Source: a virus (lineage: Duplodnaviria > Caudoviricetes). Taken from it: DNA of 27,595 bases. The DNA lies in IMG/VR virus record IMGVR_UViG_3300017707_001118, positions 1 through 27,595 of that record. One strand, given 5' to 3'. The notes beneath the pieces were generated by a model. The model was not told where the DNA came from, searched no databases, and saw only the letters and a program-made list of their open reading frames with translations. A program made the position numbers and the translations under genes. Shown piece after piece: positions 1-27,595 of the stretch. Position 1 is the stretch's first letter, and each line of letters opens with the position of its first letter.

Positions 1-493
1 ACAACGTGAACTTGACTCTGCCAGCAGCAAACTCAATATCCAGTTCGTCATTCCATTCCCGCAAAGCTTGCTCCTCGGTCATCTCGCCGAGCTGCACCGC
101 AGCACGACGCCGTAACCAGCTCGGCCAAAGCTTGTTCGACTTCACCGCGTCCATCACCTGTGGCGTTGATTCATGCTCTTCATGCTCACGCCTGGCCTGC
201 ATTACCGCATCACGCATCTTCGCGTCCGAACGCAAACGCATTGCGTTGGACACGATGCACTGCGGAATGAGTTCACGTTCGTAAGCCTTGGGAGCATCCA
301 CGCTGCCGTTGAACCACAGACCAATGACGCGTTCCACCTCGCCACGTTCCAACCGCGTCAACGACTTGGCCCACAGCTCAAGCGTCTTCTCAGGCTGAGG
401 TGACTTGTGAACCATCCAGTCCGCCACATCTGGCAAGGCTGGAAAAACCTCGTCCTTGATGACCCGCTTTGCTTCGTCAATTGTCATGGTCAT
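1..493 (-). CDS. Hypothetical protein (3' end outside window), at the position of a helicase loader/replication accessory gene
   Basis: Hand-translated open frame MTMTIDEAKRVIKDEVFPALPDVADWMVHKSPQPEKTLELWAKSL... running off the window. ATG overlaps the initiator stop (ATGA, 490-493). Not in the ORF track because it is truncated. Confidence 0.7.
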   Translation of the reverse strand, partial: MTMTIDEAKRVIKDEVFPALPDVADWMVHKSPQPEKTLELWAKSLTRLERGEVERVIGLWFNGSVDAPKAYERELIPQCIVSNAMRLRSDAKMRDAVMQARREHEEHESTPQVMDAVKSNKLWPSWLRRRAAVQLGEMTEEQALREWNDELDIEFAAGRVKFTL

Positions 494-1236
494 TTGCAAA
501 ACTCCTTAATAGCCTCAGATTTCGATTTTGACGCACTCTGACGGGCCGACCCGACCGAACGTGCCTGGAAGTCGTTGCCGCTGTCCAGCAGCGTCTTAGC
601 CCCCTTCATGACCGAGAACTCCAGGTCCGCCTTCCCCTTCACCTCGCCACGTCGCAGCACCTCCATCAGCGTTGCGTCCTGGGTCGTCTCTGGCATCTGC
701 CGACCAGTCACCGCGAAGACCGTCTTCAGGAACCGATCCCACGGATCGACCACCCATTCGGGGAGGTCTTTCTTTGGAACGTTTTCCTCCGTGTGTGTGT
801 GTGTAATACTCTTCTCTTCTCTTCTCTTCTCTGGTCCCCCATTTCGTCCCCGCGATGTGGGGACAGAATCGGGACAAGTTGGGGACGCCTTCGAGCGCTG
901 AAAAGCCTTCTTTCGCTGGTCTTTTGCACGTTGTTTGGCTGACTTGCTCAAATGCGTGTCGTAGTTTGGCACCGAAATAAGTCCTCCGTCGATCGTCAAC
1001 CAACCGACTGAAACCATCGCGTCCCCGAACCCGTCCCACCCTGCGACCCGATCCAGTCCCCGACGTGTCCCCTTCACCTGGGGACATTCTGGGGACAGAT
1101 TCCGGTCGCACCAGAACCAAAATTGCACGAGGTGACCCACCACCTGATGAGGAGTAATCTCCAGGATGTCGGCCATCTCCATAACCTCCGGCTTGTCAAT
1201 CAAGCCGTGCTCGACCTTAATCCAGTCTCCGGCCAT
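490..1236 (-). CDS. Phage replication initiator / replisome organiser-like protein
   Basis: N-terminus MAGDWIKV..KPEV..MA..L...VVGHLVQFWFWCD and EKRREEK linker are typical of phage initiators. Start moved to 1236 because AGGAG lies 7 nt upstream. Confidence 0.8.
   Translation of the reverse strand: MAGDWIKVEHGLIDKPEVMEMADILEITPHQVVGHLVQFWFWCDRNLSPECPQVKGTRRGLDRVAGWDGFGDAMVSVGWLTIDGGLISVPNYDTHLSKSAKQRAKDQRKKAFQRSKASPTCPDSVPTSRGRNGGPEKRREEKSITHTHTEENVPKKDLPEWVVDPWDRFLKTVFAVTGRQMPETTQDATLMEVLRRGEVKGKADLEFSVMKGAKTLLDSGNDFQARSVGSARQSASKSKSEAIKEFCK
834..1096. repeat. Iteron-like GTCCCC/GGGGAC repeats, candidate replication origin
   Basis: GTCCCC at 834, 846, 1021, 1056, 1067; GGGGAC at 859, 881, 1080, 1091; GGGAC at 871. 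Two GTCCCC-N7-GGGGAC dyads (846-864, 1067-1085). Confidence 0.65.
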
Positions 1237-1240
1237 TGCA

Positions 1241-1456
1241 TTACTCCTGACGCATTGCTTCACGCACTTTTTGCTTTACGTACTCAGGCACATTGCTGAT
1301 GCCGTATCGTCTCCGCAGTTCGGCATACGCATGCCGAATTGCCTCTCGTTCCTTCGCTTCGCCGTCGATCGTCATGATCGCGATCCGTTCCTCGAACTCA
1401 GTGATCATGTCCGACTCAGTCACGTCGTCGGTCAAAATAGCCTCAACTGAATCCAA
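1241..1456 (-). CDS. Small hypothetical protein (FEERxAIMxxDG-type)
   Basis: EFEERIAIMTIDGEAKEREAIRHA resembles a small helical motif I recognise from phage replication regions. Fills the gap between neighbours. Confidence 0.65.
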   Translation of the reverse strand: MDSVEAILTDDVTESDMITEFEERIAIMTIDGEAKEREAIRHAYAELRRRYGISNVPEYVKQKVREAMRQE

Positions 1457-1692
1457 GCATCCTTCCTCAATTCAATTCGCTTCAGAACGCCGTACCACGA
1501 CGATCGCTTCGGGATGTGCCCGAGTGCGACCATATCCATGTCGTTTTTGAGTATCGCTAAAGCAATTCGTTTCCAACTTGGGGCAAGCCCTTCCGCGTCA
1601 ATTATCTTAGGAACCTCATCTGGAATCCCATCGGAATAACATCTGGAAACCCACATCTTTTCGTAATCGTTTACCAGCTTCTTTGTTTGCAT
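1432..1692 (-). CDS. Stand-alone protein resembling the IbrA/YbdN C-terminal (DUF3440-like) region
   Basis: W..RCYSDGIPDEVP...APSWKRIALAILKND matches ASWKRFAITILKND near the C-terminus of the 4130-5473 protein in this window. Confidence 0.75.
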   Translation of the reverse strand: MQTKKLVNDYEKMWVSRCYSDGIPDEVPKIIDAEGLAPSWKRIALAILKNDMDMVALGHIPKRSSWYGVLKRIELRKDAWIQLRLF

Positions 1693-2074
1693 TGTGTTTT
1701 ATGATCCATTTAACAAGATTGTTTTCCGCCAGTTCGTTTGCTCGTTGCTGCTCGTTTATCGATAGCAGCCAAAATCCGCCTTTGAAGGACGATGGTAACC
1801 CTAATTCAATACAAGCAGAGGATTGCCCAATCCATGCAACGCGGTTGATATTTTGGTTGGTCAGAAAGTTTTCGCATGAAATAGGCCACTCAGCAAAAAC
1901 ACGGTCTATCCCATGTTGAAACCTATCGAGGTTTGCTAGGAAGTCTCGATACTTAAGCTTGAAAACGTGCTCGTCCGTTCCAACGCAATTAGCTGCAGAG
2001 TACATGCCAGCGGCGGTGCACTCCCAGTCGTCCCATTTATGGAAAACCCTCTGGACGCTAGGCATCCTCTTCAT
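1616..2074 (-). CDS. Hypothetical protein within the IbrA/IbrB-like cassette
   Basis: RVFHKWDDWEC..AGMY...WPISCENFLTN..INRVAWIGQ. Start at MKRMPS (2074) with GAGGTGG upstream. Overlaps both neighbours. Confidence 0.7.
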   Translation of the reverse strand: MKRMPSVQRVFHKWDDWECTAAGMYSAANCVGTDEHVFKLKYRDFLANLDRFQHGIDRVFAEWPISCENFLTNQNINRVAWIGQSSACIELGLPSSFKGGFWLLSINEQQRANELAENNLVKWIIKHNANKEAGKRLRKDVGFQMLFRWDSR

Positions 2075-2690
2075 TTGCCACCTCTTCCTCAAACAGCTCT
2101 TGCTCATCAATCTCGTCAGCCTCCCAGCTCTGAGAGAAGGACCGGTTTGCAAACAGAGCGGCCACCCCTGTTATCTGTTTAAGTCTTAACAGCTCGTCTA
2201 GGCTCATCCCAATGTGCTGGCAGATCCATCGATCGCCCTTGCCCATTTCGACCAGCTCAGCAACAATCGTGCTCATCAGCTCGATGTTGTGCGTCCCTCT
2301 CGCTCTGTTGTGGCGAATGGTGGACGCCATTCGATCACCTAGTTCCTTGTCGATAACGACAACCGGGAGCATGCCACCCTCTCTCTCAAAAATCCTGCGA
2401 CTGTTCTTGAGAGTCAAGTATCGGTGGAATCCGTCAACAACGATGTACATGTCGTTGTCGCTGTCGTAGTACGTCACGACTGGCTGTGTATATCCGTCCT
2501 CCCAAATCGACGTCTCAAGCAATGCCATCTCAGGCGGTGCGACCGCATTGGGGTTGTAGTCGTTGGCCCGGACCTTATCGATAGGAACGGCCCTCACGTT
2601 ATAAACTGGCGATGTAAACTTATTCATTCCATCCTCTCGGTATCTTTCGTCTGTAAGTATTGCATGCAGAATATGTGGCGGCATCATCAA
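2058..2690 (-). CDS. IbrB/YbdM-like ParB/Sulfiredoxin-domain protein
   Basis: SPVYNV..VP..KV.ANDYNPN.VAPPEM.LL..SI.EDGYTQPVV...VVDGFHRY...RMASTIRHNRARG.H is the IbrB/YbdM pattern. Alternative start at 2627 (MNKFTS). Confidence 0.88.
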   Translation of the reverse strand: MMMPPHILHAILTDERYREDGMNKFTSPVYNVRAVPIDKVRANDYNPNAVAPPEMALLETSIWEDGYTQPVVTYYDSDNDMYIVVDGFHRYLTLKNSRRIFEREGGMLPVVVIDKELGDRMASTIRHNRARGTHNIELMSTIVAELVEMGKGDRWICQHIGMSLDELLRLKQITGVAALFANRSFSQSWEADEIDEQELFEEEVANEEDA

Positions 2691-3061
2691 TATGATCCGC
2701 TTTCGTCATGCACTTCCTTGCCAGTGCACGGCGGATTGAACACGGAGATCAAAGTCACCTCTGACGTAGCTCGGAAGAAATGATCGTCATGGGCATCGAG
2801 CACATAGCAGCATCCTGGATACACTTCCGAAACTTCACCGGTCAACGCATTTTTGAGCATCCCAAATCCAGATATGCAATAGCATGCCTCAAGATGTCGC
2901 TTGTAGTGCCAGTGCTGCCAATCACCGGCTGGAATTACGGTTCTATGCAAACCGAACCCCATCCCCTCGCTTTCAAGCAGGTATCGATAACTAATAAATC
3001 CATTGTTTGGACATTGAACGCGACGTTCGTCGTCAACGTCGCATGGTTGTATGACGTACAT
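2687..3061 (-). CDS. ectC: Ectoine synthase-like cupin (solitary EctC)
   Basis: S.RYLL..EGMGF.LH.T.I..G...H.HY..HLEACYCI.G.G...G..Y.LD.HD.H...A......VFNPP.TG.EVHDE.GSY follows the EctC signature throughout. Metal-ligand equivalents E, Y and H are present. Start 3061 (GGAGGT upstream, TAATG overlap). Confidence 0.88.
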   Translation of the reverse strand: MYVIQPCDVDDERRVQCPNNGFISYRYLLESEGMGFGLHRTVIPAGDWQHWHYKRHLEACYCISGFGMLKNALTGEVSEVYPGCCYVLDAHDDHFFRATSEVTLISVFNPPCTGKEVHDESGSY

Positions 3062-4128
3062 TAAACGTACCTCCATTCAATACGGCCTTTTCTTAGTTGA
3101 TGGTTGTATACGTCCTCGATAAAATGAGGGGCTAGCTTTGCAGCTCTGCTCCCGGTTGTGCCAGCATGTCTCCCGGCTAGTTGCTGGTATTTTTCTTCAT
3201 GCATTCTTGCAAGAACGAGACACATCCGAGAATCATCTATTATTTCGCCGTACCTTGAATACAAGATCGTAAGCATCTGCACAAAATGGCTTGATCCAAA
3301 CATTTGTTGCCACCTTGCGTCATCACCGTCGCCAAATGATTGACTTATGACAAACAGCACTCTATCCAAAACTCCACGTTGATAAGCGTCACGAATTGTA
3401 TTCGCAGCACCAAATTGACGCTTGTTTTTTCCGATGTCAAATCCATATTTGTCTAATAACTGCTGGATGCTCACAGTAGCCTCTTCGCGTTGAGCAAGCA
3501 TTGCTTTGTACATGGAAATACAATTGACTCCGGTACGCTTTGAGTTTAAGTCGTGAAAAACTTCTGCTTCATGCTCCGTGCCACGTGAAAGAAAAAAGAC
3601 GCATGCGAGGGACTCGAGTCCCGCACCTTTTGCACCAAGGAATCGGTGGAATCCATCGACAACCCATTTTGAACCATCGGATCTGACTGCGACCGTTATG
3701 ACTCCGGCAAGCAGCGGATTGAAGTCTTGCTGTATTGATTTAACCAGCTTTCGGTTGACGTAGTTAGTTCTCTGGTAACACGCATCTATTTGTAATTCAC
3801 TTATCAAAACTTCAGAGTTCTGCTGGACTTGAAATAAATTTTCGGTTGACCCATCAGTTTCGAAGGCAAGTTTGCACTGCGTGCTTCCCGACAGCACATG
3901 TTTCTTGACTCTAAAATTCAGGTACGGAGCATCTCCAATTAACGCTCTGCTTTTGCGCCTCTCTACTCCAAGTAACAATCTGAACTCCTGCACGCTTCTA
4001 CCGTGCGTTCCTACTATCGCCTGTAAAGCAAGAACTTCAGAGTCGGACAACGAGTCTATTCCCTTGTTCAACTTGCCTAGATACTCGCGTATAGCTTCGG
4101 CTTCGCCTTTGTTAAAATACCTTTTCAT
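3061..4128 (-). CDS. ParB-like N-terminal domain protein (DUF6551/DGQHR-like) with ~100-aa N-terminal extension
   Basis: LQID..YQR......V..I...FNP...G.I.V..R.DG...VVDGFHR...A, then E.EA..F..LN..R. GC about 42% in a hand-counted 180-nt sample (3361-3540). Confidence 0.75.
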   Translation of the reverse strand: MKRYFNKGEAEAIREYLGKLNKGIDSLSDSEVLALQAIVGTHGRSVQEFRLLLGVERRKSRALIGDAPYLNFRVKKHVLSGSTQCKLAFETDGSTENLFQVQQNSEVLISELQIDACYQRTNYVNRKLVKSIQQDFNPLLAGVITVAVRSDGSKWVVDGFHRFLGAKGAGLESLACVFFLSRGTEHEAEVFHDLNSKRTGVNCISMYKAMLAQREEATVSIQQLLDKYGFDIGKNKRQFGAANTIRDAYQRGVLDRVLFVISQSFGDGDDARWQQMFGSSHFVQMLTILYSRYGEIIDDSRMCLVLARMHEEKYQQLAGRHAGTTGSRAAKLAPHFIEDVYNHQLRKGRIEWRYV

Positions 4129-4129
4129 C

Positions 4130-5473
4130 TTACTTAACCTTCCTGTACTTCGCTGAAATCATTCTCTGCCTATCCATCTGCTCCCGCGTAGGAGCCAGAC
4201 CCATGTATTTACAAACATGGTCATTCTTCAAAATCGTTATCGCGAACCGCTTCCAAGAAGCGACTTGACTGTTGTGACAACTGAGCATGTCCAAATGGTC
4301 CGGGAACTTCCATATGCGAACGCGATCTAGTGTCTGGTTGCCGTGTCGCGTTTTTCCGTTCAACTTAAACTCAATACCGTGAGCCGATAACTCGTCAATT
4401 ATGTTTTGAGGTACACCGCGGCCCACTCTCCCCCAGACCTTTATCGACTGAGCGAACCGCTTACGAAAATTTTCAGATACCTCTTGAGGCAGCGTGTCCA
4501 ACAGGAACTTGACGAACGATTTCCAAGTGTGTCCTGGAGGAAGCTTGAAACTCTTGTAGTTGAGCTGCTTCCCGTAGGTAGCTATAAAATTTGCACCGTG
4601 AACGCGAGAACATAATCTCGCCCACGTGCCTGGATCTATTACCCTGTAAAGATTCAAGCTGCTTTTGCTTTCCGACATAAACGGCGACGCAACACGCATC
4701 TTGTGCACTGGCACACCAGCCTTGTAAAACACGTCGTAAAGCTGGTTGTACTCCCATTCGAACTTAGCGTTCGCGGTCCAAATATCCTCCGTCCTCCAAT
4801 CATAAATCGGATAACAGTTATAGACGTGTTCTGAATTACGCTTGGTCCATTTCTGACCGTCCAGCGATTCCTTCCTGTCGTTCAAAATAGCCCTAAATCT
4901 GTTTAGGCTTTCAGCAGTCCTGATGCCAATCATCGAGCAACATCGCTCTCCTTGAGCGTACCAAGCACCAAACTCATCCCAAAACTCGTCGTACATCATG
5001 TTTTCTCGAAAGAATGGCATGCTGTGATTCTGCAAATTGACTATGTAGTCTTGCTTTGGCATTGGTCGAATCCATCGCTCCTTGTCGGCTTCTCCCCAGC
5101 ACTGCCAGTCCACCGCGTATTGCGACACGGTGCACGGCAGCGTAATTGGCAGGCAACACCAATACACGTCGAGTATGTCGAGGTTCTTGCTCAATATCGA
5201 ATGCATGAAGCTTAGCGAGTGCTCGTAGTTTGCTTCATTATCCAGGATCATCACGCCGACTTTCTTCGTGATTCCATGCTTCCGCATGTAATCAATAACC
5301 AGGTTGAGCATCACACCCGAATCTTTCCCTCCGCTGAAGGAAACGTACATCCTTGGAAACTTTTCAAACATGAACGCAATGCGTTCTTGAGTCGCTTCAA
5401 ATACGTTTTGCTTTTTGTAGGTGCGACGTAAACGAATACGCTCTTCCTGTTTCACCACCACTTGTTGATTCAC
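4130..5473 (-). CDS. IbrA/YbdN-like PAPS-reductase-family (PP-loop) protein with DUF3440-like C-terminus
   Basis: PP-loop VSFSGGKDSG, IGIRTAESLNRF, YPIYDW..EDIW, YN.LYD.FYKAGV, C-terminal SWKR...ILKND. Likely GTG start at 5473 with GAGGAGG upstream. Confidence 0.9.
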   Translation of the reverse strand: MNQQVVVKQEERIRLRRTYKKQNVFEATQERIAFMFEKFPRMYVSFSGGKDSGVMLNLVIDYMRKHGITKKVGVMILDNEANYEHSLSFMHSILSKNLDILDVYWCCLPITLPCTVSQYAVDWQCWGEADKERWIRPMPKQDYIVNLQNHSMPFFRENMMYDEFWDEFGAWYAQGERCCSMIGIRTAESLNRFRAILNDRKESLDGQKWTKRNSEHVYNCYPIYDWRTEDIWTANAKFEWEYNQLYDVFYKAGVPVHKMRVASPFMSESKSSLNLYRVIDPGTWARLCSRVHGANFIATYGKQLNYKSFKLPPGHTWKSFVKFLLDTLPQEVSENFRKRFAQSIKVWGRVGRGVPQNIIDELSAHGIEFKLNGKTRHGNQTLDRVRIWKFPDHLDMLSCHNSQVASWKRFAITILKNDHVCKYMGLAPTREQMDRQRMISAKYRKVK

Positions 5474-5474
5474 T

Positions 5475-5834
5475 TCATTTCCTCCTCGCAAACATGTTTC
5501 TTTCCTTTTTAATCGTCCGCAACCTTTGCTTTCGCTCAATCTCCACCTCTTCCGCCAGATCGCAACCGAGGCACCGCATCGTGAGGATCTTCGCTCCGCA
5601 TCTGCCGCATCGATGTTGGTTCTTCTCGACGAATCCACGTCGAATCTGACGTGCCAGAGTCATGTAATAATCTCGGCACTTGTTCCGTCCGAGGTGCATG
5701 TGGTGATCTCGATTGTTCGACCACCATCGAGAAAACATCTCGCCAGCGGTTTCGATGGGATCTCTTGGCGAATAAAGCATCGCGTCCATCAGTTCCTCGA
5801 TCGCCTTGTCCGTAAAGTTCAACCTACTAGCCAT
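5475..5834 (-). CDS. Hypothetical protein with CxxC-x8-CxxC zinc finger
   Basis: RCGRCGAKILTMRCLGC. Start re-assigned to MASRLN (5834) because a small ORF occupies 5819-5920. Confidence 0.65.
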   Translation of the reverse strand: MASRLNFTDKAIEELMDAMLYSPRDPIETAGEMFSRWWSNNRDHHMHLGRNKCRDYYMTLARQIRRGFVEKNQHRCGRCGAKILTMRCLGCDLAEEVEIERKQRLRTIKKERNMFARRK

Positions 5835-5920
5835 AACATCACCATCACCAACGCGAACACTGAAACCACGAGCACCACTTCCGTGACCGGCCATCGGTCC
5901 CAATCAATCTCTTCTTCCAT
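5819..5920 (-). CDS. 33-aa single-pass membrane protein
   Basis: Hand-translated MEEEIDWDRWPVTEVVLVVSVFALVMVMLWLVG*, with strong AAGGAGGG upstream. Below the ORF-track length cutoff. Confidence 0.7.
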   Translation of the reverse strand: MEEEIDWDRWPVTEVVLVVSVFALVMVMLWLVG

Positions 5921-5938
5921 CGCTTCAACCCTCCTTAA

Positions 5939-6026
5939 AACCGACGGCAGGATTTGAACCTGCAACTCTGGAGCGTCTGGTCAGTAACCTCAGCCCAGCG
6001 TGTTTCCTGGATTACACCACGTCGGC
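5939..6026 (-). tRNA. tRNA-like element with a 21-nt anticodon loop (possible 14-nt insertion at 37/38, nominal anticodon GAG); no encoded CCA
   Basis: Minus strand: GCCGACG-TG-GTGT AATCCAGGAA ACAC-G-CTGGG [CTGAGGTTACTGACCAGACGC] TCCAG-AGTT-GCAGG TTCAAAT CCTGC-CGTCGGT-T. Acceptor, D and T arms all pair, and the element fills an intergenic gap. Confidence 0.75.
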
Positions 6027-6031
6027 CACAA

Positions 6032-6262
6032 TCACCGGCTCTGTACTACCGGGAACTGTGCGTACACCTCTTCAATCCTCCGCGTCTGCTGCTCGCAGAC
6101 TTCGTCTACCTTTTTCAGCTCTCGCCACAATGCGACGAGTGCCATCTGTTCTCTGGTCAGCGTTTCCAATCGACCCGTCGCCAACGACTCCGCGATCCTG
6201 CGTGCATCATGCGGCGTGATCGGTGCAATGAGTCCGTACCGTCTTGATGTTGGATAGATCAT
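6032..6262 (-). CDS. Hypothetical protein
   Basis: 76-aa ORF with ATGA overlap to the upstream gene. No motif recognised. Confidence 0.6.
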   Translation of the reverse strand: MIYPTSRRYGLIAPITPHDARRIAESLATGRLETLTREQMALVALWRELKKVDEVCEQQTRRIEEVYAQFPVVQSR

Positions 6263-6564
6263 CGATACACCTTGTACGTTTGAGCCAGCTTGCCTGTGTG
6301 GTTGCAGATCCGTTGATCGTGTTGATAGATCACCAACTTCGATTGCAGTCCGCTCGCACGCTTGCGAATGGACTCATGATTGAGTGCACCGTTGCGTACT
6401 GCTCTCGCCGCGACCTCGTTGGCCGTCGCCTCGCCCAGCTCCAGCAGGCACGCGATGAAAGTCTGCTCCAGCATTCCGAGCTTCGGTGCGATCTCCTCAG
6501 CAGCGATCTGCGAGGTGATCGGATCGCTCGCACGAGCCTCTGCCCAGTCAAGCAATGGCATCAT
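6259..6564 (-). CDS. Putative winged-helix DNA-binding protein
   Basis: AR.SDP.TS..AA N-terminus, G.ATANEVA....IRKRASGL helix-turn-helix-like core and beta-wing C-terminus. GAGGTG upstream. Confidence 0.65.
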   Translation of the reverse strand: MMPLLDWAEARASDPITSQIAAEEIAPKLGMLEQTFIACLLELGEATANEVAARAVRNGALNHESIRKRASGLQSKLVIYQHDQRICNHTGKLAQTYKVYR

Positions 6565-6566
6565 TG

Positions 6567-7244
6567 CTACACCTCGACCGTTTCTTCCAAAGCCACTGGA
6601 GCAGGTTGCAGCGGTGCAGCGTTCTTGATAATTCCGCCAACGCGACGCGGTGCAGCGGTGTTGATCACCTCGCCTTCAACCGTGTCCGAAACTTCCTCGG
6701 ACGTGTGCAATCCCATCGCCAGCTCCGGTGCGTAGGCTCGGATGAACCATCCGGCAGCACGGTAGCGAAGCATCTGTTCTGGCATCGTCTGCCACTTGGA
6801 ACCCTGCTTGCCAAACCATCCTTCCTTTTTTGCCAATCCAACGGTGATCTCGCTTCCTTCGAGCATCTCGCCGGTGCACAACTCGACGGCACAAGCAACG
6901 CATCCATGCGTGTCCGTGCCAGGCTGTCCTGTCCATCGGTAGCGAATCGCGGAGAACTTGCCGCAGGAGTTGAACGTCGCGATCAGGAACTGACTCGACC
7001 AGCTCGGCCTTCCGTGCACAATGTACAAATTCTGCATCACCATCAGCGGATCGGCACCCATCCGATTCGCCATGTTCAAAGCAACGACGCAGTTGGCGAT
7101 GTTGTTCTGGAACTCCTTCGGAACCAGCGTTGACGACGACAGCAACTTCGCTGCTCGTTGCGTCAGCATGAAACTCTTTTCGGAACCGAAGCCGATAGAA
7201 ACGTCATCCGCACTCACCAACTCTTTTTCGATAACCACACTCAT
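6567..7244 (-). CDS. RecT/Redbeta-like single-strand annealing protein
   Basis: S.LVPKEFQ...ANCVVALNMA.RMG.DPLMVMQNLYIVHGRPSW...SKWQTMPEQMLRYRAA..F.R.YAPE. Adjacent to a RecE-like exonuclease. Start 7244 (GGAGGG). Confidence 0.8.
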   Translation of the reverse strand: MSVVIEKELVSADDVSIGFGSEKSFMLTQRAAKLLSSSTLVPKEFQNNIANCVVALNMANRMGADPLMVMQNLYIVHGRPSWSSQFLIATFNSCGKFSAIRYRWTGQPGTDTHGCVACAVELCTGEMLEGSEITVGLAKKEGWFGKQGSKWQTMPEQMLRYRAAGWFIRAYAPELAMGLHTSEEVSDTVEGEVINTAAPRRVGGIIKNAAPLQPAPVALEETVEV

Positions 7245-7248
7245 CAGA

Positions 7249-8073
7249 CTAACCCTCCAAGGCAAAAACATGCTTGTCGTACCAACGCGGCAGCGACAGA
7301 TTTACAACACCACTTGACCAATTCGCGATCCACTCATCCGTCGCCAGACGCGACTTGTATTCCGTGAGCAATTGCTCGATCTCATCAAATCCAATCGCAA
7401 TGGATTGATCATCGAGTTCGTACACCGCCGACTCATACGGTGCCGACGTATTGACGACGAAGAAGAAAAACCGGAAGTCGTCGCCGTACTTTTCGCGGCA
7501 TGCCAGCTTGTAGAACGCGGCCTGCCTCGCATAACCAAACGCACCGACGCTTTTGCAAAAGGCACCAGGCGAAGCGTCTTTCGTAGTCTTGATGTCAATA
7601 ATGATCTGCGACTCTGGCAGCACCATATCTGGCTTGCACTTGCACGGCACCTCGAGCCAGTCGAACATGATCGGCACCTCGATCACCGCATCTCTCGGCA
7701 GTTCGTTGATGTAGTAGCGTCCGATGTCATGATTGCTCAGCGACTCCACGCACTCGCACGCCTGCTGGTACAGATCGCCATCGACAAGCTGCTTGCCATT
7801 GGCCTCAGCCTGGAACTCAGCCCACGCAATCTTTCCTTCCGTCGTGCGACGATCGCACTTTGGAACCACCGCGTAACGTGAACTAAACGTGTCCGGCTCC
7901 AACGCCAGCGAGTGCACCAACTCACCCAGTGCCATTGATGACGACTGTTCGTTAACAATCGTTTGCGTTACGAAAGTCTGCAAAAACTCTTGTGGACTCC
8001 GCTTCAGCACCGAAAGCATCGAGTTGCTGATTCTTGCCGTGTTGGCGTGATACCTATCGTTTTCGATCCCCAT
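7249..8073 (-). CDS. RecE/exonuclease VIII-like PD-(D/E)XK nuclease (DUF3799-like)
   Basis: YHA...ISNS.L, G..VH...LEP, D.RT..GK, E......CKCKPD......IIDIKTT, Y..QAAFY. Start 8073 (GGGAGGG). Confidence 0.88.
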   Translation of the reverse strand: MGIENDRYHANTARISNSMLSVLKRSPQEFLQTFVTQTIVNEQSSSMALGELVHSLALEPDTFSSRYAVVPKCDRRTTEGKIAWAEFQAEANGKQLVDGDLYQQACECVESLSNHDIGRYYINELPRDAVIEVPIMFDWLEVPCKCKPDMVLPESQIIIDIKTTKDASPGAFCKSVGAFGYARQAAFYKLACREKYGDDFRFFFFVVNTSAPYESAVYELDDQSIAIGFDEIEQLLTEYKSRLATDEWIANWSSGVVNLSLPRWYDKHVFALEG

Positions 8074-8488
8074 TGTTCCCTCCCATCCCAAACAAAAACC
8101 GTACAAACTCACAAAGCACTTGCCAACGATTCTCACGATCGCGGCGATTCATTGCAGCAGCGATCGCGTAGATACGCTCCGGATGAAGTCGAAACGCTTG
8201 CGTCTCAGTCACCAGCCAGTAGACCTGGTCGCACGTTTCGTGATTCCAAATCCAATACAGGCCGCACCGCATCCACGCTGGCCTGACGTTGAGCAGATTC
8301 AGCTTCAGGAACTCCGCCTCGATCCAATAAAAGTCGATGTGATCAAGATTGATCGAGCCTTTGCCACCGCAGTAGCAACAATCGTCGGCCAACTGCCCGC
8401 GACGCTCGCACCATTCACAATCGATCACCTCGATCACGTCATCGATAAAGCGTTCGATGCAGCGATCAATTGCAGCTTCAGTTGCCAT
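8054..8488 (-). CDS. Hypothetical protein with DnaJ-type CxxCxxxG/CxxCxGxG zinc finger
   Basis: CEWCERRG...CCYCGGKG. Start MATEAA (8488) with AAAGGA upstream. Confidence 0.6.
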   Translation of the reverse strand: MATEAAIDRCIERFIDDVIEVIDCEWCERRGQLADDCCYCGGKGSINLDHIDFYWIEAEFLKLNLLNVRPAWMRCGLYWIWNHETCDQVYWLVTETQAFRLHPERIYAIAAAMNRRDRENRWQVLCEFVRFLFGMGGNNGDRKR

Positions 8489-8663
8489 GATCGGAGTCCT
8501 TTCCGTTTTTAATGGCTGCGTAGACTTCCTCTCTATGGATAGGAACATCTTTGGGAGCGGTGATGCCAAGCCTTAGCTTGCCGCTAGAAGAAGTGACAAC
8601 TTGAATGATGATGTCGTCGCCAATGCGAATCGATTCACCAACGTCCCGTGCAAGTACCAGCAT
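8478..8663 (-). CDS. csrA: Carbon storage regulator CsrA/RsmA homolog
   Basis: MLVLAR.VGESI.IGDDI.I.VV......RLGI.APKDVPIHREEVY matches CsrA across its length, including the RNA-binding Arg in HREE. AAAGGA upstream. Confidence 0.95.
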   Translation of the reverse strand: MLVLARDVGESIRIGDDIIIQVVTSSSGKLRLGITAPKDVPIHREEVYAAIKNGKDSDHGN

Positions 8664-8789
8664 GGGTAATTCCTTTCGGTGCGTCCATTGCCAAAAACTA
8701 GGCAGGCACCATTGAGAGTTGATTGTTAACCGTGTGACGCTTGCGGTTCAGTGCTCGCGTTCACACGTCCTGACGTTCAGGTGTGCAAG

Positions 8790-8818
8790 AGATTATCGAC
8801 CTGCAAAATGCTTTGCAA
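8790..8818 (-). promoter_or_regulatory. sigma70-like promoter for the csrA/early operon
   Basis: Minus strand TTGCAA (8818-8813), 17-nt spacer, TAATCT (8795-8790), in an intergenic gap. Confidence 0.6.
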
Positions 8819-8823
8819 TAGGG

Positions 8824-9024
8824 CTAATCGTCTTTTTTCCCAAAATTTGGATTGCCACTACCTCGCTTCCAGGTCGATTCGATCTTCTTAACCTGCTTTT
8901 CCGTTAGTAAAAGTGAGTTTCCATACTTCAGTTGGAACCCCAAAACTTTTGCCCAACGGGAAACCGTTGCAGTCGAACAACCTATCTTTTTCGCCGCTTG
9001 TGTTGCTGTAACCATGCCTTTCAT
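8824..9024 (-). CDS. Small HTH DNA-binding protein (repressor/Cro/excisionase-like)
   Basis: TATQAAKKIGCSTATVSRWAK is a classic HTH. Start is 9024 (AAGGAG upstream) or 9015 (leaderless). Confidence 0.8.
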   Translation of the reverse strand: MKGMVTATQAAKKIGCSTATVSRWAKVLGFQLKYGNSLLLTEKQVKKIESTWKRGSGNPNFGKKDD

Positions 9025-9051
9025 AGTATCTCCTTGCAATCTGCTTTGCAA
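9023..9051 (-). promoter_or_regulatory. sigma70-like promoter, possibly giving a leaderless HTH mRNA
   Basis: Minus strand TTGCAA (9051-9046), 17-nt spacer, TACTAT (9028-9023), 7 nt, ATG (9015). Confidence 0.55.
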
Positions 9052-9103
9052 TTGACTAGTGTAAAAAACACAGGCAAAGCCGCCAGATCGAAAAGGAAGA
9101 ACA

Positions 9104-9367
9104 TCAATGATCGCGGGTGATTCTGTACCCTAAACGGAACAGCACCCTGGCTAGATCCTCGCTGGTTTCGGTGATCGCTTGTTCGTCGAGATCCCAGTGG
9201 CAGGCGTGGAGCATCTCGTGGATGAGCACCTCTAGCTCTCGCTCGCCGGTTAGCGAGGGTCGGACGGTGATCGTGCGGGTGTTGGCGTCGCAGAGGCCGT
9301 CTAGCTTGCTGTCTAGCTTGCCTCGGACAATCGACCAGTATCGGCCTCGAAGTCTGCAACGCATCAT
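9104..9367 (-). CDS. Small HExxH zinc metallopeptidase-like protein (ImmA/IrrE/SprT-like)
   Basis: G.CD....TI.V...L......EVLIHEMLHA.....DE. Start 9367 overlaps the upstream stop (ATGA). Confidence 0.75.
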   Translation of the reverse strand: MMRCRLRGRYWSIVRGKLDSKLDGLCDANTRTITVRPSLTGERELEVLIHEMLHACHWDLDEQAITETSEDLARVLFRLGYRITRDH

Positions 9368-10380
9368 GCACCTCGAATTTCGCCATGCTTGGTGATCCGC
9401 ATGTTTCGCACGCTGAAGCTGCCGTCGGTCGCGACATCCACCCAGCAGAATCCGTGGTTCCAACGATTTACGCGAGCATATTCAGGGGTGAGATCGCAGA
9501 GACAACCAGTGCTCCAGACAAATGTTTCCGAATGAAACATATCGGTGTCCGCGTGGCCGCTGGTCTGGTGGGAGTGTCCAACGAGGACGGTGTGATGTGT
9601 TCGGAGAAATGCACCTCTGGCAGGATTAACAGGGCTGAAGATCGAGCGGCCCAGCTCGTGGCCGTGAAGGACTGGTAGCTTTCCGAGCATGATCGGACGC
9701 TGATCGCCGATCACCTCGATGCCGAATTGCTTGGCCTTGACCAGTTCATCGATGCGAACGTTCGCGAGGTCGTAAATCTCGGGTGCTCGATTCCAGATAA
9801 AATGGTCCCAGCGTTCTTCGTGATTGCCAAGTTTGAATACGATGCGTGCCTTCGGGAACTCATGGCGAATCCATTCGAGGCCTCCGATCACTAGCTTTAG
9901 TTCCTCCGAGAATCGTCGATGGTGCGGATCTCGCTGATGCCTGCTGACTTGGTAGAAGTCGGCGAAGTCGCCATTGATGAGCAAGCAGTCTGGTGATTGC
10001 TTTTTGAGTTCCTTCACGGCAGCGGAGAACGCTGTTTCGTCGTGGTATGGGATATGAACGTCTGAGATGATGCCGACTCGTTTGGCGTCGATTTCGAATG
10101 GTTCCCACGCGGTTGACAGGCTTGGCGGCATTTTGGGAACTTGACCGGCAACGCCCTTTGGCCGTGGTTGGGTAGCGAATTTCTTTTTCGCTGTGCCGTG
10201 TGCACCTCGGATGGATCGGATGGTACTCCGAGCGGTCTCCACGCTGCGGAAGCTGTTGGGTCGTTCGGCCTTTGCTCGTTTTGCTAGGCCGAGATTGGAT
10301 GCGTCTGGAAACTTGCGGCAGAGTTCCTCCAGGTAGAGGCGAGCTGAGGTTTGAGGGGGTCCAGGTCGTTTTTTCGTCAT
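9364..10380 (-). CDS. Calcineurin-like metallophosphoesterase with basic N-terminal domain
   Basis: All five motifs present: SDVH, GDFAD, GNHE, HGH, GHSH. Confidence 0.9.
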   Translation of the reverse strand: MTKKRPGPPQTSARLYLEELCRKFPDASNLGLAKRAKAERPNSFRSVETARSTIRSIRGAHGTAKKKFATQPRPKGVAGQVPKMPPSLSTAWEPFEIDAKRVGIISDVHIPYHDETAFSAAVKELKKQSPDCLLINGDFADFYQVSRHQRDPHHRRFSEELKLVIGGLEWIRHEFPKARIVFKLGNHEERWDHFIWNRAPEIYDLANVRIDELVKAKQFGIEVIGDQRPIMLGKLPVLHGHELGRSIFSPVNPARGAFLRTHHTVLVGHSHQTSGHADTDMFHSETFVWSTGCLCDLTPEYARVNRWNHGFCWVDVATDGSFSVRNMRITKHGEIRGA

Positions 10381-10395
10381 CTCAATCCATCCGTG

Positions 10396-11712
10396 TTAGG
10401 TGTCGATTGACAAATACCGTCTCCAGCGATCCGCCATAGCGTCCGCTGTGTACTCGCTAAGATCGATGCTGGATGCTGTGGCGGTTTCTATAGCGTGTGC
10501 TATAGCCGACGCGTCCGCATCAACATCAAGGATCGATGGACCGAAGTCTCCGTGACGCTCAGCAAGATCGTGCATGATTCCTAGATTGGTCGAGACTACT
10601 GGCAGGCCAAAGTGCATCGCTTCGACGACCGATAGCCCGAATCCCTCGCTGGATGGAACCGTCGCGAAGACATCGATGGCATTGAGGAAGTCGCCGATCT
10701 GCTGGATGGGTTCCAGCATGCGGACTCGATGACTGATTCCAAGATCGTCGGCAATCTGCCGCACTCGCTCCGCATGCTTGGTGAGCCAACCGCAAAGGAC
10801 GAGATACGCTCCGTCCATCTTCGCCACAGCCTGAACCAGCAGCTCGCAGCGTTTCTCGGCAGCAATTCGACCTGTGTAGCCGACGACAAAAGCGTCCTGG
10901 GGAATCTCGCAACGTAGACGCATCTCCTCGCGGGTGATCGTGGGAACAAGTCGCTCGGTTTCGATTCCGTTTTCGATGGTTTCGCATGGTCGGCCTGTCC
11001 ATCGAGTGACGTGCTCCGAGACAACCTTGGAAACACCCACTAGACGCCGGCAGACGCCGTGAGAACTCATGACCCAGTCGCGTGTCCAGTCGCAGTATCC
11101 GTGAGCCAGCAGGATCAAATCGGAGTCTAGGATCGGTGCTGCTTTTGGAACGCAGCTCATGACAATCGGGACGCCATGCTTTGCTGCATCGAGTAATCGG
11201 ACGCGAGGGGACATCCCAAGCAGCGTCTCGGCAACAGTTTCGTCGGCAATGTTGCCGTGTACAACGGTCCCGAATGATCGCAAACGGCGAGCCATCGAAA
11301 TCGACCAGCATTCAAGCCCACCAAAATGGATCGGTTGCCAGAATGCGATCTCGGATCGCCAGAGACGAAGTGCCTCGTCGACGGTGATCTGCGGGTATCG
11401 CTTTCGCTCATTGTCAAGCTTTGCGTTGACTTCGTTATGGACATCGATGGTCCATCTGAAGAAGTCGTCGGGAGTCTCGAAGCGTGGCGGCGTTCGCTCC
11501 TTGATCTGACGATAGCCTTCCTCGCACTTGCAATAACGAGGAATTGTGCGTTCCCATTTCTCAAGCCATTCGGGATCGTTTCCGCGGTAGCGATGGAGGT
11601 GGAACCAAGGATTCTGAGCGAACCAGGCGAACGCTCGATTCTGCTGTTGCACGATCGGTTTTGGTTCCGAGGATCGTGTCTCTGGGCTCTCAAAGTGTAC
11701 GCCAACTCGCAT
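10396..11712 (-). CDS. Fusion: Erv1/ALR-like sulfhydryl oxidase domain (aa ~36-118) plus GT-B/GT4 glycosyltransferase
   Basis: N-terminal: W36-FHL-H40, IPRY-C61-K-C63-EEGY, FFRWTIDV-HNEVN-AKL, EALRLW. C-terminal: GGLE, ENGI, YTGRIAAEK, EGFGLSVVEAM (E-x7-E), GLPVVST. Confidence 0.8.
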   Translation of the reverse strand: MRVGVHFESPETRSSEPKPIVQQQNRAFAWFAQNPWFHLHRYRGNDPEWLEKWERTIPRYCKCEEGYRQIKERTPPRFETPDDFFRWTIDVHNEVNAKLDNERKRYPQITVDEALRLWRSEIAFWQPIHFGGLECWSISMARRLRSFGTVVHGNIADETVAETLLGMSPRVRLLDAAKHGVPIVMSCVPKAAPILDSDLILLAHGYCDWTRDWVMSSHGVCRRLVGVSKVVSEHVTRWTGRPCETIENGIETERLVPTITREEMRLRCEIPQDAFVVGYTGRIAAEKRCELLVQAVAKMDGAYLVLCGWLTKHAERVRQIADDLGISHRVRMLEPIQQIGDFLNAIDVFATVPSSEGFGLSVVEAMHFGLPVVSTNLGIMHDLAERHGDFGPSILDVDADASAIAHAIETATASSIDLSEYTADAMADRWRRYLSIDT

Positions 11713-11721
11713 GGCAGCCTG

Positions 11722-13131
11722 TTAGGTGTTGAGGGTGACGACGACCGTTGGGAATGGTATGCAAACCTCGTCGGTCGGCTCAATCTGCTTGGTGAAATTG
11801 ACAGAGAACGTGTAGCTGTCGACAGTCGCAACCTTCATTTGATAGACAGGTACGATGGGATCGGCACCGGAGAAGTAGCAGTCGATGCAGTCCCAGTAGT
11901 TGCACGCGTTCTGCTCTGCTAATGGAGGTCCGGGGTAGATCGGGTTGTCGCACGACTCGCAATCCTGAGTCCATCGGCCTGGTGCGTAGTTCTCCCAAAA
12001 GAGATTGTGGCAAGCCGTCGTTTTGATGAGAAACGGATTGTTGACGACGTTGAACGTTTCCATGATTCCGTCCTCGGTAAATCGAGACTCGGAGTGAGTG
12101 CGATCGGTTTCGCGTGGTTCACATGAGCATGGGTATCCGCCGCTGAACTTGGCACAGACATCGCACTCAATGCCTATGTTGAAGCAGAACTGGCAATTGT
12201 AGAGATAACCGATGCTTCGAATCGTTCCGCCAGTCACCGGATCGAGGCTCGCTCCGATTGGATAGAAACACAGTGAGTCGACGCCCTCGATGCATGTCTC
12301 GAAGTTGCATTCGTTGACGTCTGCATCGGTAAAGGTGATCGTTGCTGGAATGTCCTCGGGTGCATCGTAAACGCGATAACGCAACAGCCAGTACGTTACC
12401 TCTGCTCCAAACTCGACATCGTCTGGACAATTGAATGGCGAGTCGTGGTAAGGCTTTGTCGATGTGCATTCTTCTCCTGGAATCGGAACTGGCGGGAATC
12501 CACTGTTGAAATCGTAGCCCTGGATATTTTCCTCACAGCATGACGATTTGCCGCTCATCGATGCGGTTCTTGTGGTCGACTGCCAAGAGCCAGCACCGTG
12601 AGCAGCTCGGACCTCGACAGCACATTCGACAACGTACTTGCACTCGATGGTCCCACCATACTCGCAAGTCATGTTGCCCTTGTAGATCGATACCTTCGTT
12701 TCGCCATAGGCCCAGCGAACCGCAATCCATCGCTGAGTCTTTAGCTCAACGGCACGTTCCACCGTTCCGCAGTTGTAGACGTCGTCGCAAAAGCTGGCTG
12801 CACTTGCGTCTGGCTCGTCGTAAAAGAATGTGCAAAACACGTCGTTTTGCTGGTAGGTTCCAGGCGGATCCAGCACGTACTTTTTTGACTTGATCATCTT
12901 CGACGAAACTTGGATCGTTTCGTTGATGGTCCGATCGACGACTAGAAGCGTGTCGCACGTGTAATAGATGGTGTCGTCGGTCGCTGTTGCTGTGTGGCAG
13001 CATCCATTCGAAACAAACGAAACGGTGTCCGTTTCCGATTCCCTGAGGATAGTGACGCTGGTAGCGATCTCGGCGAGTTCGGCGGCATCCATGCAGCACG
13101 GTGAGCAGTTGCACGAACCGAAGCATCCCAT
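11722..13131 (-). CDS. Cysteine-rich putative tail tip/receptor-binding protein (469 aa, 34 Cys)
   Basis: Likely true start MGCFGSCNCSPCC at 13131 (TAATG overlap). Last gene of the tail block. Acidic and Thr-rich, about 7% Cys by hand count. Confidence 0.6.
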   Translation of the reverse strand: MGCFGSCNCSPCCMDAAELAEIATSVTILRESETDTVSFVSNGCCHTATATDDTIYYTCDTLLVVDRTINETIQVSSKMIKSKKYVLDPPGTYQQNDVFCTFFYDEPDASAASFCDDVYNCGTVERAVELKTQRWIAVRWAYGETKVSIYKGNMTCEYGGTIECKYVVECAVEVRAAHGAGSWQSTTRTASMSGKSSCCEENIQGYDFNSGFPPVPIPGEECTSTKPYHDSPFNCPDDVEFGAEVTYWLLRYRVYDAPEDIPATITFTDADVNECNFETCIEGVDSLCFYPIGASLDPVTGGTIRSIGYLYNCQFCFNIGIECDVCAKFSGGYPCSCEPRETDRTHSESRFTEDGIMETFNVVNNPFLIKTTACHNLFWENYAPGRWTQDCESCDNPIYPGPPLAEQNACNYWDCIDCYFSGADPIVPVYQMKVATVDSYTFSVNFTKQIEPTDEVCIPFPTVVVTLNT

Positions 13132-13817
13132 TAGCAGATCTCCACAGCAACCCACTTGGCATCGACTGGGAATATTAACACGATCGCATTTGCGGTGATC
13201 GGTGTCGATGTCGGTGCCCATGCGGTGTAGGTAATGGTTCCTGGACTCCAGTTGCCGGAGCTGGGGAGCCTGGCCGTAACTGTTCCGCTGCTGTTGCCGG
13301 CAATCCCAAGCGATCCTGCGGTTGCCAGTAGTGGCGTTTCGCATGCGATCACCTTGAGGATGTCGGTTCCGATGTCATCGTAGGCAATCGCGGTGAAGGA
13401 GCTTCCCTTGGTAAGCTCAAAGGAGTCTACCGCAGGTCCAAGCCTGGTTCCGCATGCGTAGGATGTTCCGTCCGTGAGTGCTCGGAAGATCGGACCAGAT
13501 TGAGCAACGCCTAGATCACCGGCCTCAACCTCGTAAGGACCATTCAAGAGAAACGGTGCCATTACGGAGTTGGTGTAATCAAAGGGTCTGGCAATCTGCA
13601 AGTAGTTCTGGCTTCCGATTTCCTGGACGCCGTTGACCTGGATGCATCCGTAGGGAGGAACTGTATGGCTTGAAAGATTGATGAAGTAGATCGGTGGAGC
13701 GATCGCCGGTCGCATGTCGGTACTAGCGACATCGATCCCACGCTCAAAAGCGAGCGTGGCCTGCCATATTCGGCGAGCACGTTCGGGAGTAAACGCTCCG
13801 ATCTCAACGTCTGGCAT
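13131..13817 (-). CDS. Putative tail tip/virion protein
   Basis: Position downstream of the tape measure. Beta/Gly/Thr-rich, ends in ...WVAVEIC. Confidence 0.55.
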   Translation of the reverse strand: MPDVEIGAFTPERARRIWQATLAFERGIDVASTDMRPAIAPPIYFINLSSHTVPPYGCIQVNGVQEIGSQNYLQIARPFDYTNSVMAPFLLNGPYEVEAGDLGVAQSGPIFRALTDGTSYACGTRLGPAVDSFELTKGSSFTAIAYDDIGTDILKVIACETPLLATAGSLGIAGNSSGTVTARLPSSGNWSPGTITYTAWAPTSTPITANAIVLIFPVDAKWVAVEIC

Positions 13818-13820
13818 CGA

Positions 13821-14447
13821 TTAGCCTCGTGTGTCGCAAAGAAGAGAAACTTTGTAGACCGCGGGAGTAACCGCGGTTCCAGTCGCTGCGTCGTTGCAAG
13901 CGATTGACATCCGGCATTCCAGCAGTTTTCCAGCAAGACTAGAGCCTGTGACGGTGAAGTCGTAATTGGATGCGGTCAGCGAGTTCATGCTGGTCGCCGA
14001 TGTGGTAACAAGATCGGAACCAGGCGATCCGGACGAGCCAGCATATGCCTCGAAGTCGATGGTGCATGTGGTGTCGGCAACGGTTGTCTCCATCTTTGCA
14101 TTGGCTCGGATTTGGATCGTTTGCCCGTTTTCAAAGTTGGGAGGAACGGGGATCGAGAAGTAGATCCGTCGCGTGGTTGCTCCAACGGCCTTGAGATCGC
14201 CAGCGGTGATCCGGACAGGATTGGTGCCCCAGGTGCCAGTGACCAAGCCGAGATCGTCGCTGGCCGCTGCGGAGACGGGATTGGATGCGACAGCGTCCCA
14301 GACTCGAAACGCATGCACCGGAACAACGTACTCGGCGAGGACTCGCTGAGCCATCTTCGTTGGGTCGATGTTCGCGTTCGCTGCGATGTCGACGTCGTTG
14401 ATCGAGGAATCGGGGAGGAGTATGGTGACGTTTGCAATGGTTGCCAT
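13821..14447 (-). CDS. Putative virion protein (beta-sandwich-like)
   Basis: Thr/Ser/Ala-rich, located in the tail block. No family recognised. Confidence 0.55.
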   Translation of the reverse strand: MATIANVTILLPDSSINDVDIAANANIDPTKMAQRVLAEYVVPVHAFRVWDAVASNPVSAAASDDLGLVTGTWGTNPVRITAGDLKAVGATTRRIYFSIPVPPNFENGQTIQIRANAKMETTVADTTCTIDFEAYAGSSGSPGSDLVTTSATSMNSLTASNYDFTVTGSSLAGKLLECRMSIACNDAATGTAVTPAVYKVSLLCDTRG

Positions 14448-14448
14448 G

Positions 14449-15354
14449 TTAAAGTAGTCCTAATGCGTTGAAAGGGAGTGAATCGTAGAGCTTGAACTCA
14501 AGCCAGTTTGCGATCTGTTCTTCGCCCTCAGCGGGTACGGGAAGTCGATAACCGTCGGCAGCGAGAAGCACTTTGCGAGTCATCGGTTCCTTGTTGCCGT
14601 CGACAGCTCGAACAATGCGAGTTCCGGCACCTGGCCCGGACAGATCAATCTTTTCGTAGAAGCCTTCATGACGGACGCGAGCGTACCAAGCTTTCTCTGC
14701 GGTTGTTCGGTACGGGTAACGGAATCGAATCTGTGCAGTGATTTCCCAGTAGCCGCCAATTTCGCCAAAGACATTGGACGCAGAGAACTTCATGAGTTTT
14801 GCGGTTCCGGGAGGCCAGCCGAGAAACGTGTCTGAATTAACCGCTCGGCGGTAGCGTGCCTGGACATACGGCGAGAAACTAATCATGTTCCGTTTGATGC
14901 TGACCGTCTGATCTGGAATGAGTGCCTTGACTCCCTCGATCGGTTCACGGTTGACGGTCTGGATTGGCTTGCCGTCGAAGTCCTCGTCGATCTCTTCCTC
15001 GCTTTCGATGTCGTCCCAGTCGATGCGAGGCGGAGCCATAATTGGGTTGTTGGGCTCTTCTGGATCGGTGCCAGGTGCAATCTCGCCGTTGTAGTCGATC
15101 GTCATCATCCATAGGACGGGAGACACCCGTTCTAGAGATGCACCATCGGCGTAGACAAATGGAAAATCTTCGCTGAAGGACGAGCCGGCAGCGGGGATTC
15201 CGGTCGCTTGGTAAATGTCCCATTCGACAGCGTTGGGCGTGCTGGTGATCTGGTAGGCACGCTGAAGCTTGACCGTGAGCTTTCGGAAGTTGTCTTCCAG
15301 TCGCACGTCATGAGCGGGCTTAGACCACATTTCGGTGACTTCAAGGGCTGGCAT
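14449..15354 (-). CDS. Putative distal tail/hub protein
   Basis: Immediately follows the tape measure (TAATG overlap). Call is positional only. Confidence 0.5.
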   Translation of the reverse strand: MPALEVTEMWSKPAHDVRLEDNFRKLTVKLQRAYQITSTPNAVEWDIYQATGIPAAGSSFSEDFPFVYADGASLERVSPVLWMMTIDYNGEIAPGTDPEEPNNPIMAPPRIDWDDIESEEEIDEDFDGKPIQTVNREPIEGVKALIPDQTVSIKRNMISFSPYVQARYRRAVNSDTFLGWPPGTAKLMKFSASNVFGEIGGYWEITAQIRFRYPYRTTAEKAWYARVRHEGFYEKIDLSGPGAGTRIVRAVDGNKEPMTRKVLLAADGYRLPVPAEGEEQIANWLEFKLYDSLPFNALGLL

Positions 15355-16730
15355 TACTTGATCACCTCAAATTTTACTCGGTCAGAATTTGGCGTTTTCA
15401 ATGGTTCCAGTTTCTTGATCGCTTCCTCAACCTTTCCAAGTTGTTGAACGGTCAGCTTGGTATTCTCGACGATCTTCTTTTGATCGTCCTCGCGTGGACC
15501 ACGACTAAGCAATCGAGATTCAAAAGCCGCGTTGCTGGTCTGCTCGATTGCCTTCGCGTCCTTCTTTTCTTTCGATGCGTCCATTGCGGCCTGAGCTGCG
15601 GCGATCGCCTCGGCGGTTCCCTGGTCGAGTCCCTGCTGCTGGAGTCGGAATGCGTGGGCGGCTTGTTCGCCTTGTTCGATGGCGATCTTTTGTTCCTGAA
15701 GTCGTTCCAGTTCGCTCTTGCGTAGGTCGTCAATCTTTTGGATGCGTGCTTTTTCTTCCTCGTCGGCCTTCTTTTTGGCGTCTGCCTTTTCCTTTTCGAG
15801 GTCAACCATCTTTTGCAGGTTGGTGATGATCTTTGCGTCTTGCTCAGACTTGCCATCGGAAAGCAGTTGAGCTTTTTTGGCTTCAAGTATGCCCATTGTC
15901 AGTTCGTTGTATTGATTGCGGAGTGCTTTCATCTGAGAAACTGAATCGGCATCTATTTGCTTTTTCTTTTCAATTGCGGCGGTCTCTTCCTTGAACGCTT
16001 TAATTGCAAGTGCTCGTTTTCCGTATACACTGCTTAATTGATTTTGCTGCTCGTTCAACTGAGCAATACGCTCGCGTTCTAAATCAATTTCATCCTGCTT
16101 GATTTTTATGTTTGCCTTAGCTTCTCCAGTTATGTTGAAGCCTTTTTTCATTTTGTCTAACTGACTAATGTTCCTTCCTAAAGAAACCTCAACTGTCTTC
16201 AGATCGTTAGATACGGCCGTAAAATACTCATGAGCTACTTGCTGCTGTTTATCGGGATCTCGTATTAGTGCGATTTCCTCCATGTCCTGCGAAAACCGGA
16301 AGTTTTGAACTCCAGCAGTAGCTTGTGCTAATTCGCGGATTTGCTCGCGTGCTTGCTCTAGCTTTTTGTTCCACTTGTCGGTCTGGAAAATAATGTTGCC
16401 AAGCGACTGCCCAATGTTTACGGCAAGAGTAGCAACGAGCCCAACAAGTCCCGCCTTGAACGCCAGAGCACCGGCACCTCCAGCCTTTTGCATCTCGGCA
16501 AATTGTCCTACCTTTTCGGTGACTCCCGCCAACTGACCTGCATACGACGCCAGCTCCGTTCCGCCCAATTGACCAGCGAGGACGCCAATAAACTCAGTGG
16601 AGGCTTTCGCCTTGGCTCCGGTGTCCTTCACCGACTTGATATTTTGATCGATTGCCTGAGCAGCAGCAGCGACCTTTGCAGACGCTTTGTCCTCGGCCTC
16701 GATCAGGATCTGTACGGATTCGCTAGCCAC
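15354..16730 (-). CDS. Tape measure protein (short, 458 aa)
   Basis: V.ILIEAEDKAS N-terminus, Ala/Gly hydrophobic segment, long coiled-coil. Follows the chaperone pair. Confidence 0.8.
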   Translation of the reverse strand: MASESVQILIEAEDKASAKVAAAAQAIDQNIKSVKDTGAKAKASTEFIGVLAGQLGGTELASYAGQLAGVTEKVGQFAEMQKAGGAGALAFKAGLVGLVATLAVNIGQSLGNIIFQTDKWNKKLEQAREQIRELAQATAGVQNFRFSQDMEEIALIRDPDKQQQVAHEYFTAVSNDLKTVEVSLGRNISQLDKMKKGFNITGEAKANIKIKQDEIDLERERIAQLNEQQNQLSSVYGKRALAIKAFKEETAAIEKKKQIDADSVSQMKALRNQYNELTMGILEAKKAQLLSDGKSEQDAKIITNLQKMVDLEKEKADAKKKADEEEKARIQKIDDLRKSELERLQEQKIAIEQGEQAAHAFRLQQQGLDQGTAEAIAAAQAAMDASKEKKDAKAIEQTSNAAFESRLLSRGPREDDQKKIVENTKLTVQQLGKVEEAIKKLEPLKTPNSDRVKFEVIK

Positions 16731-17067
16731 GGTGAGCCTCCGCCTTGATCATGAGTTCGTCAAGTTCCAAGAAACGTTGTGCGTCGACGAACCAGACGGC
16801 CTGGTCCAGTGCTCCGCCAGAGACAGGTGGCAATCCCTTTTGGTAGAGATCGCACAGTCCAATGACGTCGACAATCGGACGGCAAAAGCGATTTGGGCAC
16901 CCCTGGATGCGTACCGACCCCTGAGCACAATGGGAGCACCCGGACCCGTTGCAATGCGGGCACTCGATCTCGATTGGTTCTGTGTCGGTTCCCATGTCAA
17001 CGCACTCCTTGTCGCTGCAATGCCGGCAGAGTTTTCCCTGACGGATCAACGCAGCGACTCGCATCAT
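16723..17067 (-). CDS. gpT-like tail chaperone extension (likely a G-T frameshift product) with zinc-finger motifs
   Basis: In the -1 frame relative to the upstream chaperone. CRHC..., CPHCNGSGCSHCAQG, C-terminal LPPVSGGALDQ. Confidence 0.6.
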   Translation of the reverse strand: MMRVAALIRQGKLCRHCSDKECVDMGTDTEPIEIECPHCNGSGCSHCAQGSVRIQGCPNRFCRPIVDVIGLCDLYQKGLPPVSGGALDQAVWFVDAQRFLELDELMIKAEAHRG

Positions 17068-17408
17068 TTTTTTTCGTCGCCACTCATTCGCTGGTTGTAA
17101 GCAACCTTGCGCAACAGTTCGATCGATTCGTTGTAGCTGAGCACATCCTCGATCGCGTCGGCGTTGTACTCGCGGCCCATGTTTCGCCAGTCGGTTAGGA
17201 CTCGCTTCAACTGCTCGACCGCTGCATCGAAAACTTGAGCGACAGTGACGCCGTCGGCGTGCAGCATGTCAATCGCTTCCATGATCTTTCGTTGACCTCG
17301 CATCGACTGCGAGCGAGCCACAAACACCGGACGTGAGGCCACGGGCTTGTCAGCATCGCTATCGAGAACGATTTCAAACGACTGATCAGGTTCCAAGAAA
17401 ATCGGCAT
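17064..17408 (-). CDS. Tail assembly chaperone (gpG-like)
   Basis: Between tail tube and tape measure. Ends ...GDEKK on a slippery A-run. GAGGAGGGG upstream. Confidence 0.75.
   Translation of the reverse strand: MPIFLEPDQSFEIVLDSDADKPVASRPVFVARSQSMRGQRKIMEAIDMLHADGVTVAQVFDAAVEQLKRVLTDWRNMGREYNADAIEDVLSYNESIELLRKVAYNQRMSGDEKK
17067..17075 (-). other. Programmed -1 frameshift slippery site (A AAA AAA)
   Basis: GAA AAA AAA TGA. A -1 slip reads directly into ATG ATG CGA of the next ORF, the lambda G/GT arrangement. Confidence 0.7.
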
Positions 17409-17426
17409 AACCCCTCCTCAAAAAAA

Positions 17427-18362
17427 CTAGGTAGCAGCGGTGAAGGTGATTGACACCTCCTGGTCCGCCGTTGAGCCGTTGGCATTGCACTGCCACGTGA
17501 TGTCATCGACCACAAGTCGCTCGCGGTCAGCCTCCGAGATCGAAGTGATCTGAGCTTTCGGAGCTGCGATGGTGATCTTGCTGTTGGTTGGACCATCGAG
17601 ATCGAAAGTTAGTGCATGCTCGCTGTAGTCGAGCAGCTTGCCATAGCGATCCTGAGTCGCAACGAGTTTTGATTCTGGATTGCCAGTGATGGTGCAAATC
17701 CGGTTGGTGACGATCGCGGCCAGGAACCCAGCGGCGGTGCCAGCAGATTCGCGAAGTAGGATCGTGTTTCCGCTGTCGAGAACCAGGCTCTCCAAGTGCA
17801 AGTCGACGCTGTTCCATGTGGTCGTCGAGGATGCGTAGCGGAGCGGTGCAACGGTCGGATACGTTGGTGCAATGATTGCGGTGTCGGTCGGTGATTCCCA
17901 AATGCCGGTGAACTCGAACTCAAGGAATGCCGTTTTTCCGGTCGGGCAGTTCCATTTGAAGGTTCCCATGCAGCCTCGAAGCAGTTTCCGCATTCCGTCG
18001 ATGTAGACGGCCATTGTGAGCGTCTTGACGTTGGTGCCTGGTGCCTCGGTGCGAGGGGTGTAGACCTGGCCCGATTTGACCCAACCGCATGCAGGGAGGA
18101 ACGTATCGGCCCAAGCCGGCTCGGTGGCGGTTCCGTCCCAGGATGCATCGTGCTTGAACGTGATCTTGCCTTTGTAGCCGCCGGCAACACTAGGACGCAT
18201 GCCGAACGAACCCTGGCCCTCACGCTGTTCCATTTCCGTTTCGGTTTGGATCATGACGTCGTAAGCATTAAACGCTGCATCCGACGAGGTGAGCGTCTCG
18301 GCGGTGCCTGGTGTCGATTCGATCTTTGCGGCGAGGACTCGTTTGCGTTTGAGTAGCGTCAT
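17427..18362 (-). CDS. Major tail tube protein
   Basis: LAAKIESTPGT N-terminus, L.ACG, GCMGTF...G....LEFEFTG. Size and position fit a siphovirus tube. Confidence 0.78.
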   Translation of the reverse strand: MTLLKRKRVLAAKIESTPGTAETLTSSDAAFNAYDVMIQTETEMEQREGQGSFGMRPSVAGGYKGKITFKHDASWDGTATEPAWADTFLPACGWVKSGQVYTPRTEAPGTNVKTLTMAVYIDGMRKLLRGCMGTFKWNCPTGKTAFLEFEFTGIWESPTDTAIIAPTYPTVAPLRYASSTTTWNSVDLHLESLVLDSGNTILLRESAGTAAGFLAAIVTNRICTITGNPESKLVATQDRYGKLLDYSEHALTFDLDGPTNSKITIAAPKAQITSISEADRERLVVDDITWQCNANGSTADQEVSITFTAAT

Positions 18363-19034
18363 TTAGTTGGTTCCTAATTCAGGTGACGTGCGTAGTTTGA
18401 TCTTGCCCTCGGCGGCCAATGTGACCTCGCGGAGCCTGCGTTTGATTTCGATGGGGAGTCGCTCGGCGGCGATGCGAGCGGCATCGCTGCCGATGCTGGT
18501 CTGCGTGAAGTAGTCGCCTGGGCTTTTGCCAAAAATCTTTCGGAGCTTGCGTCCACCCTCTTCACGTTTGTAAACGTTGCCGCCCCACGATCTGACGGTG
18601 AAGCCATCGAGGACGCTGGTCCAGCCGCCGCCCATGTTTGTCTTGTACCGGACTCCAGATCGAACTCGTTTGCCTTTGCGAGTTTTTCCGTACTCCATCG
18701 CTTCATGCCAGCGAGCTGGAAAGGCATGCCCCTTCCAAAGCTTGATCGTGACCTGCGGACTGTCAGGCGATGCGTTGTTCTTTTTAATGACCGCCTTCTT
18801 GAGCACCTTTGCCTTGGTGTAGGTCTTTGATGTGTGCTTGTTGGTGCTGTGGAGTTTGAAGTTGACGACCTTGCCGAGCTGCTGTGCGGCCTCAACGCCG
18901 ACGGTTTTTGCAGTGCGGTTGACGGCAGTCGCGAGATGGCGTGCCAGGTGATGCTTGAACTGGCCGAGATTCTCAGCGATCTTGCGGAGGGATTCCTGGT
19001 TGACGTCCACTTTGAAGTTGAAAGCCTCGCTCAT
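18363..19034 (-). CDS. Lambda gpZ-like tail completion/minor tail protein
   Basis: Highly basic. A.AVNRTAK motif, ...R.EGGRK..KIFGKSP. Confidence 0.6.
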   Translation of the reverse strand: MSEAFNFKVDVNQESLRKIAENLGQFKHHLARHLATAVNRTAKTVGVEAAQQLGKVVNFKLHSTNKHTSKTYTKAKVLKKAVIKKNNASPDSPQVTIKLWKGHAFPARWHEAMEYGKTRKGKRVRSGVRYKTNMGGGWTSVLDGFTVRSWGGNVYKREEGGRKLRKIFGKSPGDYFTQTSIGSDAARIAAERLPIEIKRRLREVTLAAEGKIKLRTSPELGTN

Positions 19035-19522
19035 GTTCTCACCACAGTTGGATCTCCCTCATCCGTCCTGTAGGTAACAAGCAAAGGAACGTTGACGCCA
19101 TCGAGTCCACCATCTGCCGAGACGTATTCCGGGGATCGGAACTGAGCATCGACGGTAAGTCCGCCGAGGGTGTGCCAAGTAGAATCGACGCTACAAACAG
19201 CACGCACGACGTCAGCATGAAAGAGATTGAGCTGCTCGTCGATTGTGGCTGCATCGCGTTCGCTCGGCATCAAATGGCATCGGATTTGGTACGTTTGGCG
19301 ATAGGCGACAGCAGGCGGATTGCCTGGTCGCATCAGTTCCTCGACGATCTCAGCCGAACCCTGCACGAGAACGATCTGGCGATCGCGAGGTGTAAAATCG
19401 GTGGAACGTGTTGGTCGCAGCACCTCGCAGACGTCGATCGGATAATTCGTGGAATCTCCGATCATCGCCTCCAAGCGTCCGAGCAAAACCACCGCGATCT
19501 GTTCGTTGACTGCTAGCGGCAT
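19031..19522 (-). CDS. Putative tail terminator (gpU-like)
   Basis: Acidic, DV.RAV...D.T..TLGGL, V.YRT...DP C-terminus. Neck position. Confidence 0.55.
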   Translation of the reverse strand: MPLAVNEQIAVVLLGRLEAMIGDSTNYPIDVCEVLRPTRSTDFTPRDRQIVLVQGSAEIVEELMRPGNPPAVAYRQTYQIRCHLMPSERDAATIDEQLNLFHADVVRAVCSVDSTWHTLGGLTVDAQFRSPEYVSADGGLDGVNVPLLVTYRTDEGDPTVVRT

Positions 19523-19860
19523 TCTAGGACCAACATCCCCTCGTCATGCGACAGAAGCTTGGTAATGGTACGGCGTTCTGGTTTGCGTCCGACCCGGACG
19601 GCGAACGCGATTGCGTCGCCGCCGAGGTCGAGTTCTTCGCTAGAGATTCCCTGCGTGATGTCATTTGCAACGCTGACCTCGAAGACGGGAGTAATGGTGT
19701 CTCCGTCTTCGGGCAGGATCGCTAGAGCGTCTCGAACCACGATCGCGTTGATCGATCTCGATTTTCCAGTCCGCTTGATGTAGCTGACCGGCTCGGCGAA
19801 ATCGTTCGGATTCGCGAACAGGTTGATCGAGTCGCTCTGTATGACATCGTGCAGAGTCAT
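19513..19860 (-). CDS. Head-tail joining protein (gpFII-like)
   Basis: F.N..DFAE.V.Y.......I.AIV.R, small beta protein after the capsid genes. Confidence 0.65.
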   Translation of the reverse strand: MTLHDVIQSDSINLFANPNDFAEPVSYIKRTGKSRSINAIVVRDALAILPEDGDTITPVFEVSVANDITQGISSEELDLGGDAIAFAVRVGRKPERRTITKLLSHDEGMLVLECR

Positions 19861-19863
19861 CGC

Positions 19864-20520
19864 TTACCTCTTGCACTCCACCGACACGTAGTCGATGGTG
19901 ACGCTGTTGACGTTCGTCGATGCAGTCTTGCTCATCTGAACGAACGGTTGCAGCGAACTGGTTGCAGCGGCCATCGTAAAGGTTGTGGTCGATGCGACTC
20001 GCTGGCCGTCGACGTAAAACTTCACGTCAGACTTTCCGCCAGTGAAGTCGATCACACACTCGCGATAGGTGGCAACGAGCGACAGGCCAGTAGCCTTGTC
20101 GTCAAGATCGCTGGTTCCGTCGTCGGACTCACAAACAATCGCATTCGAGCCAACAAGCTTGAACTGGGCGTTGTTTGCAGTCGCGTCGGTGTCGTCGTTG
20201 CGTGCCGACTGAAGTCCGAAGGCCAAGGTCGTTGCAGCGTTGAGCGTTGCAACGGTCTTAACGATGAAGACTGCTCGCTGAATGTTGTCGATGTCAAAGC
20301 AAAGCTTGTCACCGAAATCCAAGCAAACGTTTTGAACTTCGTTGGCACTGTCGAATGTCAGTGCAATCTCTCCGGTAGCCGATGGGCTGACCGAAGCATA
20401 AGTTGGAGTACCGCTCGACGAGGTGTCGGTGATCTTCCAGTTGCCTTCACCGACCGTCGCGGTGAACGTTCTTCCGCCGAAGAAGTCATCTTCGAATTTC
20501 GCGTGGTTCACGAATCCCAT
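19864..20520 (-). CDS. Putative capsid decoration/minor virion protein
   Basis: Directly after the capsid gene. Thr/Ser-rich beta-sandwich pattern (FEDDF...VKFYVDG...IDYV). Confidence 0.55.
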   Translation of the reverse strand: MGFVNHAKFEDDFFGGRTFTATVGEGNWKITDTSSSGTPTYASVSPSATGEIALTFDSANEVQNVCLDFGDKLCFDIDNIQRAVFIVKTVATLNAATTLAFGLQSARNDDTDATANNAQFKLVGSNAIVCESDDGTSDLDDKATGLSLVATYRECVIDFTGGKSDVKFYVDGQRVASTTTFTMAAATSSLQPFVQMSKTASTNVNSVTIDYVSVECKR

Positions 20521-20564
20521 TTTTCTTTATTCCCGTTTATTGATGTGGTTTTGGTTGTCAACAT

Positions 20565-20590
20565 GCCCCTGAGCCGATAAGCCCAGGGGC
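20565..20590 (-). terminator. GC-rich hairpin after the capsid gene (mRNA stabiliser or weak terminator)
   Basis: Minus strand GCCCCTGGGC-TTATCG-GCTCAGGGGC, a 10-bp stem with one G-U pair. No U-tract follows. Confidence 0.45.
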
Positions 20591-20608
20591 GAAGATTGTC
20601 AGTTAAGA

Positions 20609-22810
20609 CTAGGTGCGGTTTCCGAAGATACCGCGGTGATCGATGACCGCTGCGGCCATCGTTTGACGCACGTAGTAATGGTACGTGTCGTTGTCCTTGT
20701 TCCATTCGCTCTCAAGGACTGGGGACTCTTCACCGTTCAGGAAGGTGATTTCCACAGTGTCGATCTGCGAGTTGTCGGCGATTGCATACCAGTTGGTAGC
20801 ACTGTTCGCGTCGAGCAGCGGGGTCGATACGACTTGCAACGGACGAACGCCGTTTACGCCGTAGATGTTGACAACGCCTTCGTTGCCGTTGCTCTGAACG
20901 TAGGACTGGCTGTTGACCAGTTCCAACGCGGTGCCAGAGTAAGCAAGTGGCACGAGCAACGTGCGAGGTTGCAGGTTCAGGTAGACGTCGCTCGATAGAC
21001 CCTTTTGGAGGCCCATGAGCTTGAACGCTTCGTTGAGCGAGGTCACGCCTGGAGCTGCGACCGAAGTTGCGGTAATGTTGGTTCCGCTCGTGTGCGATGC
21101 GGAGAACAACGCAAAACCGTCAGCCATCGTTGGGTTGGCGAGAAGTGCGTCATAGACCACCTTCTCTTGAGTCCGGCGAGCTGCGTTTCCGTGCATGGCT
21201 GGGATTCGCGACAGTGCGTCGAGATCGTCGTTGATGACGGTTTCCCAGGTGACGGAGAACTTCTTGCCGAACTTCTCAACCTTGTACGATCGCTTGGAAT
21301 CGCTGATTGATCCCTCTGGGTACGGTGCCCCTTCAGGAACCATTTCCAAGTTGGGCGATTCGCCAAGCTGGATGCGGTTGATGTTCTTGAAGTCCTCGAC
21401 CGATTGAGCTTGGCGAGCCCAAAGCGACCATGTGTAAGGTGCTTCTTCGTAAGCGGCTCGCAGGGTCTTTGTCGCTGCGTCGAGCAACAGGTTGGCAAAC
21501 GATCCGCTGGTGTGGTACGCCTCTGCTGAGCGTCGAACGTTGAGCCGGTTGAAGGTTGGCTCGTGGCCCATCGCCATGCGTGCGATGTCTTGGCGAGTGT
21601 ATCGCTCTGGATTGATTCCCATTCGGCGAACGCACAGTTCGGCCAAACGGTAAACGCCCAAATTACGGAATTGTTCCGCTCCTTGGACTTGAGGTGCCTG
21701 TCGCTTGACTTGGCCCTGGAAACATCGCTGCACGAGGCCAGCGGATGCGACTTCCATGAACTTGTCTTGCTCGGACACGGTGACTGCAATGCTGGAGCCT
21801 TCGATGGCTCCGCTTCCCAATGGTTGTTGAGCCATTCGTCGAATAATCTCCTGTCGGGCATCTGCAACGGAAACGTTGTCATCGATGAGCTTGTCTGCGA
21901 GTGCCCGATCTTGTCTCGCGAGCTTCACGTCATTGATGATGGTTTGGCGGCGGAGCTTTTCGGCAGCGAGTTGGCGTGCAACCTCGGCCTTGACCGCTTC
22001 TTCTTGAGATGGTGCGTCGGCAGGCATTGGTGCATCCGCTCGAACAGCCTCGCCCTCCATTGGTTTTTCTTCACCCATCATCGATTCGATCTCTGGCATC
22101 TCTGGTGCCTCGATCGCTTCCGAGCCGGCTGCACCAGCAAGAAACGTGATGATTTGAACTGGATCGGTCATACCTTCCGGCACGCCGAGTTTTTGAACTG
22201 CGGCCATAAGTGCCTCGTCCATTCTCGTAATCCCTTCCCGGTCGCTAGACCGACGAACAGTAGAATTTGGATCTGCACCCGTTGCACAGATCGAAGCGTT
22301 GTGTGGCTCCCAAGCGGTGACAATCTCCGCCGGTCCATCTATCACGTTCCCACTCGGAGTCGTGTATCGTTGACCCTCTGGCACGTACTGACGTGCGAGG
22401 ATTTGTGCATCGATGCTAAAGTCGTTGAGGTGTCCCTCGTTGTATCTGGTCGCGATCTTTTGGCTCTCGTCGTCGCTGGCGAACTCGGGGAGTCCAACGA
22501 GTGCATCTCCTTCGATCTTGATGGATCGGATTGAGCCAAAGACGTTCCGAACGGTTTGATCGTTGTGACTGTCGACGATGGGGAGTTGATTGCGATCCTG
22601 ACGGAATCGGACTCCATTCATGAGCAGTACCTGAGCGACCCATTGACGCCTGGCTTCGTCGTAAACCATGACGGGAGTCTCGGTGGCGATTACTGCCTTG
22701 CCGTCCTTGATGACTCCGAACTGTCGCTGGATTACTGGCGAAGGATCGTTCTTTGCGATGGCTTGTGCAAACTTCTTGCGACGAATCGCGTTGATCTCGG
22801 CAAGTGTCAT
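20609..22810 (-). CDS. Prohead protease - scaffold - major capsid protein fusion
   Basis: N-terminal HK97-type protease pattern (IVDSH, FSID, W.P...SICATGAD), acidic linker, then Mu-gpT-like capsid (F..LL....K.L...Y, DFK, EG..Y, KFGK.FSVTWE..INDDL.AL, D.RG). Confidence 0.88.
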   Translation of the reverse strand: MTLAEINAIRRKKFAQAIAKNDPSPVIQRQFGVIKDGKAVIATETPVMVYDEARRQWVAQVLLMNGVRFRQDRNQLPIVDSHNDQTVRNVFGSIRSIKIEGDALVGLPEFASDDESQKIATRYNEGHLNDFSIDAQILARQYVPEGQRYTTPSGNVIDGPAEIVTAWEPHNASICATGADPNSTVRRSSDREGITRMDEALMAAVQKLGVPEGMTDPVQIITFLAGAAGSEAIEAPEMPEIESMMGEEKPMEGEAVRADAPMPADAPSQEEAVKAEVARQLAAEKLRRQTIINDVKLARQDRALADKLIDDNVSVADARQEIIRRMAQQPLGSGAIEGSSIAVTVSEQDKFMEVASAGLVQRCFQGQVKRQAPQVQGAEQFRNLGVYRLAELCVRRMGINPERYTRQDIARMAMGHEPTFNRLNVRRSAEAYHTSGSFANLLLDAATKTLRAAYEEAPYTWSLWARQAQSVEDFKNINRIQLGESPNLEMVPEGAPYPEGSISDSKRSYKVEKFGKKFSVTWETVINDDLDALSRIPAMHGNAARRTQEKVVYDALLANPTMADGFALFSASHTSGTNITATSVAAPGVTSLNEAFKLMGLQKGLSSDVYLNLQPRTLLVPLAYSGTALELVNSQSYVQSNGNEGVVNIYGVNGVRPLQVVSTPLLDANSATNWYAIADNSQIDTVEITFLNGEESPVLESEWNKDNDTYHYYVRQTMAAAVIDHRGIFGNRT

Positions 22811-24588
22811 TGAGGCACCTCGGCTGGCAGAGTGTCGACAGATCCATCCTTTGCGTCATCGATGAGTGCTTGTGCGTTGGCGTCGTTCATGCCGATCGAT
22901 GACAGGAACACCTTGGCAGTTGCTTCGCCGATGACTCCGTTGGCGAGATCGTCCAACGTCTTGGCGATCGCTTTGCGGTTGCGGTTGAACTGGAGAGTTG
23001 ACAGGCCCATCATCTCGCCGCTTCCGATCGGTGTTGGCTCGCCGGGAGCCGCCATCGAGGATTGAGCCGCTGATACGTCGACCTGCTGCTGCTGCAAGGT
23101 CTTGAGCCCGAGCTGCTCCATGAGGCGACGCTCTTTGGATTGCTGGTAGAACACCGATCGCCATGACTTGCCACGCTGACCGAGTTCGGTCTGGTAGGTG
23201 GACATAAAATTCTCGATCGCGTCCTTTGCAGCGGCCTGCTCGGATTGAGGATCGACCCATTCCCACTCTGGCGTCTGCCACTCCACCGGAACGGCTCTGC
23301 GACGCTCACTAAGCAGATCGGCGGAGGAGGGGAACGCCGGCAGGGAGCTAAGTGCTGCAGCGTCGCAAAACGCGTCCCAGGTGGGTTGGAGGAAGTGCCG
23401 AATCAAATACTGCTGCCAGCATCGGAATCGACGACGATCCTCAAGCTGGCTGGTTCTGGACGAACTGTAGGAGGTTCCGCTGTAGTCGCGAGCGACCGTC
23501 TCGTAGGACAGGCCGGTTCCAACCGCGATGCCTCGGAGTATTAAAGCGATCCACGGTTCTGCTCCGGCAGTCGGTCGGCCTGGGTTGATGCCCTCAACCG
23601 ATTCGCCTGGCGACAGTCGGACGATCTGGCCTGGTTCGAGGTAGTCGAGCTTGTTGCCTGCCGCGTCAACAGAATCTCCACCGTCGGGATCGGAGAGCGA
23701 TCCGATGGGTGTTTCAGTCTTGATGGCGACAGTGAAGCAGGATGCAACCGCGGAGGCTTGTAGCTCGTTGTCCACGTAGGTGCCGAGGTCGCGAATCCAG
23801 CTCAGTGCCGGTGCGAACCAGGAGACGCCTCGCGTCTGACCGATGCGATCGTGGCGATAAAGGTGCAGGATCTCATTGGCGGGGATTCGCTCAGGTGTGC
23901 GAGTGAATGCCCACGGTTGGAGCGGGTGATCCTTGTAGATCCAATAAGCAACTGGTCGGCCAAGATCGTCGAGTTCGACGCCTCGGACGATGCGGTTCCC
24001 GGTCGTGTTGTCGAGGTGTGCTGCGTAGTTGTCTTTGTCGCCAGCGAGTCGATCCGCCTCGATTAGCTCAAGTGCCAATGGGACGGGTCGATAGATGCCT
24101 CGGTATTCGCTCGATGGAAGTCGGACAATGCGAATCAGCACTTCGCCAGCTTCGACGATTTCACGCTGTGCCAGCGATTGCATTTCGTCGAGCGTGTACT
24201 GGCCGTTGATCTCGCAGACTTCGGACCACTCGGCCCAGATCTTGTCTCGCTCGTCGTTGATAGATTCGACGTCGTCGCCCTGTGGTGTCTCAAAGGTCGA
24301 TTGTGCCTTGATCCCACAACCAACCACAGAGGAAACGATCGTATCGACGACGCCCCAAGCGTAGGCGTTGTTGCGAACAAGGTCGCGGCCCCACGCTCGA
24401 AGTCGGTCGGCTCCGAATGGACCAAGCAGTTCCTGGTCGGCTGGGTTGTTCTTTGGGATGCGGTTGCTGCTGACTCGCGATGGCTCGGCACCTTGGTAGG
24501 AACGCATCAGCTTTCGAGCCTGCAACCGACGGACGCCAGCAAGCGGATCGATGGCAGAAACAATGGAATCGATCAGTCCTGCGATCAT
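22807..24588 (-). CDS. Portal protein, lambda gpB family
   Basis: LR...RDLVRNN.YA, GVE.D..GRPVAYW, RIGQ.RGVSW.AP, DYS.TSYSS.R, W.WVDP..E. Confidence 0.93.
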   Translation of the reverse strand: MIAGLIDSIVSAIDPLAGVRRLQARKLMRSYQGAEPSRVSSNRIPKNNPADQELLGPFGADRLRAWGRDLVRNNAYAWGVVDTIVSSVVGCGIKAQSTFETPQGDDVESINDERDKIWAEWSEVCEINGQYTLDEMQSLAQREIVEAGEVLIRIVRLPSSEYRGIYRPVPLALELIEADRLAGDKDNYAAHLDNTTGNRIVRGVELDDLGRPVAYWIYKDHPLQPWAFTRTPERIPANEILHLYRHDRIGQTRGVSWFAPALSWIRDLGTYVDNELQASAVASCFTVAIKTETPIGSLSDPDGGDSVDAAGNKLDYLEPGQIVRLSPGESVEGINPGRPTAGAEPWIALILRGIAVGTGLSYETVARDYSGTSYSSSRTSQLEDRRRFRCWQQYLIRHFLQPTWDAFCDAAALSSLPAFPSSADLLSERRRAVPVEWQTPEWEWVDPQSEQAAAKDAIENFMSTYQTELGQRGKSWRSVFYQQSKERRLMEQLGLKTLQQQQVDVSAAQSSMAAPGEPTPIGSGEMMGLSTLQFNRNRKAIAKTLDDLANGVIGEATAKVFLSSIGMNDANAQALIDDAKDGSVDTLPAEVPQ

Positions 24589-24800
24589 CGGCGATGCCTC
24601 GACAGCTTGCCAAGGGAAAAGCCGCCTGATCCGCTCTCTCGCACGACCTGGTTCTGCAACATGCGACGCTCTTCGAAGAGGCTCGCAAGGTCGAGTTTGG
24701 TAACGCTCCGCGATCCAATGGAATAAGACGACGCACCTCCGGTGAGAAGTGCTTCGATCGCAGCGTCAATCTGTGTGAGTAGGCTTGCAGCGGATGCCAT
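24585..24800 (-). CDS. gpW-like head completion protein
   Basis: L..IDAAI..L..G..SYSIG.RS.T..DL..L...R..L, located between TerL and portal. Confidence 0.8.
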   Translation of the reverse strand: MASAASLLTQIDAAIEALLTGGASSYSIGSRSVTKLDLASLFEERRMLQNQVVRESGSGGFSLGKLSRHRR

Positions 24801-24873
24801 GCATCAAGGATCACATGGCATGCCTGGTGCGTCTATTTGCAATTGCTATGCAGGTTGCAAACGTAGAAAAACT

Positions 24874-25101
24874 TTATCCTTCCTGTGCCCAGGTGTTGCC
24901 GCACATGCCGCACCGACAATAACGAATCGATCCGTGCTTGCTGTACACTCGCACGTAGCTCTCGCCTGGCTTTCGACGCGTTACGCACAACGTGCAATCG
25001 CGTGGCATGAATCGACGAGGCTCAATCGGAACCTCGGCGACGGGTGCCTCGATCGTTTGCGTTTCTTGTGACTCCTGTGGTCGCTGTTTCTTCCTTGCCA
25101 T
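24874..25101 (-). CDS. Small Zn-ribbon protein, Ogr/Delta-like
   Basis: Start MARKK (25101, TGATG overlap, GAGGAG upstream). CTLC...RVYS.....RYCRCGMCGNTW. Confidence 0.6.
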   Translation of the reverse strand: MARKKQRPQESQETQTIEAPVAEVPIEPRRFMPRDCTLCVTRRKPGESYVRVYSKHGSIRYCRCGMCGNTWAQEG

Positions 25102-27329
25102 CACCCTCTCCTCTTTGGTATCCACCCACCCTGACGTTGCTTGAATCGAGTTCCGTGCTGATGCCTGGACTCGACCGGCTTCGATTGCTTCTGCTTCTCG
25201 GCTTGCTGCTTTGCCTGAATCTCGATCTCCGATGGAGCGATGAGCTTGACTCCGCACGCTTCACCGGCTGCCGCTGCCATGTAGGTAGCATCGAGCCAGT
25301 GATTGTTATCGTTGCGAACGGCCCAATACTGCTTGGTTCCCTTGCCTTCCTTGAACTCGCTGACGAACTCCTCAGCGGTTATGTGCTGGCTGTAGGACGC
25401 GTGCCGCTGCGATCCGTCGAGCGTGAACAACGACAGAGATCCTCGACGCAGCATGTTTTGCTCGTCAAATGTCGGCGTCAGGAATCGCTCGTGAACGAAC
25501 TGCTTCCAGTAGGCTGTATCGAGTTCGTAGAGCCATACTCCAGCGGATGTGAGACGGCTGGCGTGCATGTTGGCACCGGCAATGATTGTGGCCGTGTTCG
25601 CCTTCTTTGGTGTGTAGGGTTGATAACCCTTGGACGGATGGAAGACGCCGCCAACTTCGCGACAGAACTGATAGGCCGCATTGGTGAACGACCCTGAGTC
25701 GACCATGCAGAAGTCCACCTTTCGCTCGGTTCCTGACCCGTCGACAAACTTCTTCTGGAGCAGCTCATCCCGCCAGTTCAGCAAAGCGTTGTAGATCGCT
25801 GGCTCGGAGGCTTCCGCGTCCATCCCTTTGTCGGTTCCGTACACCTCAGCAACACCGTAATCGACGACAACACCGCCGGCACCGTGCCACCAGGCCGTAA
25901 CGACCCAATGGCATCGGTACTTGCCAAGGTCGATCGCTGCGGTGAGTGCCGTTGCGTTGATTGGTAGCTGACGCCTAGCGAGTCCGCTCATCCGGGATTG
26001 CACGATCGCTGCGGTTAGCCCAGCTCCGACCGGACCGGATTCCTCTGGAGGATCGTTGTCGATCTCGGTCGCAACCGACTTAGGACCAACGTCAGCAACG
26101 CGGTTGTAGTAAGCATGGATCGCTGATAGTTCCAATGGCTCGCCATCGGAGTGCAGCTTTCGGGAGTAGCTGTTTGGGTTGCTGACGACACATCCAGCCT
26201 CGATGATCTTTCGGTTGTCACGCCAAAAACGATAGGCTTCGCGAGCATCTGGATCGTCGGGCTTTCTACTGCGACGCTGATCGATGTATTGCTCAACCAT
26301 ATCCATCCGGTCTGGAGGCTGTACCATCTTGCGGTATCGCTTGCCTCTCCAAGATGGCTTGATCTTTGGATCGGTGAATCGGTAGGCAATACAACGACGA
26401 TTTTGGCATGTGCACAGCATCACTCGCGGAATCCGTTCAGCACTGGCACCCAGTCCAGCAATGTCCGCTTCGATCACTTCCTCGTTCTTGGCAATGAGCA
26501 CATCGGACGCCGCTGCTTCGCGATCCTCGATGTCGTCGATGATTGCAAGCGTTGGACGCATCGATCGGAACTTGGTTCCTCGAACCGGACCATCGACGCC
26601 AAGGCAGTAGAGCACCTGGCCGCATGATGCAGGAACCACGCTCTCAGGCCAATCAGGCCCGAGCTGCCAACGCCCGATGGTTGGAAATGCGATGTGATCT
26701 GCTGCGAGTTCAATGTTGGTATTGACGCCTGATACAGTCTGCATGCGTGCTCGACTGGACCAACCGCCAACCGCTTGCATCGGAATGCCGATTTCCGGGT
26801 AGTCGGCAACGAAGAGTTCGTTCTGTTGCAGTTGCTCTTTGATGTCCTTGAGTTCCTGCTGCGACTTGCCTTGGCTTTTGCCAATGACGACCGGAAATGT
26901 GCTCATCCCCATCACCATCAAGTACAGTGCGGCTCTGGTCGCAATGGTCGTTTTTCCTTCTCCCCGAGGACCAGCGATCGCTTGATCTCCACCGTACAAA
27001 GCAGCATCTATGATGGATCGCAACATCGACTTCCTGTCACCTGTAAAAGCCTCGCCGAACTGACTTGCAAAATAGGTTGCGAGCCACATCTCAGGATCTG
27101 TTTCGGCCTTTAGTCTTCGCTCGACGCTTGCCGGCGGAGGGATCTTTAGATCGCGTAGCTTGGCTCGCTTCGCTTCTTTTCTAGCCTTGTCCGCCTCGGC
27201 CTCGCTTAGGCTTTCCGTTGTCTTTTGGAGTTTCGATGACAACGCTGGATGCGAGCTTAGCAAGCTCTCCAGCTGGTACACGTCGAGCGAGTTCAAGAAG
27301 CTGTAGTCGTCGCTCCTCAAGTCCAGCAT
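25101..27329 (-). CDS. terL: Terminase large subunit (lambda gpA-like nuclease domain)
   Basis: Walker A GPRGEGKTT, Walker B IIDDIE, nuclease AIDLG and VDSG, C-terminal NHWLDATYMA.AA. The real start may be downstream (e.g. TTG at 27242) given the overlap. Confidence 0.92.
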   Translation of the reverse strand: MLDLRSDDYSFLNSLDVYQLESLLSSHPALSSKLQKTTESLSEAEADKARKEAKRAKLRDLKIPPPASVERRLKAETDPEMWLATYFASQFGEAFTGDRKSMLRSIIDAALYGGDQAIAGPRGEGKTTIATRAALYLMVMGMSTFPVVIGKSQGKSQQELKDIKEQLQQNELFVADYPEIGIPMQAVGGWSSRARMQTVSGVNTNIELAADHIAFPTIGRWQLGPDWPESVVPASCGQVLYCLGVDGPVRGTKFRSMRPTLAIIDDIEDREAAASDVLIAKNEEVIEADIAGLGASAERIPRVMLCTCQNRRCIAYRFTDPKIKPSWRGKRYRKMVQPPDRMDMVEQYIDQRRSRKPDDPDAREAYRFWRDNRKIIEAGCVVSNPNSYSRKLHSDGEPLELSAIHAYYNRVADVGPKSVATEIDNDPPEESGPVGAGLTAAIVQSRMSGLARRQLPINATALTAAIDLGKYRCHWVVTAWWHGAGGVVVDYGVAEVYGTDKGMDAEASEPAIYNALLNWRDELLQKKFVDGSGTERKVDFCMVDSGSFTNAAYQFCREVGGVFHPSKGYQPYTPKKANTATIIAGANMHASRLTSAGVWLYELDTAYWKQFVHERFLTPTFDEQNMLRRGSLSLFTLDGSQRHASYSQHITAEEFVSEFKEGKGTKQYWAVRNDNNHWLDATYMAAAAGEACGVKLIAPSEIEIQAKQQAEKQKQSKPVESRHQHGTRFKQRQGGWIPKRRG

Positions 27330-27525
27330 GTTCTTTGGCCTCCAGTTCGTCCCTCTTCAAATCCAACGCGTCGGCAGCAATCAAAAGTTTCGCCGAATCG
27401 ATCATCAAGTCCGGATCGGCCAACGCTCCCATCAACGCCTTCACCACTTTTTTCTTGTCAACGTTCCATCCTTCCCGAATGGCTCGACTGACCAATCTCA
27501 CATCTCGTTTTCGTTCGAGTTCCAA
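27181..27525 (-). CDS. Hypothetical protein, candidate terminase small subunit
   Basis: Helical 114-aa ORF directly upstream of and overlapping TerL. TTG start with AAGGGG upstream. Call is positional only. Confidence 0.5.
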   Translation of the reverse strand: MELERKRDVRLVSRAIREGWNVDKKKVVKALMGALADPDLMIDSAKLLIAADALDLKRDELEAKEHAGLEERRLQLLELARRVPAGELAKLASSVVIETPKDNGKPKRGRGGQG

Positions 27526-27595
27526 GACTTCCCCTTACCCCCAACTAGGACCAAGACAGCAAGAAATTCTTACAAAAAACTAGGCTTCATCTTTC

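Follow-up and report, generated by a model that had tools for sequence, protein, structure and literature searches.

The window, by which we mean the whole stretch of DNA analysed here, is a single 27.6-kb contig (27,595 nucleotides) from an uncultured tailed phage, and the end of its tail block carries what is likely to be a cassette made up of an adaptor, a cysteine-rich client protein and a dedicated Erv-family flavin oxidase that would serve this client in the cytoplasm. The phage Erv cassette is real, conserved and, on the literature searched, apparently unpublished, and it can be regarded as a tailed-phage form of the Erv pathway of viruses. Judged from sequence, this phage would probably introduce cross-links into a virion protein of its own while still within the bacterium, as large eukaryotic viruses do.

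Pfam-type family searches place a terminase, a lambda-type portal, a capsid/protease fusion and a tail tube on the minus strand of the window. On the same strand, three genes close the tail block: a 228-aa gene (13131–13817), then a 469-aa gene encoding 34 cysteines (11722–13131) and a 438-aa Erv-GT4 gene (10396–11712). The stop codon of the 228-aa gene and the start codon of the Cys-rich gene overlap in the sequence TAATG, and 9 nt separate the stop of the Cys-rich gene from the ATG of the Erv-GT4 gene. The original prediction had pointed to the 34 cysteines and to the Erv-GT reading frame nine nucleotides beyond them, both of which we find, and it had overlooked the upstream 228-aa gene, which is the third part of the cassette. 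GC3 of all three genes is like that of the remaining phage genes. Wherever dN/dS between close relatives could be computed, it lies at 0.02–0.14, in each half of the GT as in the Erv part, and in the upstream 228-aa gene as in the Cys-rich gene (three comparisons with L019 were saturated). Both domains of the fusion are thus under purifying selection, and what is observed here is not due to chance.

The neighbouring genes, all on the minus strand, complete the picture of the tail block. A 208-aa gene (13821–14447) has no assigned function and is missing from some relatives; next to it, a 301-aa gene (14449–15354) lies directly after the tape-measure-like gene in what would be the hub or distal-tail position, and a structure-database profile comparison found no solved relative for it. 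The 458-aa tape-measure-like gene (15354–16730), named for its position and composition, is Cys-free and had no family match in Pfam-type searches. In the position of the second tail-assembly-chaperone gene stands a gene (16723–17067) with 10 Cys in CxxCxGxG repeats, presumably DnaJ-zinc-finger-like, which is kept in relatives and matches no Pfam or NCBIfam model. Beyond the tail block, a 218-aa gene after the capsid gene (19864–20520) has a weak concanavalin-A-like lectin match (E 4e-4), and its product is possibly a head decoration. At the other end of the window, a CsrA-family regulator is encoded by the phage at 8478–8663 (Pfam 79.6 bits), and related phages mostly have, behind Erv, a metallophosphoesterase gene with a small SprT-like gene (9104–10380 in the window), the phosphoesterase at this site being of one or the other of two different types. 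A further block (2058–5638) comprises two ParB-like genes together with genes for a PAPS-reductase/DUF3440 protein and for an ectoine-synthase-like cupin; it has a weak DndC match, we take it to resemble IbrA/IbrB-type modules, and the close relative L005 carries other genes at this place.

The oxidase domain occupies residues 30–120 of the 438-aa protein (11353–11625, minus strand) and was assigned by Pfam and by profile comparison as an Erv/ALR-type FAD sulfhydryl oxidase. Residues 56–105 match PF04777 (Evr1_Alr) at 31.7 bits against a cut-off of 27.6 (E 2e-7), and a profile built from 75 family sequences matches solved ALR, Erv1, Erv2 and 3gwl at E values of 2e-14 to 7e-9. The Erv1/ALR hallmarks from which the domain was originally recognised are all present (W36-x2-L-H40, P58-x2-C61-x-C63, W87, H92-N93-x-V95-N96, L99 and W118), and W..LH, HNxVN.KL and the terminal W align residue by residue with ALR (3mbg, E 2e-14), with W36, H40, W87, H92, N93, N96 and W118 all in register; the conserved W/H/H/N/N/W residues presumably form the FAD site. 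A G-R pair that precedes W36 in more than half of the family is replaced in the window protein. What the earlier reading did not remark on is that the dithiol, C61-K-C63 (11524–11532, minus strand), is a CxC at the place of the canonical CxxC, with C63 aligning with the second Cys of ALR in the family profile. A CxxC next to FAD is the published signature of Erv/ALR proteins (PMC10598087), so the window protein departs from the signature in spacing and retains the dithiol at the same place. The departure is shared by the family: a whole-library search returned 481 representatives at E <=0.001, and an alignment of 149 sequences, consisting of the query and its matches among the 150 listed less two that lack the anchor motif, has CxC in 128 and CxxC in 16. 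W36, H40, W53, P58, C61, C63, H92, N93 and N96 are conserved at 92–99% in this alignment (C61 97%, C63 99%), and dN/dS for the Erv part is 0.04–0.06. The domain is compact, with neither the shuttle Cys pair nor the second ALR-type Cys pair, and relative to ALR the family profile is shorter by about 12 residues in the stretch that separates helices one and two; an N-terminal extension with at least four Cys occurs in 45 of 147 relatives. A hydrophobic N-terminus is found in just one of the 149 sequences, and the family therefore looks cytoplasmic; the window protein has neither signal peptide nor membrane anchor. By sequence, then, the domain belongs to PF04777, yet it misses one defining motif, and it may be expected to work like an Erv, four-helix fold included, with the proviso that CxC in place of CxxC and the missing residues leave FAD binding and activity of the predicted oxidase without a guarantee. 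Seven giant-virus-like Ervs branch together, separately from those of the phage set (SH-aLRT 93); one giant-virus-like contig (L009, 7854–9918) carries a tandem pair of Erv-like genes whose first member has a CxxxC motif.

The probable client of this oxidase is the 469-aa protein, which is acidic in composition and all-beta in its structure model. Its Cys content is 7.25%, against 0–2.3% for 11 further genes in the window, and it has no transmembrane stretch. The model is confident (pLDDT 88.9, pTM 0.76) except for residues 1–9 (pLDDT <50), where the arm at the N-terminus, MGCFGSCNC, is by itself unstructured. Sequence searches gave no family match and a fold search with the model no fold match; class II fusogens and beta-pore-forming proteins came up only as insignificant matches (TM-score <=0.12, rmsd >16 A). 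Clients across the family carry 11–54 Cys and 0.9% His, and their cysteines fall into 130 adjacent CC, 70 CxC and 45 CxxC spacings. In answer to the question raised at the outset of whether these residues form pairs or metal sites, Cys columns were found to be gained and lost in twos at distant positions and not in fours, a pattern that comprises few independent events and that favours disulfides over metal sites. The covariation is observed, and it suggests that most client cysteines form intrachain pairs. As for where the protein sits, its description as a tail-tip protein stands insofar as its gene lies where the tail block ends, in the window and in relatives except L081; a receptor-binding or tail-tip role is inferred from that position, since the client has no family or fold match of its own. 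In the L081 provirus (6103–8436, minus strand), an adaptor-like gene, a Cys-rich gene and an Erv(CxxC)-GT2 gene lie between portal-like and capsid-like genes (neighbours identified by eye), and this location in the head region, together with the fact that the best fold matches of the adaptor are head proteins, means that "tail tip" may be wrong.

If the oxidase is dedicated to such a client, the two genes should travel together, and the co-occurrence that was originally proposed as a check is indeed what relatives display from whichever gene the search begins. Starting from the client, 11 divergent loci were examined, three of which ended before the downstream gene, and Erv came next in all eight that had downstream sequence. 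Starting from the Erv motif (80 flanked loci of at least 119, with a profile match in 79), a gene of at least 4% Cys lay upstream in 56 of 60 CxC loci, the remainder being two loci without it and two truncated contigs; after clustering at 70% Erv identity the client was present in 13 of 15 CxC clusters. Most CxxC loci of this sample are giant-virus-like and lack a Cys-rich gene. Starting from an unrelated tail gene of the 301-aa type described above (77 of 80 loci analysed), all 46 loci with at least 3 kb downstream carried both the Cys-rich gene and Erv, these loci being related phages in six Erv clusters. No relative without the client was found in the co-occurrence samples; four phage-like Erv loci (L047, L054, L070 and L071) have a weaker client, or none, in place of one with at least 4% Cys directly upstream. 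In P0099 the Cys-rich region and Erv are joined in one chain, a natural fusion. Overall, the link between oxidase and client is well supported by genomics.

The third part, the 228-aa gene (13131–13817, minus strand), is called an adaptor here for its fold likeness and conservation. It comprises an N-terminal helix, a domain resembling capsid-decoration and head-fibre-base proteins (aa 40–159) and an OB-like barrel (aa 160–228), and it ends in the invariant Cys228; of 28 adaptors with a terminal Cys, 25 belong to one family. In versions of 109–128 aa the decoration-like domain is apparently absent. The first domain is fold-alike to capsid decoration or cement proteins and to the phi29 head-fibre base gp8.5 (6QYY), and the second to the OB domains of central spikes (P2 gpV, phi92 and phiKZ), at 7–18% identity in either case; the adaptor differs from both groups in joining the two domains and in placing an invariant Cys at its end. 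It is a candidate covalent anchor for the client.

The remainder of the 438-aa protein (aa 121–438; 10396–11352, minus strand) is a GT4 (GT-B) glycosyltransferase domain by Pfam and motifs. The complete ORF scores 75.8 bits against Glycos_transf_1 (cut-off 26.4) and 78.5 bits against Glyco_trans_1_4, and no specific NCBIfam model reaches its cut-off. The GT4 motifs are G131-G132-x-E134, H204-G205, N248, R282, K287 and E356-x7-E364; none of GGxE, HG, R, K and the second Glu varies across nine fusions, and the GT4 first described as apparently intact does have intact catalytic-domain motifs. Its putative N-terminal acceptor domain scores only 14.7 bits against Glyco_transf_4 in the window, but above the cut-off in the homologues P0031 and P0093, and dN/dS is 0.02–0.10 for the GT domain and 0.02–0.05 for the acceptor domain. 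Of the 150 Erv matches listed (from the 481 representatives), 22 bear a GT-type extension and 128 do not. The 22 consist of seven GT4, eight GT8-like (with weak Pfam support in three), six with a DxD-like motif, which were assigned by reading, match no GT in Pfam and in one case add a sulfotransferase, and one GT2; L047 adds Stealth-like (weak) and methyltransferase domains to Erv. A near-identical GT8-like domain stands behind clients of 291 and 455 aa in L032 and L038. In these loci (5173–6156 and 6671–7735, oriented), the N-terminal Erv halves and the clients differ and the C-terminal half is near-identical, which looks like a recombination event within the Erv domain; their DNA resembles that of the window from the GT stop onward. 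We propose that the fused GT may be an active yet optional, exchangeable module. The claim that the same polypeptide would glycosylate the substrate that it oxidises is weakened, because most relatives lack the GT, others have unrelated types in its place, and one near-identical GT8-like domain is found behind two different clients. Conversely, the recurrence of unrelated sugar enzymes on the Erv domain suggests a shared glycan-related job. We lean slightly towards a virion protein as the acceptor of the sugar; that it is this client specifically is doubtful, a host surface glycan is an unlikely target, and DNA a very unlikely one.

Taken together, these features can be assembled into a working model. 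Late in infection, the Erv domain would bind FAD and form the C61-C63 disulfide by the chemistry of its family, pass it in the cytoplasm to the co-translated 34-Cys protein, and be re-oxidised via FAD to O2. Most client cysteines would be joined as intrachain pairs, and the loose N-terminal Cys arm would probably bond to Cys228 of the adaptor, a link that would hold the client on the virion, with the tail end as the likeliest place. The fused GT4, where present, would most likely add a sugar to a virion protein. A more ambitious version, in which a CxC Erv folds an appendage of 30–50 Cys and new fold, inter-chain disulfides weld it to the terminal Cys of a (probably trimeric) adaptor, and an exchangeable fused GT, sometimes with a sulfotransferase, glycosylates it to yield a disulfide-stapled phage glycoprotein from a self-contained, cytoplasmic "secretory-like" maturation cassette of planctomycete phages, is rather unlikely to hold in its entirety.

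Other explanations bear on each part of this model. Cysteines are metal ligands at the tips of lambda gpL and PAAR proteins, and the CxxC spacings of the client (313/316, 323/326, 391/394 and 415/418) could bind metal; the client cysteines and the terminal Cys of the adaptor might thus be mainly Zn or Fe-S ligands, with an Erv-like domain that loads metal or guards thiols. This we consider decidedly improbable given the turnover of Cys columns in distant twos, the scarcity of His, the excess of CC and CxC over CxxC, and the conservation of the flavin-site residues in Erv. Perhaps the disulfides are real and arise from air after lysis or from host Dsb, the CxC Erv being an accelerator, isomerase, proof-reader or virion-packaged protein and not an essential cytoplasmic oxidase. 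Engineered CxC sites show isomerase-like behaviour. CxC motifs serve cellular Ervs as shuttle disulfides (PMC3509050), and the disulfide-linked phage tails treated in PMC13576161 are ascribed there to host enzymes or spontaneous oxidation. Set against this, a near-obligate linkage to clients so rich in Cys and strong purifying selection suggest a needed, client-specific job for Erv, and an FAD-type fold implies an electron sink, which makes such an accessory role quite unlikely. One might also argue from the non-canonical motif and shortened fold of the Erv-like domain that it no longer functions and persists as a relic through linkage, which is extremely unlikely in view of its low dN/dS and the 97–99% conservation of C61, C63, H40, H92 and N93 in the 149 sequences.

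The GT4 poses the more serious question, for it could be unrelated to the client and have a small molecule, phage DNA or a glycan on the host surface as its acceptor, end-of-operon neighbours being easily fused; this is a substantial possibility, if not the one that we favour. It would account for the many listed Erv matches without a GT, for the fact that no stand-alone GT was recognised by eye among the genes examined downstream of unfused Ervs, and for the sharing of one GT8-like domain by two clients with DNA similarity to the window that begins at the GT stop; the best solved matches of GT4 act on small molecules or cell-envelope sugars, and phage GTs acting on DNA and on host serotype are known (PMC12619734). 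What speaks for a connection is the recurring glycan-building theme, in which GTs of at least three unrelated types, as well as sulfotransferase, Stealth-like and methyltransferase domains, occur fused to Erv. A DNA target is somewhat disfavoured by the finding of no base-hydroxymethylating gene in the window or in five phage records that are 46–83% complete, neither TET/JBP nor thymidylate-synthase-type genes turning up in those partial records (the TET search had no positive control). The window protein has no membrane anchor, and virion glycosylation by phage GTs has precedent (cited in PMC12619734 and PMC11256854).

With respect to the host, a motif scan of genomes matched only a Pirellula sp. 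MAG, and an Erv domain was present in two of 301 genomes of the family of that MAG. All four Erv copies in these genomes lie inside phage-like blocks behind Cys-rich genes: L148 and L309 are Erv alone, L227 is an Erv(CxxC)-GT4 fusion, and L310 is an Erv with a GT8-like extension (by reading) followed by a sulfotransferase-like gene. A single Pirellula MAG (G001) carries three of the cassettes, each different, on contigs C482 (L148), C358 (L310) and C94 (L227). From the phage-like setting of these copies, the window phage probably infects Pirellula-type planctomycetes. Pirellula is named among the few bacteria with the Erv family in the available part of PMC10598087, where phages go unmentioned, and the "bacterial" matches reported there may be prophage genes.

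Several aspects of the cassette give it wider interest. Enzyme, client and anchor adjoin, which makes it a small candidate system for phage-encoded disulfide formation, and it presents a CxC active site that occurs naturally in an Erv, a client fold that is modelled with confidence yet has no match, and a route to asking whether phages glycosylate disulfide-rich appendages. In addition, a compact oxidase of the bacterial cytoplasm with no known partner could help in the production of disulfide-containing proteins there.

The closest known systems are the compact Ervs of eukaryotic viruses, namely 3GWL, which we take to be ASFV pB119L, mimivirus R596 (3GWN, 3TD7), vaccinia E10R and baculovirus Ac92. 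Like them, the window Erv is virus-encoded, has a single dithiol without a shuttle pair and is tied to Cys-rich virion proteins, and the window-family profile matches 3gwl at E 1e-12. The lack of a shuttle pair in compact viral Ervs and their role in virion disulfides are described in PMC3509050, as are baculovirus and poxvirus sulfhydryl oxidases in PMC11654684. The window differs from these in belonging to a tailed phage with a bacterial host, in having CxC for CxxC, in its one adjoining client gene and in its fused GT; relative to cellular Erv1, ALR and Erv2, it lacks the shuttle disulfide, the second Cys pair and a targeting signal and is about 12 residues shorter. GTs described as glycosylating capsid and tail-tube subunits are encoded by mycobacteriophages, Che8 among them (Freeman et al. 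2023, as cited in PMC12619734 and PMC11256854), and the window GT4 is likewise phage-encoded with virion proteins as a possible target, but it is one domain fused to a predicted oxidase and not a separate gene. A literature search covering sources other than subscription papers and supplements listed no publication that deals with an Erv from phages. According to a paper from 2026, virus-made disulfide machinery is undescribed in bacteriophages (PMC13576161). The same source covers disulfide-cross-linked phage virions (NBD2 gp39, Milano and PD491P1) and Cys-stabilised tail parts; no phage oxidase is described for those three in what was available, and Milano's structural proteins have a Cys content of 2.1%, as compared with 7.25% in the client of the window.
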